From: a virus
Lineage: Duplodnaviria > Caudoviricetes
Virus record (IMG/VR): IMGVR_UViG_3300025015_000027
Location: 3,186 to 67,185 of that record
Strand: one strand, 5' to 3'
DNA: 64,000 nucleotides
Shown here: one piece after another, positions 1-64,000 of the stretch
Layout of the letters: each line of letters starts with the position of its first letter
Position numbering within the stretch: the stretch's first letter is position 1
The notes under the pieces: generated by a model
The model's input: the letters and a program-made list of their open reading frames with translations, nothing else
The model's database searches: none
Told to the model about the DNA's origin: nothing
Translations under genes and position numbers: made by a program

Positions 1-472
1 TGAAAGTTATTGTTGTTCCCCCAACAAGACTTGTCGGTGTAAGAACTCCAGATCCGCCATCTACTACATGAGTTATCAATTTTAACTGCCCACGAACCAC
101 ACCATTTGCCAATGTAATGGCATTGCCTGCGCCCGTACTGGTAAATGCTGTATAATAAGCGGTTACATTAACAGCCCCTGCACCAGATAGGTTTTGCTGT
201 ACGGCTTCCGGAACAAATGGTGCAAAGGTAGAGCTGGGACCAGCGATGGCGCTTCCAGTTAAAACATTAAATGAATTGGAAGTTATGGTAAAATCATCCG
301 CACCGTTAATGGCAATATCAATCTGATCATCTGTCGGGGCAGAGATATGGGTATCCGCATCGGCATCAAGTATTAACGCATTAGCGGTTCCATCTAAATC
401 AATAGTCCCGTTTAAGATGGTTACCCCGTCCACTAATAACCCGGCAGTGGCCGAAAATTGTGTAACAGCCAT
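1..472 (-). CDS. Tail/head fibre-like structural protein, 3' end runs off the window
   Basis: Read manually and absent from the ORF track: ATG at 472, MAVTQFSATAGLLVDGVTILNGTIDLDGTANALILDADADTHISAPTDDQIDIAINGADDF...GQLKLITHVVDGGSGVLTPTSLVGGTTITF, open to base 1. G/A/T-rich beta-type composition like the neighbouring fibres. Confidence 0.7.
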   Translation of the reverse strand, partial: MAVTQFSATAGLLVDGVTILNGTIDLDGTANALILDADADTHISAPTDDQIDIAINGADDFTITSNSFNVLTGSAIAGPSSTFAPFVPEAVQQNLSGAGAVNVTAYYTAFTSTGAGNAITLANGVVRGQLKLITHVVDGGSGVLTPTSLVGGTTITF

Positions 473-496
473 AAATTATTTATTTTAAAAAAGTTA

Positions 497-513
497 GGGG
501 GAATAAATCCCCC
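497..513 (-). terminator. Intrinsic terminator-like hairpin after the 925-aa fibre gene
   Basis: Minus strand GGGGGA-TTTAT-TCCCCC followed by TAACTTTTTT. Confidence 0.5.
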
Positions 514-522
514 ACTGGAAAA

Positions 523-3300
523 TTATCCATTAATTGCTATACCTATTTGAACCCATTGATCCGCTTGCTTAACAAATACAATAGTTGTTCCAGCAGCGCT
601 GACATGGGCTGCAGTTAAACAAAGAGTATCTGCAGCTCCACCCCATGCCGTATCTGTAAATGTAATACCTGCGCCACCACAGATAAGCGTAAGTAACTGA
701 CCTGTTATTCCACCGGTAATTGTTGTGAGTGTTTCTGCGCCAACAGCCGTCAGATAAACCACATTACTGGTAACTGCAATAGTGGTAGCGGCATCTAACG
801 CAACAACCTGAACCGTTGAACCATTTTGCGGAAGTGTAGAACTAATGCTCGGAACGCCAGCCCCCGATGTTACTAATACTCCACTGTTTGCCGTTGCAAT
901 AGAAGAAAGAACATCTGCTGCCGATGTATAAAGAAGCGTATTTGCTCCGCCAAATGTTGAAAGCCCCGTGCCTCCATCTGCTACTGCCAAATCCGTAATA
1001 CCGGTAATAACACCGCTATCAATATTTACGTTCGTCAATGCCTGATTATTAAGATCCTGTGCAGCGCTCCACGTTAATGCACCATCAATAGTAACACCCG
1101 CCATCGTTCCACCATTAATATCCACCGTAGTTACTATTCCTAAATCGGCTATAGTAATACCGGCGAATGTAGCTCCGCGTGAAAACACTGTCAGATCTGC
1201 AGAAGCGTCATATCTTAAAAATTCCACCTGTGCTCCGTTTAATTCCCCGGAGAAAAACATATCTACATCCGCAGTAGCTGCTGTTATATCGGTAATTTGA
1301 ATACCAATCCTGCATCCAATCGCCTGCCCTGTATCATCAGATATTCTGAAATCCACCCATCCCTGGTCATTAATTGCCGGAGTTTCCCTGTCTCTCTGTA
1401 AAATAGCGATTCGTCCTGTGGCAATATCTTCTGTTCCGGTAACGGTTAATACATCATTACTGCCATTACTTGCAAACACCGTTGTAAACACAGCTGTTGA
1501 TGGAGTTGTTGCACCAATAGTCGTTCCATCTATCGCGCCACTATTAATATCAACATTTGTCATTTCATTGTTAGCAAAATCAATTTCAACGGCCCCGTCA
1601 CCCCCTAAGGTTAATTTTCCAGCTATATGTGTAATGGTTACATCACCGTTATTAAAATTGACCACCGAACCACTAGCTAAAAATAAATCAGACCACATCT
1701 CTGCAGCGGTTCCCAATGCCAATCCATCCGGTGTAACCGGAGAAAGAGATGTACCGATAAGTCGTAATTCATTGGCAAATACCCCACCGGATACAACGCC
1801 AAATAATAACTCCCCATCTTCACTCCCATCCGCTATATCAACGGCACCCCACGATATACGTGCATACTCGGTACTATTACTCAAGGAATCATTAAGCTGT
1901 AATGTCATGTAACCAATATCGGCATTGGCGGGAGCTAACCTTTGTCCCCTCAATATTGCCACCTGCACGGCTGCCGCATCGGCATTTTGTGTAATCCTTA
2001 AAACCCCATCCGCTGCGCTGGTTGATACCACCGCTCCGCTGCCATTTGGCAAAAGGGAAATATTGCCATTGGCCCCATCTACGATTTCAATACTTCCAGT
2101 TATGGCGTTTCCCGTCCTGAATATCATATTAAAATCTCCATCCGACTGCACAATACCGGAACTGGCTCCATCTCCTACATTTAGAATGGAATTTGTTCCA
2201 TTATTCCATTGATAAGTAACTTGCTTTAAAACATTATCTGCCAACATATTTATTTGCAATCCCCCATCGGCACCGGCAGCAGCCGCATCTCGTATAGTAA
2301 AAATAAGATTACCCGTGGTCTTCACGGTTCCGGCATCATCTTTTGCCCTGCCCACTATCCTTAAAGCGGTATCACCAGATACTCCAACTGCTGCTCCTGC
2401 CCTGCTATGTGTGCCAGTAATAATCATGCCATCTGCGGCATCGGCAGTATCTAAAAGAGCTAGATTACCGTTTTTGCTAACGTTAAATACGCTGGTTCCG
2501 CCAACTTGTAAATCCATTAATAATGAGGCTGCGTTACTAGCGGTATCGGTTACATTTAAAAACCATCCGGTAAATGTATCGGCAACATCATTCCACGCTA
2601 CCGTATTGGAAATACCAGATTTTGGATCTGTAATTGCACCCTGTGTAATCGTCTGTCCTATATTAAAAGCATTATCTGCCGAATGAACCGCTATATTGCC
2701 GGTGACATCCTGAAAAGATTGAACCCTATCTGCAGTTAAATTAGCAAGATTAAGTCCCATATAGGATGCTTCATCAGGGGCTTTTATCCTTAATACGGTA
2801 GTAGTGCCACCTCCTAGTTCATCAAATTTAATATATCCGACAATAACACCATCTCCTCCACCCTCAATTTCTAATCCGGTAGCAGTTGCGCCAACTAATG
2901 TGCCTTCCCTGTTTAACCTTATTAATTTATCTGTAATGGCAAGATTGGTAGTATCTATTGTAGTTGTTGTTCCATTTACGTCCAGATTGCCAGGAATAAC
3001 CGTTGTGGTATCTGCAGCGCCAATGGTTATGGTAGATGCAGCGGGAACATCCTCCCAAATGGAAAATACCGTTCCAACAGCGTGGGTTGTTATGGTATCG
3101 GACAACTCCAATTCCTTGTCATCGTCAATAACAACAGCAGAACCGGTTGCTTCAAATCCCAAGACATTAGAAAATAAATTACCAAGAGATATCTTGTAAT
3201 TTTTAGCCCCTCTGGTTGTTTGTCTTGTAACTCCTAAATAAAATCCTCCACCAGATTGAATATCATCAATAGATGGAAGTCCAAGTACGCCATTAATCAT
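523..3300 (-). CDS. Long tail fibre protein
   Basis: 925 aa, G/T/A/D-rich, with fibre-type repeats (NVDINSGAIDGTTIG, ITDLAVADGGTG) and a C-terminal beta-sandwich-like tip. Lies in the tail module. Confidence 0.75.
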   Translation of the reverse strand: MINGVLGLPSIDDIQSGGGFYLGVTRQTTRGAKNYKISLGNLFSNVLGFEATGSAVVIDDDKELELSDTITTHAVGTVFSIWEDVPAASTITIGAADTTTVIPGNLDVNGTTTTIDTTNLAITDKLIRLNREGTLVGATATGLEIEGGGDGVIVGYIKFDELGGGTTTVLRIKAPDEASYMGLNLANLTADRVQSFQDVTGNIAVHSADNAFNIGQTITQGAITDPKSGISNTVAWNDVADTFTGWFLNVTDTASNAASLLMDLQVGGTSVFNVSKNGNLALLDTADAADGMIITGTHSRAGAAVGVSGDTALRIVGRAKDDAGTVKTTGNLIFTIRDAAAAGADGGLQINMLADNVLKQVTYQWNNGTNSILNVGDGASSGIVQSDGDFNMIFRTGNAITGSIEIVDGANGNISLLPNGSGAVVSTSAADGVLRITQNADAAAVQVAILRGQRLAPANADIGYMTLQLNDSLSNSTEYARISWGAVDIADGSEDGELLFGVVSGGVFANELRLIGTSLSPVTPDGLALGTAAEMWSDLFLASGSVVNFNNGDVTITHIAGKLTLGGDGAVEIDFANNEMTNVDINSGAIDGTTIGATTPSTAVFTTVFASNGSNDVLTVTGTEDIATGRIAILQRDRETPAINDQGWVDFRISDDTGQAIGCRIGIQITDITAATADVDMFFSGELNGAQVEFLRYDASADLTVFSRGATFAGITIADLGIVTTVDINGGTMAGVTIDGALTWSAAQDLNNQALTNVNIDSGVITGITDLAVADGGTGLSTFGGANTLLYTSAADVLSSIATANSGVLVTSGAGVPSISSTLPQNGSTVQVVALDAATTIAVTSNVVYLTAVGAETLTTITGGITGQLLTLICGGAGITFTDTAWGGAADTLCLTAAHVSAAGTTIVFVKQADQWVQIGIAING

Positions 3301-3335
3301 TGTAATAAAAATTAAAAGGTTAATAAATCAAGATG

Positions 3336-3343
3336 CAAATATA
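3336..3343 (-). promoter_or_regulatory. Bacteroidota sigma-A -7 promoter element
   Basis: TATATTTG (TAnnTTTG consensus) about 36 bp upstream of the ATG at 3300. Confidence 0.55.
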
Positions 3344-3366
3344 CAAAAAAAACAAATACCCAATAT

Positions 3367-3765
3367 TTAAAAGTTATTAATATCCTTATTCGTTTCAAAT
3401 ACTTCCTTCACCCTACCAACTATTAACGGTAAGATGTAAATTTTCTCAACGCGCTCCTGAATAAACGCTAATTCTTTCAGGGTGAAATCCGGTTCTTCGC
3501 CTGAAAAAACCTTTTTCGTGATTTGATACATCTGCACCTTTTGTTCAACAGTTAATTTCTCACCCTCCTCTTGCGAATTTAATGCTGTAAAAAAAACATC
3601 TCTAAAGGTCAATGGCGCAGATAAAAGCAATTTGAGTTTTTGTAAAATGTCTTCTTTTTGGCCTTTTTCTATTGATTGAATAAGGGAGGCAGTAATAATA
3701 ATTGTTCCCTGTTGAAATGACTTGCCCTCGTAATCAAGAATTGGCTCCGTGAGTTTTATTTTCAT
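3367..3765 (-). CDS. Putative tail-fibre assembly chaperone
   Basis: 132-aa helical, charged protein directly downstream of a fibre gene, a position typical of fibre chaperones. Function inferred. Confidence 0.45.
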   Translation of the reverse strand: MKIKLTEPILDYEGKSFQQGTIIITASLIQSIEKGQKEDILQKLKLLLSAPLTFRDVFFTALNSQEEGEKLTVEQKVQMYQITKKVFSGEEPDFTLKELAFIQERVEKIYILPLIVGRVKEVFETNKDINNF

Positions 3766-3836
3766 AAGTTATAATTTTCATCAATATATTTTTGTGCTTC
3801 AGTTATTAACAGGTTTTCTGTTTTATTCAAATCCAT
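3762..3836 (-). CDS. Possible 24-aa micro-ORF (MDLNKTENLLITEAQKYIDENYNL)
   Basis: Its TGA overlaps the ATG of the next gene (ATGA), suggesting translational coupling. Confidence 0.3.
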   Translation of the reverse strand: MDLNKTENLLITEAQKYIDENYNL

Positions 3837-3874
3837 AACATCAAAAAATATTATTTCTATACAAAAGATAATAA

Positions 3875-5962
3875 TTATACAATACTCGTTATTATTCCGT
3901 CTTTTGCCGTAATTGTCTTTCCGTCCACTGTCGTCCACGTGCCTGATACTCCAGCACTGCCATCGGCTGATTTATAACCATTTGATTGAAGATAAGAACC
4001 ATCATATAACAGTGTTGAATAATCTAACAATCGCCCATTGGTTGTTGCGACAGGAATTCTACCTAATATTAAATTCGTTCCATTGTTTAAAATAATTCCT
4101 TTCCTCGCAGCCCCCGTTGTAATCGTAAAAAACAAATCATCGGTTGTAAATTCAATCGCCCCCGCTTCTGCTACTGTTAGTGAAGTTCCGGACGTTAATT
4201 TTAAAGGAGATGTACTTGCCGTGGCAGTTCCCGCTTTTAAATGAAAATAAGCTGTTCCACTTGCACCCGTATTTGATAAATTCCCGCCATTTTCAATCCG
4301 CCACCTTTCAGTTGGACCGGCAACAGCAGTTGCTGTTCTAAATTCTATCCTGCCTGGAATATATGTTGCTCCTGCAACTCCGTCTTGAATTCCGTAAATA
4401 TAGGCGCCATAAGCGATTATATTTGCCGAATTAATTCCTGAAAATATTATTATTCCCAATGCTTCGCCATTTGCAGTAACGGTCTTTGTTCCAATAGTTG
4501 CAGAACTTGATTTTTGAAATATGAGTCCGGGAGAATGACCATCCGTTGCAGAGAATGATGCTATTTCACAATAGGTTGAGGAACTGCCACCTGCGAATTG
4601 TAACTTAATATTTGCGGCAGAAGAAGTTGTACGTCCAATTAAAAATTCGCCCGTTGATAAAAATCTCGCCACATTCGTTGTTGAACCGATGTTGAATATT
4701 ATGTTTCCGGTTGTTGCCGTTGAATTTGCGTACAGCGTCAATGCTCCTCCCGCGGAACTGCTTCCGTATATGACGGGACAGGTTAATGAAGTTGTAAGCG
4801 TTGGAGAAGCCGACCACGCAGGCGCAACGCCAACCCCACCCGATATTAAAACACTCCCTGTCGCTACATCGGCAAGTTTTGAAAGTGTTGTCACTGCGGA
4901 AGCATAGAGCAGGTCTCCAACAGCATAAAATGACTGACCATTACCGCCATAGGCAGCCCCTAAAGGAGTAGTTATTGAAGCAATCGTCCCAAGTCGTGTA
5001 ATATTATCCTGAACGGCATCCGGTAACGTAGAAGCGATTGATGGCACACCTGCACCGGAAGTTATTAATATCCCATTATTAGCCGTTGCAAGTCCCTGAA
5101 CGACATTCGCTCCATTAGAATATAGGATTTCACTTGCAGCATAGGTGTCTGCAAAGGTTGCCGTTGAATAAAGTAAGTCGGTGCCATCACTGCGTAATAT
5201 TTTACCGCTTGTACCTAATGCCAAAGCACTCCACTTAGGCGTTAAATTGCCAGTTATAATAGAACCCCTGAGAACACCAGCCGCTAATGTATCTGAATGT
5301 GTTACTGAAAGTAAATCATGGGGAGTAACCGAAGTTAAATATCCTGAATCATTTACAAATTGACTTATGTTCATGGATACAAATTCCGCCTTTAGTCCAT
5401 TTGCATCAGGAACTGTCAGATTGATAGTTGCAGAGTTTTGCTTTTTTATAATCGCGGAGATTATGTTTCCAGCGTCATCATAGGTGAAATCAATGGAATT
5501 GGTATCTGTCAGTATCCCTCCGATGGCATCCTGCGCCATCTCATCTGTATATTGGGTTATTGTGCATGCTAACGTCAGTGCCGCCAACGATAACCCGGCG
5601 CCAACACTTATCTCCTCTGTATCTCCAGCCAATGCCGTTGTACGTCCCAATAGACGTAATGTGTTGATGTTTTGGAACTTGGCAAAGGTTATGGCATCAT
5701 TTGTAATCGTTAATGTTCCTGCTGCATCCATGGCAGCATCACCAACGATGGTTTTATATACGGAGTTAGCGCCTGTTTGCCCTATTATTAATTGCCCATC
5801 TGTTCCTCCACTTAAAAGGGGAACCATCGCCGGAGTAAAAAGGTCGCCATAGGTTATTCTATATAATTTTTCACCACCGGAGACAATTTTGGATAATAAA
5901 AAATTATAATCTTCCCATCCTTTTACCTTTTTTATCCTTGGAAATTCACTGATGTTCAGCAT
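3875..5962 (-). CDS. Tail fibre protein
   Basis: 695 aa, G/A/T/S-rich. Ends in the common fibre motif GVSGTWTTVDGKTITAKDGIITSI and shares a module with the 925-aa fibre. Confidence 0.75.
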   Translation of the reverse strand: MLNISEFPRIKKVKGWEDYNFLLSKIVSGGEKLYRITYGDLFTPAMVPLLSGGTDGQLIIGQTGANSVYKTIVGDAAMDAAGTLTITNDAITFAKFQNINTLRLLGRTTALAGDTEEISVGAGLSLAALTLACTITQYTDEMAQDAIGGILTDTNSIDFTYDDAGNIISAIIKKQNSATINLTVPDANGLKAEFVSMNISQFVNDSGYLTSVTPHDLLSVTHSDTLAAGVLRGSIITGNLTPKWSALALGTSGKILRSDGTDLLYSTATFADTYAASEILYSNGANVVQGLATANNGILITSGAGVPSIASTLPDAVQDNITRLGTIASITTPLGAAYGGNGQSFYAVGDLLYASAVTTLSKLADVATGSVLISGGVGVAPAWSASPTLTTSLTCPVIYGSSSAGGALTLYANSTATTGNIIFNIGSTTNVARFLSTGEFLIGRTTSSAANIKLQFAGGSSSTYCEIASFSATDGHSPGLIFQKSSSATIGTKTVTANGEALGIIIFSGINSANIIAYGAYIYGIQDGVAGATYIPGRIEFRTATAVAGPTERWRIENGGNLSNTGASGTAYFHLKAGTATASTSPLKLTSGTSLTVAEAGAIEFTTDDLFFTITTGAARKGIILNNGTNLILGRIPVATTNGRLLDYSTLLYDGSYLQSNGYKSADGSAGVSGTWTTVDGKTITAKDGIITSIV

Positions 5963-6179
5963 TTTTCTCGGTAAATAAATTAGTAATCACGTTACTTATG
6001 ACCATCAAAAAAGCAAATCCGCAGTTGAGCCATGCCTTCATGTTATCGTCCACCGGTAATCCCATAACGGCAGGCGTCATGCCGGCACAAGTAATGGCAA
6101 TAATCATCCCAATAACCTTCCATTTAAGCGGTGTGGGTTCTTTGAAATTCTTATATCCTTTTTGAATTGTATTAATCAT
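5946..6179 (-). CDS. Putative holin (two transmembrane helices)
   Basis: Probable start is the ATG at 6179 (MINTIQKG...). Two hydrophobic stretches (VIGMIIAITCAGMTPAVMGL; AWLNCGFAFLMVISNVITNLF) and a TAnnTTTG promoter just upstream. Confidence 0.5.
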   Translation of the reverse strand: MINTIQKGYKNFKEPTPLKWKVIGMIIAITCAGMTPAVMGLPVDDNMKAWLNCGFAFLMVISNVITNLFTEKNAEHQ

Positions 6180-6233
6180 AAAATCATAAATAAACCCTAT
6201 ATTCAGAAAATAAGATATTTCATATTTATTTGA

Positions 6234-6241
6234 CAAAGATA
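6234..6241 (-). promoter_or_regulatory. Bacteroidota sigma-A -7 promoter element
   Basis: TATCTTTG about 55 bp upstream of the holin-like gene. Confidence 0.55.
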
Positions 6242-6312
6242 CATTTTATACAGAATCTAATATCTTTAATGATTTAATGTTTTTCCTCATTATTACAAAA
6301 ATAATATCATGT

Positions 6313-6843
6313 TTATTGTCCCATTGTCCCATGCCACTGACCTGTTATTGCTAATCCTGTTCCAATTATAATAAATGTTATATCATAATAATTATCACTT
6401 ATTGCCGATATATTTCCTTTCCATCCATTATCACCGGCATTTGCTATATCAATACAAAAAGTAATACGGGAATAGGAACCAAGAGCACCTTGATTTCCAT
6501 GTATGTTTTCATTTATCCCATCACTTATCCCTTTTGTAAAAAATGTTGAATAAGTAGGCGTTCCTCCACCAAAAACCAATCCTTGCCATAACTTTAATTT
6601 TTTTGTTGTAGAAATTCGTAAAGTAGGGTTCGCTCCCGGATTAGTAAGCGTTCCACCAGTTGCCGTCAATCCATCTTCCGAAAGAGTAAATACACCGGAT
6701 TCAATAGTTGAAAAATATGATGCAACAATTTTCCAACTCATTTTATACATATTATTCCCTATATCCCCAAACATAAACCATATATTATTTCCTAAATTGG
6801 AGATAGTATCCAATATTTTTAATGATTTTATATTAGTTCTCAT
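6313..6843 (-). CDS. Hypothetical tail-region protein
   Basis: 176 aa, beta-rich. ATG overlaps the upstream stop. Confidence 0.55.
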   Translation of the reverse strand: MRTNIKSLKILDTISNLGNNIWFMFGDIGNNMYKMSWKIVASYFSTIESGVFTLSEDGLTATGGTLTNPGANPTLRISTTKKLKLWQGLVFGGGTPTYSTFFTKGISDGINENIHGNQGALGSYSRITFCIDIANAGDNGWKGNISAISDNYYDITFIIIGTGLAITGQWHGTMGQ

Positions 6844-7070
6844 TTTTTAAAGAATTTACGTGTTTGTCCATAAATGGTTATACTTATAACAGCAAGCGTT
6901 CCTATCCATACCAATACCTGTAAACCCTCCATCAATATCGGCGGAATATGATATGTCCAAAATAAATACCATTTGAACATGCTCGGAATATACCCGGCAA
7001 TGGCGCCGCCAACAGACGTGGATGCTCCCACTACCGGCCTATTCATTAATATGCAAAATAATGTGTTCAT
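6840..7070 (-). CDS. Small membrane protein (holin-like)
   Basis: 76 aa with hydrophobic segments and a basic C-terminus (RKFFKK). Confidence 0.45.
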   Translation of the reverse strand: MNTLFCILMNRPVVGASTSVGGAIAGYIPSMFKWYLFWTYHIPPILMEGLQVLVWIGTLAVISITIYGQTRKFFKK

Positions 7071-7071
7071 A

Positions 7072-8550
7072 TTAATTGGATATGCGTTTTATTATTATTC
7101 TCGTAACATTTATCCCGGAATTATAATTTAACCCGCCGCCACTGTTTTGCCATGTATGAAAATCATAAGCTATCCCGGCACTCATAACGACAATACAGTT
7201 AAGGGTATATCTGTTTCCGTTGGCACCAGTGGTGACCGCAGGTGTTACAAAATCCTGTGCGGCTATAACACTTGCTCCCTGTTTAACTCTAATGGAAATA
7301 CCATGTGAAGCAACAAAGTCCACTCCAACCTGTAAAGAAATATGATATACACCGTTATATTCAGGGGTAAACGTATATGCAACGCCATCATATTGTGAAA
7401 ATGGATTATATCCAGCATATTGAGAGCCGATAGTTAATTGTGTTTCTGCAATATTGGCGACATTTTGTACTCCGCCAAGGTTAAAGATTGTCGTATTATG
7501 TGCATTGGCATAGTCATCATTTCCGACAACCACCCACGCATTTCCCCTTGGTATAAGGGTGATGCTTGAGTATTCTTTATTGATCACCAGCTGTGTAGCG
7601 CCATTGATGGTGTTTCCACCTGAAGTGGCAATGGTGATATTATTGCCATCCGCCCCGCCATCTATGTCGGCAAGAACAATCCTGTATTTTTGAACCAATG
7701 TAGCCGCTATAGTGACAATGGCCGGCAATGTAGCGGTAATTGCTGCCGCACTGGTATGCAGGAAAAATGTCTTTGGATCCGTTGCGGTAATAGCAAAACT
7801 GGCATTCTTTTCTTCTTCGTTATATGGAATGGTATCCAACAGTTCTCCAACCCTCAATGGTGTGAGCACCCTTGTGTTGTCGGTAAATGCCAACATCTCG
7901 ACACTGGTGGCTATCTCGGCTCTGCCACTTATCGTTTCCGATGCGGGCTGTACAAGATTAGAAATTATATTCCAGTTAGTTGAAAGCTGTGCTGGCACAC
8001 TCACCAGTGCCACTAATATATCCCCTACCCTTACCGTAACCGTTACGGCATCAGAAGATATTATACTCCCCGCCGCAGATATCCTCCATTCTTGTCCACG
8101 CACTATTGCAGCCCCGTTCCACGTTGTAGGAAAGGTTGTCCCCACCGGGTTATAATCCTCTGTATAGGTGGCTTTAAATGCATCCTGGTCATCAACATAT
8201 TTTTTTCTGGAGGCATGATTGTCGGTGGTAGGACTTGCCGCAGGAAGCGTCAATGCCCCCGTCATGGTATCTCCGGTTTTTAATACCCTTAATAAGTCAT
8301 TGGAATTCCTCGTAACGGCTTCTGCATTGATGTTGTTTTGCAGTGTAACGTCCTGTGTAGCCCTTGTGATTGCCTCATTACTAATATTGGTAGTAAGAAC
8401 TACGTCGGCAGCCTCACGGTCGGACTTCTCCTTGGCAACCACTTGAAGACGGGTCTCTTTTTTGGTAACGCCACCCTGATCAACAACTACTGCATCGGTA
8501 TCCACCGGTGTAACAACGGCCGGTAAATTTGGTATTAATATGTAAGCCAT
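7072..8550 (-). CDS. Tail fibre/receptor-binding protein with C1q-like C-terminal domain
   Basis: N-terminal fibre anchor (IPNLPAVVTPVDTD...KKET), motif KTGDTMTGALTL, T4-fibre-type repeat ASETISGRAEIATSVEM...TDNTRVLTP, and C1q-like tip (FTPEYNGVYHISLQV). Confidence 0.7.
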   Translation of the reverse strand: MAYILIPNLPAVVTPVDTDAVVVDQGGVTKKETRLQVVAKEKSDREAADVVLTTNISNEAITRATQDVTLQNNINAEAVTRNSNDLLRVLKTGDTMTGALTLPAASPTTDNHASRKKYVDDQDAFKATYTEDYNPVGTTFPTTWNGAAIVRGQEWRISAAGSIISSDAVTVTVRVGDILVALVSVPAQLSTNWNIISNLVQPASETISGRAEIATSVEMLAFTDNTRVLTPLRVGELLDTIPYNEEEKNASFAITATDPKTFFLHTSAAAITATLPAIVTIAATLVQKYRIVLADIDGGADGNNITIATSGGNTINGATQLVINKEYSSITLIPRGNAWVVVGNDDYANAHNTTIFNLGGVQNVANIAETQLTIGSQYAGYNPFSQYDGVAYTFTPEYNGVYHISLQVGVDFVASHGISIRVKQGASVIAAQDFVTPAVTTGANGNRYTLNCIVVMSAGIAYDFHTWQNSGGGLNYNSGINVTRIIIKRISN

Positions 8551-8552
8551 AA

Positions 8553-9473
8553 TTAGATTGTTTCCTGAGATTCTCCTTGCTCTGATTTAACCATTAAACT
8601 ATACCCTTGTGACGGAACCATTGGATTAATTGTTACAGATGTAACAATTTCATTGTTTAAGTCATCTGTTAAAAATGTCTTTTCTCCAGTTCTTCCTATT
8701 CTGGCCCCTATGTTACCTGTTCCATCAGTCCCAGTCCCAACGACAATTCCTCCGCCCGTACCGGCCACTGATGGCCCACGTCCAGGCCCCGTAGGTACAG
8801 GCCCTATATCATCAAAAATACCCCCAGGCGTAACCAATGGCTGGGTATATGTCTTATTATATGAACTAAAACAAAGACCTGTATTTTCAGATATGTATTG
8901 AAATAAGGCATCCATCTTGTCTTCATCCAGACACATATCGTCTTCATCCTGTTCGTCCACACCACCCTGCATGTTGCTCACAACATTAAAGGTGATAGTC
9001 CCCGTAGTTCCTTTTGTTATTAAAAATCCATTGGGGGCATCACCCGTCCCCATCATCGCATATACGTTTACTATTCCGCTGCCAACGATGGGAAAGGCTG
9101 CATAATCTGGAACACCTACATAGTTATTTATATTGGTGGCTATACTCCCGGCAACCTGCGATACCGACGTCATCCCGGTTGTATCTATAATCCCACTGGT
9201 TATTAATGCTCCATTAACCCTTATCCATTGTATCGTTGCTCCGGCAGTGAAAGAAACCACTTCCACCTGTCCCCATGATTGTGTTTCCGCCCTTTGAACA
9301 CTCGCCATCAGCGTTCTTAGCATGGTATCCAATAACACAAATTTGCGAATATCTTTTTCGCAACGATCACCACTCTCAATGCGTGTGATAATATCATCTG
9401 CAAATAATGATAAATAGTATGCCACATATTGAGAACGGTATAATTTGTCTTCTCTGGTTATCGTTAGTGCCAT
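8553..9473 (-). CDS. Putative tail hub/structural protein
   Basis: 306 aa, in the position of crAss tail hub genes. Assignment mostly positional. Confidence 0.45.
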   Translation of the reverse strand: MALTITREDKLYRSQYVAYYLSLFADDIITRIESGDRCEKDIRKFVLLDTMLRTLMASVQRAETQSWGQVEVVSFTAGATIQWIRVNGALITSGIIDTTGMTSVSQVAGSIATNINNYVGVPDYAAFPIVGSGIVNVYAMMGTGDAPNGFLITKGTTGTITFNVVSNMQGGVDEQDEDDMCLDEDKMDALFQYISENTGLCFSSYNKTYTQPLVTPGGIFDDIGPVPTGPGRGPSVAGTGGGIVVGTGTDGTGNIGARIGRTGEKTFLTDDLNNEIVTSVTINPMVPSQGYSLMVKSEQGESQETI

Positions 9474-9976
9474 TATCCTTGAATAACTACATAGAAATCA
9501 ACAGGATCTCCACAAAGTTGAAGAGCCCTGTTAAATACATTATTTCCAATATTTAAAATTATGTCAGTAGCCGTATATGCCACTTCAGCAGCTTCTATCC
9601 TATTCGTTAAATCCCACCAAGTGCCTCCAACAACACCAGCAGATACGGCATACAATCTGAGACTAGCCATAAACATACCCACATCTGCAAAAATATTTGT
9701 TTCAAATAATCCCGTATCTCCATTGTAAGCATAAATGCTTAAATTGGCACTTGTAAAATCGGCCAAGGGAATCGTTAAGATAAGCGACCCAGGGTACGTT
9801 AGTTTGTAATATAACCGTTTAATGGAATTAAGAGATCCAATGCCCTGTAATCCCTGGGGTCCGGTAAGTCCAACACTTCCCGTATCTCCCTTGTCTCCCT
9901 TTGCCACGGGCATCATCAATGTGTCTATCCCACATCCACATGCCGTTAAATTTGAACCACAACTTGAACACGCCAT
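9473..9976 (-). CDS. Structural protein with Cys-rich N-terminus and short collagen-like repeat
   Basis: MACSSCGSNLTACGC followed by G-X-Y repeats GDKGDTGSVGLTGPQGLQG. Confidence 0.65.
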   Translation of the reverse strand: MACSSCGSNLTACGCGIDTLMMPVAKGDKGDTGSVGLTGPQGLQGIGSLNSIKRLYYKLTYPGSLILTIPLADFTSANLSIYAYNGDTGLFETNIFADVGMFMASLRLYAVSAGVVGGTWWDLTNRIEAAEVAYTATDIILNIGNNVFNRALQLCGDPVDFYVVIQG

Positions 9977-9997
9977 AACTATTTGATTTTTTAGTTT

Positions 9998-10567
9998 TTA
10001 ATCACAATCACACGGCTCAGTATCGCATATCGCCGTCAAATATTCCATGATATTATCAAACTGGTTTTTCTTATTACAGATAGCAGCATATTCCAAAGAA
10101 TGTAATAATGCCGAAGCCCATAATACGTTGTCCACATAATCTTTTTCACACTGACAATTACTGTCTCCTATCCTTGCTACCATCTTATTAACACAACACC
10201 TTACCTGACAAAAAAAATAAATATCCTGCGCCTTTGTATATACTATCGTTCCACTGGTGATAGAATAAGTAAAAGTATATTGTCCATCGTCAAAGCTATC
10301 ATCTGCCACTAACCCCAAATCTGTGTTTTTTATGATGATATATTTGGAGTTGTCTGTCGTCGGCCATCCAGCAGGAAAGGTAAACGATCCAGTGGTTGCA
10401 TCTGGAAATGTAACACTTAATGTGATATTGGATGCACTTGCCGTTGTTGGATTAGGAGAACCCCCCCCGCCAAGATTTAAGAGCGAATCATAAACACCCG
10501 TTGTCTCAACAAATACCAGTTCCTTACAACTTTTGTCCTGACATAGTTTAAATCTTAAATCTAGCAT
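9998..10567 (-). CDS. Putative tail hub protein, Cys-rich C-terminus
   Basis: 189 aa with an Ig-like N-terminal part and CQVRCCV...CQC...ICDTEPCDCD. Resembles crAss tail-hub genes by memory and position. Confidence 0.5.
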   Translation of the reverse strand: MLDLRFKLCQDKSCKELVFVETTGVYDSLLNLGGGGSPNPTTASASNITLSVTFPDATTGSFTFPAGWPTTDNSKYIIIKNTDLGLVADDSFDDGQYTFTYSITSGTIVYTKAQDIYFFCQVRCCVNKMVARIGDSNCQCEKDYVDNVLWASALLHSLEYAAICNKKNQFDNIMEYLTAICDTEPCDCD

Positions 10568-10582
10568 GTTTTATAAATAAAA

Positions 10583-10635
10583 AAGGACTATCTCCGGGCT
10601 TATCGCATGGCGAACTGCCCAAGGCATAGCCCCTT
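10583..10635 (-). terminator. Long-loop terminator-like hairpin
   Basis: Minus strand AGGGGCTAT...ATAGTCCTT followed by a T-run, directly after the 431-aa gene. Confidence 0.45.
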
Positions 10636-10655
10636 TATTGAACTTCAAAAAACTA

Positions 10656-11951
10656 TTATGCCGGCACAAAAGCTGTATATCCTGGAGCACCGTCTAAATA
10701 TATCGCAAGAACTTCTACTATCCCAAGAGTTCCACCACCATAAAATGCTGTTCCATAGGTAGGCCCCGCAGTTCTTTGACCAGCTATAAGAATCTCATTC
10801 CTTGCAGGAGCCGGAACATTTATTGCCGTACCACCAACCTGATTTCGTAATCCCAATGACAATACGGAATAATTATTTGTTTCTACGGCTATTTGATGTG
10901 GCACGACAGGAGGGGGAACACCCAAACGTTCATTAAACCCTTCCGTCCCAACGGCAAACCACTCCGCCTCCATAATAGAAGCGCCATATCCTGAACCATC
11001 GTCAGCGGCAGTAGTATATACTAACTGCGTTGCGCCAAAATCCTGTAATGAAACATTAAAGTTAGTGTTAAAATATTTAAAAGACCCAACAGTAAACCTG
11101 CGGGCTATAGCACGACATTGAATACCTACGGCAGCAGCAGCCACCAACGCAGCAGTGATAACATCGTAAGGAGTACCGGCAGCGGTAATATCTGTTACTG
11201 TCGCTGTCGCCCCCTGGTATTCCCACCCAAGAGTCACTATATTTGCAACAGTGTTAATAGCGTCTATCCTGTAAATAGGAGCTGTGATCGCATCTCCTAT
11301 TCGTAAATAAGCGCCAACAACAAATGTTGCATTTGAAATATCAGCGCCTGTATAGGATACCGTTTTGGAATTATTGGTAAACGTCCATGACCCGGTAGCT
11401 CCGGTAACATTAACTCCGGCATTATCGCATAACGCTTCAAAACGGACAATATTATCCGATTCTCTTTTAAAATTGGAAATAAGGTTAGTAACTAATCCGG
11501 CTAATATTTCTTCCCTGGTAGCAGAAGAATCCGATTTATAAATTCCAAATTTAAGCATCTGCTTATCCTGAACCATGGAAAGAGGTTGATTGAAGATCAA
11601 TCTAACGATATAGGTATTGTCCGAAATGGCATCTATTGTACTTGCTCCGGCACCGGCAAATCCTATATGGGTAACCTGCTGGGCGGGGGCAGAATATGTC
11701 TGTCCACGATGTGAAACCAGTCCAGACCTTCTAATAGGAGGGGACCAGACAAGCTGCGTACCATGCCTCTGCACGATAAAACACTTATCTCTTGCAGTAC
11801 CGACAGATGCTGTCGTTAAAGAAATACCATCTTCTCTGACAACCGCCATTTGGTGGTCTGTCATGTTTGCAACAGATACCCTCGTCCCACCGGCAAGTCC
11901 GGCGATTGTGTTATCCACGAAAACGTGTAAAGAATCATCTACTTTTCTCAT
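10656..11951 (-). CDS. Auxiliary capsid/decoration protein (crAss-like)
   Basis: 431 aa, beta-rich, located downstream of the MCP and ring genes as in Crassvirales. Confidence 0.55.
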   Translation of the reverse strand: MRKVDDSLHVFVDNTIAGLAGGTRVSVANMTDHQMAVVREDGISLTTASVGTARDKCFIVQRHGTQLVWSPPIRRSGLVSHRGQTYSAPAQQVTHIGFAGAGASTIDAISDNTYIVRLIFNQPLSMVQDKQMLKFGIYKSDSSATREEILAGLVTNLISNFKRESDNIVRFEALCDNAGVNVTGATGSWTFTNNSKTVSYTGADISNATFVVGAYLRIGDAITAPIYRIDAINTVANIVTLGWEYQGATATVTDITAAGTPYDVITAALVAAAAVGIQCRAIARRFTVGSFKYFNTNFNVSLQDFGATQLVYTTAADDGSGYGASIMEAEWFAVGTEGFNERLGVPPPVVPHQIAVETNNYSVLSLGLRNQVGGTAINVPAPARNEILIAGQRTAGPTYGTAFYGGGTLGIVEVLAIYLDGAPGYTAFVPA

Positions 11952-11969
11952 TGTATAAAAATTTAAAGG

Positions 11970-12149
11970 TTAATTATTAAAAAAATTAAAAGTTGTTGTT
12001 TTTTGTCTCTTTTGTAATTCATAAATACATTTAGTAATCTCAAACAATATCTCCGTCAACATATTAACTGTCTTCAATTTATTGAACTCAAGTTTTCCCA
12101 ACCGTTGTTCAATTTCTGCCGTTGTTAGTTGTGAAATGTCAGGATTCAT
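11970..12149 (-). CDS. Small helical hypothetical protein (59 aa; below the ORF-track cutoff)
   Basis: MNPDISQLTTAEIEQRLGKLEFNKLKTVNMLTEILFEITKCIYELQKRQKTTTFNFFNN. Start overlaps the stop of the upstream gene and it fills the gap. Confidence 0.5.
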   Translation of the reverse strand: MNPDISQLTTAEIEQRLGKLEFNKLKTVNMLTEILFEITKCIYELQKRQKTTTFNFFNN

Positions 12150-12927
12150 TGGACATGGATTCTATTTTTTGAGTTTGATACCTTGCGTCACCTACCGTCT
12201 CCAACGCCAACGTTACTGCCATTCTGACAATTTCATTGTGCGTTATATCAGCAAGTTTACAATCCTGCTGTGAAACTTGTCCCTCAATGGTCATGCCACC
12301 TGTTAATGTGGCGGTGATTACCGGACTTGGCTTCGCTATATATCTTATCCTGTACTCCTCTATGGCAAATGTTCCATCCCCGATTAATTCTACCCTCTTT
12401 TTTCCGTTAAAAGAACTGAAATCCATCCTCCACAATAACCATTCATTAGACTTCTTAAATGGATTCAACCGGTTAGCCTCAAAATAATCATGTGTTACTG
12501 GTAATATGCTTGTATATTTTCCGGCCACACCTTTTATCGTGTTGATGTTGTATCCGGCGGGGTTACATAACCCGGCTCCGGTGATTATCGCCCTTTCTTC
12601 TATAAGGTATAATAAATCATCCGGTAAATTAAAAAATCTTCCATGGGGATGTGTCCCGTTCTGATTAGCCGATACAGCCGTTCTTAATGTTCCGCCGGCA
12701 TCAATCCCATCTCTTATTAAATCGGCCAATTCACGCCTTCTCTTTTCACTGTCCTCAAACCCATCGCCAAGTTTATTGAGTGATGGATCATATTTTTTTT
12801 CAATGTAATTTCTCTGTGCGTTGGTTAAAAATACGCTTATCTCATAGTCGTCATATCCAGGTGCTGATAAATTTGTTATCCTGTCATATTCGACAAGAAA
12901 TAGATTCTTCATTTCTGTCGCACTCAT
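12139..12927 (-). CDS. Head-tail ring/adaptor protein (crAss ring protein family)
   Basis: EISVFLTNAQ...GFEDSEKRRRELADL...YRIRYIAKP...HNEIVRMAV, typical of crAss ring proteins. Confidence 0.7.
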   Translation of the reverse strand: MSATEMKNLFLVEYDRITNLSAPGYDDYEISVFLTNAQRNYIEKKYDPSLNKLGDGFEDSEKRRRELADLIRDGIDAGGTLRTAVSANQNGTHPHGRFFNLPDDLLYLIEERAIITGAGLCNPAGYNINTIKGVAGKYTSILPVTHDYFEANRLNPFKKSNEWLLWRMDFSSFNGKKRVELIGDGTFAIEEYRIRYIAKPSPVITATLTGGMTIEGQVSQQDCKLADITHNEIVRMAVTLALETVGDARYQTQKIESMSNES

Positions 12928-12939
12928 AATAGGATAATA

Positions 12940-13785
12940 TTAAACCTCAACTTTCCTGTACTGGTCAATCTGGCCTTTGATTTTAAGATAAATGTCCTGA
13001 TGCTTGCCACGCGGACTTAAAAATTCAATTAGTTCCGCCTGTGAAAACATCTGGTCTAATCCGACAACGCCATAATCTCCCCTTCCAAGTTTCTTAATCG
13101 TCCCGCATTCCATTCCATCTTCTATGAAAAGTTTCATCTCATAAAGCGGATCGTTGATTACCGCTAACAGTTCTTTTAACATTTTTCTGTCATCGGTATA
13201 TTTATCCAACTCGCTTATCATCCACTCCTTCGTTGCCGCAGGTGCAGGCCTCCTTCCCAACACCCGAAGTAAATCATACATCTTGGTACGATTATCTTCT
13301 GCCCCGGCAAGGAACTTATATACCTTCTTCTTCATCTCCGCCAGCTTAACCCTTTCGCCTATTTCCACATCTTCTTCTACAAGGGCGAACTTAAACTGCG
13401 GACTATTGAATCTTTCATGCCATGACGGAGCTATCTCTGGGTGATTCTTTAATAGCCTCCACCTTAGATTGTCCATCACATCGGCAAGGTTAAGTTCTGT
13501 ACCATCCCTGTTAACGGTAACATAAAACTTATGCCAAAAATTCTCACCTTTCCTATATGGAGACATCCCACCGGATTCTACTCCAAGTTGCTTCTCAAAA
13601 TATGTCTGCTCTTCTTCATTTAATACCGGAACCAATGTTCCCTTGTTGGGATCCACAGGTAAACAATATCCTCTTTTACATCCGGAAAACATAAATTCTC
13701 CGTCATGTCCCTTGGGAAGCCATCCGCCCTCCCTGATAATCGGTTTCACCTTCACCTTCCGGTGAAATAATATTGTGTCGCTCAT
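12940..13785 (-). CDS. Conserved crAss capsid-module protein (gene after MCP)
   Basis: 281 aa directly downstream of the MCP, in the conserved Crassvirales position. Confidence 0.6.
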   Translation of the reverse strand: MSDTILFHRKVKVKPIIREGGWLPKGHDGEFMFSGCKRGYCLPVDPNKGTLVPVLNEEEQTYFEKQLGVESGGMSPYRKGENFWHKFYVTVNRDGTELNLADVMDNLRWRLLKNHPEIAPSWHERFNSPQFKFALVEEDVEIGERVKLAEMKKKVYKFLAGAEDNRTKMYDLLRVLGRRPAPAATKEWMISELDKYTDDRKMLKELLAVINDPLYEMKLFIEDGMECGTIKKLGRGDYGVVGLDQMFSQAELIEFLSPRGKHQDIYLKIKGQIDQYRKVEV

Positions 13786-13827
13786 AATTCGTTTTTTTTA
13801 CCTGTTAATATTTTATATCTTCCCTAA

Positions 13828-15312
13828 CTATACAAGGATAGAGGGTACTATTTCAGCCATCCTCATCGGATTTTTTACCCTTAGCCCACCTATGTATGCC
13901 TTGTGCACCTCATAACCATCTACTGCAGATGCCGCAATGGCAGCCTGCTTTTGTCCACCTGGCGTAAAAGGATCTCTTAATCCAGGTATATATCTCAAAA
14001 TTTCACCTTGTCCCTTTAATGCAATCTTTGACACATTGGATTCACCATTGGCTGTTCCAAAATCCATGATGGTATATCTCCGCGATTCTGCTAACCCACC
14101 GGAGGGATGTTGTAATTTGTTCCTCACGGGATTATCATATTCCTTAACATGCATCAACTCAAAGGTAATACCATTGACGGTCTTGTACTCAAGGAATTGT
14201 CCGATATAACTCATCTTGCCGGTTCTCTTGTCAACCTGAATCCTGTCATTACTGAAGTTGGGCGTGTAGTTGCTGGACTTATCTTCTGCGGCCTGGTGGA
14301 ACTGAAACATTCCATATTCCCCGGTTCCCAACACAAATCTCCGCTGATCTTCCGGTAATTTTCCAACCGATAATCCCATCGCAATTTCCGTCAGCCAATC
14401 AAGGTTAAAGGAATTATAATAAAAGAGATTAGCAGGAGCTATCTGTTCCCGCAATCCCGCACCACTACGAATCTCATAACCAGAATCTCCCTTATTGGCA
14501 TACGTGCCATCTGACTTCCGGTTAGATGTTCCATAGAAAAGCAATCTTACGATTTCTCTGCGGAACTGTGAATTGAAATCAAAGTCAAGTTTATTTAACC
14601 ATGTGGTCTGAACTTTTCCGTCCACCTTCCATGCAAAAGCCACTGGTGAGTTTTTACCCTTTAAAATCATGTTACCGGGAACAACATACTGTTTCCGTAT
14701 CATAGATAACACATTCTGCATCCTGAAAGGAGAAGTGTGACTGACATCTCCACCCCTGCGGGAAAGCGTCTGTTCAACTTGTGAATAGTCCTTGCTCCAC
14801 CGCGTGTTAGCTGCTAAATCGGAAGGTGCAACAAATAATACAGGATCTCCGGTTAAAAGCTCTACTTCATAAAGATATTCAGTGCCGTCAGCCACTGGAT
14901 CGGAAACCACCCTCAGCTTATAAAGATCGGGTTTGTTACCGACAATAACATCGGTAGCCACGAAATATTTTTCAGAAAATCGCATAAAAAACCGTGTGAA
15001 ACCAAGTCCTGGCTGTGGAAAAAGAGCACTACCGGCTAAGTTAGCGGCAGAATCTTCCGCGGACACCAATGCGATATTTCTCTCATCGGCTCCCTGCAAT
15101 AACCATTCATAGGGACGGTCGTCATCTATGTATTCGGTTGGAAACTTGTCAAGGAAAGAAAGAAAATCTTCCCCATAATTTACACGATAAATGTCCTCAA
15201 TAAGAGGAGAAATGAGAATGGGTTCAAGTCCGAATAACGTACCAAGATGATTCTCGGTAGTAAGTCCTGTCCAATCTTTTGGCTCATACTTTTGCAGAAG
15301 ATTTACAATCAT
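13828..15312 (-). CDS. Major capsid protein (Crassvirales type)
   Basis: 494 aa, WTGLTTENHLG N-terminus, GAGLREQI, TGEYG and PMRM...IVPSIL C-terminus. Gene order terminase-portal-scaffold-MCP. Confidence 0.9.
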   Translation of the reverse strand: MIVNLLQKYEPKDWTGLTTENHLGTLFGLEPILISPLIEDIYRVNYGEDFLSFLDKFPTEYIDDDRPYEWLLQGADERNIALVSAEDSAANLAGSALFPQPGLGFTRFFMRFSEKYFVATDVIVGNKPDLYKLRVVSDPVADGTEYLYEVELLTGDPVLFVAPSDLAANTRWSKDYSQVEQTLSRRGGDVSHTSPFRMQNVLSMIRKQYVVPGNMILKGKNSPVAFAWKVDGKVQTTWLNKLDFDFNSQFRREIVRLLFYGTSNRKSDGTYANKGDSGYEIRSGAGLREQIAPANLFYYNSFNLDWLTEIAMGLSVGKLPEDQRRFVLGTGEYGMFQFHQAAEDKSSNYTPNFSNDRIQVDKRTGKMSYIGQFLEYKTVNGITFELMHVKEYDNPVRNKLQHPSGGLAESRRYTIMDFGTANGESNVSKIALKGQGEILRYIPGLRDPFTPGGQKQAAIAASAVDGYEVHKAYIGGLRVKNPMRMAEIVPSILV

Positions 15313-15341
15313 AATTTCAAATGTTAAATTGGGTTAATAAA

Positions 15342-16499
15342 TTACCTGTTAGAAATAAACTTTTTTAATCCTTTCAGAATTTCAGCAGAACTGTCAACAC
15401 TTGTGCCGGCATCTGACACAGACCTTCCGTTTTCCCTTGGATGTGTCTTTGTTTTGTCTAATATATCTCTTGATATATTGTTCGTGAAAACACCCTTTAA
15501 GGTGTCCCATTTTCCCTCAAAAACACCAAAAGACGCAAGATAGTTAAGAATAATATCAAATTTTACCGGGTCTTTTGACCTTATTTTAATGATATTGTTT
15601 ACCGGAACTCCCCTGTCGGTATAATCTATAATGTCTGTCATGGACTCATAGATCTTATCTTTAACCTGCTTATTCAGCAATGTCCCAGGTATGATTTCCA
15701 TTGTCTTATCTATTGTCCCCTTTATTGATTCAAGCACTTTTACGGCATTGTCTTCCGATGCCTTCTTATCCGCTTGCGCCTGCTTTCTAATGCGTTCTTC
15801 TTCTTTGGTATAATGTTCTTTGAGTTCAGTAAGCGCTTCTTTGGATTCATCAAAAAGTTCGCCAATCTCTTCATATTTGGCGACCATGCTGTCAATCTTT
15901 GTTTCTTTAAATCCTTTTAAACGTAGAAAATCAGAAATAATCTTTTTTTGCTTGGACGTATCATCTCTAAGGTTGTCCTCGTCAACATTCTTTATTTCTA
16001 TTTGCCTGCTTTTAACGTTAATCAATTTGTCCAAAGGAACATTCTCTTCATAGTTCTCTATCATGTCCTTAATTGTCCTCGGCAAAGAATCCTTATATGC
16101 TTTAACGCCTAACGATATCTCATTTCCCACCGCCTCAAAAACACCATCTAAAGAACCATCAAAATTTGCCTTGTTGAAATTAGGCAACACACCCGCCTGT
16201 TGAAGCCCCTCTATAAATGGAAGTAAGGAATCATCCTCCGTTCCTTCACCCTCACCAGGCGTCTCACCGGCCGACTTTCTATTTTCGTCAACCTCTATCT
16301 TATTGTCTTTTCCATTTTCCTCATCTTTTTTCCTTTCCCCATCATTACCATCTTTATTAACAACTGCCGCTTTTTTGCCAGCTATACTGGCAACATCGGG
16401 CATATATAACTCCGTATTATCGTCATTGAGGATTATAACCTCGTCATCGTTCTTCATTACCGTGGTTCCACCAGCGATATTTGTTTTTTGTTCAGCCAT
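15342..16499 (-). CDS. Capsid scaffolding-like protein
   Basis: 385 aa, acidic, low-complexity N-terminus with coiled coil, between portal and MCP. Confidence 0.65.
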   Translation of the reverse strand: MAEQKTNIAGGTTVMKNDDEVIILNDDNTELYMPDVASIAGKKAAVVNKDGNDGERKKDEENGKDNKIEVDENRKSAGETPGEGEGTEDDSLLPFIEGLQQAGVLPNFNKANFDGSLDGVFEAVGNEISLGVKAYKDSLPRTIKDMIENYEENVPLDKLINVKSRQIEIKNVDEDNLRDDTSKQKKIISDFLRLKGFKETKIDSMVAKYEEIGELFDESKEALTELKEHYTKEEERIRKQAQADKKASEDNAVKVLESIKGTIDKTMEIIPGTLLNKQVKDKIYESMTDIIDYTDRGVPVNNIIKIRSKDPVKFDIILNYLASFGVFEGKWDTLKGVFTNNISRDILDKTKTHPRENGRSVSDAGTSVDSSAEILKGLKKFISNR

Positions 16500-16559
16500 A
16501 TTCTATTGGATTTATGTAATCCACCTACAATAGTATCTACAATAGTAGAAATTCGGAAG

Positions 16560-16567
16560 CAAAGATA
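16560..16567 (-). promoter_or_regulatory. Bacteroidota sigma-A -7 promoter element for scaffold/MCP
   Basis: TATCTTTG in the 200-bp gap upstream of the scaffold gene. Confidence 0.6.
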
Positions 16568-16698
16568 ATATAAACAATAATTAAATTAATTATATTGTGA
16601 AAATAAATTCCCTTAAATAGAAATCATCACCTTTTTCCCCATTTAACAGCAAATTTAACATATAACATATCCGTTTTTTCCTTTTATCATAGAAAACA

Positions 16699-18963
16699 TC
16701 ACTTTTTCCCCTCTTTAGCGGCAAGTTCAGCCTCTAACCGTGTCTGTTTTTCCTTTTTATCAGCGTCCATATCGCTTTTCTGCCTCATTTTCTCCAATTC
16801 CATACCGTGACGCATGATTTCCATGTCCCTGTCATTAAGCATCTTCTTATCGCCCATCTGCATGGCACTTTCGGACGTCTGTGCATTAACCTTGTTCTGT
16901 TCCTGTATAATCTCTAACTGCCTATGGTGCATCTCTTCTTCGGCATTTTCAATCTTCCTTCTCATAGATGCCACAGATTCAGTAAGGTAAACATCCATCA
17001 GTCCCTTTAGGGATATCTTATCCCTCTGGTACCCCTGCATCATCACAGACCTTAAATCATTAAAGATTTGCGTATCCGACATTGATGTTGCTATGTAAAT
17101 ACCATATTCACTATTTATAAAATCATCATCTATGTTTAAAAAAACAGTAGAAAGATCATCTAAAACGTATTGGAGTTTCCTGCTTTTATTCTTCCACGCC
17201 TGTTTTGCCGCCTCAACAAGCGCCTCCAATACCCTGACCTTAATATTGTCGTGTACCATGTACCACCTGTCGGTAATATAAGATGATTGCACCATGGTTT
17301 GCTGAACATTACCAACGGCATCTCTTTGTTCAATGTTTCCTTCCCTGGCTTTGGGAACGCCAGTGGTTTGTCCAATCTGCTCTTCTATATATTGCAACAT
17401 GGATATATGTTGCTGAATATAGTTTCCAAGTCCTTCGGACAGGTTCATTGTTCTGCCACCCACATTGGCAAAATTCCCGGCAAGTTTACCCTTTGCAGAA
17501 CCCTCGTTTATCTCATTGAAGGGATTAACAATCAAAAGCCCCATCGTATCAATATAGTACATCCACTTGTCTAAATCCCATCCTGGCGGCAACATGGCAA
17601 GGTTTATCTCCGCAATGGCGCCTTTGGCCTTAGCAAATGCAAGTTCAGTCCTATACATGAAAATATTATAAAGATAAAGATATGGTTTCATTCTGTCCAT
17701 AATGGACTGGGCTCTGTCAAGGTTAAAACTATAGATTGTTCCGACATACCCGCTCTTACAAGAAGAAATATTATCTTTTTTACGCATCTGAAAAGGCCTG
17801 GGCTGTATTTTAAGATATATGTCGTTTCCAAGTTTCGTTCCTTCCCACCACTGATTAACCCATATCCAATTAATCTTCTCTCCCGTTTGTTGTTTATAAC
17901 CCTCGGAAACATAATCTTTTATCACGTTTCCCATCTCATCCGTGGATTCCACTTCTCCTACCCTCACCATGGACTTCCATACCACCCGAACCCGTTTCAT
18001 GTTACCGTTTTGGTCATACGCGCCGCCAAAAACATTTATTCCTATATCATTAACGTATATCAGATCGGACTGATCTTTTCCGGCCACAATATCCTGTACG
18101 GAAATGTACGGCGTAAGTGAATATTTTATCACCGAAGTTTCCGGCTTTGACATGCCAGATTCAATCGTGTCTATCTCGGATGGAGTAAGCTCATCATAAT
18201 AATCATCAATAAGTTGACCAGGTGAGGCATAGTCTATGTAAATAATCATGTCGGCATCATCTATATAATTACTTGTACCGCCCCGTAAAACAAATAAATT
18301 TTTCATATTAGGCTTAAACACCACCGGCTCTCCACCCAAAATATCCACACAATAACACTCTTCACCGGCAATCAAAGCATCGGCAAACCCCATATTAAAC
18401 GTCCACCGCAGGTTCATCGTCTTATAAAAATAACTCAAAAGCCTGGTGGCGGTAAGTTCCCGGATATCCTGTTCCTCATAATTATAATACTTGGACAATT
18501 TTTGCATCTGCGCGGCAAATTGCTGCTGTGATGGGTTTTCCGCCCTTATCAGTTCCGCCACCGTCTTAAATATAGCATCCTTCCTTTGATTTTCCTTTGA
18601 CGATACAGCGTCATCATTGATAACCCTTACAATGTAGTCAAACCTACGATTGGGTTCCTCACCAAGTAACCGTTCTATCTTCGTATTTCCAATAGGATAA
18701 TTCTGCATTTTTGCAGGAAAAGAGGAAGACGTAATTCCCAGTGGATTTAATATCCTTTCAATATCCTTGGTATCTAACTTATTATTAAACAGATCGTAGT
18801 TTACCTGTTTATTGTTATGTGTCTGTCGCAAGGGAGAATCGGAAAGCGTGGCTATCTGCTCCGCAACATCCACACATTCTTTTCCCCATTTATTATCCTT
18901 CTTGGTTTTTTCGGCAAAACTCTTTTTCTGCGAGGGGAATATAGTGAAATTGGAAAATGGCAT
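16699..18963 (-). CDS. Portal protein (Crassvirales type)
   Basis: 754 aa, FPSQKKS...KW N-terminus, WINQWWEGTK-like motif (WVNQWWEGTKLG), directly after the terminase. Confidence 0.9.
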   Translation of the reverse strand: MPFSNFTIFPSQKKSFAEKTKKDNKWGKECVDVAEQIATLSDSPLRQTHNNKQVNYDLFNNKLDTKDIERILNPLGITSSSFPAKMQNYPIGNTKIERLLGEEPNRRFDYIVRVINDDAVSSKENQRKDAIFKTVAELIRAENPSQQQFAAQMQKLSKYYNYEEQDIRELTATRLLSYFYKTMNLRWTFNMGFADALIAGEECYCVDILGGEPVVFKPNMKNLFVLRGGTSNYIDDADMIIYIDYASPGQLIDDYYDELTPSEIDTIESGMSKPETSVIKYSLTPYISVQDIVAGKDQSDLIYVNDIGINVFGGAYDQNGNMKRVRVVWKSMVRVGEVESTDEMGNVIKDYVSEGYKQQTGEKINWIWVNQWWEGTKLGNDIYLKIQPRPFQMRKKDNISSCKSGYVGTIYSFNLDRAQSIMDRMKPYLYLYNIFMYRTELAFAKAKGAIAEINLAMLPPGWDLDKWMYYIDTMGLLIVNPFNEINEGSAKGKLAGNFANVGGRTMNLSEGLGNYIQQHISMLQYIEEQIGQTTGVPKAREGNIEQRDAVGNVQQTMVQSSYITDRWYMVHDNIKVRVLEALVEAAKQAWKNKSRKLQYVLDDLSTVFLNIDDDFINSEYGIYIATSMSDTQIFNDLRSVMMQGYQRDKISLKGLMDVYLTESVASMRRKIENAEEEMHHRQLEIIQEQNKVNAQTSESAMQMGDKKMLNDRDMEIMRHGMELEKMRQKSDMDADKKEKQTRLEAELAAKEGKK

Positions 18964-18987
18964 AAAAGAAAATTTATGTAAAGGTAA

Positions 18988-20988
18988 TCATAATTTTATT
19001 AACGGAGTTTTCTGAAACGGTCTATCCCAGAATTTATCACGATAGGGAGAATATGGGAGTTTCGTCTTATCTCTTCCTATTATCTTAAAATATTCCTGTT
19101 TTAATATCAATAAATAAGACATCGCTCTTATTCTGTCAAAGTTTCCCTTGGGACTCCAGTGTAATAACTCTTTTAATAAACCGGGGGATTGTATTTTATA
19201 TGTGTTTAAGATATCCTTTTCTACCGGATTATGCGCCAAAAGATATTGTTTCAACAACTGTAGTCCCCAGTTAATTACCGCCGGCGTTCCGGGCGTTCCA
19301 TATTTTCTTCCGCTGACCTCCTGGCTGATAACATCTTTTTCCAAAAGGATTTCGGGCGTTTCCGAAAGAAGATGCAGATAACCATTATTATAACAATAGT
19401 CATATAATCCCTTTATATCATTTTCGTAATTACATAATGCCCTGTAATATGCTAACAATTTTACCGCATTATCATAAAATTCAAAGGTGGTAGATGGACG
19501 TCCGGTATATTCAGCGACAATCCTTTCATTTAAAACGTTCATAATGAAAACACTGCCCACGCTATCCGTGAATGAATCATCTTGTCCATAAGGATCGCAT
19601 CCGGCTATGTATATGCCACGCGGTATCTCGCCGCTATCATTGCGATATGGCATCTCATAAATCACCACACATCCTTCTATGTCGTTATCTTTTATGGGAT
19701 ATGATTCAAGAGGAACCATGCTATTATCTATCTTCCACATCACATCTCCGTCTTTACCGGTAAATAATTTTCCCACCCACCACGCATTACGGTATTTGTC
19801 GTGATTTATCTCCAGCTCCGCTAATCGTTCACGGATTTCCGAAACTGGAAATATGGTGGCGGTCTGCTTTAAAAACGCTTCCCTTGGCTCAAATGGATTT
19901 TCTGCAATATATTGTAAAACAGTTTTATTGCTTTTTGACTTTAACCGCAAATCCTCCCTTACCTTTTCCTCTATCTTTTTGGAAGTAATGAAATCCGAAT
20001 TACCGTCTTTATCATAATATCCCTCGTAATTCATCTGCGATGGAAAAAAGAATCCACACCTGCTGTCCGCTCCGGCAATTTTATCCCAGGTGTTTGGAAT
20101 AGAATATATGTTATAACTGTCGGGATAATAAAAAAGCTCTTCTAACCCCTCCAGATCCTCATACTCTTCTCCGCCAGTTCCAAAGGATAAAATTAAACCA
20201 AAGGTGATTTTTCCTTGTTCCATGCCAGACCTTGCAATAGATACCAGTTTTGTAATATCCGAAAGATTACCTCCCTCTTCTATTACCAACAGTTTTCCAC
20301 GTTTACCCCTGATTTGATCTACGTCCTTATCTACCGACATCCCTATGATTTCGGATTTATACCCTTTTTCCTTCACAACGCCATTTTCCATTATTTTATA
20401 AGACGCCTTTTTATGAATGATGGTATCCTTAAACTGCCTGAGTTTAGACCACGGCGTGTTTCCATCTACAAAGCTCATTATTTCCCATGCCTTATTAAGA
20501 ACACCATCTTCTATGAGGTATTTTTTATCGGATGCCACATAAAACGATTTGGAACCTGGAATGCAATAATAATTCCTCAATCCCATGGACGCGCTCTTAA
20601 ATGAAAATCCCCTGCCGCGGCATTTAACACATACGGCATGTTTACCGACCTTCTCCGCCTCATCAAGATAATGAAAAAACTTATAGTCGCCATCCCAAAA
20701 AAGGGGAAAATCATTAATTCTGTTACCGATAATTTTACTCCCATCTTCCCCCATCTTGTCTTTTTCATATTCCAGTATCCATATAGGTGAAAAGTTAAGA
20801 TAAAAATAATGATAACCGGTAATGTAATCCCCACCCGCACTATATCCCTCCATGCATCTCCTTCTCTGTTCTTTCCAAAAAAGCATATATTGGCTTTTCG
20901 CGTGATTATTCGGCGGATAATTACAGTATTTTTTAAATTCTTTAAAATGTAATGCCACCTCCCTGAAATTTTCGGTATTCGTTAACAT
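18988..20988 (-). CDS. terL: Terminase large subunit
   Basis: crAss-type Walker A KCRGRGFSFK, Walker B VIEEGG, nuclease motif IAGCDPY and GNFDRI. Confidence 0.92.
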   Translation of the reverse strand: MLTNTENFREVALHFKEFKKYCNYPPNNHAKSQYMLFWKEQRRRCMEGYSAGGDYITGYHYFYLNFSPIWILEYEKDKMGEDGSKIIGNRINDFPLFWDGDYKFFHYLDEAEKVGKHAVCVKCRGRGFSFKSASMGLRNYYCIPGSKSFYVASDKKYLIEDGVLNKAWEIMSFVDGNTPWSKLRQFKDTIIHKKASYKIMENGVVKEKGYKSEIIGMSVDKDVDQIRGKRGKLLVIEEGGNLSDITKLVSIARSGMEQGKITFGLILSFGTGGEEYEDLEGLEELFYYPDSYNIYSIPNTWDKIAGADSRCGFFFPSQMNYEGYYDKDGNSDFITSKKIEEKVREDLRLKSKSNKTVLQYIAENPFEPREAFLKQTATIFPVSEIRERLAELEINHDKYRNAWWVGKLFTGKDGDVMWKIDNSMVPLESYPIKDNDIEGCVVIYEMPYRNDSGEIPRGIYIAGCDPYGQDDSFTDSVGSVFIMNVLNERIVAEYTGRPSTTFEFYDNAVKLLAYYRALCNYENDIKGLYDYCYNNGYLHLLSETPEILLEKDVISQEVSGRKYGTPGTPAVINWGLQLLKQYLLAHNPVEKDILNTYKIQSPGLLKELLHWSPKGNFDRIRAMSYLLILKQEYFKIIGRDKTKLPYSPYRDKFWDRPFQKTPLIKL

Positions 20989-21776
20989 GGCATTATCATT
21001 TGTTTAATATGTCCGTCCATCCTTTTATCTATAAGAGCACAATATTCCTCACTCACCTCGCTGCCCAACCATTTCCTGTTAAGCAGATGCGCCATCTTTA
21101 ATGTTGTCCCGCTGCCGGCAAAAGGATCGTAAACCAAGTCCCCCTCGTTGCTCCACGTCTTAATATGGTCGGCGGCAAGTTTTTCTGGCATGATGGCGGG
21201 ATGCTCATACGCCACATCATCTGTCGCTGAATATCCATAACCGGTATTATACCGCCATATATTAAACCTAAGCCCAAAGGGAGTGAAATTATTATCCCTT
21301 TCATGTTTCAGGCTGCCGTCTTTCTGCCTTCTTGTCGGCTTTCCAAAACGCTGAGTCCACCGGTTTTTCCTGTCTTTTATCCCATTAAATGCATTGGGGG
21401 TTCCTTTTGATAAAATAAACATATATTCCACAACATTATGATAACGGTTATTGGAAGGAGCGCTCATGCCAGCCTTTTCATAAAACATGGTATCATGCAA
21501 TCTAAAACCAACGTCTATAAAATGTAATGCCTGGCGGAAAGAAGTGCCGGTCTCGCTGCCGTTTTTTGTAGCATCGCCAACTACCCAAACCACCACACCG
21601 CCATCTTTGGTTACCCGAAAAAGCTCACCGGCTATCCGCTCAAAGTCGAAGTCGTAACCACAATACGATCTTAAATTATCATAGGGGGGAGACGTAACCG
21701 TTAGGTCAACAAAATCATCCTCCATCCTCCCCATTAATTCCAGACATCCCAAATTATAATTTTTATTAGTTTCCAT
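20982..21776 (-). CDS. DNA methyltransferase, N4-C/N6-A (beta class)
   Basis: Catalytic TSPPY near the N-terminus, HPAIMP, and SAM-binding DPFAGSGTT near the C-terminus. Confidence 0.9.
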   Translation of the reverse strand: METNKNYNLGCLELMGRMEDDFVDLTVTSPPYDNLRSYCGYDFDFERIAGELFRVTKDGGVVVWVVGDATKNGSETGTSFRQALHFIDVGFRLHDTMFYEKAGMSAPSNNRYHNVVEYMFILSKGTPNAFNGIKDRKNRWTQRFGKPTRRQKDGSLKHERDNNFTPFGLRFNIWRYNTGYGYSATDDVAYEHPAIMPEKLAADHIKTWSNEGDLVYDPFAGSGTTLKMAHLLNRKWLGSEVSEEYCALIDKRMDGHIKQMIMPC

Positions 21777-21834
21777 CTGTCAGATAATAACAATATTTTT
21801 TAAATTCCTTAAAATACAATAGTGACACTTTCGC

Positions 21835-22032
21835 CTATTTTTCTTTTATTGTCCAAAATACCGGATCGTCATCAAATGGATTTTTACCATGAAGATGAGC
21901 GAATCCATTTAAAAAGTGATTATGGGCATCCCATTTCTCCGCTTGCTCTCCTTCTAATAACATAATTCTTTCTGTCTCACCGCGACTATATGTTAAAATA
22001 ATACTTTTGAGAACATATTTCTCCTTTCCCAT
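21835..22032 (-). CDS. Hypothetical protein
   Basis: 65-aa ORF in a co-oriented, tightly packed run. Confidence 0.5.
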   Translation of the reverse strand: MGKEKYVLKSIILTYSRGETERIMLLEGEQAEKWDAHNHFLNGFAHLHGKNPFDDDPVFWTIKEK

Positions 22033-22034
22033 GT

Positions 22035-22730
22035 TTAATTATAGTTAATTTTATTTTTTGTTTTTTGAAATACCAGATAATAACAATGAAATTTTCTGGC
22101 ATGTTGTTGTTTACGGTTGTCCGTCATTCTGTTTTTTGAAAGCAATATAAACATATCCTTTGGATAATATCCTATTTTAATAGCCTCATTGATTATCCAA
22201 TAATGGGTAAGATACTGCTTGCCGCCACTTACCGAATCCTGACATTTAAAAACAACTATTCCATCTTTTTTAAGGATTCTGTAAAATTCCTTAAGGCTAC
22301 CTGAATACATTTCCCTCAACTCATCAAAATTTTTAAATTGCATAAATCTTTTAGCGATAATGCAACTGCCATCTTTTGTTTCTTTAAATGTCTCCCCGCC
22401 CATTAAAAAGGGAGGATCAAACATTATGACCCGGCAACTTTCATCCCCCAATGGCAAATGAAGGGATGACGCACAAACCACGTCAGGAAGGACAGGAAAC
22501 CTGTCAAACTTATATCTCGGCTGCGTGATTCCATGCTTATAAAAGTTACCAATGGAATATGTCGGGTCGCAATCAATACCGGAACCACCGGCATGTAAAT
22601 ATAATATATTTCCAATTATTTCCTGTTCATCAAAACTTATAGATGAGATAATCATTTTTCCAAACAGGTTGTTTGTCGTATGGTATTTCATCCCCAAACG
22701 ATGCCGGTTCCACCACATGTCCTGCAACAT
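22035..22730 (-). CDS. DNA N6-adenine methyltransferase-like (true start probably later)
   Basis: IDCDPTYSIGNFY (motif I variant) and MFDPPF catalytic motif. Confidence 0.75.
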   Translation of the reverse strand: MLQDMWWNRHRLGMKYHTTNNLFGKMIISSISFDEQEIIGNILYLHAGGSGIDCDPTYSIGNFYKHGITQPRYKFDRFPVLPDVVCASSLHLPLGDESCRVIMFDPPFLMGGETFKETKDGSCIIAKRFMQFKNFDELREMYSGSLKEFYRILKKDGIVVFKCQDSVSGGKQYLTHYWIINEAIKIGYYPKDMFILLSKNRMTDNRKQQHARKFHCYYLVFQKTKNKINYN

Positions 22731-22897
22731 TCAGACGTGGTAGGTACGATTGTATCTAACATATAACGTGAATAATAGAATCCAGTTTGAACTAAACCAT
22801 TTCCTTCGCAAACCGGACATTTATATGGCTTATTAAGGTTAACCCGTTTATCTATTTCTGTTGTAATGGGCATCCCGTGAATTTTATTGTTTTCCAT
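22688..22897 (-). CDS. Small zinc-finger protein
   Basis: CPVCEGNG...CRTCGGTG (DnaJ-type CxxCxGxG repeats). Confidence 0.6.
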   Translation of the reverse strand: MENNKIHGMPITTEIDKRVNLNKPYKCPVCEGNGLVQTGFYYSRYMLDTIVPTTSECCRTCGGTGIVWG

Positions 22898-23165
22898 GTA
22901 ATTTAATGAATTTTAAATGTTTATTTTTAAGCATTTCCCTAAATTCCTTTTTGTCTCCATATTTCACATGTTCTTCCCTTGTGAGAGCCATGAGATTTTC
23001 CATTCCATTCACATCTTCTCCGCCCTTGGTTTTTCCCCCTCCTCCCATTCCCCTCCTTTCAATGTGATGTACATCATTTGCCGGCATGGCGGATAGTTCC
23101 GATGGAATAAAATCATTCTCATCATACCCGAAAAAATCAATATATTTCTTTATGTGTTCTTTCAT
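22884..23165 (-). CDS. HNH-like endonuclease
   Basis: DVHHIERRGMGG...NLMALTREEH, an HNH variant common near phage terminases. Confidence 0.7.
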   Translation of the reverse strand: MKEHIKKYIDFFGYDENDFIPSELSAMPANDVHHIERRGMGGGGKTKGGEDVNGMENLMALTREEHVKYGDKKEFREMLKNKHLKFIKLHGKQ

Positions 23166-23707
23166 GCCATATCCGGATCTTCAAATATCCCCTTATTTAC
23201 ACCTCCGCGAATACGACTATCGCCAATTTCATCTACATCTACTTCTTTTTCCAATTCTTTGACACTCCTGAACACCGACGCCAGCTCTTTTAAATTGGAA
23301 ATCATTTCCTTGGACGAATAAGTAAGTTTCCCGTTTTTATCCTTTTCATTGAGGTTTGCATTTTTAAAATAATCCCTTAACTTATCCAGAGCATCATAAG
23401 CATCCTCTAATAGTCTGGCGGCTTTGCCCTTTGATAATTCACGATATTTGACACATGCCGCAGTAATGTCTTTATCCACTTTGATTCCAACCAGAATATC
23501 CTTCCTTACCATTCCTTCCCTGTCTTCCATGGAATAAGAATTATATGGACTTTTTATATCGCAAAGATGAAACACATAACATAGTTTTAAATATGCGACA
23601 TCCTTTGCATTTGTATCATCTTCATCCCATATCTTTTTAAATTCCTTAATCGCCAGTGTTTCCGGCTTAAAAGATATGGTATTTACATTAAATTCAAATA
23701 GTGTCAT
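23162..23707 (-). CDS. Conserved Crassvirales protein, putative terminase small subunit
   Basis: Motif pattern LAIKEFKKIWD.D...A...L.YVF....KSPY, located upstream of terL. Function inferred. Confidence 0.5.
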   Translation of the reverse strand: MTLFEFNVNTISFKPETLAIKEFKKIWDEDDTNAKDVAYLKLCYVFHLCDIKSPYNSYSMEDREGMVRKDILVGIKVDKDITAACVKYRELSKGKAARLLEDAYDALDKLRDYFKNANLNEKDKNGKLTYSSKEMISNLKELASVFRSVKELEKEVDVDEIGDSRIRGGVNKGIFEDPDMA

Positions 23708-23907
23708 AATTCGTATGAATTTGTAGTATGGTTTAACTTGGGTAATATTTTTTTTACTTTGCTTTCATGGTATAATTTGGCATATTTTTTCATAGCATCT
23801 ATAGCGGCTGCTTCATTGAAGTCAATCACGCCCAAAAAACATTCCCGTAAAACCGATTTTGCACTTCTCATTGGTTTTGTCAATTTCCTTTTTTCTTCGT
23901 CTATCAT
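23704..23907 (-). CDS. Hypothetical protein
   Basis: 67-aa ORF overlapping its neighbour by 4 nt. Confidence 0.45.
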   Translation of the reverse strand: MIDEEKRKLTKPMRSAKSVLRECFLGVIDFNEAAAIDAMKKYAKLYHESKVKKILPKLNHTTNSYEL

Positions 23908-23943
23908 AATAAGAGTATTTTATAATTGTTTCTGTCCCCGATA

Positions 23944-24171
23944 TTACCATCTCCCTATTGGACAATGTTTATCAAAATCATATAATAAAGCGGGAAATTT
24001 ACACCCGCATTTGCTGCACTTTTTATTTTTTAAATATATACATTTCTCACATTTATTAGCCCTGTCCATGATGATACACTTCTGCTCACCTGTAAACCAA
24101 TATGGCATAAAAGACAACAGGTAATTAAGATTGCCCCTTACATAACTTTTTACATCTTTTTGCGTTATCAT
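23944..24171 (-). CDS. Cys-rich small protein (DUF6171-like)
   Basis: CEKC...CSKCGC...KHCPIGRW. Confidence 0.6.
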   Translation of the reverse strand: MITQKDVKSYVRGNLNYLLSFMPYWFTGEQKCIIMDRANKCEKCIYLKNKKCSKCGCKFPALLYDFDKHCPIGRW

Positions 24172-24470
24172 ACCCTTAGTTTTCTTCCGGCTTCTATATC
24201 CGTCCTCATGGAATCAAGTACGTACCTTGCCTTTTTTCCTATATTTTTTGATGTCTTGGGAACAATCCTTCCGAACCTTCCTACCCTGATAATTACCGGA
24301 TGAGCAAATTTGCCATCATCCCCCAACGACCCCAACGTAAGCAAATATACTGCGTGCATATAAGATAAGAATACATGATGGATAATGTCCCTTTTTATTC
24401 CCGTGTCTGCGGACAACTTATCATATATTTCAAACTTTTTGACTTCTGTCATCCCCTTCATAAATCTCAA
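24168..24470 (-). CDS. HU/IHF-like DNA-binding protein
   Basis: Helical N-terminus (EIYDKLSADTGIKRDII) followed by IRVGRFGRI beta-arm motif. Confidence 0.55.
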   Translation of the reverse strand: MRFMKGMTEVKKFEIYDKLSADTGIKRDIIHHVFLSYMHAVYLLTLGSLGDDGKFAHPVIIRVGRFGRIVPKTSKNIGKKARYVLDSMRTDIEAGRKLRV

Positions 24471-24792
24471 AATTAATTGTAAATGGAACCTTATAGGATA
24501 CTGAATGTTTTTGGTTCAGCATACTGGATTGCCCATCCCCAACCACTATCCCCCGATAACGCAAAGAACAGATACAGTTATTTAGGCTGGATATTGACAT
24601 GTTACACCTTGTGGATATGTCCCTCCTTATCTCATGGGATATAAAACAACCCCTTTTGCTATTGTTGTGATAAAGAAGCCACATGAATATTTCTGCCTCC
24701 CTTCCCCTTAAATGCAGGATGCCCTGGAAAACTTCCACGTACCTTCTGAAAAAGTTCTCCACACCCGTTATCCTGATGATTATTCTTTTCAT
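24430..24792 (-). CDS. Winged-helix (RepL-like) DNA-binding protein
   Basis: LRGREAEIFMWL...RRDISTRCNMSISSLNNCICSLRYRGIV HTH pattern. Confidence 0.6.
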   Translation of the reverse strand: MKRIIIRITGVENFFRRYVEVFQGILHLRGREAEIFMWLLYHNNSKRGCFISHEIRRDISTRCNMSISSLNNCICSLRYRGIVVGDGQSSMLNQKHSVSYKVPFTINFEIYEGDDRSQKV

Positions 24793-24859
24793 ATAAATTT
24801 CTGCATATTATTTATATAATAATAACTTTAGTTATTATATATTACCAGATAATGTTGAT

Positions 24860-25132
24860 TTATTTACCTTTCGTCCCATATCCTATGGTTTTTTTACCAA
24901 TCAAAACATCGCTCATGTTTTTATAGGTGCCGGCAACTATAAAATCTCCCACGTCTTTAATGTATATTTTATACCTGTCCCGTATTAATTTGTTGTTATC
25001 GTCAAATACTTCACCAACATATATTATATCATCGGTATTTATGACCAATCTGGAGATAATATCGCCATTGGAGTTTTTGTCCCTTTTGTTTTTAATGGAG
25101 GACTTGAATATGCCGGTAAATTCACGATACAT
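24860..25132 (-). CDS. Hypothetical protein
   Basis: 90-aa ORF, co-oriented with SSB. Confidence 0.55.
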   Translation of the reverse strand: MYREFTGIFKSSIKNKRDKNSNGDIISRLVINTDDIIYVGEVFDDNNKLIRDRYKIYIKDVGDFIVAGTYKNMSDVLIGKKTIGYGTKGK

Positions 25133-25134
25133 GA

Positions 25135-25515
25135 TTAAAAGGGTAAATCGGTGGATACTGCGTCAGCCGCTTCCTGCCCTATTTGACCATGTGCTTTTAT
25201 CTCGGTTGCGACAATCTCGGTTATGTATTTGGTGATGCCGCCATTTTTGTCATCTTTCCATGTTCTGTATTGAACACTTCCGGTTACATCAACCCATTGG
25301 TCTTTTTCTACAAATTTCCTTACATATTCAGCTACTACATCCCAAGCTACTACCCTATGCTTATATACCCTCTTTCCCTCACCACTGTCTATGCTTTCAC
25401 CGGTGTTCATGTCAAATGAAGCCCTTACTGACTTCCTTTTGGAAAATTCATATTCGGCTACTTTGGGCGTGGAAACTACCGGCCCAGTTAATGTTATTGT
25501 GTTTTGTGTTTTCAT
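25135..25515 (-). CDS. ssb: Single-stranded DNA-binding protein (bacterial type)
   Basis: OB-fold motifs HRVVAW, VDVTGSVQYRTW and TEIVATEI, with acidic tail ending DLPF. Confidence 0.85.
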   Translation of the reverse strand: MKTQNTITLTGPVVSTPKVAEYEFSKRKSVRASFDMNTGESIDSGEGKRVYKHRVVAWDVVAEYVRKFVEKDQWVDVTGSVQYRTWKDDKNGGITKYITEIVATEIKAHGQIGQEAADAVSTDLPF

Positions 25516-25541
25516 AAATGTATGCGTTTATAATTTAACTG

Positions 25542-25571
25542 CAAAGATACTAACTTTTTTTGTTATGTCAA
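25542..25571 (-). promoter_or_regulatory. Bacteroidota sigma-A promoter at the head of the late block
   Basis: TTGACA (25571-25566) and TATCTTTG (25549-25542) upstream of ssb. Confidence 0.7.
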
Positions 25572-26249
25572 GTGTTTTATAATAAATTTTGTTACTTTTA
25601 ATCAAATTTTAATCTCCGTGCTTTATGATCACTAGTACTAGTATTATATATTATATTGGCCCGCGATAAGGCCACACCGATCATAGTTCCTAATATCTAC
25701 ATGGTTCTAGATCTAAGTAGTTACTGAACAATTAGTAGTTATTTATTTTTATAGTAATCAATAATAAAAGAATAATTGTATTTATTGTAGCTAATATATA
25801 ATATGGTACTATTATATATATCGTTCTAAGACCAATATAGTACCTATTATCTAAAGCTGTGCTAAAATTAAAAAAATGCGATATGGGCGATGATCTTGGG
25901 AAAGACGTACAAATACCCTCCTACCCCGCCGAAGTGATGCCAGAAGCCCCTTAAAATGCGTACAATGCCGTGATAAACCTTGTCTAACTTCTTCCAAGGT
26001 AAATTGGTAAATGTATATGCTTTCTATCTTACCCACTATCACCATCTAATAACTCCTCACATATTACCCGTTATGTAATAAAAAATGTTATTACCCCAAT
26101 GCCACACAAAGGGTTGTTGCCAAAATGAAACTATCCCCATATATGCCATGAATTGAAAACCACCCTAATATAACCCGTGGGGGTATGACGGAGATGGGAA
26201 ACCCGTGCAATAAGCCGGGGGGGTCTCCAAATTAACAATCCTTTTATTT

Positions 26250-26837
26250 ATGAATAACGTTATCATCAGCAGGGTGCGGTCCAGTAGGACGAAACCCTGC
26301 CTAATAGTAGAGTTTACCGAGGCGAAGAGATCGCCTGATGACATGGTGGCAATCGCCTATGAATTACCCCGCAGAGGACTCCGGGCATGGACTCCAACAA
26401 CATTTAAGATGGCCGAGGAGGTCTTTGGCATGAATCTGAAAGACCTTAAAATTAAACGCCAGATTGAAGGACAACCCTTGAACTGGACGATTATCAACAA
26501 GGAATGTCCCAAAATTGACGGACGTAACGTCCATCTAAGGATTATCGAAAGAACATCACCCACGAAGTTCCATAAGTCCCGCGGTATTGCAGCCATCAAG
26601 CAAATTCCAGGCGATGGACTGCGGAAAACAGAGTACTTCGTTACAAAAGTTAATGGCGAAGAATCCCCCATCTATCGCGAAGTGAGAGCCGGCCTCTATG
26701 ATGACGGGGAAATACCCAAAAACGACCTCATCCAAGGGTATCGCGTAACCGAATTGCAACAACCAGTTGCCGAACCCACCCTCGAAACTGCCGCAGCACC
26801 AACAGAAGAGGAAACTATCAACTCCTTCACCAGCTAA
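26250..26837 (+). CDS. Hypothetical protein, first gene of the plus-strand block
   Basis: 195 aa, more GC-rich than the flanks, with a structured leader and its own terminator. Confidence 0.75.
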   Translation: MNNVIISRVRSSRTKPCLIVEFTEAKRSPDDMVAIAYELPRRGLRAWTPTTFKMAEEVFGMNLKDLKIKRQIEGQPLNWTIINKECPKIDGRNVHLRIIERTSPTKFHKSRGIAAIKQIPGDGLRKTEYFVTKVNGEESPIYREVRAGLYDDGEIPKNDLIQGYRVTELQQPVAEPTLETAAAPTEEETINSFTS

Positions 26838-26842
26838 TAACC

Positions 26843-26871
26843 GGGGGAGAACCACAATCTCCCCCCTTTTT
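26843..26871 (+). terminator. Rho-independent terminator
   Basis: GGGGGAGA-ACCACAA-TCTCCCCC followed by CTTTTT, directly after the stop. Confidence 0.8.
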
Positions 26872-27070
26872 AATCTTCTAACCTGAAATTTACAGCCCAT
26901 TGGAAATATCCAAAGAAATCAATGGTTTGATATGGAAATATAAATAATATCCCTCACAATAAACGCCACTAATAGATAACATTTAACCCCAAAAATCCAA
27001 CTTACTTAAATATTCCATAACAAACAAGATATCAGAATCCATAATGACATCAAAATAAAACAAAAATCAA

Positions 27071-29197
27071 ATGATAGAATTTAACAAAAAAATCCAAACA
27101 AAATTTACAGAACTATCAAAGACTGGTAAACTATTTAGAATAGAATTAACAAATCAACAAATTTGGGATTTATATTTAAGTTCTTTTTCCAAAAAAAATA
27201 ATCCAATTTTCCGTGATCCAAACAGCACTTCAAAAAACTGCACCCATTGCAAAAACTTCATTCACAAATACGGAAACATTGTATCGGTAGATGAAAATTA
27301 CAATATAGATACAATGTTTAATATAACTATTAACGATGAATTTAAAAACACCACAAAAGTCTTATCCGATGCAATAAAAACATCAAAGATTACAGAAGTA
27401 TTTTTAGAAACATTTAATAACCTGAATTCATTACCTTATGAATCATGCAATAAATCAAACAAGGTTTTTCAATTAGGTGTTGCAAATAATCTAAAACGAT
27501 ATACGAAAGAAGAATCTGAAAAATTTGGAGTTGTAAAACCAAACGAAATAAGAATATTCAATCACATACACTTGTTTCTTGAAAAAGATTTTGTTGATAC
27601 GTCGGGCAACTCTGTTGAATCCTTAATGGGAAACTACCGTGATGCAAAAAATGTTTTTCAAAGAACAATGGAAACAATTTCTTTAGACACATTAAAATTG
27701 GTTAAAGATTTAATCAACCAAGGTTCTTTACTTGACGGTGCAACACACCTGTATAAAATTGAGCAAATAATTCCATTAAAAGAAGAATACGACAACTTAC
27801 TCACAAAACAAAAAGATAACTGGTGTTGGGTAAAATCTTACAAATTACCATTTGCTAAATTCAAAAACGAATTGATTGGTGTTTTATGTTCTGAACTATC
27901 GGAAGGAAAAGAACTGAATAAAGCATGTCAATCATGGAACAAAAGAGTTGACCCCGCCAACTACATGAAAGTTACTGCTCCGATTACCAAAAAACAAATT
28001 GAAGAAACAAAACTATTTGTTGAAAAAAACAAATACACAGAATCTTTCAATAGAAGATTTGCAACCATTGATGATATTAAAGTCTCCGAAATTTTGCATT
28101 CAAATATTGGCAAAAAGGAAATAAAATCGGTATCAATTTTTGACGGAATAAAATCAACCCCAACAAGACACAAAAGAAACGAATTTGAGGGAGTAGAAGA
28201 AGTAACCATTGATAAGTTTATGAAAGACATACTGCCATCATGTTCATCGGTAGAAGTATTTTTAACAAACAACCAACAAGGCAATCTAGTGTCCTTAACA
28301 ACTGCCAACAATGTTGATTCAAAACCTATTTTTAAATGGAACAATAATTATTCATGGACTTTTAACGGCAACCTTGCCGGTAAATCTCAAATCAAAAAAG
28401 CAGTGAAAATAAGGGGCGGTAAAATTGATGGTGTTCTACGGTTCTCAATGATTTGGAATGAAGAAGGTTCTGATAATTCTGATTTAGACGCATGGTGTCA
28501 ACAACCAGACAAACAACAAATCGGATTTAACACCGGTTACAGAAAAGACAGAAACGATAACAAAAGTTCTTGTTCTGGACAACTCGATTTAGATAATACC
28601 CACCCAAACGAAAAATTGGCAGTAGAAAATATTTACTTTACTGACATTCATAAAATGAAAGACGGGGTTTACCATTTTTGGGTAAATCAATATAAGAACG
28701 TACGTTCTTTAGGATTTAAAGCCGAAATAGAATTTAATGATGAACTGTTTAATTACGAATACAACAAAACCGTACTGTATAATGTAATGGTCGCAGAAGT
28801 AACATTAAAAGATAAAAAGTTTACAATTAAACACATACTGCCTGAATCAACGATTGCTTCAAAAGAGATTTATGCACTTGAAACAAATCAATTTCATAAA
28901 GTAAACCTGATTTGCCTTTCTCCAAATCATTGGGGGGAAAACAATGTAGGCAATAAACATTATTTTTTTATGTTAGATGGTTGTAAATCACCTGTGTCAA
29001 TCAGGGGTTTTCATAATGAAAACTTATTATCTGAATTAGCACAGCACAGAATGGTTCTAGAAGTACTTGGAACAACTAATATGATTGAAACAACCGACAA
29101 ACAGTTATCAGGAATTGGTTTCAATGCAACTGTTCGGGATGAACTCATACTAAAACTACAGGGCACACATAAAAGAATAATCAAAATTAAATTTTAA
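27071..29197 (+). CDS. Large conserved phage protein with C-terminal YfaP/DUF2135-like domain
   Basis: N-terminal C-x2-C (CTHC) and LRFSMIW...DLDAWC...QLDLD...AVENIYF...YHFWVNQY. Confidence 0.6.
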   Translation: MIEFNKKIQTKFTELSKTGKLFRIELTNQQIWDLYLSSFSKKNNPIFRDPNSTSKNCTHCKNFIHKYGNIVSVDENYNIDTMFNITINDEFKNTTKVLSDAIKTSKITEVFLETFNNLNSLPYESCNKSNKVFQLGVANNLKRYTKEESEKFGVVKPNEIRIFNHIHLFLEKDFVDTSGNSVESLMGNYRDAKNVFQRTMETISLDTLKLVKDLINQGSLLDGATHLYKIEQIIPLKEEYDNLLTKQKDNWCWVKSYKLPFAKFKNELIGVLCSELSEGKELNKACQSWNKRVDPANYMKVTAPITKKQIEETKLFVEKNKYTESFNRRFATIDDIKVSEILHSNIGKKEIKSVSIFDGIKSTPTRHKRNEFEGVEEVTIDKFMKDILPSCSSVEVFLTNNQQGNLVSLTTANNVDSKPIFKWNNNYSWTFNGNLAGKSQIKKAVKIRGGKIDGVLRFSMIWNEEGSDNSDLDAWCQQPDKQQIGFNTGYRKDRNDNKSSCSGQLDLDNTHPNEKLAVENIYFTDIHKMKDGVYHFWVNQYKNVRSLGFKAEIEFNDELFNYEYNKTVLYNVMVAEVTLKDKKFTIKHILPESTIASKEIYALETNQFHKVNLICLSPNHWGENNVGNKHYFFMLDGCKSPVSIRGFHNENLLSELAQHRMVLEVLGTTNMIETTDKQLSGIGFNATVRDELILKLQGTHKRIIKIKF

Positions 29198-29228
29198 TTA
29201 AGTTAATCAACAATTAAATCAAAATCAA

Positions 29229-29600
29229 ATGGAAAACTTTAAATTAGCAAGTCAGCAAAAGCTAAGATTTCAAACCAATAAAGGTTTGTTATCAACAGAA
29301 CAATTATGGGACTTATCCCTCAAAGATCTAGATATTTTGGCGGTATCTTTAGAAATCGAACATAAACAGTTGGCAAAAAAATCTTTCTTGACTAAAACAT
29401 CCATAAAAGATAAAACAATCAAACTAAGATTTGATGTTGTATTTGACATCTTAAGCACTAAAATAGCCGAAGAAGAAGCCATTACTGAAGCAATGGAAAT
29501 TAAAGAACACAACAAAAAGATTCTTTCTTTAATTGCAGAAAAGCAAGATGAATCATTGAAAGATAAATCAATCAAGCAACTTGAAACCATGTTAAAATAG
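29229..29600 (+). CDS. Conserved phage protein, partner of the upstream gene
   Basis: KLRFQT.KG.LSTEQLWDL motif with coiled-coil C-terminus. Confidence 0.7.
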   Translation: MENFKLASQQKLRFQTNKGLLSTEQLWDLSLKDLDILAVSLEIEHKQLAKKSFLTKTSIKDKTIKLRFDVVFDILSTKIAEEEAITEAMEIKEHNKKILSLIAEKQDESLKDKSIKQLETMLK

Positions 29601-29609
29601 CTAAAGATT

Positions 29610-29680
29610 TGACGGGTCGTCTAATAGTAGGACGCAGGAGTCTGGTTCCTGAAATTGTGGTTCAAATCCACGCCCGTCAA
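29610..29680 (+). tRNA. tRNA-Gln (anticodon CTG)
   Basis: Acceptor TGACGGG/CCCGTCA, D-arm GTCT..GGAC, anticodon arm CAGGA-GTCTGGT-TCCTG, T-arm TGTGG-TTCAAAT-CCACG. No encoded CCA. Confidence 0.88.
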
Positions 29681-29682
29681 CT

Positions 29683-29759
29683 TTCACCGCAACTTAGTTC
29701 AATAAAACAACATATTTATAATGTATGTGTCATTGGTTCAAATTCAATCAGTGAAACCA
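29683..29759 (+). pseudogene. Degenerate tRNA-like element, apparent anticodon TAT (Ile)
   Basis: TTCACCG/CAGTGAA acceptor plus ACCA, arm ACATA-TTTATAA-TGTAT, T-arm ATTGG-TTCAAAT-TCAAT. D-arm broken and about 5 extra nt. Confidence 0.45.
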
Positions 29760-29778
29760 ACACTAATAAAAATAAATT

Positions 29779-29934
29779 ATGACAAAAAAAATGAAAAATC
29801 TACCAAAGGGAATGATACCTGACAGAGATAATATAGTATATTATGATACAGAAAAAGAACAATTTTACATCATTAAATGGGAAGAGGGTGGAAATAGCGA
29901 TATTCCTATCAGAATTTATATACCAAAATATTAA
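29779..29934 (+). CDS. Small hypothetical protein (51 aa, below the cutoff)
   Basis: MTKKMKNLPKGMIPDRDNIVYYDTEKEQFYIIKWEEGGNSDIPIRIYIPKY, preceded by an AT-rich leader. Confidence 0.45.
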   Translation: MTKKMKNLPKGMIPDRDNIVYYDTEKEQFYIIKWEEGGNSDIPIRIYIPKY

Positions 29935-30111
29935 ATAGCCTAGTCATCACAGAATTTAATTTAAAAAACAAAACCTGAAATACGAAACAAACTTTAATTA
30001 GAATACTAAAAGCATTGCATAAATTTAGTATTATGTGTAGTTGTTTTTCTGGTTTCCACAGTTAAACCATTATTTCAAGACAAGAATTTTCAACTTTTAA
30101 ATTCAATAACC

Positions 30112-30852
30112 ATGAAAATATTTCAAAGCAGAAACATCAATGATTACAAACCAATTCTTGAAGGATTAGTAGAAGATTGGGGATATATTTATTGGTCATC
30201 AATCTTAAAATGGTGCAACATAATTAATAATCCCATAGATGGTAAATATTGGGAGGTATGGATTATAGAATACGAAAATAAAATTATTGGAATTTGCGGA
30301 TTATGGTCGCAGAAAGCAAACTCCATTGAAGAACTTTGGCTTGGATGGTTCGGCTTAATTCCAGAGATGAGAAATAAAAAAATAGGCAATGATATTATCA
30401 AATTCATGGAAAATGAAGCAAAAAGATTAGGAACTAAAAAGATATTGTCTTACGTTGATAAAGACGGGAAACCATTAAACTTCTATTTTAAAAATGGCTA
30501 TGAAAGAATTTGCTCCGTAAGAGAATATCTTAAAAAAAACCCAACAGCATTAGAAAATGATTTTCAAGACAAGGACGACCATATTATTTCTAAACTTTTA
30601 ACTTTTACGGAAATTGAAATTACAAATATGCAGAAAGATAATTTAAAAAACGAAACCTCCACTGACGCAAATAATATATTAACAAAAGGATTACCCATAG
30701 ATAATATAATACATATTGATATAAAGAAATTCATCATATGGTTATTCCACAAGGATGAATGGCATTATGATAGTACAGAAAATTTATGGAAGCAAGATGG
30801 TTACGGAAGTAAAACAATAGATGAACTTTATTTATACTACCAAACTAAATGA
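30112..30852 (+). CDS. GNAT acetyltransferase fused to an unrelated C-terminal ORF
   Basis: LWLGWFGLIPEMRNKKIG acetyl-CoA loop and NFYFKNGY. A second ATG at 30628 begins an unrelated segment. Confidence 0.75.
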   Translation: MKIFQSRNINDYKPILEGLVEDWGYIYWSSILKWCNIINNPIDGKYWEVWIIEYENKIIGICGLWSQKANSIEELWLGWFGLIPEMRNKKIGNDIIKFMENEAKRLGTKKILSYVDKDGKPLNFYFKNGYERICSVREYLKKNPTALENDFQDKDDHIISKLLTFTEIEITNMQKDNLKNETSTDANNILTKGLPIDNIIHIDIKKFIIWLFHKDEWHYDSTENLWKQDGYGSKTIDELYLYYQTK

Positions 30853-30856
30853 CACA

Positions 30857-30938
30857 AGCGTATATTAGCGGTGTGCGTGGGGTTTGTGCGTGAGCCAGTT
30901 TTGTTTTATTAAATTAAATTTTTGCGAGAGAAACTTTT
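30857..30938 (+). repeat. Right-arm remnant of attC-like site plus conserved downstream tail (site C)
   Basis: AGCGTATATTAGCGGTGTGCGTGGGGTTTGTGCGTGAGCCAGTT is similar to 36575-36625 AGCGTATATATGGTGTTACCTGTGTGCGGTGGGATTGTGTGTAAGCCAGTT. Confidence 0.6.
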
Positions 30939-30953
30939 AAACCAAATATAAAA

Positions 30954-31292
30954 ATGACAATAAAAAAATTCAAAAACGGACAATGGATAATTGCAAAATG
31001 GGAAGGTGGCGATATTGACTTCGCCAAATTCCAGACATACTTTGAGAAAAATGAGTTTTTGACAAGCCAATTTTATCGTTTTCAGCAAGATGGCAAAATT
31101 GAAACTTTAACTAGTAAAGAAAGCTGCGACTTGACTAATTGTAGATACGAGGAAAATTGGCGACTTGCTACAAAAAAAGAAATTAATAAATATATTAAAC
31201 TGTGCGGTGGGAAAATTCAATTTAATAAAACAAAATTACCGCTAACGAGCCGAGTGCTTGCGAAGTTGGCTTTTGCCTCTCACAAATGTTAA
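30954..31292 (+). CDS. Hypothetical cassette gene
   Basis: 112 aa, its end runs into palindrome D. Confidence 0.6.
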   Translation: MTIKKFKNGQWIIAKWEGGDIDFAKFQTYFEKNEFLTSQFYRFQQDGKIETLTSKESCDLTNCRYEENWRLATKKEINKYIKLCGGKIQFNKTKLPLTSRVLAKLAFASHKC

Positions 31293-31381
31293 TTAAAAGA
31301 ACTAAACTATAAAATTATGACAAACGAAAATTTGGAACACAAAACAGCAAAAGACAATTTTGTTAAGCACTGTGTTAGCGG
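31239..31381. repeat. attC-like imperfect palindrome D
   Basis: CCGCTAAC-GAGCCG-AGTGCTT-GCGAAGTTG-G-CTTTTG ... CAAAAG-A-CAATTTTGT-[T]-AAGCACT-GT-GTTAGCGG. Confidence 0.75.
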
Positions 31382-31577
31382 AAATTTTTTCTCTGCTCTC
31401 GTAGATGCACATAAATTTTTTGTTGAGAAATCGCCATCATTTGTTGGTAGGATGAACATTAAAGCAGACAGATATATTATGAGTTGGAAGGAAAAAATTT
31501 ATTATCCAATAGCATACTGCAAGTTTATGAGTAGCTGTATCGGTGATTGGAAACGGCAGAGAAAAAATTTACGCTAA
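31317..31577 (+). CDS. Hypothetical cassette gene
   Basis: Starts inside the loop of palindrome D. Its stop TAA lies within the inverse core (CGCTAAC) of palindrome E. Confidence 0.6.
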   Translation: MTNENLEHKTAKDNFVKHCVSGNFFSALVDAHKFFVEKSPSFVGRMNIKADRYIMSWKEKIYYPIAYCKFMSSCIGDWKRQRKNLR

Positions 31578-31710
31578 CGACGAGTATCAGGGTTTAAGAA
31601 GTGGCGGATTAAAAGCACGAAAGTTATGAAGAATCACAGCAGTTTATTAAAAGCACAAACGGTCAAAGATGGCACTGAACCCGCCATTTCTTTAAACCCT
31701 GTGTTATCTG
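31572..31710. repeat. attC-like imperfect palindrome E
   Basis: CGCTAAC-GACGAGTAT-CAGGGTTTAA-GAAGTGGCGG ... CCGCCATTTC-[T]-TTAAACCCTG-T-GTTATCTG. Confidence 0.78.
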
Positions 31711-31806
31711 CTGCCGCTTTCACTGAACTTAAATCGAAGCACAAGAAAAAAGAAAAATTTTAGCGAGGGAAATTCATTTAATCATTAACAAATAAAAATC
31801 AAAATT

Positions 31807-32394
31807 ATGCCAACAGGTTACACACACTCAATCAGCGAAGGAATATCCTTTGAAAAGTTTACGCTTAACTGCGCAAAAGCATTTGGTGCTTTAATCTCAA
31901 TGAGAGATGAACCAAATGATGCACCAATACCAACAGAAATAAAGCCAAGCGATTGGAACGCTAAAGCACTAAAGAAAGCACAATCGGATTTAAAGAAGTA
32001 TGAGGAAATGAAACTTTCGGAAGCAGAAAAACTTTGCCAAAAGGATTACGATAATGAACTGAAACGAATTGCAGAAAGCGAATTGAAAGATGCAAAATTA
32101 AAAACTGATTACGAATTGCTATTGGCTAAAGTAAAGAAGTGGACACCGCCAATACCCGAACACGAAGGACTGAAAAACTTTATGATTGAGCAGATTGAAA
32201 GTAGTATCAAATGGGATTGCGAACACGAAAGAAGTAAACCTAAAAAACAAAATGCAGAGCAATGGTTACTTGCACAAAAACGCCAAGCTATAAAGGATAT
32301 TGACTACCATACAAAAGCCAATAATGAAGAAATTGACTGCTGTGCAAAAAAAACAAAATGGATACAGGACTTAATTAAATCATTAAACAATTAA
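31807..32394 (+). CDS. Conserved phage protein (MPTGYT family)
   Basis: MPTGYT...F..F...CA.AFGA.I.MRD N-terminus, recurrent in phages, function unknown. Confidence 0.75.
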   Translation: MPTGYTHSISEGISFEKFTLNCAKAFGALISMRDEPNDAPIPTEIKPSDWNAKALKKAQSDLKKYEEMKLSEAEKLCQKDYDNELKRIAESELKDAKLKTDYELLLAKVKKWTPPIPEHEGLKNFMIEQIESSIKWDCEHERSKPKKQNAEQWLLAQKRQAIKDIDYHTKANNEEIDCCAKKTKWIQDLIKSLNN

Positions 32395-32490
32395 GAGCGT
32401 GGGCAAAATTTTTCTTTTTTCTCTTTCAAGTTACCACGAACTTCAATACGGAGCAAGGCGGTTGCAGCTAACGGTTGCAGGTTTGAGAAG
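32395..32490 (+). repeat. Repeated leader plus left arm of truncated attC-like site F
   Basis: GAGCGTGGGCAAAATTTTTCTTTTTTCT...AATACGGAG...GCAGCTAACGG mirrors 36002-36089. Confidence 0.6.
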
Positions 32491-32512
32491 TTTAAAAAAT
32501 ACCAATAAAAAA

Positions 32513-33232
32513 ATGACAACAATCAATTTAGAAAAATCTCTTATTAGAGAAAACAGAAAACTGGCAATGCCAAAAGAATTACTACTCATAAATGAGTATG
32601 ACAAGTTCACTCCATTGGTGGAAAACGATGCACTTTCAAGAGTTGGATTAAACAGAACATTAAAAGAGGGCAAGAACATCAAGAATAGGATAAACCGAAA
32701 ACAGGAGCAAACAAAAGTATTTACACAAGAAAAAGTTTTTCATATAAGCCAAATAAAAGGCATTTGTGAAAAATATCGTTTGCGTTTTTTGCCAACACAA
32801 AAATACAGAGGCATTATTGATAACGATTTACCAAACAGAATTTCAACTTTTGAGGTTGCATATAATTTGAAATGCACAGAATACAATACAAGAATTGTTG
32901 CACCAATGGAAAGTTTTGAATTAGAAAAAAGACCAAAAGACCCATTGATGTTTTATGAAATAAATGACGAATACTTTTACCTAATTCACAAATGGGGAAA
33001 CGACCTTAGTTTAAGCAGGGAAATATTGCCTTTGTTTGAAAGCGGTTTATTCTGCTGGCTGTTTATTCCACTTGTATTTACTGCTTTATTTCTTATAAGT
33101 TTTAAAGTTGGAGTAATTGCAACGATAATCGCTTTTGTTTTATCATCAATTATTCAGGCGGCAACTTGGATGACAGTAGATGAACCAATGAGATTTTTGA
33201 AACCGAATACTTGGAATAGCGAATATGAATAA
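32513..33232 (+). CDS. Conserved phage protein with C-terminal transmembrane hairpin
   Basis: Probable start MTTINLEKS at 32513, KDPLMF...YLIHKWG motif, hydrophobic tail. Confidence 0.65.
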   Translation: MTTINLEKSLIRENRKLAMPKELLLINEYDKFTPLVENDALSRVGLNRTLKEGKNIKNRINRKQEQTKVFTQEKVFHISQIKGICEKYRLRFLPTQKYRGIIDNDLPNRISTFEVAYNLKCTEYNTRIVAPMESFELEKRPKDPLMFYEINDEYFYLIHKWGNDLSLSREILPLFESGLFCWLFIPLVFTALFLISFKVGVIATIIAFVLSSIIQAATWMTVDEPMRFLKPNTWNSEYE

Positions 33233-33296
33233 ACCTTTTAAGGTTTTAAAAAAACTTACAGTGCGAGGGCTATTTATTTTTAAAACAAACAACGAT

Positions 33297-34130
33297 ATGA
33301 CAACAATCAATTTAGACAAGAACTTTCAACCCTACGGACAGGGAATTGAATTTCAGGATTTCGTTTTCCCAAGTGGTTGCGAAGTTCACATAAAGTTACC
33401 GAAAATTGAAGATACAAAGGTGTTGCTTACAACACGAATAAAATCTTCTGATGATGTAATGAAATTACTTATGGCTACTGATGCTTTAAAGCGTTGTGGA
33501 GTAAAAGAAATTGAATTATTGATGCCATACCTACCCTATGCAAGACAGGATAGGCAAATGGTAAAAGGCGAACCACTTTCATTGAAAATATTTGCCGACT
33601 TGCTGAACTCATTGAACTTTGCAAAAGTCTCTGTTTATGATGTGCATAGTGAAGTTTCACTCGCACTAATAAATAACAGTGAGGCAATAGACAATCACAA
33701 ATTTGTTGCAGAAGTTTTAAAAGGTGATACGGATTACTACATTATTTCGCCTGATGCTGGTGCTTACAAAAAGATTTTCAAACTGTGCCAACATTTGAAA
33801 TACAAAGATGAAATAATCATGTGCAACAAACTCCGTGATGTTTCAAATGGAGTTATCCGTTCCCCGACTGTGAGCCACAAAGATTTAGGAGGCAAAAACT
33901 GTTACATTGTAGATGACATTTGTGATGGTGGTGGAACATTCATTTTGCTTGCCGATGTTTTGAAAGAACGAAATGCAGGAAAAGTAAATCTTATTGTTTC
34001 TCACGGTATTTTTTCAAAAGGCGTAAATGCTTTGGCTAACATCAATCACATTTACACTACCAATGCTTTCAATGATTGCGAACCGAATAATAAACTAACT
34101 CAAATAAAATTATGCAGCACCCTTATTTAA
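33297..34130 (+). CDS. Ribose-phosphate pyrophosphokinase-like enzyme (Adps-like, NARP1)
   Basis: FPSGCEVHIK, PYLPYARQDR, DVHS, SPDAGA, IVDDICDGGGTF (PRPP-binding loop) and VSHGIFS. Probable start MTTINLDK at 33297. Confidence 0.9.
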   Translation: MTTINLDKNFQPYGQGIEFQDFVFPSGCEVHIKLPKIEDTKVLLTTRIKSSDDVMKLLMATDALKRCGVKEIELLMPYLPYARQDRQMVKGEPLSLKIFADLLNSLNFAKVSVYDVHSEVSLALINNSEAIDNHKFVAEVLKGDTDYYIISPDAGAYKKIFKLCQHLKYKDEIIMCNKLRDVSNGVIRSPTVSHKDLGGKNCYIVDDICDGGGTFILLADVLKERNAGKVNLIVSHGIFSKGVNALANINHIYTTNAFNDCEPNNKLTQIKLCSTLI

Positions 34131-34510
34131 GCGATACCGCCTGTGTTTACAGGCTGGTTGATGAATATAAAAAATATGGCAGTTTGGTTATTGCCTATGA
34201 CTTTGATAATTGTGTTTACGATTATCATTCCAAAGGACACAATTACATTGAGGTAATTGAATTACTGAAACAAGCAAAAGAAATAAACTGCTTTATGATT
34301 GTTTTTACTGCTGAAAAAGATTTGGAAAAAGTAAAAAAAATACTGAATGAATTACAACTTCCTTTTGATGCAATAAATGAAAATCCTCCATTCTTCAAAT
34401 CCGATGCAAGGAAAATTTATTTCAACTTGCTTTTGGATGATAGAGCAGGATTGCTTTCCGCTTACGAACAATTAAAACAAACTATTAACATAATTAAAAA
34501 CAAAATCTAA
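34112..34510 (+). CDS. HAD-superfamily hydrolase (capless)
   Basis: VIAYDFDNCV (DxD motif I), IVFTA (motif II), KIYFNLLLDDRAG (motifs III/IV). Confidence 0.75.
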   Translation: MQHPYLSDTACVYRLVDEYKKYGSLVIAYDFDNCVYDYHSKGHNYIEVIELLKQAKEINCFMIVFTAEKDLEKVKKILNELQLPFDAINENPPFFKSDARKIYFNLLLDDRAGLLSAYEQLKQTINIIKNKI

Positions 34511-34511
34511 A

Positions 34512-35981
34512 ATGAAAAACAATCCAGCAAATCAAATTGACTTCTACAAAGCTGACCATAGAAGCCAGTATCCGAAAGGAACTGAAATTGTGTTTAGCAA
34601 TTTAACTCCTCGCACAAGCCGAAATAAGGAGATAAAAGAAGTAGTGTTTTTCGGACTGCAATACTTTGTAAAAGAGTATTTAATTAGCCGATGGAACGAA
34701 GATTTCTTTCAGCAACCGAAAGAGAAAGTTGTAAATGATTACAAGCGTAGAATTGAAACTTCGCTTGGCAAAGGAGCAATTACCTTTGAACACATTGAAG
34801 CATTGCACGACTTGGGATATTTGCCTATGGAAATAAAAGCATTACCCGAAGGAAGTTTAATACCGATGCGTTGCCCTTGCTTGGTAATGTTCAATACTAA
34901 AAAAGAATTTTTCTGGCTGACAAATTATTTTGAAACTATTTTGAGTTGTGTAATTTGGGGAGCAATTACTTCGGCTACAACTGCTTACCAATACAAAAAA
35001 TTGCTTACTGAATTTGCAGACAAAACAGTTGGCAACCGTGATTTTGTGCAATGGCAAGGACACGATTTTTCTTTTCGTGGAATGTTCGGGTATGAAGCTG
35101 CTTGCATTAGCGGGGCTGCTCACTTGCTTTCATTTACGGGAACGGACACAATACCCGCAATAGATTTTCACGAAAAATATTATGGTGCTGATGCCGATAA
35201 AGAATTGATTGGGGCAAGTGTTCCAGCAACCGAACATTCGGTTATGAGTATGGGGACGCAAGAAAATGAAATTGCAACCTTTGAAAGACTGATTTCAGAA
35301 ATTTATCCGAATGGAATTGTAAGTATCGTTTCTGATACTTGGAATTTTTGGAAAGTGATTACTGAATACTTGCCACAACTGAAAGAAAGAATACTTGCCC
35401 GAAATGGTAAAGTAGTTATTCGCCCTGATAGTGGCGACCCTGTGAAAATTATTTGCGGTGATAAAGATGCACCGATTGGAACACCTGAATACAAAGGAGC
35501 AATAGAATGTATGTGGGAAGTGTTTGGAGGCACTACAACCGAAAAAGGATATAAACTTTTAGACGGACATATTGGATTGATTTACGGTGATAGTATTACG
35601 GTTGAAAGATGTAAACAAATTTGTGGGCAACTTGCAGACAAAGGATTTTGTTCTTTTAATGTAGTGTTTGGGATTGGCTCTTACACTTACCAATATGTAA
35701 CCCGTGATACTTTCGGATTTGCAGTAAAAGCAACCTACGGAGAAGTGAATGGAGAAAGCAGGGCAATTTTCAAAACTCCGAAAACTGATGATGGCACAAA
35801 GAATAGTGCAAAAGGACTGATTGCAATTTACAAATCAGAGAACGGAAACGGATATGATATGCACGATGGATTAAATTGGAAAGAGGTAAATAACTGTGAA
35901 CTGAAAACTGTGTTTAAAGATGGTAAAATTGAGAACGAACAAACACTATCACAAATCAGGGAACTTTTAAAAACCTTTTAA
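34512..35981 (+). CDS. Nicotinamide phosphoribosyltransferase-like enzyme (Namat/NadV-like, NARP1)
   Basis: DFYKADH, HDFSFRG, VPATEHSVM, SIVSDT, VIRPDSGDP, LIYGDSIT, FGIGS, KNSAKG. Confidence 0.92.
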   Translation: MKNNPANQIDFYKADHRSQYPKGTEIVFSNLTPRTSRNKEIKEVVFFGLQYFVKEYLISRWNEDFFQQPKEKVVNDYKRRIETSLGKGAITFEHIEALHDLGYLPMEIKALPEGSLIPMRCPCLVMFNTKKEFFWLTNYFETILSCVIWGAITSATTAYQYKKLLTEFADKTVGNRDFVQWQGHDFSFRGMFGYEAACISGAAHLLSFTGTDTIPAIDFHEKYYGADADKELIGASVPATEHSVMSMGTQENEIATFERLISEIYPNGIVSIVSDTWNFWKVITEYLPQLKERILARNGKVVIRPDSGDPVKIICGDKDAPIGTPEYKGAIECMWEVFGGTTTEKGYKLLDGHIGLIYGDSITVERCKQICGQLADKGFCSFNVVFGIGSYTYQYVTRDTFGFAVKATYGEVNGESRAIFKTPKTDDGTKNSAKGLIAIYKSENGNGYDMHDGLNWKEVNNCELKTVFKDGKIENEQTLSQIRELLKTF

Positions 35982-36079
35982 TTTTTTGAAAAAAAATAGG
36001 AGAGCGTGGGCAAAAATTTTTTCTTTTTTTCTTCCTCAATTAACCGATGAAGTTAAATACGAAGATGGATGCCCGCTTT

Positions 36080-36214
36080 CATATAACGGATTGGGGCTTA
36101 AAGAAGTGGCGGATAAAAGCAGAAAACTATCTATGGAAAACGGAACTCAAATACAAGTAACAAACGGTATTAAAAATGATGCACCCACCATTTCTTTTAA
36201 GCTCTCGTTATATG
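36080..36214. repeat. attC-like imperfect palindrome G
   Basis: CATATAAC-GGATT-GGGGCTTAAA-GAAGTGGCGG ... CCACCATTTC-[T]-TTTAAGCTCT-C-GTTATATG. Arms are homologous to site E. Confidence 0.78.
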
Positions 36215-36516
36215 CTGATTCATTTTTTATTGCGGGTAGAAAAACTCAAATTATAATGGCATTAGCAAGACCAACACCAACTTGCCCTTATTGTGGTAAA
36301 GCAACAGGAAAAGGAATATACAAAGATGAAAGTGATGTGTCGAGATTTATGCGATTAATTGGCGATACATTTCTTAGATGGGAACACAAAGAATGTAGCT
36401 GTAAGGGAGCAAAGAAGGCACGAAAGGAGCATAAAAAAGCAATGGAAAAACTCCATAAAGAACACCCGATTGATTGGAAGAAAATGTTTGAAGGTAAGGC
36501 GGGAGGCAAAAAATGA
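36133..36516 (+). CDS. Zinc-finger-like cassette gene (start at 36133 or 36256)
   Basis: CPYCGK...CSC. The track start at 35986 only reads through the repeat element. Confidence 0.55.
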   Translation: MENGTQIQVTNGIKNDAPTISFKLSLYADSFFIAGRKTQIIMALARPTPTCPYCGKATGKGIYKDESDVSRFMRLIGDTFLRWEHKECSCKGAKKARKEHKKAMEKLHKEHPIDWKKMFEGKAGGKK

Positions 36517-36521
36517 ATTTG

Positions 36522-36596
36522 CGTATAACGTAAAAGTATATGCGCTGTTGTGCGTTGCTTGTGGGTGGGAAAATAGCGTATATATGGTGTTACCTG
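36522..36596. repeat. Short attC-like palindrome H
   Basis: CGTATAAC-GTAAAAG-TATATGCGCTGTT ... AATAGCGTATATA-TGGT-GTTACCTG. Confidence 0.68.
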
Positions 36597-36682
36597 TGTG
36601 CGGTGGGATTGTGTGTAAGCCAGTTGTAAATTTTTATTAAACATTTTAGCGAGGAAATTTTAATCATTTAATCATAAAAAAT

Positions 36683-37876
36683 ATGGAAACAGCAAAATAT
36701 AAATTATCAAAAGATAAAGTTCTTGTCCTAAAAACAGCAAATTGTAACGGTAAAACCTACCTTGATTTCCAATATCCCAAAAAAGGAATGGTTCAATGCG
36801 AAGATTGGATTGACAATAACAGATGTGGAAATGGTTTACATGGTGCATTAAAGGGCGAAGGTAATGGTTCATTGTTCAGCTGGGATATTAATGCTATATG
36901 GTTGGTTATAGAAGTCAATTTATCGGATATTCGTGATTGTGATGGAAAAGTAAAATTTCCAAATGGCAATGTTATATATTATGGAAATAGAAAAAAGGCA
37001 ACAAGAATTATATATGAAACATATCACACTGCTGTTATTGGTGGTACGGCAACAGCAGGAGACGAAGGCACAGCAACAGCAGGATACAGAGGTACAGCAA
37101 TAGTAGGATACAGGAGTACAGCAATAGCAGGAGACAACGGCAAAGCAACAGCGGGAAACGAAGGCACAGCAATAGTAGGATACAAAGGTACGGCGATAGC
37201 AGGGAACAAAGGTACAGCAACGGCAGGAAACAAAGGTACAGCAACAGCAGGAGACGAAGGCACAGCAACAGTAGGGGACAACGGCACAGCAACAGCGGGA
37301 GACGAAGGCACAGCAACAGCAGGAGACAGAGGTACAGCGATAGCAAGATACAGAGGTACAGCAACAGCAGGAGACGAAGGTACAGCGATAGCAAAATACA
37401 AAGGTACAGCAACGGCAGGAGACGAAGGCAAAGCAACAGCAGGATACAGAGGTACAGCAATAGTAGGATACAGGAGTACAGCAATAGCAGGAGACAACGG
37501 CAAAGCAACAGCGGGAAACGAAGGCATAGCAATAGTAGGATACAAAGGTACGGCGATAGCAGGGAACAAAGGTACAGCAACGGCAGGGAACAAAGGTACA
37601 GCAACAGCAGGAGACGAAGGCACAGCAACAGTAGGATACAGAGGTACAGCAACGGCAGGGAACAAAGGTACAGCAACAGCAGGAAACGAAGGCACAGCAA
37701 CAGCAGGAAACGGAGGCACAGCAGCAGCGGGGAAAAAGGGAATACTAATCATTGAATATTTTCATTCAGGAATTCGCAAAAAAATAGGATACATCAGAAA
37801 AAATGGATTATGTGCCGGAAAAAAGTATAAACTTAATTCTGATTTTAAATTCATCAAAGTTAAAACAAGTGTATAA
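36683..37876 (+). CDS. Phage protein with an octapeptide (GTATAGxx) repeat solenoid
   Basis: N-terminal domain (FQYP..G.V...DW......CGNGLHG), about 28 eight-residue repeats, and C-terminal K.....LCAGKKYKL. Confidence 0.8.
   Translation: METAKYKLSKDKVLVLKTANCNGKTYLDFQYPKKGMVQCEDWIDNNRCGNGLHGALKGEGNGSLFSWDINAIWLVIEVNLSDIRDCDGKVKFPNGNVIYYGNRKKATRIIYETYHTAVIGGTATAGDEGTATAGYRGTAIVGYRSTAIAGDNGKATAGNEGTAIVGYKGTAIAGNKGTATAGNKGTATAGDEGTATVGDNGTATAGDEGTATAGDRGTAIARYRGTATAGDEGTAIAKYKGTATAGDEGKATAGYRGTAIVGYRSTAIAGDNGKATAGNEGIAIVGYKGTAIAGNKGTATAGNKGTATAGDEGTATVGYRGTATAGNKGTATAGNEGTATAGNGGTAAAGKKGILIIEYFHSGIRKKIGYIRKNGLCAGKKYKLNSDFKFIKVKTSV
37042..37730 (+). repeat. 24-bp coding tandem repeat with a 360-bp-offset block duplication
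   Basis: Unit GGTACAGCAACAGCAGGA+6 nt. Line 37081-37140 is identical to 37441-37500. Confidence 0.9.
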
Positions 37877-37934
37877 ATACCACAATTTTGAAAACATTAA
37901 ACTAACTCACAAAAAAATCAAAAAATAAAAATTT

Positions 37935-38306
37935 ATGAATATACCAACCAATATAAAACAGACAACACAAATAAAACATCCAACTTTAAAAGAAAAAAAA
38001 ATAAATGATCCATTCTATTGGAGACAAGATCAGGGAAATTATCATAGCTATATACACATAACAGATCTGGAAGATTCCCATCTTGTCGCGGTAGAGAAAA
38101 AAATTAAAACTTTTCCAAGAAATTCCACAACCCTGGGACATGGAGTAACTGATTGGATTATCAGAATCAATATTGAGAAAAGATTAAGAAAACAAGAAGA
38201 ACATAAAATATGGACATGTCTTGACAAGGCATATTTTGGAGGAAGAAGGATATCATTTATTACACAGGCTAAAATAGAAACAAGAAAAGAACTGAAAGAA
38301 TTATAA
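37935..38306 (+). CDS. Hypothetical protein
   Basis: 123-aa ORF in the co-oriented early block. Confidence 0.55.
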   Translation: MNIPTNIKQTTQIKHPTLKEKKINDPFYWRQDQGNYHSYIHITDLEDSHLVAVEKKIKTFPRNSTTLGHGVTDWIIRINIEKRLRKQEEHKIWTCLDKAYFGGRRISFITQAKIETRKELKEL

Positions 38307-38321
38307 AAAATCAACCAATAA

Positions 38322-38483
38322 ATGAAAGAATTATCTTATCATTTCGGAAAATTAAAATTGGGTAAATGGCACATATACCAAATCCAAAATGGAAAAAGAA
38401 TAACAATATTTATTGGAAAATATAAAGATGTATGGTATCAATGGAAAATAATGAACGAAAATACCATGAAAGATAATTTATAA
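38322..38483 (+). CDS. Small hypothetical protein (53 aa)
   Basis: MKELSYHFGKLKLGKWHIYQIQNG...; fills the gap, below the track cutoff. Confidence 0.45.
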   Translation: MKELSYHFGKLKLGKWHIYQIQNGKRITIFIGKYKDVWYQWKIMNENTMKDNL

Positions 38484-38495
38484 TATTAACTTACT

Positions 38496-38768
38496 ATGAT
38501 AATACAAAAAAATACATCGACAATAGAAGATCATGTCCTTATAAAAATCCATGATAGTATCCATGCTGGACATGGAGTTATCATAAATAATCAATTTTAC
38601 GATATTAATACTGAAAACAATGGATGTAAATATATAGATTTTGATAATTATAGATTTATAGAACAAAATAAAAACAAATTCAGTTTTTATGCTATAAAAG
38701 TACAAAATAATAGCAAAATAACATGGGGAATATTAAAAAATACACCATGGATATATGTAGAAAATTAA
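38496..38768 (+). CDS. Hypothetical protein
   Basis: ORF in a dense co-oriented run. Confidence 0.5.
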   Translation: MIIQKNTSTIEDHVLIKIHDSIHAGHGVIINNQFYDINTENNGCKYIDFDNYRFIEQNKNKFSFYAIKVQNNSKITWGILKNTPWIYVEN

Positions 38769-38999
38769 TAAATAATACCAAAGTGCTATATATATATATG
38801 AAATGGAAAATGATAAAATTTTTATTAATAGAAGATGATATATGGATGCTTACAATGGCAATGGAACATCACAAATCCTACTTAGAAAAAGCCAGTATAA
38901 CCGAAAAATGGATAAATAAAGAAAATGCACAGGAAGATGCAGAATTTTATAAAAAAATAATAAAATATCTAAATCTAGAAATTTATACAAAAACCAAAT

Positions 39000-39392
39000 A
39001 TGGCAAAAAGAAATTGTAAAAACAGATACAATAATTATAAACACATAACTGGTCGTTTTAACCGCAGAAAACAAAAAACCCTCGATATAAATAATTCTTT
39101 TTATGAAATAGCTGTTGTAAAAACCGGCCAACCAGATGCATTTACCAAACCGGCATTGGAAAAATCATATTACAAAGTGCCTCCTCATCAGAAAAACTTC
39201 CATGATGTTTTAAAAAAAATGGATTCCAAAAGGGGAATACATATAAATCTAAATGAAAACCTTATTTATATTAATAAAGAAGAAACAACTGGCAATAAAA
39301 CATGGGGAAATATAAATTTTCTTGTAAAAACCGCAGGAATGAAATACGTAATTGTAAGTGCCGAAACATTTAAAAAAGCCATAAGAAAATGA
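39000..39392 (+). CDS. Hypothetical protein
   Basis: 130 aa, overlaps its neighbours. Confidence 0.55.
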   Translation: MAKRNCKNRYNNYKHITGRFNRRKQKTLDINNSFYEIAVVKTGQPDAFTKPALEKSYYKVPPHQKNFHDVLKKMDSKRGIHINLNENLIYINKEETTGNKTWGNINFLVKTAGMKYVIVSAETFKKAIRK

Positions 39393-39922
39393 AAATAAAT
39401 TTTAAAAATATTGTTTGTCATGGCAGAACTTTTGCCGATTATTTAGAATATGCCTTCGACAAAAAAACACATTATCAACAAGAGGTTCCATGTAAATTTC
39501 ATTTTCATTCAGATAAGGTACATTTAACTTCCCATAACAAAAATATTAGCGTAACATCCATAGATAAAACACCATTAAATAAAAAAAATATCTCTATTTG
39601 TTTAATAGATAAATGTGACACCAGGCCTCTTCCAATAACTATTTATCCTGTTTTCTTCAAAGAAAAAATACTATGTAACTGTAGTGATTTTTATATAAAA
39701 AATAAAAAAATATTACCCAACGAAATATTTCCAATAAAAATGTTCTGGAATATTTTTGATGAAACCATAGACTTAATAAAAAGCGGCAAACAGGAAAAAA
39801 GAATTATAAAACTTTTATTTAAAAAATATAATGATTTTAAAATAATAAAAAAAGAAAAATTTTGTAACAAAAATTATATTTCTATAGAAAAAAACGGAAA
39901 AATTAAAATTATTACAATATGA
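39389..39922 (+). CDS. Hypothetical protein
   Basis: 177 aa, ATGA-coupled on both sides. Confidence 0.5.
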   Translation: MKINFKNIVCHGRTFADYLEYAFDKKTHYQQEVPCKFHFHSDKVHLTSHNKNISVTSIDKTPLNKKNISICLIDKCDTRPLPITIYPVFFKEKILCNCSDFYIKNKKILPNEIFPIKMFWNIFDETIDLIKSGKQEKRIIKLLFKKYNDFKIIKKEKFCNKNYISIEKNGKIKIITI

Positions 39923-41169
39923 GCGATCTATTTATTAATTATGCCACAAATAATAACAATAATAAAATATATTATCTAAATCAACGGTGTTTTTCCGAAG
40001 TTTTCTATAAACCAAAAATGGAAAAAATAATAACCTATATACCTCTTGAAAGAATTTATCGTGAAAAACACTCAGAATTTTCCCCATTATCACCAAAGAC
40101 AATATTCTGGTTTATTGAAAAATTAAAAAATATTGGAATTGAATGTTTTGTCTCATTTGTTAATAGTGCATTAGAAAAAGAAAAAACAGAATTAAAAGGA
40201 AAAATTTTAAAAATTACATGGAAAAGTAATAAGAATAATTCTTATTTATTTAAAGTTGTATTTACTCTAATAAGATATACTTATGAAAAAGACTTTTCCA
40301 ATCAAATAAATGATATATATAATACAAACCCATTTATGTCATGGGGTAACATAATGAAAAAACTTTCGGCTGATAGAGAATATCTATATCCTGGACATTC
40401 TTTGTTCTTTTGTTCTCGTGATATTATAACCCATGAAAAAGAAATGAAATTTATAAATACACATTATAATCATTATCCATTTATGTCCGTAAATCAAACA
40501 TTTACAAAAAACATAAATTCAGATAGAAGAATATATTGCATGGGAGATACGAAATATGCTGAATGGCTCAAAAATTATATGTACGTGGAAATTGTATCCG
40601 ATATAGATAAATGCGATATTGTACTATTTACCGGAGGGGAAGATGTAACTCCATCGTTTTATGAAGAACCGTCACATCCCCATACATGTTCCAACATATC
40701 TCGTGATGAAAATGAAAAAAAGATCTTTGAAATAGCAAGAAAAAGTAATAAAAAAATGCTTGGAATATGTAGAGGTTCACAATTTTTATGTGTTATGAAC
40801 GGAGGAAAACTTATTCAGGATATTAATAACCATTGTGGAGATCATAGCATAATCCTAAATTGGAAATGGTTTAAAAATAAAAAAATTGTTGTTTCTTCCA
40901 CCCATCATCAAATAATGTATCCATATAATCTTTTATCATCCCAATATAATATTATCGGCTATGCAAACAAATGCACTAGTTATAACGGCATCCCAACAAA
41001 CTCATCAGTTCCGGTTTGCGGAAAATTCAAAGAACCAGAAATAGTGTTTTTTCCCCATACAAAATGTTTATGTATTCAATCTCATCCGGAAATAATGCAA
41101 AAAGATAAAAATCAAGAAGCAATAGCAAGTATTATTCACTGGTTTTTGTATTCAAAAATCGAACAATAA
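39919..41169 (+). CDS. Class I glutamine amidotransferase (peptidase C26-like) with unknown N-terminal domain
   Basis: LFTGGEDV, GICRGSQFL (nucleophile Cys), HHQ, QSHPE (His-Glu). Confidence 0.85.
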   Translation: MSDLFINYATNNNNNKIYYLNQRCFSEVFYKPKMEKIITYIPLERIYREKHSEFSPLSPKTIFWFIEKLKNIGIECFVSFVNSALEKEKTELKGKILKITWKSNKNNSYLFKVVFTLIRYTYEKDFSNQINDIYNTNPFMSWGNIMKKLSADREYLYPGHSLFFCSRDIITHEKEMKFINTHYNHYPFMSVNQTFTKNINSDRRIYCMGDTKYAEWLKNYMYVEIVSDIDKCDIVLFTGGEDVTPSFYEEPSHPHTCSNISRDENEKKIFEIARKSNKKMLGICRGSQFLCVMNGGKLIQDINNHCGDHSIILNWKWFKNKKIVVSSTHHQIMYPYNLLSSQYNIIGYANKCTSYNGIPTNSSVPVCGKFKEPEIVFFPHTKCLCIQSHPEIMQKDKNQEAIASIIHWFLYSKIEQ

Positions 41170-41237
41170 TGTATATATATGTGAAAAAGATAAAAAATAT
41201 AGTTTTATGGCAATGGTTTGTTTATAAAATAAAAATT

Positions 41238-41259
41238 ATAGTGGCAATATCGCCACTAT
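41238..41259. terminator. Perfect 8-bp hairpin in an intergenic gap
   Basis: ATAGTGGC-AATATC-GCCACTAT. The A-run lies on its 5' side, so the U-tail would be on the minus strand. Confidence 0.35.
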
Positions 41260-41350
41260 CTCCATTGTTTAAATTAATCTGAATAAAAAACCATAAAATG
41301 CAACCATCAAATTTGTTTTTGAACAAATATTTTGCAAAAAGACCTGATAA

Positions 41351-41605
41351 TTGTTTAATTGTAAATTAATAAATTATATTATGACATCAATAGACACACG
41401 CCCTTGTCCTAATTGTTTGGAGCCAGCTGATTTTATGATAGAAACCCGTCCATTTGAAAGAGAATACATACAATGTAATTATTGTGGACTTGCCATTTAT
41501 CCCAAAATAAGATACATGAGTTTAAAAGAATTAAATGAAATCAGAAAAGATAGTGAAATGACAATGTTGAAAAAATTGCCAAAACAAAATAAAAACTTAT
41601 TTTAA
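41351..41605 (+). CDS. Small zinc-ribbon protein
   Basis: CPNC...CNYCG. Probable start at the later ATG (MTSIDTRPCPNC). Confidence 0.55.
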   Translation: MFNCKLINYIMTSIDTRPCPNCLEPADFMIETRPFEREYIQCNYCGLAIYPKIRYMSLKELNEIRKDSEMTMLKKLPKQNKNLF

Positions 41606-41629
41606 TAATTTATAATTAAATAAAAAACC

Positions 41630-42448
41630 ATGAATAATAAAATAATAATAGGTGCGGACATAGAAGTATTTTTATATGATAAAAAAAACAAAAAATGTAT
41701 TAGTGCTATAGATATTATTAGTGGTACAAAGAAAAATCCATTAAAATTAACAGAATCTGGTTTTGCGGTATCCCATGACAATGTTCTTGCTGAGTTTAAT
41801 ATAGAACCAGCAATTAATCGCAATGGTTTTATTAAAAATATTTATTTTATGCTTGAGCATATTCCCAAGATCATACCTGATGAACTAACAATATTAACCA
41901 AAGCATCTGCCAATTATAACGAAGATCAATTAAAAAACCCTTTAGCGTTGGAGTTTGGATGTGAACCAGATTTCAATGTTTATTCCAATACGGAAAACAA
42001 AATCAATCAATATGCTGGACTTAAACCATTAAGATGTGCTGGATTTCATGTTCATATAGGATTTGATAATAAAACAAAAGAAAACCAATGGAACATAATT
42101 AAAATGATGGATTTATATCTGGGGGTTCCATCTGTTTTAATAGATAAAGATATACAAAGAAGAAAACTATATGGAAAAGCCGGTGCTTTTAGGCCTACTG
42201 AATGGGGTGTAGAATATAGAGTTTTATCAGGATTTTTTGCTTCATCTGTAAATTTAATCGGGTGGGTATATGATAACGCATTAAGGGCTACGGAAATGGC
42301 TTTAAAGAGTGATCTTTATGATATACGGTATATGCTTTCCATTATAAATTCCATAAACAATAATAATAAATCTTTGGCCATGAAAATAATTAAAGAAAAC
42401 AATGTTCCAATGCCAAATAATTACAAACAATTTGTTTTTGTAAAATAA
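41630..42448 (+). CDS. phiEco32-like COOH-NH2 ligase type 2
   Basis: IGADIEVFL, DNVLAEFN, GCEPDFN, RCAGFHVHIG, RRKLYGKAG, GVEYRVLS. Confidence 0.88.
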   Translation: MNNKIIIGADIEVFLYDKKNKKCISAIDIISGTKKNPLKLTESGFAVSHDNVLAEFNIEPAINRNGFIKNIYFMLEHIPKIIPDELTILTKASANYNEDQLKNPLALEFGCEPDFNVYSNTENKINQYAGLKPLRCAGFHVHIGFDNKTKENQWNIIKMMDLYLGVPSVLIDKDIQRRKLYGKAGAFRPTEWGVEYRVLSGFFASSVNLIGWVYDNALRATEMALKSDLYDIRYMLSIINSINNNNKSLAMKIIKENNVPMPNNYKQFVFVK

Positions 42449-42696
42449 TAATAATTATAAAAGTAACACACGACAATATTCAAAAACCTATAAACATGGG
42501 CAGTAATATTATGTATGTTAGAAAGGGAGAATTTGTTGGTTGTATTGTCTATTATCAAACGGATACCATTATAAAAAAAGATATAAATCTAAATACAATG
42601 ATAAATACTATGGATGATGATGCTGTTTTTTCCATGGAACAATTAGGGAAATTTGTAAAAAAAAAGCAAAAAAAGTCTTAAAATTAATTAATTTTT

Positions 42697-43500
42697 ATGA
42701 AAGTAAAAATATTGAAAATATGGAAAACACACAATAAATTAGTTAACAAAATAGAATATCCAGAACCAGCAATGGTAAGAATGGGATATGGATGGAATAA
42801 AAATGCCGATAATAACAAACTCGTAATTAACAGTTATAATGCTATAATTACATGTATCAATAAATGGGAAACAAAAAAAACATGGTTAAATAATAATATT
42901 AATACTCCAGCGGCATATTATTATGACAAGGAAAATAATAAAGTACGGTCTGTAACAGAATATGATGTTATAGAACCCAAAACATTTGCTGAAAACAGAT
43001 TGCCCATTATACAAAAATTAGCAGGACAAAGAAGATGGGGAGAAGGGATGAAATTAATAAATACCAAAAAAAAATTTATGAACTCTTTAAAAAATTATGA
43101 ACATAAGAAATATTATGAACTTTTCTTTAATTATCCCAATGAATACAGAGTTCATGTTTCTTTACTTGGAGAAGTTCATGCCGCCCAAAAAATCCAATGG
43201 AAAAAACAAAAAAATAAATGGTGTTATGATAGTAGGACAATAGATTTCACATCTTATTTTAAAATTCCAAAATGGTGGGATAAAATGATAATGGAATGTA
43301 TAAAAGCCATTAAGCTTATAAAACTAGATATTGGCGGGTTTGATATCAAAGGAGATAATAATGATTTTACTATCTTGGAAGTTAATTCTGCACCAAGCCT
43401 TTCAGAAACAAGCGGAAATAAATATATTGTACATATTCCAAGACTTCTTGATTTTAAATATAAACAACATGATGGAAGAACATGTTATAAAGAAAATTAA
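42697..43500 (+). CDS. ATP-grasp ligase
   Basis: KWETKK, EYRVHV, IGGFDI, ILEVNSAPSL. Confidence 0.85.
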   Translation: MKVKILKIWKTHNKLVNKIEYPEPAMVRMGYGWNKNADNNKLVINSYNAIITCINKWETKKTWLNNNINTPAAYYYDKENNKVRSVTEYDVIEPKTFAENRLPIIQKLAGQRRWGEGMKLINTKKKFMNSLKNYEHKKYYELFFNYPNEYRVHVSLLGEVHAAQKIQWKKQKNKWCYDSRTIDFTSYFKIPKWWDKMIMECIKAIKLIKLDIGGFDIKGDNNDFTILEVNSAPSLSETSGNKYIVHIPRLLDFKYKQHDGRTCYKEN

Positions 43501-43541
43501 CATTATAAAAAAATATAATAACAAATTTAATATCGAATAAT

Positions 43542-44420
43542 ATGTGTGGAATTACTGGTTATATCGGCAATGTGCCATTTAGTGAAGATAAAATAAAACT
43601 TCTAATGTTATATAACGAATCCAGGGGTAAAGATTCTACCGGATATTATACTCCAATAAGTGATATACAAAAATCAATTAGTGAACCCAATGTTTTTTTG
43701 TCTAAAAAAATAAAAGAAGATATACTTTTCATTGGTCATTGCAGAAGGGCATCCATGGGAATGATAAATTTATTCAATGCTCATCCTTTTAAATATAGTA
43801 ATATAGTGGGTATACACAATGGACATATAAAAGAATGGAAAAATTTATTACCATCAGAAGACAAAAGTATCAATATTTCATTAGATTCTGCCGCTCTGAT
43901 TTTTTTGCTTGCAAAATATAAAGATCCGAGAATATTAATAGAACTACCGGGTTCCGTTGCTGTATTATTTGCCGATACGAGACAAAATTTTTTATTTGCT
44001 TTCAGAAATAAAGAAAGGCCATTGTACTATTCACAAAAAAAACATCAAACATATATTTCATCCATACCATTTTCATTACAAGCAATAGGATTTGAAAATA
44101 TTGAAGAATTTAAAGACGATTTAATATACAAAATATTACCTGATGGAACCATGGAAAACGTTTCGTTATTATATAATGATGAAATAAATGCACGTTTAAA
44201 TACAGATATAGTGGCAATGGGAGGAAAACATAAAAATAAAAAAGTAGCTTTTAAGAATGAAATGATAAAAATAAAAATTAATAAAAAAGATAATTCCGCG
44301 TCTTTTAAGAGTTCTATTTATCAGGAAAGTGAATATATAATAAATAAAGAAAATTTTAATATAGAAAATGTAGAAAATTTTAATATAGAAAAAGAAGAAA
44401 TGATAGAAGAAAATATATAA
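43542..44420 (+). CDS. Class II (Ntn) glutamine amidotransferase
   Basis: N-terminal MCGITG, RGKDSTG, GHCRRAS, NAHPF, HNG, DSA and RPL. Confidence 0.88.
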   Translation: MCGITGYIGNVPFSEDKIKLLMLYNESRGKDSTGYYTPISDIQKSISEPNVFLSKKIKEDILFIGHCRRASMGMINLFNAHPFKYSNIVGIHNGHIKEWKNLLPSEDKSINISLDSAALIFLLAKYKDPRILIELPGSVAVLFADTRQNFLFAFRNKERPLYYSQKKHQTYISSIPFSLQAIGFENIEEFKDDLIYKILPDGTMENVSLLYNDEINARLNTDIVAMGGKHKNKKVAFKNEMIKIKINKKDNSASFKSSIYQESEYIINKENFNIENVENFNIEKEEMIEENI

Positions 44421-44424
44421 AAAT

Positions 44425-45891
44425 ATGGAAAACGAATATTACACCAACATACCTGTTTTATCCACCATATCCATTAAACAAGAAATTGTTTCCATATACA
44501 AAAATCATAAAAACAATAAATATATATTTGATTTTGCCAATGTTGCAACACTTTGTAAATCGCCAATAGTTTTATTTCATAAAAGTGAAATTGATGATGA
44601 TTTTTATATTGAATATGTCAAATATATGCATCCAATCCAGATAAACAATAATAACATGGTTATGATCGCCATTGTATATCCGGAGGTGTGTAGAATGAAA
44701 TTTAAAAGAGATAAAAAATATAATATATACTTTTCACATTTGGCATATTCATCAAGATCGTCTATTGGCAATATCGATACATTGCCAATGGAAATAATAC
44801 CAGATACGAATGATAAAAGAAAAATATTTTATGATTATAAATGTGTATCTTTATGCCCTCAAAGTACAAAAACATTTGAATATAAAAAATTTCTATCATC
44901 TATTGGAATAACGGCCAACAGATCGTTTTTAACAGAAAATAATCCATATACTTTTGGAGTGGAAATAGAAACATCTGCGGGTTATGTTTTTTCAGATGTA
45001 TGGTCTTTAAAATGTGATGTAAAATGTGTTCGGGATGGAAGTATCAGTGCACAAGAATATGTTACCTTACCACTTACGGGAGACAATGGAATGAACTCAT
45101 TACAGGACATTTTTTTTAGAATAAGTAAATTTTGTAAAATTGATCAAGATTGCGGATTACATATTCATATTGGCAATATGATATTTAATAAATTAAATAT
45201 CATTGCTTTATATAAAATTTGTTTATCAATAGAAAATGAAATTTTTAATATAATGCCATATCATAGAAGGGATAATGATACCTGTAAAAGATTAAAACAT
45301 TTTGATGAATTAGTTCTAAATGATGACAAATACGATAAAATAAAGAAAGAATATGTTGTAAGAAAAATATATGATTTTTTATTTTATCAATATCATGGAG
45401 AAAAATTTACCGATGATCGTCACAATAAAAATCATATACATGAAAAAGGGATTAAATGCGGATATGATCACAAAACCATGAGATATTGTTGGTTGAATCT
45501 TCAACATGCCATGATGTTATGTAAAACTTCAAATCCATACGTAAAATCTCTTGGGACTGTTGAATTTAGAATACACGAAGGAACTCTTAATTATGAAATG
45601 GCTAGAAATTGGATACTTGTTTGTATGGGAATAATAAAATATTCCGAAAACAATGCATCCTCCATAGTTTTGTATAATAAAATGCCTAATTTAGAGGAAA
45701 TACTTAAAGATACATATTCACAACATTGTAATTATTTGTTAAAATATGTAAAAAAAAGAGAAAAAATATCTAAATATTCCGAAGAATCACAAAAAGAATA
45801 TTTTACCCATAGTATTACAAATGAAATAATACCAATGTCTAAACAAATAAAATTTATTAAAAATTCAAAATATGAAACAAATATTTTATAA
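44425..45891 (+). CDS. Putative amidoligase (Amidoligase_2-like)
   Basis: FGVEIET, DGSI, EYVT, CGLHIHIG, RY..LN, TVEFRIHEGT. Confidence 0.85.
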   Translation: MENEYYTNIPVLSTISIKQEIVSIYKNHKNNKYIFDFANVATLCKSPIVLFHKSEIDDDFYIEYVKYMHPIQINNNNMVMIAIVYPEVCRMKFKRDKKYNIYFSHLAYSSRSSIGNIDTLPMEIIPDTNDKRKIFYDYKCVSLCPQSTKTFEYKKFLSSIGITANRSFLTENNPYTFGVEIETSAGYVFSDVWSLKCDVKCVRDGSISAQEYVTLPLTGDNGMNSLQDIFFRISKFCKIDQDCGLHIHIGNMIFNKLNIIALYKICLSIENEIFNIMPYHRRDNDTCKRLKHFDELVLNDDKYDKIKKEYVVRKIYDFLFYQYHGEKFTDDRHNKNHIHEKGIKCGYDHKTMRYCWLNLQHAMMLCKTSNPYVKSLGTVEFRIHEGTLNYEMARNWILVCMGIIKYSENNASSIVLYNKMPNLEEILKDTYSQHCNYLLKYVKKREKISKYSEESQKEYFTHSITNEIIPMSKQIKFIKNSKYETNIL

Positions 45892-47005
45892 ACCAGCTGG
45901 GGTAAAATTTGAAAAATTCAATAACATACAATCACATGATACTTTATATAGGATTAACAATACCAGTATAGGATTAAGTATAAAAACGAAAGATGGACAT
46001 GTTTTTTTTCAAAAAAACATTGAATACATGGAGGAAGCAAAAGAAATATTAAAAAAAATGAAAGCATGTGATAGTGATGAAATTATAATTTCCTGTATTG
46101 GTGAAAAAGATAAAATATTTTACGGATTAAGAAATCCATTGTATATAACCCCACGTGGGATAAAAGAATACATTTTTTCATGTCAATTATTTCCAGATGC
46201 AAATTATGAAGATCAAATAGTTCTTTTTCACAATGGCGATGTATCAACATACATCATAGTAAATAAAATAGTGACATCATTATTGCAAAAGACAGATATA
46301 AAAAGTTATATTTGTGAAGATATGAATATTTCCAATATTTCAAACCATATTATCATATTACGTGCAGGGAAAAAAAATGAAACAATAAAAATCGGCAATT
46401 GGGATAAACAAGAAGATTGGTTTGTTTCCAATATCGCAGATAAACAAAAAAATTCAATAACACCGATGGGAACAAATGATTATTTATTTTCCCATATGGG
46501 GTATGTGCAAAATAATTACGAAAACAATAATAAAGCAAAATTCGTACAAAAACTTTTTACCATAAATATTTCCAATAATATTAAATATGAAAAAATTGTT
46601 TCTTTATTTAATAATATAGATAAAATAAATACTGATGGAATATTTTTTATCCCAGAACCATTATCGTTTTATAAAATATCAGACAATACTGAAAAATTTA
46701 TATATTTAAGAAATCAGTTTTCGCCAGATACCATGATTGTTGAACGAAAAGATTTTAATGGTGTATTTGAGGAATTGTTTCTTAGTGCTACAGATCGATA
46801 TGGTTTTTGGGATATTGAAGAAAAAATAACTACAAAAAACATAGATTGCCTCATTAATGATACAGAACTTAAAATAAGCAGAAATGGTTATAATTCCAAA
46901 CTTAAAAAAATCAGTAAAAAAATTATTTCAATAAACTTACTTTATCTTCTTTATGAAAAAAAATACAACAAAGAAGAATCCTATATGTCAAATGTGCGTT
47001 ATTAA
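45872..47005 (+). CDS. Degenerate Ntn-GATase-like protein lacking the catalytic N-terminal Cys
   Basis: VLFHNG and a DGHVFFQK...EIII pattern, but no MCG start. Weak. Confidence 0.4.
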   Translation: MKQIFYKPAGVKFEKFNNIQSHDTLYRINNTSIGLSIKTKDGHVFFQKNIEYMEEAKEILKKMKACDSDEIIISCIGEKDKIFYGLRNPLYITPRGIKEYIFSCQLFPDANYEDQIVLFHNGDVSTYIIVNKIVTSLLQKTDIKSYICEDMNISNISNHIIILRAGKKNETIKIGNWDKQEDWFVSNIADKQKNSITPMGTNDYLFSHMGYVQNNYENNNKAKFVQKLFTINISNNIKYEKIVSLFNNIDKINTDGIFFIPEPLSFYKISDNTEKFIYLRNQFSPDTMIVERKDFNGVFEELFLSATDRYGFWDIEEKITTKNIDCLINDTELKISRNGYNSKLKKISKKIISINLLYLLYEKKYNKEESYMSNVRY

Positions 47006-47170
47006 TAAAAATAAACACAAAAAAAGAATAAGTATATGGGATTATGAAACAAATCTTAAATCGGAAGATTATAAATTAATTGCCAAACATAATGGTATAA
47101 TTTATTAATTTAATCTCTTTTTAATGTAATGATTATATAAAATTATTATTTTTACATTCTATAATAAAAA

Positions 47171-48160
47171 ATGGAACAACCTGTTTACGATATTGTACTG
47201 TCTGCCATAAATAACGGGCTAATAGGATTAAATAAGGGCATACCATCTCAAAATTCTTTTATTAATAAATGTCTTTGTGGTATTAATCGTGGAACATATT
47301 ATCTGCTTGGCGCAGAACTGGGTACTGGTAAAACAGCATTTGTAGATGAAGCATTTGTAATAAGTGCTTATGAGTATATGCGTAATATAAAAATGCTTAA
47401 TAAATTAAAAATAATATATTTCTCTTTTGAAATAAAATACTCTAAAAAACTCGTAAAATGGATATGTAGAAAAATGTACATGGATAATTGTTTACAGCTT
47501 GATATTAATACCATATTAAGTCGGGGAGATAAATGTCCACCAGATAATATACTGGAAATTACCAATATGTACAAAGATTATTTTAATGACATGAAAGATG
47601 TAATAACCCCTATAGAATATAGCATGTCTGGCAGTGAATTAATTAAAAAATTATATGAAATATCACTTGAACACGGAAAATGGGATGAAAACAATATCAA
47701 TGGAAATTATTTTCCTGATGATCCAGAGAGAAGAATATTGATAATCATAGACCATATAGGTCTTATTAAAAAAAATAAATATAATGATAAAAAAAATACA
47801 TTAGATGATATGTCCGAATACATTGTTCGTCTTAGAAATAAATGCAACTTTTCATTTGTATTAACAAGTCAATTAAATCGTGATCAAAGTAAAAGAGAAA
47901 GGCCCCTCAAAGATAAGTTTGGGCCACAGCTTTCAGATTTTAAAGATACCGGCAATACACAGGAAGATGCTGATGTCATTTTGGGAATTTATAATCCTTT
48001 TAAAAATAAGGCAAAAGAATTTATAGGATTAGATATAACGTCTCTTGGCAAAGATACAAGAACACTTCATATATTGAAAAATAGAGATGGACATGATGAC
48101 GTGGCAACCGGCTATATGTTAAATGGTGCAATAGGACATTTTAAGGAAATAAATTATTAA
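47171..48160 (+). CDS. Replicative DnaB-like helicase
   Basis: Walker A GAELGTGKT, FSFE, IIIDHIGL, SQLNR, DADVILG, KNRDG. Confidence 0.9.
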   Translation: MEQPVYDIVLSAINNGLIGLNKGIPSQNSFINKCLCGINRGTYYLLGAELGTGKTAFVDEAFVISAYEYMRNIKMLNKLKIIYFSFEIKYSKKLVKWICRKMYMDNCLQLDINTILSRGDKCPPDNILEITNMYKDYFNDMKDVITPIEYSMSGSELIKKLYEISLEHGKWDENNINGNYFPDDPERRILIIIDHIGLIKKNKYNDKKNTLDDMSEYIVRLRNKCNFSFVLTSQLNRDQSKRERPLKDKFGPQLSDFKDTGNTQEDADVILGIYNPFKNKAKEFIGLDITSLGKDTRTLHILKNRDGHDDVATGYMLNGAIGHFKEINY

Positions 48161-48173
48161 TTATAAAAATTTT

Positions 48174-48653
48174 ATGAACAATAAAGTGTCGCCTGGAATA
48201 TATAGTGCAATAATAACCAGCATTGAAGATGATACAAATGCAGATATAGATTTTCCATACATTTTATTAAAATTAAATATATTACAACAAACATGTCCAA
48301 TAAATAAGAAATTTCCCTCATTTTACCATACAGAACATTTACCGATGTTTAAAGATTCTTCTAAATGGAAAGATCCCATTATAAATTCATTAGAAAAATT
48401 AAAATCATTGTGTCTGGCATTATTGCCAAGGGAAATTGTTTCCACAATAAAAAACACAAAAGACGTAAATTTTCATTTGGCCGGAAAAAAAATAAGAATT
48501 AAATTTTCTGGTTATGAATATTACAATACCAAAACCGGAAAGATGAATATTTTGACAGAGATACCTAAATATAAGTATGTGGAAATGTTTAATGTTCATC
48601 CATCTACAATACAATGGATAGAAACAAGAGATTTCAAAAAATATAATACATAA
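48174..48653 (+). CDS. Hypothetical replication-module protein (possible OB fold/SSB)
   Basis: PGIYSAIITSIE N-terminus, between helicase and primase. Confidence 0.45.
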   Translation: MNNKVSPGIYSAIITSIEDDTNADIDFPYILLKLNILQQTCPINKKFPSFYHTEHLPMFKDSSKWKDPIINSLEKLKSLCLALLPREIVSTIKNTKDVNFHLAGKKIRIKFSGYEYYNTKTGKMNILTEIPKYKYVEMFNVHPSTIQWIETRDFKKYNT

Positions 48654-48662
48654 TATTATTAT

Positions 48663-49604
48663 ATGGAAATAAATAAACAAGAACAACTTTCTCTTTATCA
48701 CAAATATCTTGGAAATTTCAAACCGGGAAGAAATATTTTGTCTCCGATAAGAGATGAAAAAACACCCAGTTTTTGTGTTTTTTACAAAGGAGATAAATAT
48801 TTATGGTATGATTTTGGAATACAACAAGGTGGAGATATTAATTCTTTGATGAAAAGAATGGGAAATACACCATTGTATGCATTAAATAAAATAGATATCA
48901 TTAAATCATTGCCAGTTGAAAATAAATATGAATATGATATAGAAGAAACATCATTTAGCCATGAATCATTGACATATTGGAACGAATATAATATACCATT
49001 GGAAATATTAAAAATATTTAATGTTGGCGTTGTTAAAACACTTTATCTCAAAAAAGAAAAAAAGAAAATAATTATTGCATCATCCAGATATTATAACCCT
49101 ATATATATATATAAATATTTATCATCTCAAAATCATTGTACGGGTATATTAAATAATTATGAAGACAATCTCCTTCATTGGAAAATATATTGTCCATCCG
49201 GTAAACCTTTCAAATGGAAATCCAATCTTCATGGACTTTGGATAGATGGATATAATATCATACCGGACAATATATCAACCCTCATCATAACCAAAAGCAG
49301 GAAAGATGTAATGGTATTACATACCCTTGGATATCATGCCATAAGTTTCAATAGTGAAGTTATTAATATTAATGTAGAATTTTTTAAATTATTAAAAAAC
49401 AGGTTTAAAAATATATATATATTATATGACAATGACGAGACAGGAATCAAAAACGCAAAACGATTAGCTGAAAAATTCAATATAATCTGTAAATATATTC
49501 CACACAATATGGAATGTAAAGACATAAGCGATGTTGTGAAAAAACATGGGAAAAAAACTGCAATTAAAATTGTAAATCATTTATTTTATGGGATTAACAA
49601 TTAA
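48663..49604 (+). CDS. DNA primase (DnaG/TOPRIM, crAss type)
   Basis: SPIRDEKTPSF...WYDFG, ITKSRKDVM, YDNDETG, KDISD. Confidence 0.9.
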   Translation: MEINKQEQLSLYHKYLGNFKPGRNILSPIRDEKTPSFCVFYKGDKYLWYDFGIQQGGDINSLMKRMGNTPLYALNKIDIIKSLPVENKYEYDIEETSFSHESLTYWNEYNIPLEILKIFNVGVVKTLYLKKEKKKIIIASSRYYNPIYIYKYLSSQNHCTGILNNYEDNLLHWKIYCPSGKPFKWKSNLHGLWIDGYNIIPDNISTLIITKSRKDVMVLHTLGYHAISFNSEVININVEFFKLLKNRFKNIYILYDNDETGIKNAKRLAEKFNIICKYIPHNMECKDISDVVKKHGKKTAIKIVNHLFYGINN

Positions 49605-50214
49605 TACAAATGGTATTCTCAAGGAAGTATGTATTTCCAGAAGCCAAAAAGAAAAAATAAAAATATTTAAAAATTCCCGCGAGGTGTCTCAAAGATATAA
49701 AAATGAAAATTATCGTTTAATGGAAAACGGTAATAAAACCAATGAAGTAATAATTTATGACAAAGTAAACAAAAAATTTATTCTTGAAAACCCAAGAACA
49801 GCTGGACGGGAAAAATATATTCCTATTAATACACAACGTATATATCAGGGAATACATTTTTCAATAAGAAAAAAGGTTGTCGATGCACTACATAAATGGT
49901 TAAAAGAACAAATAATAAACAACACAAAACATTGGAGTGGATTCAAACATGGAGAATTTCCATTGGAATTAATAACAATATTTTATAGATATGGAAAAAC
50001 CAAATGTGCTGATATAGATAACATGTCTTATATATATCAAAAATGTTTTCTTGACACATTAAGAGAAATGAGATATTTACCAGAAGACAATCCCGATTAT
50101 ATTATAGGAATTTTATCTTATATACGTTTTATAGAACCATATGAAAATGAAAAGATAATATTTAGTCTCAATAAATGTACTTTTAATGATACCATAAAAT
50201 CCGTTAAACCATGA
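49588..50214 (+). CDS. RusA-like Holliday junction resolvase
   Basis: DIDNMSYIYQKCFLDTL...EDNPDYI. Confidence 0.7.
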   Translation: MGLTINTNGILKEVCISRSQKEKIKIFKNSREVSQRYKNENYRLMENGNKTNEVIIYDKVNKKFILENPRTAGREKYIPINTQRIYQGIHFSIRKKVVDALHKWLKEQIINNTKHWSGFKHGEFPLELITIFYRYGKTKCADIDNMSYIYQKCFLDTLREMRYLPEDNPDYIIGILSYIRFIEPYENEKIIFSLNKCTFNDTIKSVKP

Positions 50215-51260
50215 CAGAAGAAATAAAAAATCAATTTATTGAATTTTATAATTCAGAATATTATAAAGTAAACGCAATAAACAATTCCTATCTTAATATT
50301 TATGAACAATCTCCATTAAGGGCAGAACTTATTAGAATTGGTAAAATAAAGAAAAAGATAACCGAAGAGATGCTTTTGGGAACAGCATTTCATTCTTTTC
50401 TTCTAGAAAACAAATCTTTTATGGAAAAATATGAAATTCATGGAGAATTTGAAACACCAAGGTCTCCACAGCAAAATGCTTTTTGTGATGAATGGATAAA
50501 AGCAATCACAAGCGATATAAACATACAACCTGAAATATTATATGCTTCTATATATAAAGCCAAAGAATCAGAAGATAAAAGAAAAGATAATGCACAAAAA
50601 ATACTTAATCAATTTCAACCATATATTAATTTTTCCGTAACTATTGCACAAAATAATCGTGTTCCATTATCTCGAAAAAATTTAGAGACGATTGAAAATA
50701 TGCATAAACGGCTGTTTTCCAATAAATCGGCAGCAAAATTGTTAAATTTTGACGGATATGACATCATTTTAATAGAATCCCCAATATATTTTACTTATAC
50801 TCCTGGAGAAACAACAAATGAAAAAATTATGTATTGTAAGGCCAAACCAGACATAGTATTAATAAACAAAAGAAACAAAGAAATATGTATAATAGATATT
50901 AAAACATGCCATAATAATGTATTGGGTGCGTTTATAGGCGACTTTTACCACTATAAGTATTACAGGCAACTTTCTTTTTATGACCACGCTACAAGAACAG
51001 GATTGTCATTTAAAATGAATGATGGGGAAACTTATGATGATTATCAATATTCCCATAAGATTATTGTGGCCAGTAAAGAAGAAGATGTATATGATAATGC
51101 AATTTATAATATAGATCTACAAACCATTGAAAGGGGAAGAGAAGAAATATGTGAATTATTATACAAAGTTTACTATGCAAGATTAAATAATCAATTCGAT
51201 TATCCCTTGGGTTATTATAATGGAACAGGGGAATATAATATGCCAATATGGAAAAATTAA
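50211..51260 (+). CDS. PD-(D/E)xK exonuclease (RecE/DUF3799-like)
   Basis: LGTAFH, CKAKPDIV, IIDIKT, YYRQLSFY. Confidence 0.85.
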   Translation: MTEEIKNQFIEFYNSEYYKVNAINNSYLNIYEQSPLRAELIRIGKIKKKITEEMLLGTAFHSFLLENKSFMEKYEIHGEFETPRSPQQNAFCDEWIKAITSDINIQPEILYASIYKAKESEDKRKDNAQKILNQFQPYINFSVTIAQNNRVPLSRKNLETIENMHKRLFSNKSAAKLLNFDGYDIILIESPIYFTYTPGETTNEKIMYCKAKPDIVLINKRNKEICIIDIKTCHNNVLGAFIGDFYHYKYYRQLSFYDHATRTGLSFKMNDGETYDDYQYSHKIIVASKEEDVYDNAIYNIDLQTIERGREEICELLYKVYYARLNNQFDYPLGYYNGTGEYNMPIWKN

Positions 51261-51796
51261 CTAAAACAAGTTTATTTTTATTGCCAATATTTGATACCAG
51301 GCCATCATCTATTGGAAAAGATTTTTTCAATTCTTATTTGTCTGAAAAACTTAATATAATGTATATTATTTATAAAAATAGTCCCGAAAGAGAACAAAAT
51401 ATTCCCGAAATAATAAAGACCAAATATGAACATGCCATTAAAGAAATTATCACAGCTTTTCCATATACGTTATTTTTGGTTAGTATTCCAGAGGAGAGAT
51501 TGAATGATGTTGAAAAAATGTTAAATGGGGAATATTCCAAAATGTCAATAAATTATAAACATAAAATTATTTATGTTTATAGTGGATATGGAAAAATATA
51601 TAAAAAAATGTATGAAATTCTTTTTCCGGATGACAATACCAGAAAAAAAATGTCTGAATTTTTTAATACGGAATTACCGCAAAATAGTGAAGTATATGAT
51701 AAACCCATAAGAGAAGAAGAAATAATCAATATTGGTAGATTTATCAATCAATCAAGTATATTATGCCACACAGACGAATTACTTTCAAACAATTAA
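51248..51796 (+). CDS. Conserved crAss-like hypothetical protein
   Basis: TSLFLLP...GEYSKMS..YK pattern. Confidence 0.55.
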   Translation: MEKLTKTSLFLLPIFDTRPSSIGKDFFNSYLSEKLNIMYIIYKNSPEREQNIPEIIKTKYEHAIKEIITAFPYTLFLVSIPEERLNDVEKMLNGEYSKMSINYKHKIIYVYSGYGKIYKKMYEILFPDDNTRKKMSEFFNTELPQNSEVYDKPIREEEIINIGRFINQSSILCHTDELLSNN

Positions 51797-52019
51797 AGGT
51801 CTATGAATTATTTCAATCTGAATTTCCAGATATTGTTCAAGATATACTTAATAATTGGGTAATACGTGGATTCAATATTGGATTTATAGATGATGGAAAC
51901 AATTTGATAATATCATATAGGGAACTTATTAGATTAAATAAAGAATGTGAATGGAAAATATTACCAGAACTTAAGGCAATAAATGATGCTGAATATATAA
52001 TTTTTAAACATACAAATCA

Positions 52020-52601
52020 ATGAATCCAACACTTAATTATTCTTATGATACCAGTAAAGAGGAATTTTTATATTTAAAAAAAAGAAATTCTATGTTAAAC
52101 AGGGTTCTTTTTGATTGCTGTCTTCATTTTCGCATTATTGGCAACGCTTCTAATCCCGCGATAATAATTAATAACAACACCTGTTTGTCTTCCGCGCTTT
52201 TTAAATATAATCTTATATTAAAAACCCTTCCCAAAGATGGTAAAGAATTTGCTAAATTAAATTTTTATTCAGACAAAATAAATATAATATCGGATGAAAA
52301 AATAGATGAATACAAACGTATATTGGAAAAAGCAATCTCGGAATGTCAACATAAAAAGATATATAAAATAATAACATCTTTATCATGTGGAGAGATCATT
52401 GCAACATCACAAATGGAATCCGATAATAATTATATAACATTATTTTTATCATGGTATAGATATAATAAAGATAAAACACAGTTAATAACATCGTGGAGCG
52501 AAGATGATAACAATAGTGCCATTTTCTTTTCTGAAGAAAATGCGAATATAGTATCATCCATTATATCGTCCATGAAAAAAATAACCAATCTTGTTTTATG
52601 A
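52020..52601 (+). CDS. Hypothetical protein
   Basis: 193-aa coupled ORF. Confidence 0.5.
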   Translation: MNPTLNYSYDTSKEEFLYLKKRNSMLNRVLFDCCLHFRIIGNASNPAIIINNNTCLSSALFKYNLILKTLPKDGKEFAKLNFYSDKINIISDEKIDEYKRILEKAISECQHKKIYKIITSLSCGEIIATSQMESDNNYITLFLSWYRYNKDKTQLITSWSEDDNNSAIFFSEENANIVSSIISSMKKITNLVL

Positions 52602-52873
52602 AGATAGCAAATAAAGATACTGGAAAATATGCCGGTAAAAAAGAACCATTTGTAGCAAATAATCTTTCCGGAATTGCTATAAATAAAAAATATATTATAT
52701 ACAGTTATGGGTGGTATCCATTATATATTTGTGATAGACATGGAATATGGTATGAAAATACCACCAAATATTCTATAACAACATCAAAACATAAATCACA
52801 ATCTCACCCATGGGGATCCGGTAAGATAATACCAAAAACACACAAACAATTAAAAAAAATATTTTCTTTATGA
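52598..52873 (+). CDS. Conserved phage hypothetical protein
   Basis: YSYG.YPL...WYEN..KYS.TTSKHKSQ motif. Confidence 0.6.
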   Translation: MKIANKDTGKYAGKKEPFVANNLSGIAINKKYIIYSYGWYPLYICDRHGIWYENTTKYSITTSKHKSQSHPWGSGKIIPKTHKQLKKIFSL

Positions 52874-53050
52874 AAACAGAAAAAATATTAAAAAAAATAA
52901 AAAGAGAAATTAACAAAGAAATAACAGCATTTGAATATCTTTTTAATATAAAAGACCTGCAAAATGCACATGAAAAATATATGAAAAAAATAAATGCATC
53001 AAAACAGCTGGGAAATGCTGCATTATATGAATGGTATTTAGGCATGTTAA

Positions 53051-53470
53051 ATGCAAAAGCCATTATTTATAAACATACCCATGACAACAGAAGAAATAAA
53101 TAATAGCCTTATTGCTATTGAAATGACCGCCAACATGAAATGTGATCCTTCGGAGCCATCATCTTTAATGTTTAAGTTAAATTCTATAAGTAACCATATG
53201 GGACTTGCTTCCAGATGTTTTTCGGAGGCAGAAATGTTATATATATTAAAATTGTCTTCCGCTATTTGTGGAGAAATGGTAAAAAAAAAAAGCGGTATTA
53301 TTTTCATGTCATTAAGTGTTATGGAACGCAAATGTATATTAGAGGGTATTTGTGCTGTTGAAAAAGAACTGATGGCAAGATCTGAAAAATTATACAGTTC
53401 ACTGGTACATATAAGTGAAAATCTCAGAACTCTAACCAGTTTCGTAAAAGAAGAAATTAAAAAATTATGA
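53051..53470 (+). CDS. Helical hypothetical protein
   Basis: 139 aa. Probable start at MTTEEI. Confidence 0.5.
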   Translation: MQKPLFINIPMTTEEINNSLIAIEMTANMKCDPSEPSSLMFKLNSISNHMGLASRCFSEAEMLYILKLSSAICGEMVKKKSGIIFMSLSVMERKCILEGICAVEKELMARSEKLYSSLVHISENLRTLTSFVKEEIKKL

Positions 53471-53644
53471 ACAAACCTAAAAACATAGTATTTTTTCAAA
53501 ACGGCAATATGGCAGTTTTTGATGTTAATGGAGAACAAATAGTTGAATTACAAAAATATAATACAATTATTGAATATTTAAAATTCATCAAAAAAAAAGG
53601 AGTTAATATTTTCAAAAATGATATAATTATAAAATTATGTTCAA

Positions 53645-54358
53645 GTGAAAGAACGGCATATATTAAACCATTTAAGACAAATACTGGAAAAATTAATTTT
53701 GAAATTAAAACACAAGACGATGGCAACAACAGTTAATGAATCAACGGTTCAAAATGAGGCAATGGTTCAACCCCAACAGGTTGTAATGCCCATTCCAACT
53801 GAAAAAAACCAACATAATGATTTCGAAGAAGAAATCAGCAAATTGATTCCTACCGCAGGAACACTTAATATGACGGATGAACAATCAAGACTTCTTTATG
53901 AAGAAATAAAAGATGAAGAAATAGAAGTAAGACCTGACGGATTAATTTATGCACCATGGTATATTTATGTCAAAAGACTTAATGCTGCCTTTGGTGGTTC
54001 TCATTGGGCCCTTGTTCCCCAGGGCATGCCCAAACACAGCAAAAATGAAAATATGGTATATTGGGGGTTTACCCTTATTATTAATGGTAAATATGTGGCA
54101 TTTGCAATAGGGCAAAATGAATATCTTGAAACAAATTATAATATGAAATATGGTGATTGCTGCGAGGGAGCAAAAAGTAATGCCTTGATGAGGGTATGTA
54201 AAGATCTGGGTATGTTCCATAAATTGTGGAATCATGCTTTTGGTGAAGAATGGAAGAAAAAATATACAGAACAAAAATGGCACACTGACAAACAAGGTAA
54301 GAGTAAATTAAAATGGACGAAAAAACCATTGGTCGCAAATCCATTACAGAATACTTAA
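53645..54358 (+). CDS. Mgm101/Rad52-like single-strand annealing protein
   Basis: IEVRPDGLIYAP...YVKRLNAAFG...WALVP...EGAKSNALMRVCKDLG. True start probably at MATTV. Confidence 0.85.
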   Translation: MKERHILNHLRQILEKLILKLKHKTMATTVNESTVQNEAMVQPQQVVMPIPTEKNQHNDFEEEISKLIPTAGTLNMTDEQSRLLYEEIKDEEIEVRPDGLIYAPWYIYVKRLNAAFGGSHWALVPQGMPKHSKNENMVYWGFTLIINGKYVAFAIGQNEYLETNYNMKYGDCCEGAKSNALMRVCKDLGMFHKLWNHAFGEEWKKKYTEQKWHTDKQGKSKLKWTKKPLVANPLQNT

Positions 54359-54362
54359 TTAT

Positions 54363-54593
54363 ATGGCAAAAGGAACTATAACATTTGATCTTCCTGAAGA
54401 AGAAGGTGAATATAGGATGGCGATGGATGCACATAAAATGTATTCCGTTTTATATGATATATGTGAAGATTTAAGGAATGAAGTAAAATATGGTGATCAT
54501 AAAAATATGGAATTATGTATATGGGAAAACGTAAGAGATAAAATAAGAGAAATATTTAATGATTACAGTTTTAATTTAGACAATTATCAATGA
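54363..54593 (+). CDS. Hypothetical phage protein
   Basis: MAKGTITFDLPEE.....MA.DA pattern. Confidence 0.6.
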   Translation: MAKGTITFDLPEEEGEYRMAMDAHKMYSVLYDICEDLRNEVKYGDHKNMELCIWENVRDKIREIFNDYSFNLDNYQ

Positions 54594-55141
54594 AAACAAG
54601 AACAGTTAAACTGGGGGTTGCCTATGTGGACAGCGGACAACTTCTTATATGTGATCCTTGTTATATAAATAATGAATATCTGGTTGATAAAAAAACAGGA
54701 CATAAAAACTATAGTAATCATCCAGTTTATAAACATAAAGACGGAAGTTTATGGCAATTTTGTTACTTAAAAAAATCAAAGATAAAAAACGTTAACCCAT
54801 TTCCAGGAACGTATGAGAGTATTATTCTTAAATATAAAAAAAATCCCAATCAATTAATTAAATCCGGAGAATTTAGAAAAACCAATATGTCTTTGTTTCC
54901 CAATATGAGAAAAGGGGAATTTTCCTATGATAGTATCTGTGATATTACTTCATCTAAAAATCATGGGGGACAATTAAATTTTGCATATGGACTTGGTGGT
55001 GTAGGGGTGGCATTTTCTACTGGAATGGGAGATGGGACGTATGATGTGTATGCCGAATTAATAAAATTAAAAGATTGGGGAGAAAGAGTAAAAAAAGTAT
55101 ATATAGAATTTATATCTCCACGTGAAATAGAAAATTTTTAA
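54590..55141 (+). CDS. DUF4241-like protein
   Basis: VDSGQLLICDP and FSTGMGDGTYDVY. Confidence 0.7.
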   Translation: MKTRTVKLGVAYVDSGQLLICDPCYINNEYLVDKKTGHKNYSNHPVYKHKDGSLWQFCYLKKSKIKNVNPFPGTYESIILKYKKNPNQLIKSGEFRKTNMSLFPNMRKGEFSYDSICDITSSKNHGGQLNFAYGLGGVGVAFSTGMGDGTYDVYAELIKLKDWGERVKKVYIEFISPREIENF

Positions 55142-55742
55142 TTAAAAAAAATATGAAATTATTTCTATTAACACTTTTGCCGAGTTTATACTCTGGCGAC
55201 GATCCACAAATAATTGGCATATTTAATACCCAAAAAAAATGTAAAGATGAACTTGTAAAATTGCAAGAACAATGCGACATGGGAACGCTCATTGAATTTG
55301 ATGATTATAGTATTAATGAAATGACACTTAATCAAAATCTTTATCTGCTTAAACATGAAATCGAACAAAAAACATAAAAAAATAATAAGAGTAATTTTTT
55401 CAAGAGTGTATGATTATAGTATGGATGATTTATCTGGAAAAACAAACAAAAATAAAGAAGCAACTGCAATAAAAATAGCAGCACATGATTTTGAAAAAGA
55501 CTTAATGAATTTACTCGAAGAAGATTTTAATCATAAAATTATAATTTATAAATTATGACCAATAAAGAAAAAATAAGAAAAAAAGTTTTTGACTTTTATA
55601 CAGATGGATATGCCGATAAGGTTAATAAAAGAATTTTAGAATGGTTAAGTATGGATCTCATCATGGATATTGTAAATGGATGGGATGATAATATTTTAAA
55701 AGATGAATATAAATATCTTATAAAACATAAACTGATAAAAAA

Positions 55743-56876
55743 ATGAGAAAACTTGCAACTATACAAAAAATAAACAAGATATGTGAGATACCCGGCGCAG
55801 ATAATATCGTCTGCGCCACTGTTCTTGGATGGGAAATCATAATAAGAAAAGAAGATTTCAAAGAAGGTGATAAATGTATTTATGTAGAGATAGATTCCGT
55901 TCTTCCACCATGGCCTGATTTTGAATTTATGAAATCACGCAAATATAGAATAAAAACAATTAAATTACGCGGACATATAAGCCAGGGAATATGTTTTCCA
56001 TTATCTATTTTATCTGTACCCATTAAACAAGTTGATTCCTATCCAGAGGGACATGATGTTACGGACATTATGAATATCAAAAAATATGATCCGCAGGCAA
56101 ATGCCGAGGCAAAAGAACTTGAGAACCGGACAAAAATAGAAAAATCAAGAATCCATAAATACTTTATGCGACATAGTTGGTTTAAAAAATTGACCAGCTA
56201 TAGATCAATGGTATGGCCTCAGTTTATCCGCAAAACAGATGAAGAAAGAATACAGTCTCATCCGGAATGGATTGATGAAATACGTGGTAAGGAAGTTTAT
56301 ATTACTGAAAAACTTGACGGTTGTTCTGCTACGTATTATTGTATTAAAAACAAAGGATTATCGAGACTGTGGAAACCATATATTTGGGGTATATGTTCAC
56401 GAAATAAAAACGTTACTGAAAAATATCAAAACAAACACATTGGAACAAATGTTTATAAAGAAATAGCTGAATCTTGTCATATTAAAGCAAAATTATTATC
56501 AGCAATTAAATTTTTATATCCAATTAAACAATATGTTTATATACAAGGAGAAATAATAGGGCCAAAGGTTCAGGGCAATAAATATAATATCATAAACCAT
56601 TTGTTCTATGTTTTTAACGTTAATGTAGATGGACGATTTTTACTTCCTTATCATAGATGGGAATTTATAAAATCTATTAATCTGCGGGATGTCCCGTTTA
56701 TTGCCTTTTTAACATTAAAGGAAAATGAAGGAATACCGGAACTTGTTAACTATGCAGATAGAACATCCAAAATACATAAAATTCCCATGGAGGGAGTAAT
56801 ATTACGAACAGTGGATGAAAAAACATCATTTAAAGTTATTAACCCTAAATTTCTATTACAATATGAAAACGATTGA
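55743..56876 (+). CDS. RNA ligase (DRB0094 family)
   Basis: N-terminal OB-like RKLATIQKI...IPGAD, motif I TEKLDG, QGEIIG, EGVILR, SFKVIN. Confidence 0.88.
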   Translation: MRKLATIQKINKICEIPGADNIVCATVLGWEIIIRKEDFKEGDKCIYVEIDSVLPPWPDFEFMKSRKYRIKTIKLRGHISQGICFPLSILSVPIKQVDSYPEGHDVTDIMNIKKYDPQANAEAKELENRTKIEKSRIHKYFMRHSWFKKLTSYRSMVWPQFIRKTDEERIQSHPEWIDEIRGKEVYITEKLDGCSATYYCIKNKGLSRLWKPYIWGICSRNKNVTEKYQNKHIGTNVYKEIAESCHIKAKLLSAIKFLYPIKQYVYIQGEIIGPKVQGNKYNIINHLFYVFNVNVDGRFLLPYHRWEFIKSINLRDVPFIAFLTLKENEGIPELVNYADRTSKIHKIPMEGVILRTVDEKTSFKVINPKFLLQYEND

Positions 56877-57101
56877 ATTTAACCAATTTCAAAATATAGA
56901 TAACTATTTTTTTACAGTTAATAACCAATATAATAAAAAAGAACTTGTTGGAACAATTATAACCATAGGGCTTCCCAATGATACAGTTACGGAAGTGGAA
57001 GATATATTAAACATAAATAAAACAAAATATAAAATAACAAAAATAATAGAATCACGTCCCATGGTTAATAAAAAAAAATCACATACTTTTCAACGTGTTT
57101 T

Positions 57102-57308
57102 ATGTATAGAAGAACGATAACAAGTTCAACCAGCAAATTTTTAAATAATATGAAATCAATAGCTCAACAAACATATAATGATGAAGTGAAAACATATATG
57201 AAACGTTCAAAAAAAGAATTAGTAAAAATGGTAATTGAATGTACTCAAACACTGGCCATGTATCTAAAGGAAAGAAGAGAGCAAGAAATAAAAATAAAAA
57301 AAATTTGA
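57102..57308 (+). CDS. Small hypothetical protein, last gene of the plus block
   Basis: Helical 68-aa ORF convergent with the cargo gene. Confidence 0.4.
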   Translation: MYRRTITSSTSKFLNNMKSIAQQTYNDEVKTYMKRSKKELVKMVIECTQTLAMYLKERREQEIKIKKI

Positions 57309-57326
57309 AAACTTGCAGAATAATAA

Positions 57327-60300
57327 TTATCTGTACTGGGCCGGCAGTTTCCCAACTTTCCCACGCCGGCCCTTTTTTAGCCCTGGAATAACTCTTTCTT
57401 TTATATGTATTGCTTTCTTTATTTGATATTCTGCCGGTAATAAATTTAATACATCTTGTCCAATTCTGTTCTTTCCTCTGTTTGTTCCTTTTGTTATAAC
57501 TGGTTGATACTCTGGATATAACCATGGAAATGTCGCCATCCACATATCATTGATGGTTTGTGTTATGTCCCATATTGCAGACAAATGTGGTACTATGGCA
57601 GTACTCCCGCCCTTCCAATAGTCTCCTCCCAAATAAAACAACATATCATTTTTTAATCTGCTTAATTGTAATAAGAGATATTTAAGCCATGTTTTATTGT
57701 TATCATCGTCATCATCATCACTGGACATACTTTTTATCATGTTAATAGCCAATAACAGAGTTATCCACATAGTAATATCAAACATGGTTTCTTTTGCGCC
57801 CTGTTTATCCAATGTATCTGCTTTACCAAGCATGCTATTACCAAGACCACGCCATATTCCCTGTGTTTCTTTTCCCAATATGATAGATTTTCTTCTTTTG
57901 GCAAATCTATATCTCCATGTTCTGAAAGCCCATTTTTTAAATGTCATCAATACCCTTCCGGCTGCCTGTTTACTGCCCAATATAGTATATAAAGAACCAT
58001 ATGCACCATGAAGATTGGCTGCTGTATCGTTAATTTTCATTCCTATGCCATATTTCCTGCTTAAAAATTTTTCATATTCTTCCCCGGAGAAGTTATCACT
58101 ATCCCAAATTATTTTTCCATCTTTTAATTTTAATGCATCCCATATACTTCTTTTTTTACCATTTTTATTTATTGTTTTTTCACCAAATAAAACAGAAACC
58201 ATGGTATGAAATCGTATAAAATACTCGCTTCCTCTTTGTGCAAGCATTAATCCATCAGAAATAACTTTCCCCACACCACCGGAAATTACTTGTGTATCCA
58301 ACGGATTCATATCTATATTAAAATATTCTCCCAATTTTATTATCTTGCCTCCGGGAGTGTCTATTAATCCCTTTTTATTTACGAGATATGCTAAATTTGC
58401 AGGATCTACAACCAAATCCATCGTTAATCCAAGAGCTTTTAATGAATCGGTCAAGGAATATTCCCCTCCTCCTACTCCTTTTCGTATTGTTGACATCACA
58501 CCTATGCCAAGGTTAGCACCTGGAGCCAGAATATTTAATGCCATATATTTTAAAACCACATAACTGGTAAATATATCGGTTAATTTACCCGATTCTATCT
58601 TGCTTAAAATTCCCGTTCTTGCCAAAGGAGTATGTTCTTTTGTAGCGCCATACAACATTGAATCCACGAAATATTCCATTTGTTTAGCAAAATTTTCCCT
58701 ATTTGCAAATCCTTCCCATGTGCGTTTTAAAATATTTCCATCCGTATCTTTATAAAGAACATCCTGCTGTGTGGACGATTCCCATATCATCTTTTTTATA
58801 AGTTTCAATGGTTCTTCCGCAAGTTGCTTATAATGATATACAAGTGCAGATGCAGCAAAGATATCAAGAACCTTAAAAGGATCTGTTACGGTGTTTTGTT
58901 GAATGGATTTTCTCCATTCAACAAGTGCTTGCTCTTGCCCATATTTAGCAAGTTTTTTCCATAAAGAACTGTTTTTGTCCGGAAAAACATTTTTCATCAT
59001 ATATACCGGTATCCTTTTTTCCAGTTTTCCATCTTCGTCCAATAAAGTATTGTCGTTTATTGTTTCTGGGTTATATCTTATTGAATTTTTCATGGCATCA
59101 ATAAGATTTACCGGAAATGTTGCCAATATTTCCATTCCGCCACCTTCCAATATGGTTTCCATCAGACTTTTTCTCACCTCTGGCATATAATTATCGGAAA
59201 TACCCGTAACGGGTGGATACATTTTTTTATAAAAATTGAATTTTTCTATTAAAAAATCGTATGCTTTTTCTATTGGAGTGTTCTTATATGTGGTTTTTAT
59301 GATATTATATTGCTTGTTCTCCCATATATTGCTATTGGGAATTCTGGATATATATTTACTTTTTGCTTGTGTTATTGGTTGTATCATGGGATCGTTAAAC
59401 TCCTTCCACTCTTCAAACTCTTTTTTACCGTCATCATCTAAAAATACACTATTTTCATCTATGTATTCTTGTTTCATAAATTCCATATCTTCCAGAAATT
59501 TTTCGTTATTTATTGTGACAATGGTGTTTTCATTAAGCCATTTGTAATATTTTTTCCAGGCCAAAGAAGTGCCTGTTTCCCTGGCGTTGTCTATTCTTGT
59601 TTTTTTCTTTTTATAAAATTCGGGAGATATTTCCCCGGTATAGTTACCGGTATAATCATTATTATCATATTTTTCTAAAAATAAATCATCAATAAGTTGT
59701 CTATATGATATGCCGGTTTCGTTAAGATAATTCGTTAAATCGTCTATTATTTTTTTTGATGTTGTTATATGTTCTTCGTGTTTGCCTTTTGCTTCATCAA
59801 GCATCATGGAAAAGAAAAGAAAAACATATTGTCCTATAGGATTGGGAGATTGTGATATATCTATTGTTTGGGATTCCAACCATCCCACTGGTTGTAATTT
59901 TTTAAAAATATCTTCCGGTTGAATTTGTCCGCCCGTTATATGTTCTGAAATGAATTTTGCAGCTGTATTATTAAACATGAAAGAATGTAATTCGTGTGCT
60001 TTCCCGGCAATATATGTTTTTTTTTCGTCAATATATTTATCCCCGGTACGTGGAAAATCCTTAAATGTCATCCATGTAGCAATACCTTGACTTGCAGAAG
60101 TAAAAAAATCAAGTTTTTGTGATTGTGTCATCTCGTCATATTTTGATGGTTTATTATCGGTTTCAAAAAGTTGTTTTTCTATCCATAATAAATCCTTTTC
60201 TGCTAAATCCATCATCATAGACATATCCCTAGTGGCCACTATTCCAAGTTTCTCGGATATAATGTTTCCCTCACTGTCTGTTTCTCCATATAATCTATTT

Positions 60301-61247
60301 TTGTAAAAAGTTATTCTTTTATCTATGTCTGCAGTTGATTTTAATTGTCCCCGTCTTTTTTTTATGTCTTCTAATCGTTTGATGATATTTTCTGTTTTTT
60401 GTATAAAATCATCTATAATACTTACGTTTTTTGAAATAGCGGCATATTGTTCATTTTTATCTTTGAAAGATAATTTTTCTTCTATTTTTCCGGTGACGAT
60501 ACCGGCAACTCTGCCAAATATATTATCCATCTGCTTTTGTAATACCTGTGCATCTGCTGATTTAAAGAGCTGTTTTATACGTTTAATAATGGAATCCATG
60601 ATGTTTTTCAATTTTCCCGCTAGTGTCTTGTCATTTATTTCAGAAATAACTCCTTCCTTGATATATTTACCTAATATTTGTCCAGCTGCTTCTTTTTTGT
60701 TTTTTTGTTCATTATTATTATAAATTTTAGAATATTTGTCTTTTACAGTAAGATATTCTTTAGTTTGCGGTGTAATGAAAAGCATAGCTTTAACTAATGA
60801 ATGTTCATCTCCAAGCCCTTCCAATATAAAATGTCCGGTTTCTTCAGACAAAAGGTCTGCCGATAACTTATCCTGAGCATACAATATTGTTTTTGTAGAA
60901 ATAAATGAAATGGCATCTGCGGAGTAACCATTCATCATTAACCTATCTACTGTGGCAATATTAATTCCAATACTGCTTAAAAACGATTTTAAAGCGTTTA
61001 TAGCGCTTTTCTCGGTAGAATCAGCATCTTGCTCAGCTTTTGATAAAACAGAGGACTGGAGGAGATTGGGACGGTTAGGTGTCCATTTGTCAACGGTATT
61101 GTCAACAAAGTCATTGATAATATCGTCAACTATTGACATTTCTGGTATTTCTTCTCCGTTAGAGATAAATACCTTATAGGCATTAAGTTCTCCGATGCCG
61201 GAAACGAGTTTAAGCCATTCTTTACTGGTTTTTACTGGACAAGCCAT
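57327..61247 (-). CDS. Giant virion cargo/ejection protein with zincin-like domain
   Basis: 1306 aa, MACP...EW N-terminus typical of crAss cargo proteins, EETGH zincin variant, helical C-terminal region with GRVLMTFKKW and membrane-like helices. Confidence 0.65.
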   Translation of the reverse strand: MACPVKTSKEWLKLVSGIGELNAYKVFISNGEEIPEMSIVDDIINDFVDNTVDKWTPNRPNLLQSSVLSKAEQDADSTEKSAINALKSFLSSIGINIATVDRLMMNGYSADAISFISTKTILYAQDKLSADLLSEETGHFILEGLGDEHSLVKAMLFITPQTKEYLTVKDKYSKIYNNNEQKNKKEAAGQILGKYIKEGVISEINDKTLAGKLKNIMDSIIKRIKQLFKSADAQVLQKQMDNIFGRVAGIVTGKIEEKLSFKDKNEQYAAISKNVSIIDDFIQKTENIIKRLEDIKKRRGQLKSTADIDKRITFYKNRLYGETDSEGNIISEKLGIVATRDMSMMMDLAEKDLLWIEKQLFETDNKPSKYDEMTQSQKLDFFTSASQGIATWMTFKDFPRTGDKYIDEKKTYIAGKAHELHSFMFNNTAAKFISEHITGGQIQPEDIFKKLQPVGWLESQTIDISQSPNPIGQYVFLFFSMMLDEAKGKHEEHITTSKKIIDDLTNYLNETGISYRQLIDDLFLEKYDNNDYTGNYTGEISPEFYKKKKTRIDNARETGTSLAWKKYYKWLNENTIVTINNEKFLEDMEFMKQEYIDENSVFLDDDGKKEFEEWKEFNDPMIQPITQAKSKYISRIPNSNIWENKQYNIIKTTYKNTPIEKAYDFLIEKFNFYKKMYPPVTGISDNYMPEVRKSLMETILEGGGMEILATFPVNLIDAMKNSIRYNPETINDNTLLDEDGKLEKRIPVYMMKNVFPDKNSSLWKKLAKYGQEQALVEWRKSIQQNTVTDPFKVLDIFAASALVYHYKQLAEEPLKLIKKMIWESSTQQDVLYKDTDGNILKRTWEGFANRENFAKQMEYFVDSMLYGATKEHTPLARTGILSKIESGKLTDIFTSYVVLKYMALNILAPGANLGIGVMSTIRKGVGGGEYSLTDSLKALGLTMDLVVDPANLAYLVNKKGLIDTPGGKIIKLGEYFNIDMNPLDTQVISGGVGKVISDGLMLAQRGSEYFIRFHTMVSVLFGEKTINKNGKKRSIWDALKLKDGKIIWDSDNFSGEEYEKFLSRKYGIGMKINDTAANLHGAYGSLYTILGSKQAAGRVLMTFKKWAFRTWRYRFAKRRKSIILGKETQGIWRGLGNSMLGKADTLDKQGAKETMFDITMWITLLLAINMIKSMSSDDDDDDNNKTWLKYLLLQLSRLKNDMLFYLGGDYWKGGSTAIVPHLSAIWDITQTINDMWMATFPWLYPEYQPVITKGTNRGKNRIGQDVLNLLPAEYQIKKAIHIKERVIPGLKKGRRGKVGKLPAQYR

Positions 61248-61309
61248 TATAATGTTATTAAAGTTAATATTTTCTTAAAAAAAACATAACCCAAATTTTT
61301 ACGGTTCAT
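61247..61309 (-). CDS. 20-aa leader ORF coupled to the cargo gene
   Basis: MNRKNLGYVFFKKILTLITL; its TAA overlaps the cargo ATG (TAATG). Confidence 0.4.
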   Translation of the reverse strand: MNRKNLGYVFFKKILTLITL

Positions 61310-61392
61310 TGGTATTTAGCCCCGTATTTTGTGTTATTTTTGCGACTATGACCACCCTGGATACTACAACAACAGCTCCATTCTGAATTTTC

Positions 61393-61478
61393 ATACGGCA
61401 TTTAAGATATACTGTATTTGAACCGTCCGGATTTCCATTGGGGGTCACCGGTATGCCGTATTACGTGGTGGAAGCCAC
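61393..61478 (-). ncRNA. Putative C4/CI-like antisense RNA
   Basis: A 9-bp stem ATACGGCAT/ATGCCGTAT encloses the 20-nt perfect complement (61415-61434) of the leader sequence at 61630-61649. Confidence 0.5.
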
Positions 61479-61574
61479 AAACCGAATTTAATGTTACCCT
61501 TAAGATAGCACCGTGGGTCTCGCTTGTGCAAACCACTTGACATTATAATTAAGTTTTAGCGGTATCCCATGAAA

Positions 61575-61616
61575 TAAAAAACCCGCATCAACAGACCACG
61601 GACTGTCTTTGCGGGT
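61575..61616 (-). terminator. Leader terminator/attenuator hairpin
   Basis: Minus strand ACCCGCA-AAG-ACAG-TCCGTGGT-CTGT-TGA-TGCGGGT followed by TTTTTATTT. Confidence 0.65.
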
Positions 61617-61688
61617 AGTCCAGAGTTGTAAATCCGGACGGTTCAAATATTTTCCCGCTTGATGACCGTGGCTTCATAAAGCATACCG

Positions 61689-61696
61689 CAAAGATA
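61689..61696 (-). promoter_or_regulatory. Bacteroidota sigma-A -7 promoter element
   Basis: TATCTTTG at the head of the structured leader. Confidence 0.65.
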
Positions 61697-61745
61697 TAAC
61701 AAAAACTAATTTAAAATACACTTTAATCAAAATTTAATTTAAAAA

Positions 61746-64000
61746 TCATTCACATTCTTTACGTTTTTGTTCTGCTCTTTCATTTGATATTTGATTTATT
61801 GTATCAAACAAAGACATATCTGGCTTTTCCTGAAATTCTATGTCAGGGGTTAAAATATCTTTTATTACCCCCTGTGCATATTCCTGTAATGAAAATTTTC
61901 TAACATCTCTAATATTCATGCTACTTAACCCCATCACTTTTTTTATTTCCGACCATAAAGCGTTTAACCATTCTTTAAAAGAATTTTTTCTTGTAATAGA
62001 TAAAAATTTTGCACCTTCATCTTTAATGGCCTTAGATAATGCTTCTTCTTCTATATAAGCATTAAATTCCGTAGAGCCTTTTTCTCCATACTTTAATGCT
62101 TGTGCCACGTAAAACGAACTGTTTTCTACATCTTTAGTATATTGAGAGCCACGAACTTTTTCTATCCCAATATTGTATAATTTTTTATTATTAACTTTAG
62201 CCCAGTTTATCCATATATGTCCGGCTTCCTCAAAAATAGTATTTGCCGAAAATCGCTGCATATTAATGAATATTTCATTTTCATAAGAAAATCCCAATAT
62301 TTGTCCTTCCGTAGAATATAAAAATTTTATGTCTGGATTGGTAGAATTATTAACTTGTTTAAGTAAATCTTTTATGACGCGCCCTCTGTCATAATCATTA
62401 TTTTTTATTACAATATTTAATTCATCTAGTAAATAATTGACGTCCAGATTTTGTGTGTGTATCTTATTATTTCTTAAACTTTCTTTTATAATTTTGTCTA
62501 TTTCTGATTCCTTTTCTTCCTCAATTATCTCACCAGTTGGAGAAACAACGACACCACCTTCTTTTTCGTCGCCAATACCCTGGCGTGGACGTTTATCACT
62601 AAATGTTTCTTCAATCCATTTATTGATTTCTTCTATGTGTTTTCTCCCATCTTTGGTCGAAAGATAGTCTGCCACATCTTTCTGCTCTTTAATAATATCA
62701 TTTTTAACTAAACTGGTTATTTCCTTATGATCATGAATAAATGATATAGCATCAAATGCTAATTCCCTGTCGCTTCCTAGTCCAGGATTTGAAAGTTTAA
62801 TGTTTTTTACAAAGGTTTTGATATATGCTTTAATATATTCATCTTTGACTTTATAATTTATACCCGTAATCTCGTCCCCGACATCATTTATATTTATTTC
62901 TCGCCATTTTCCGTTTTCAATAATTTTATTCTTAAACAAATTTCCAATTTTATCATATATTTCAGATATTTTTTTAGTTTCATTTATTATAGAAGTATAA
63001 TATTGAGATGTGGGTATTCTTATTTTTTTAATATTGCTTCCCATGTGATGTTTTATAGCATCCAATATAAATATATATTCCCATCCTTTATAATAATTTT
63101 CTATTTTTGATTTTAAGGAAAACCATTCTTTTTTAACTATTTTTCCATATCTTGGCACAAAATTAAAATTTAACGGTAATTCTTCGGGAATTATATAACC
63201 TGAGAATATTAGATAATCCCTGAATGACATATTTTTACTCCTGGCTTCCAACAATAATCTCATAAGTTCTTCTTTTAAAAAGTCTTTTCCCTTTGTCATT
63301 AAATATAAAATTTGTTGTTGTTCTTCTCTTAGTAAAAATGTGTTTTGCATTAGGTCGCTTTGAATTTCCGTAATATACAAAATATTTCCATTTATCGTAC
63401 CGCCAATCCATCCAAGTGGATTATTAATGCCAATAGAATGATAATCAAATGCAGTTAATAATTGAGATGGGAATGTATTTGTATTATCCGATATATTAAT
63501 ATTCCATTTATCGCCCGGTGCATTAAGCGTCCAATAAGGAAGTTGGCCAATATTTGATTGTTCTTGATAATATTTATGTTCAAAAGAGTATTTTATCTTT
63601 TTATCTTTGAATGAAGAAGATTCATTTTTCGTAACAACAACACCCGATAAATCTTTTTTTATTAACCGTGTTATAAGCAATGCATCTAACCCTATGAATA
63701 TATCTTCCGGCAAAGAGGTGAGGGCATTGAGATAAACATATCCTTGGTTTTCAAACTTTGTACTGGCCGGCAAAGAGGTGAGGGCATCGAGATGAACATA
63801 TCCTTGGTTTTCAAACCTTATACCTTCCGGCAAAGAGGTGAGGGCATCGAGAGAAACATATCCTCGGTTTTTAAACTTTATACCTTCCGGCAAAGAGGTG
63901 AGGGCATCGAGAGAAACACCTCCTTGGTTTTCAAACTTTATACCTTCCGGCAAAGAGGTGAGGGCATCGAGAGAAACACCTCCTTTGTTTTCAAACTTTA
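61746..64000 (-). CDS. C-terminal part of a large polyvalent virion protein (starts beyond the window)
   Basis: Frame open to base 64000. 20-aa LRR-like repeats, then a GW...LYITEIQSDLMQ domain, then a zincin-like GF...IFINM..FSANTIFEEAGHIW. Confidence 0.7.
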   Translation of the reverse strand, partial: KFENKGGVSLDALTSLPEGIKFENQGGVSLDALTSLPEGIKFKNRGYVSLDALTSLPEGIRFENQGYVHLDALTSLPASTKFENQGYVYLNALTSLPEDIFIGLDALLITRLIKKDLSGVVVTKNESSSFKDKKIKYSFEHKYYQEQSNIGQLPYWTLNAPGDKWNINISDNTNTFPSQLLTAFDYHSIGINNPLGWIGGTINGNILYITEIQSDLMQNTFLLREEQQQILYLMTKGKDFLKEELMRLLLEARSKNMSFRDYLIFSGYIIPEELPLNFNFVPRYGKIVKKEWFSLKSKIENYYKGWEYIFILDAIKHHMGSNIKKIRIPTSQYYTSIINETKKISEIYDKIGNLFKNKIIENGKWREININDVGDEITGINYKVKDEYIKAYIKTFVKNIKLSNPGLGSDRELAFDAISFIHDHKEITSLVKNDIIKEQKDVADYLSTKDGRKHIEEINKWIEETFSDKRPRQGIGDEKEGGVVVSPTGEIIEEEKESEIDKIIKESLRNNKIHTQNLDVNYLLDELNIVIKNNDYDRGRVIKDLLKQVNNSTNPDIKFLYSTEGQILGFSYENEIFINMQRFSANTIFEEAGHIWINWAKVNNKKLYNIGIEKVRGSQYTKDVENSSFYVAQALKYGEKGSTEFNAYIEEEALSKAIKDEGAKFLSITRKNSFKEWLNALWSEIKKVMGLSSMNIRDVRKFSLQEYAQGVIKDILTPDIEFQEKPDMSLFDTINQISNERAEQKRKECE
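63705..64000 (-). repeat. 60-bp coding tandem repeat (about 5 copies visible)
   Basis: Unit CAAAGAGGTGAGGGCATCGAGA...TCC...TTTTCAAAC...TACCTTCCGG encodes LPEGIKFENQGxVxLDALTS. Confidence 0.92.

Follow-up and report, generated by a model that had tools for sequence, protein, structure and literature searches.

The accessory region of a crAss-like phage from groundwater contains several imperfect palindromes that open with TAAC and close with GTTA. This raises the question of whether they are attC-type recombination sites bounding mobile genes and, if so, which enzyme would move them. The window analyzed here is a stretch of 64 kb from the 67-kb record of this phage, which is 43% complete. A sequence-only reading had described the palindromes as a CALIN-like cassette platform, shuffled by a host integrase, in a crAss-like phage with no IntI in the window. 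The assignment of the phage agreed with its MCP, which was 35-37% identical to Crassvirales MCPs. The lack of an IntI extended to the entire record, in which TIGR02249 had zero matches at E≤0.001, and a search for any recombinase across these 67 kb also found none. The record does not represent a complete integron, which has an intI with the IntI-specific insertion and an attI, as TIGR02249 remained unmatched.

Structure of the Hairpin Sites

Three attC-type hairpins of about 135 bases each were identified on the + strand. Site D spans 31238..31384 (TAAC core 31243-31246, GTTA core 31374-31377), site E 31573..31713 (31575-31578 and 31703-31706) and site G 36079..36217 (36084-36087 and 36207-36210). 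The outer box of D is a perfect 8-bp pairing, CCGCTAAC / GTTAGCGG, and that of G is CATATAAC / GTTATATG. When duplex energies were calculated across the 64-kb window for every TAAC...GTTA pair separated by 50-170 nt, D, E and G were the three strongest hairpins and clear outliers, with D the strongest (-39.4, -34.7 and -33.6 kcal/mol; next best in the window -26.6). They also folded as ssDNA into long imperfect hairpins, in agreement with their earlier description as complete palindromes. The + strand of D and E folded better and carried G-T (G-U) pairs.

The inverse core boxes AAC...GTT of attC sites were present in D, E, G and the family alignment described below. The ssDNA hairpins likewise displayed an unpaired central spacer, which in all three sites was longer in the 5' arm (5-9 nt) than in the 3' arm (1-2 nt), and a strand-marking extrahelical base, a single T that protrudes from the 3' arm about 9 nt ahead of GTT. 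Both the folds and the family alignment upheld this previously noted asymmetry. In the family consensus, the stem measures 19 bp, a T bulges from the 3' arm and the spacer is 6 nt / 2 nt; no second extrahelical G of the kind present in attCaadA7 was evident. The arms of E and G are homologous to each other, as had been proposed, and the loop of E is homologous to those of bacterial sites. The TAA stop of ORF 31317-31577 does fall in a TAAC core, that of E. The loops of all three sites contain ATG codons, as do those of several phage-array sites.

The fourth palindrome, H (36522..36596, + strand; TAAC 36526, GTTA 36592), had been listed as a complete site. It is a real 67-nt core-to-core TAAC...GTTA hairpin lying directly 3' of the stop of ORF 36133-36516, but its duplex energy (-22 kcal/mol) was not an outlier in the window scan and it had no significant match to either covariance model, R1 or R2. 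H folds on the + strand only, and three contigs from another study start matching the window within it, at 36588; it is possibly a short site. Among the four remnants proposed, F (about 32464..32492, + strand) was recognizable as a 5' half-site, in which TAAC at 32469-32472 is followed by a spacer and some 12 nt of arm, but the other three were unsupported. The 3' part of F is lost; F aligned with the left arm of G, and about 75 nt of its upstream flank proved homologous to the flank of G, and a direct repeat (32371-32427 / 35978-36034) lies upstream of both. The remnant at 29960-30050 gave a non-significant R1 score (11.8 bits, E 0.64) and that at 30651-30690 had no R1 match. By eye, 30857-30935, which includes the remnant at 30857-30900, resembles the 3' half of H with its downstream promoter-like module, but a repeat search of the region did not report this pair.

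A Site Family Shared with Bacteroidota Integrons

Relatives of these sites were searched in bacterial genome contigs and viral contigs with a two-arm pattern derived from the E/G arm motif. It replaced a plain 14-mer scan of the viral contigs, whose matches were mostly due to chance (one real among 80 loci listed). The pattern detected 41 loci in bacterial genome contigs and another six viral contigs. Thirty-seven of the bacterial loci were in Bacteroidota-group genomes and one more was on a contig binned as Myxococcales (L230), which is probably a phage; all of these had the conserved loop, and four loci in which the loop was not conserved were discounted as coincidental. The outer stem showed compensatory changes in the family alignment. 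In bacteria the sites form chromosomal arrays with single ORFs in the intervals.

A search of Bacteroidota for an IntI with matching attC sites, suggested by the sequence-only reading, recovered both. Of the 401 genomes sampled in the phylum, 113 encoded IntI (TIGR02249, above the curated cut-off), and 20 IntI-centred loci were examined with the family covariance model R1, whose training set includes E and not D. R1 had 59 matches, all in 13 of these 20 loci. Every one was upstream of intI and on the intI strand with divergent cassette ORFs, which is the canonical integron layout. When applied genome-wide to 40 IntI-positive genomes, R1 failed to detect most of the arrays next to the integrase, since such a search scores only a small number of candidates, and the direct locus searches found them. 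In five bacterial genomes with the element, TIGR02249 gave only Xer-like matches below the cut-off, some of them in IS91-family elements.

A second model, R2, was trained solely on the 59 IntI-adjacent sites, and its consensus had a layout identical to that of the family. Its top three matches in the window were G (34.7 bits, E 7e-5), E (27.2 bits, E 0.002) and D (15.5 bits, E 0.38, marginal), all on the + strand. R1 scored E at 109 bits, E being in its training set, and D, which lies outside it, at 38.4 bits (E 7e-8). The proposed check by covariance model thus favored D, E and G, and H remained unsupported. By their similarity to sites of IntI arrays in sequence and predicted fold, D, E and G are shown to belong to an attC-type family of Bacteroidota chromosomal integrons. 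Rfam had no family at the sites in the region and 16 related loci, where it matched only tRNA and, elsewhere, group II introns. Comparison by blastn of the region and of site E with 50,697 isolate phage records returned NAMPT genes only, or no match.

Orientation Relative to Genes

The orientation of the sites differed between phages and bacteria. In phages, 47 of 48 flanking ORFs had the same orientation as the site, while in bacteria only 12 of 129 did and the remaining 117 were opposite. The arrangement of attC cassettes, with the ORF on the top strand and the site 3' of the gene, is not that of the phages, whose genes lie on the bottom-strand side. The coding strand of the phage genes had been taken as the attC bottom strand, inverted relative to bacterial integrons, and this holds generally. 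Therefore, the phage units are not ordinary host cassettes. The sign of the GC skew switches at about 26-28 kb, where the gene strand does too, so that it cannot separate replication from transcription, and it remains speculative that the inversion puts the recombinogenic strand on the template of the lagging strand.

Putative Cassette Units and Their Cargo

The sites delimit two units and a putative third, all on the + strand. Unit D->E (31246..31577, 332 nt) consists of site D and the small ORF 31317-31577. Unit E->G (31578..36086, 4.5 kb) is split by half-site F and carries five genes, far more than a cassette of usual size. Pfam and PHROG searches identified among them a phrog_8905 gene (31807-32394) and a NARP1-like block (33261-36086), between which lies ORF 32513-33232; the block comprises a Prs-like gene (start probably at 33297), ORF 34112-34510 and a NAMPT-like gene (34512-35981). 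The putative unit G->H (36087..36528, 442 nt) would hold site G and a Zn-ribbon-like ORF starting either at 36133 inside the G loop or at the in-frame ATG 36256 after the hairpin.

A CALIN is defined as at least two attC within 4 kb with no integrase nearby, and D and E, 190 nt apart, constitute one. G is 4.37 kb from E and therefore counts as a separate single site. With three full sites only, the distance between E and G, the five-gene unit and the incomplete F, this part of the genome may be a decaying outpost and not an active array.

Recombination Footprints

Complementary outer core bases of neighboring sites are a footprint of cassette recombination. The outer core bases of adjacent sites were complementary in trans at 4.79 of 6 positions in bacteria versus 2.36 in random pairs (p 3e-20), at 4.80 versus 2.62 in phage contigs (p 1.5e-6) and at 5.07 versus 2.87 in the arrays beside a phage recombinase described below (p 6e-23). 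In the window, the ends of unit D->E form 23-nt inverted repeats (31374-31396 / 31556-31578) complementary at 22 of 23 positions, and its outer bases pair in trans at 5/6. The outer bases right of E and left of G are complementary at 4/6, versus 2/6 in cis; this value is not significant alone, as about 29% of random pairs in a control reached at least 4/6. Comparison of the right flank of G with the left flank of H gave complementarity at 5/6.

Breakpoints in related sequences were located at the cores, as the sequence-only reading had anticipated. Homology between phage contigs ended exactly at TAAC, and contigs of another groundwater study shared 33261-36088 with the window at 90-99% identity, the match ending at 36088 in the TAACG core of G and, on the other side, at about 33261. 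Junctions with sides of 20-30 nt (31730>35972, 32499>35971, 36111>36182 and others) were unreliable and left out; repeats in other organisms are their probable source. In the closest phage relative, divergence begins at 29790, which is a gene start and not a site. Eighty relatives, found through a 708-aa protein, shared nothing beyond 29790 except NARP1 in one of them (L019), and gain or loss of units at D, E and G therefore cannot be read from these relatives.

Recombinase Arrays in Related Phages

Sites of the same family also occur in phages next to a recombinase gene. R1 sites were present in 31 of 36 viral loci encoding a Xer-like tyrosine recombinase of about 267 aa without the IntI insertion, and about 115 of the 125 R1 matches were directly upstream of the recombinase gene and on its strand. 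The window phage is related to this lineage, as relative L039 encodes the recombinase, at positions 1601-2404 of that locus, and shares the 708-aa protein. The window sites resemble these arrays in site family, co-orientation with genes and trans complementarity; they differ in being three dispersed sites and one half-site instead of a dense array with its recombinase, whose gene is not in the available 43% of the genome. In the literature searched, no paper was found on phage integron-like arrays beside a Xer-like recombinase.

Proposed Mechanism and Alternative Explanations

In our opinion, D, E and G are probably attC-type folded-hairpin recombination sites bounding mobile accessory units in a crAss-like phage, and we infer a reaction of the following kind. 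The sites lie in a hypervariable accessory region, where the bottom (recombinogenic) strand of bacterial integrons is the sense strand of the phage genes. Each site would therefore head a mobile unit that runs from the C of TAAC through the hairpin and the gene(s) after it to the ...TAA of the next site. A tyrosine recombinase would cut the folded strand in the conserved TAA|C core, and units may thereby be inserted, lost or exchanged, one of them carrying the NARP1-like NAD+-reconstitution (anti-defence) block. As for the enzyme, we lean towards the Xer-like recombinase of related phages, which stands beside identically designed arrays; it may be encoded in the missing 57% of the genome or have acted in an ancestor. 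We see about an even chance of a phage-specific integron-like system, apparently undescribed in the papers searched, in which a Xer-like recombinase without the IntI insertion acts on inverted homologs of host attC heading genes, possibly with a start codon in the loop, and entire anti-defence modules like NARP1 move between crAss-like phages as units of this kind.

The sites could instead form a CALIN served only by host IntI, with no phage recombinase involved. Homologous sites lie next to bona fide intI genes, the enzyme is common in the phylum (113/401 sampled genomes), the 67-kb record is without a recombinase, and attC sites of phages recombine with IntI1 in published assays (PMC9892861). 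However, host IntI alone agrees poorly with the inversion relative to bacterial cassettes (47/48 versus 12/129) and with the finding that 31 of 36 viral loci have arrays of this inverted design directly upstream of a phage Xer-like recombinase. We regard it as unlikely, and a phage recombinase as at least as likely as a host integrase to do the shuffling.

That the hairpins now serve mainly as RNA-level signals (processing, stability, termination or translation start), recombination being history, appears quite improbable. The co-orientation of phage sites with transcription, the better folding of the + strand of D and E with its G-U pairs, and the loop ATG codons agree with such a role, but the strand asymmetry of the hairpin is identical in bacterial sites, where the opposite strand is transcribed. 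Moreover, trans complementarity and core-exact breakpoints need a DNA recombination mechanism, and no Rfam family matched. An RNA role and a recombination role are not mutually exclusive. We give hardly any credence to an unrelated MITE- or REP-like repeat moved by a transposase with a superficial likeness to attC. Some bacterial genomes do have sites that adjoin a group II intron or IS91-family elements containing a Xer-like ORF, but insertion sequences and group IIC introns targeting attC are known, and such neighbors therefore fit attC as well. In addition, no target-site duplications were seen, and the arrays beside IntI hold one ORF per interval.

Relation to Known Systems

Sedentary chromosomal integrons such as that of Vibrio cholerae, with its VCRs, have homogeneous attC repeats. 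The present family resembles them in its family-specific sites of about 125 nt, arrays of mostly single small genes and pairing in trans of the outer box bases of neighbors, and differs in that the phage record has no IntI or attI and the gene strand is opposite. The PeSL promoter-stem-loop cassettes of T4-type phages, reportedly described by Arbiol et al. in 2010, are similar in that, within hyperplastic regions of the phage genome, small genes are delimited by repeated intergenic modules of a stem-loop and a promoter. PeSL shuffling is said to use homologous recombination between repeats, whereas the breakpoints here fall at a core of 3-4 bases in a folded site, in keeping with the chemistry of tyrosine recombinases.

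CALINs in phage genomes have already been published (Qi et al., 2023; PMC9892861), one of them in a phage of Bacteroidota (Polaribacter). They share with the window sites the imperfect palindromes, AAC/GTT cores, unpaired spacer and bulged base, and are also clustered, in phages of virulent type, with no IntI nearby, and flank accessory genes (PMC9892861). In contrast to them, the sites studied here show homology to one particular attC family of Bacteroidota and a systematic inversion with respect to the genes. Their stem of about 20 bp closes a loop of about 75 nt that is mostly unpaired, in place of a long palindrome, and the units they bound can hold several genes.

The clean strand inversion between host and phage is a constraint that any model of the system must explain. 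The phage sites are tied by homology to the attC of host integrons, and the site family marks the host phylum of uncultured phages. A site-specific exchange of cassettes at folded hairpins would explain in concrete terms how accessory regions become hypervariable in crAss-like phages and in other phages of Bacteroidota, and the NARP1-like block suggests that counter-defence operons of this kind can travel as cassette-like units.

Phage contig and hypervariable region

The viral record, an IMG/VR contig of 67 kb recovered from groundwater metagenomes, has a completeness of 43% by CheckV. Its major capsid protein was 35-37% identical to those of Crassvirales, so the label crAss-like is fair. Two conserved genes and a tRNA-Gln were located at 27071-29681. 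Beyond these, up to >43.5 kb, nothing was shared with 80 related contigs except a NARP1-like block in one of them, indicating that the region is hypervariable. The 397-aa ORF at 36683-37876 contains about 35 tandem copies of a 24-nt (8-aa) unit (36947-37822; local GC 51%). A 23-nt inverted repeat (61415-61437 / 61627-61649), its arms 96% complementary and separated by 189 nt, was found in the intergenic stretch flanked by two large minus-strand genes and is unrelated to the attC family.

attC-type sites

The palindromes D (31238-31384), E (31573-31713) and G (36079-36217), located within a rightward gene block, were found where the sequence-only reading had placed them and form long imperfect hairpins when folded as ssDNA. 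They took the top three places among 155 TAAC...GTTA pairs found across the window, at -39, -35 and -34 kcal/mol against -27 for the pair that followed; the hairpin H (36522-36596) was shorter and weaker (-22 kcal/mol). A two-arm pattern derived from E and G matched six viral contigs and 41 loci in genome_contigs, four of which were discarded as chance matches because conservation of the loop was absent. The remaining loci belonged to Bacteroidota, Ignavibacteriota or Balneolaceae genomes (36 loci), and one (L230) to a phage-like contig binned as Myxococcales. In the site alignment, the boundaries were sharp at TAAC and GTTA with variable flanks. The outer stem showed compensatory changes, one G-T pair was invariant, the 3' arm carried a bulged T, and the ~75-nt loop was conserved within subfamilies.

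A covariance model (R1) built from this alignment scored D, which was left out of the training, at 38 bits. H had also been described as a complete site and several further sites as remnants. Among these, F (~32464-32492) is a half-site in which the core, the spacer and ~12 nt of the arm persist, as do ~75 nt of flank on the upstream side, homologous to the flank of G; R1 gave no significant match at H or the other remnants. No family matching the sites was found in an Rfam search. The window's own set, comprising three full sites, one half-site, one doubtful site and no recombinase, is small and partly decayed.

Relation to bacterial integrons

In bacterial genomes, elements of the site family were clustered with a single ORF per interval. 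Genuine integron integrases (TIGR02249 above the curated cut-off) were detected in 113 of the 401 genomes sampled from the phylum, and 20 loci centred on TIGR02249-positive intI genes were fetched and searched with R1. The 59 matches were spread over 13 of these 20 loci, all upstream of intI and on its strand. The intervening ORFs were divergent from intI, each one followed by a site, which is the canonical integron layout; the R1 "+" orientation is therefore the bottom strand relative to the cassette genes.

A second covariance model (R2) was trained on the 59 integrase-adjacent sites only. On both strands of the 64 kb, its best three matches were G (34.7 bits, E 7e-5), E (27.2 bits, E 0.002) and D (15.5 bits, only E 0.38), all on the + strand. 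In its consensus, R2 reproduced the spacer asymmetry (6 nt / 2 nt) and the bulged base of the 3' arm described by the sequence-only reading. Overall, the observation of that reading was largely confirmed and its interpretation supported.

Mobile elements were also observed beside attC-type sites. A Xer-like tyrosine recombinase followed by an IS91-family transposase lay ~150 nt past a site in bacterial genomes G003 and G001 (L263:6165-8230, L264 and L262:2427-4048), three times within 32 kb of one genome; this unit appears to be an IS targeting these sites. Two group II introns, one apparently ORF-less, were located at most ~100 nt from attC-type sites in a Flavobacteriaceae genome (L211:521-2257 and 3570-4048).

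Recombination footprints and units

The outer box bases of an integron site pair with their counterparts at the opposite end of the cassette to which the site belongs, and neighbouring sites are therefore expected to be complementary in trans. Neighbours in bacteria were complementary in trans at 4.79/6 bases versus 3.02 in cis and 2.36 for random pairs (p 3e-20), and those in phage contigs at 4.80/6 versus 2.50 in cis and 2.62 for random pairs (p 1.5e-6). Within the window, complementarity covered 22 of 23 nt between the D-right and E-left ends, 5/6 bases between G-right and H-left, and 4/6 (versus 2/6 in cis) between E-right and G-left, the last being weak alone.

Variation at the cores among relatives, which the sequence-only reading had proposed to look for, was indeed present. 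Homology between phage contigs ended exactly after TAAC (L209/L230 and L206/L207). Contigs of a different groundwater study carried 33261-36088 at 90-99% identity, and in two runs the match ended at 36088, on the final G of the TAACG core of site G, one contig continuing with 38 unlike bases. In three contigs of that study the match began at 36588, at the right core of H.

Units were read on the + strand with the cut placed after TAA. The first (31246-31577) consists of D and a small ORF, with the ORF's TAA stop serving as the core of E. The second (31578-36086) comprises E and five genes, and probably arose from two units, because it includes half-site F with a flank homologous to that of G. 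The third (36087-36528), G with a Zn-ribbon-like ORF, holds only if H is a site.

The NARP1-like block, with a Prs-like and a NAMPT-like gene, extends from a GCGAGGG motif (33267) to the core of G. GCGAG(A/G)G followed by an A/T-rich stretch occurred at 30919-30930, 31762-31770, 33267-33275 and 36648-36656, each copy followed ~25-45 nt downstream by a start codon (30954, 31807, 33297 and 36683); the motif may be a phage promoter. A longer module, GTGTGCG..TGGG..AGCCAGTT, preceded it at 30868 and 36596, and the block common to other samples began at ~33261, just ahead of the 33267 copy. The 20-nt direct repeat ATGACAACAATCAATTTAGA (32513-32532 and 33297-33316) supplies the opening seven codons of each of two consecutive genes, which makes 33297 the probable start of the Prs-like gene rather than 33225. 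Between these repeats, the 784-nt segment with ORF 32513-33232 looks like an insertion. One groundwater contig of the other study joined 34112 to 34509 and may, as a weak lead, represent a NARP1-like relative without the 132-aa ORF (34112-34510) between the two enzymes; its matching side is only 30 nt, and similar short-sided joints were discounted as unreliable. Around the stop of the NAMPT-like gene, ~130 nt (35863-35995) had 3-4 times the depth of the surroundings in the source runs and separate contigs ended at 35863 and 35995, indicating a short segment common to a more abundant genome.

Orientation and recombinase

ORFs flanking the sites were on the strand opposite to R1 "+" in 117 of 129 cases at bacterial loci, versus 47 of 48 co-oriented in phages (Fisher p 2e-30), the latter covering the window, L005, L021, L029, L035, L039 and L056 of the same lineage, and six other viral contigs. 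The earlier proposal, which equated the coding strand with the attC bottom strand, was thus correct, and the inversion is a general property of the phage copies. In many phage units (viral arrays L315, L308 and L313; D, E and G of the window) the longest ORF began within the loop, ~55-80 nt into the hairpin, and ran through the 3' arm; in other units it started 8-44 nt past the site. The starts inside loops are putative start sites only.

No tyrosine recombinase was matched anywhere in the 67-kb record, in agreement with the reported lack of IntI in the window. The enzyme acting on the sites could alternatively be a host IntI; CALINs, attC clusters without integrase, in virulent phages including a Polaribacter phage recombine with IntI1 (PMC9892861). 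In L039, a complete relative of 265 kb, the gene for a 267-aa tyrosine recombinase follows closely on three R1 sites. The encoded protein was 32% identical to genuine IntI, lacked the ~50-aa IntI-specific insertion and aligned end to end with Xer-like proteins. An IS607-family serine transposase and TnpB (L039:3572-5317) adjoin this recombinase and the attC cluster. Relatives of the recombinase were detected in 35 further viral contigs (62-81% identity where full-length; five were fragments), and 31 of the 36 viral loci had R1 sites. About 115 of 125 R1 matches shared the strand of the gene and lay directly upstream of it, with small co-oriented ORFs between sites; trans complementarity was 5.07/6, and 33 of 57 neighbour pairs were perfect. 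Since these arrays accompany a Xer-like recombinase and share the inverted design, we lean towards this phage enzyme class over a host IntI. Our literature search returned no paper treating attC in crAss-like phages, a systematic inversion, or attC arrays combined with a Xer-like recombinase in phages. The phage copies belong to a phage-borne integron-like system with the same inverted design as the sites in the window.
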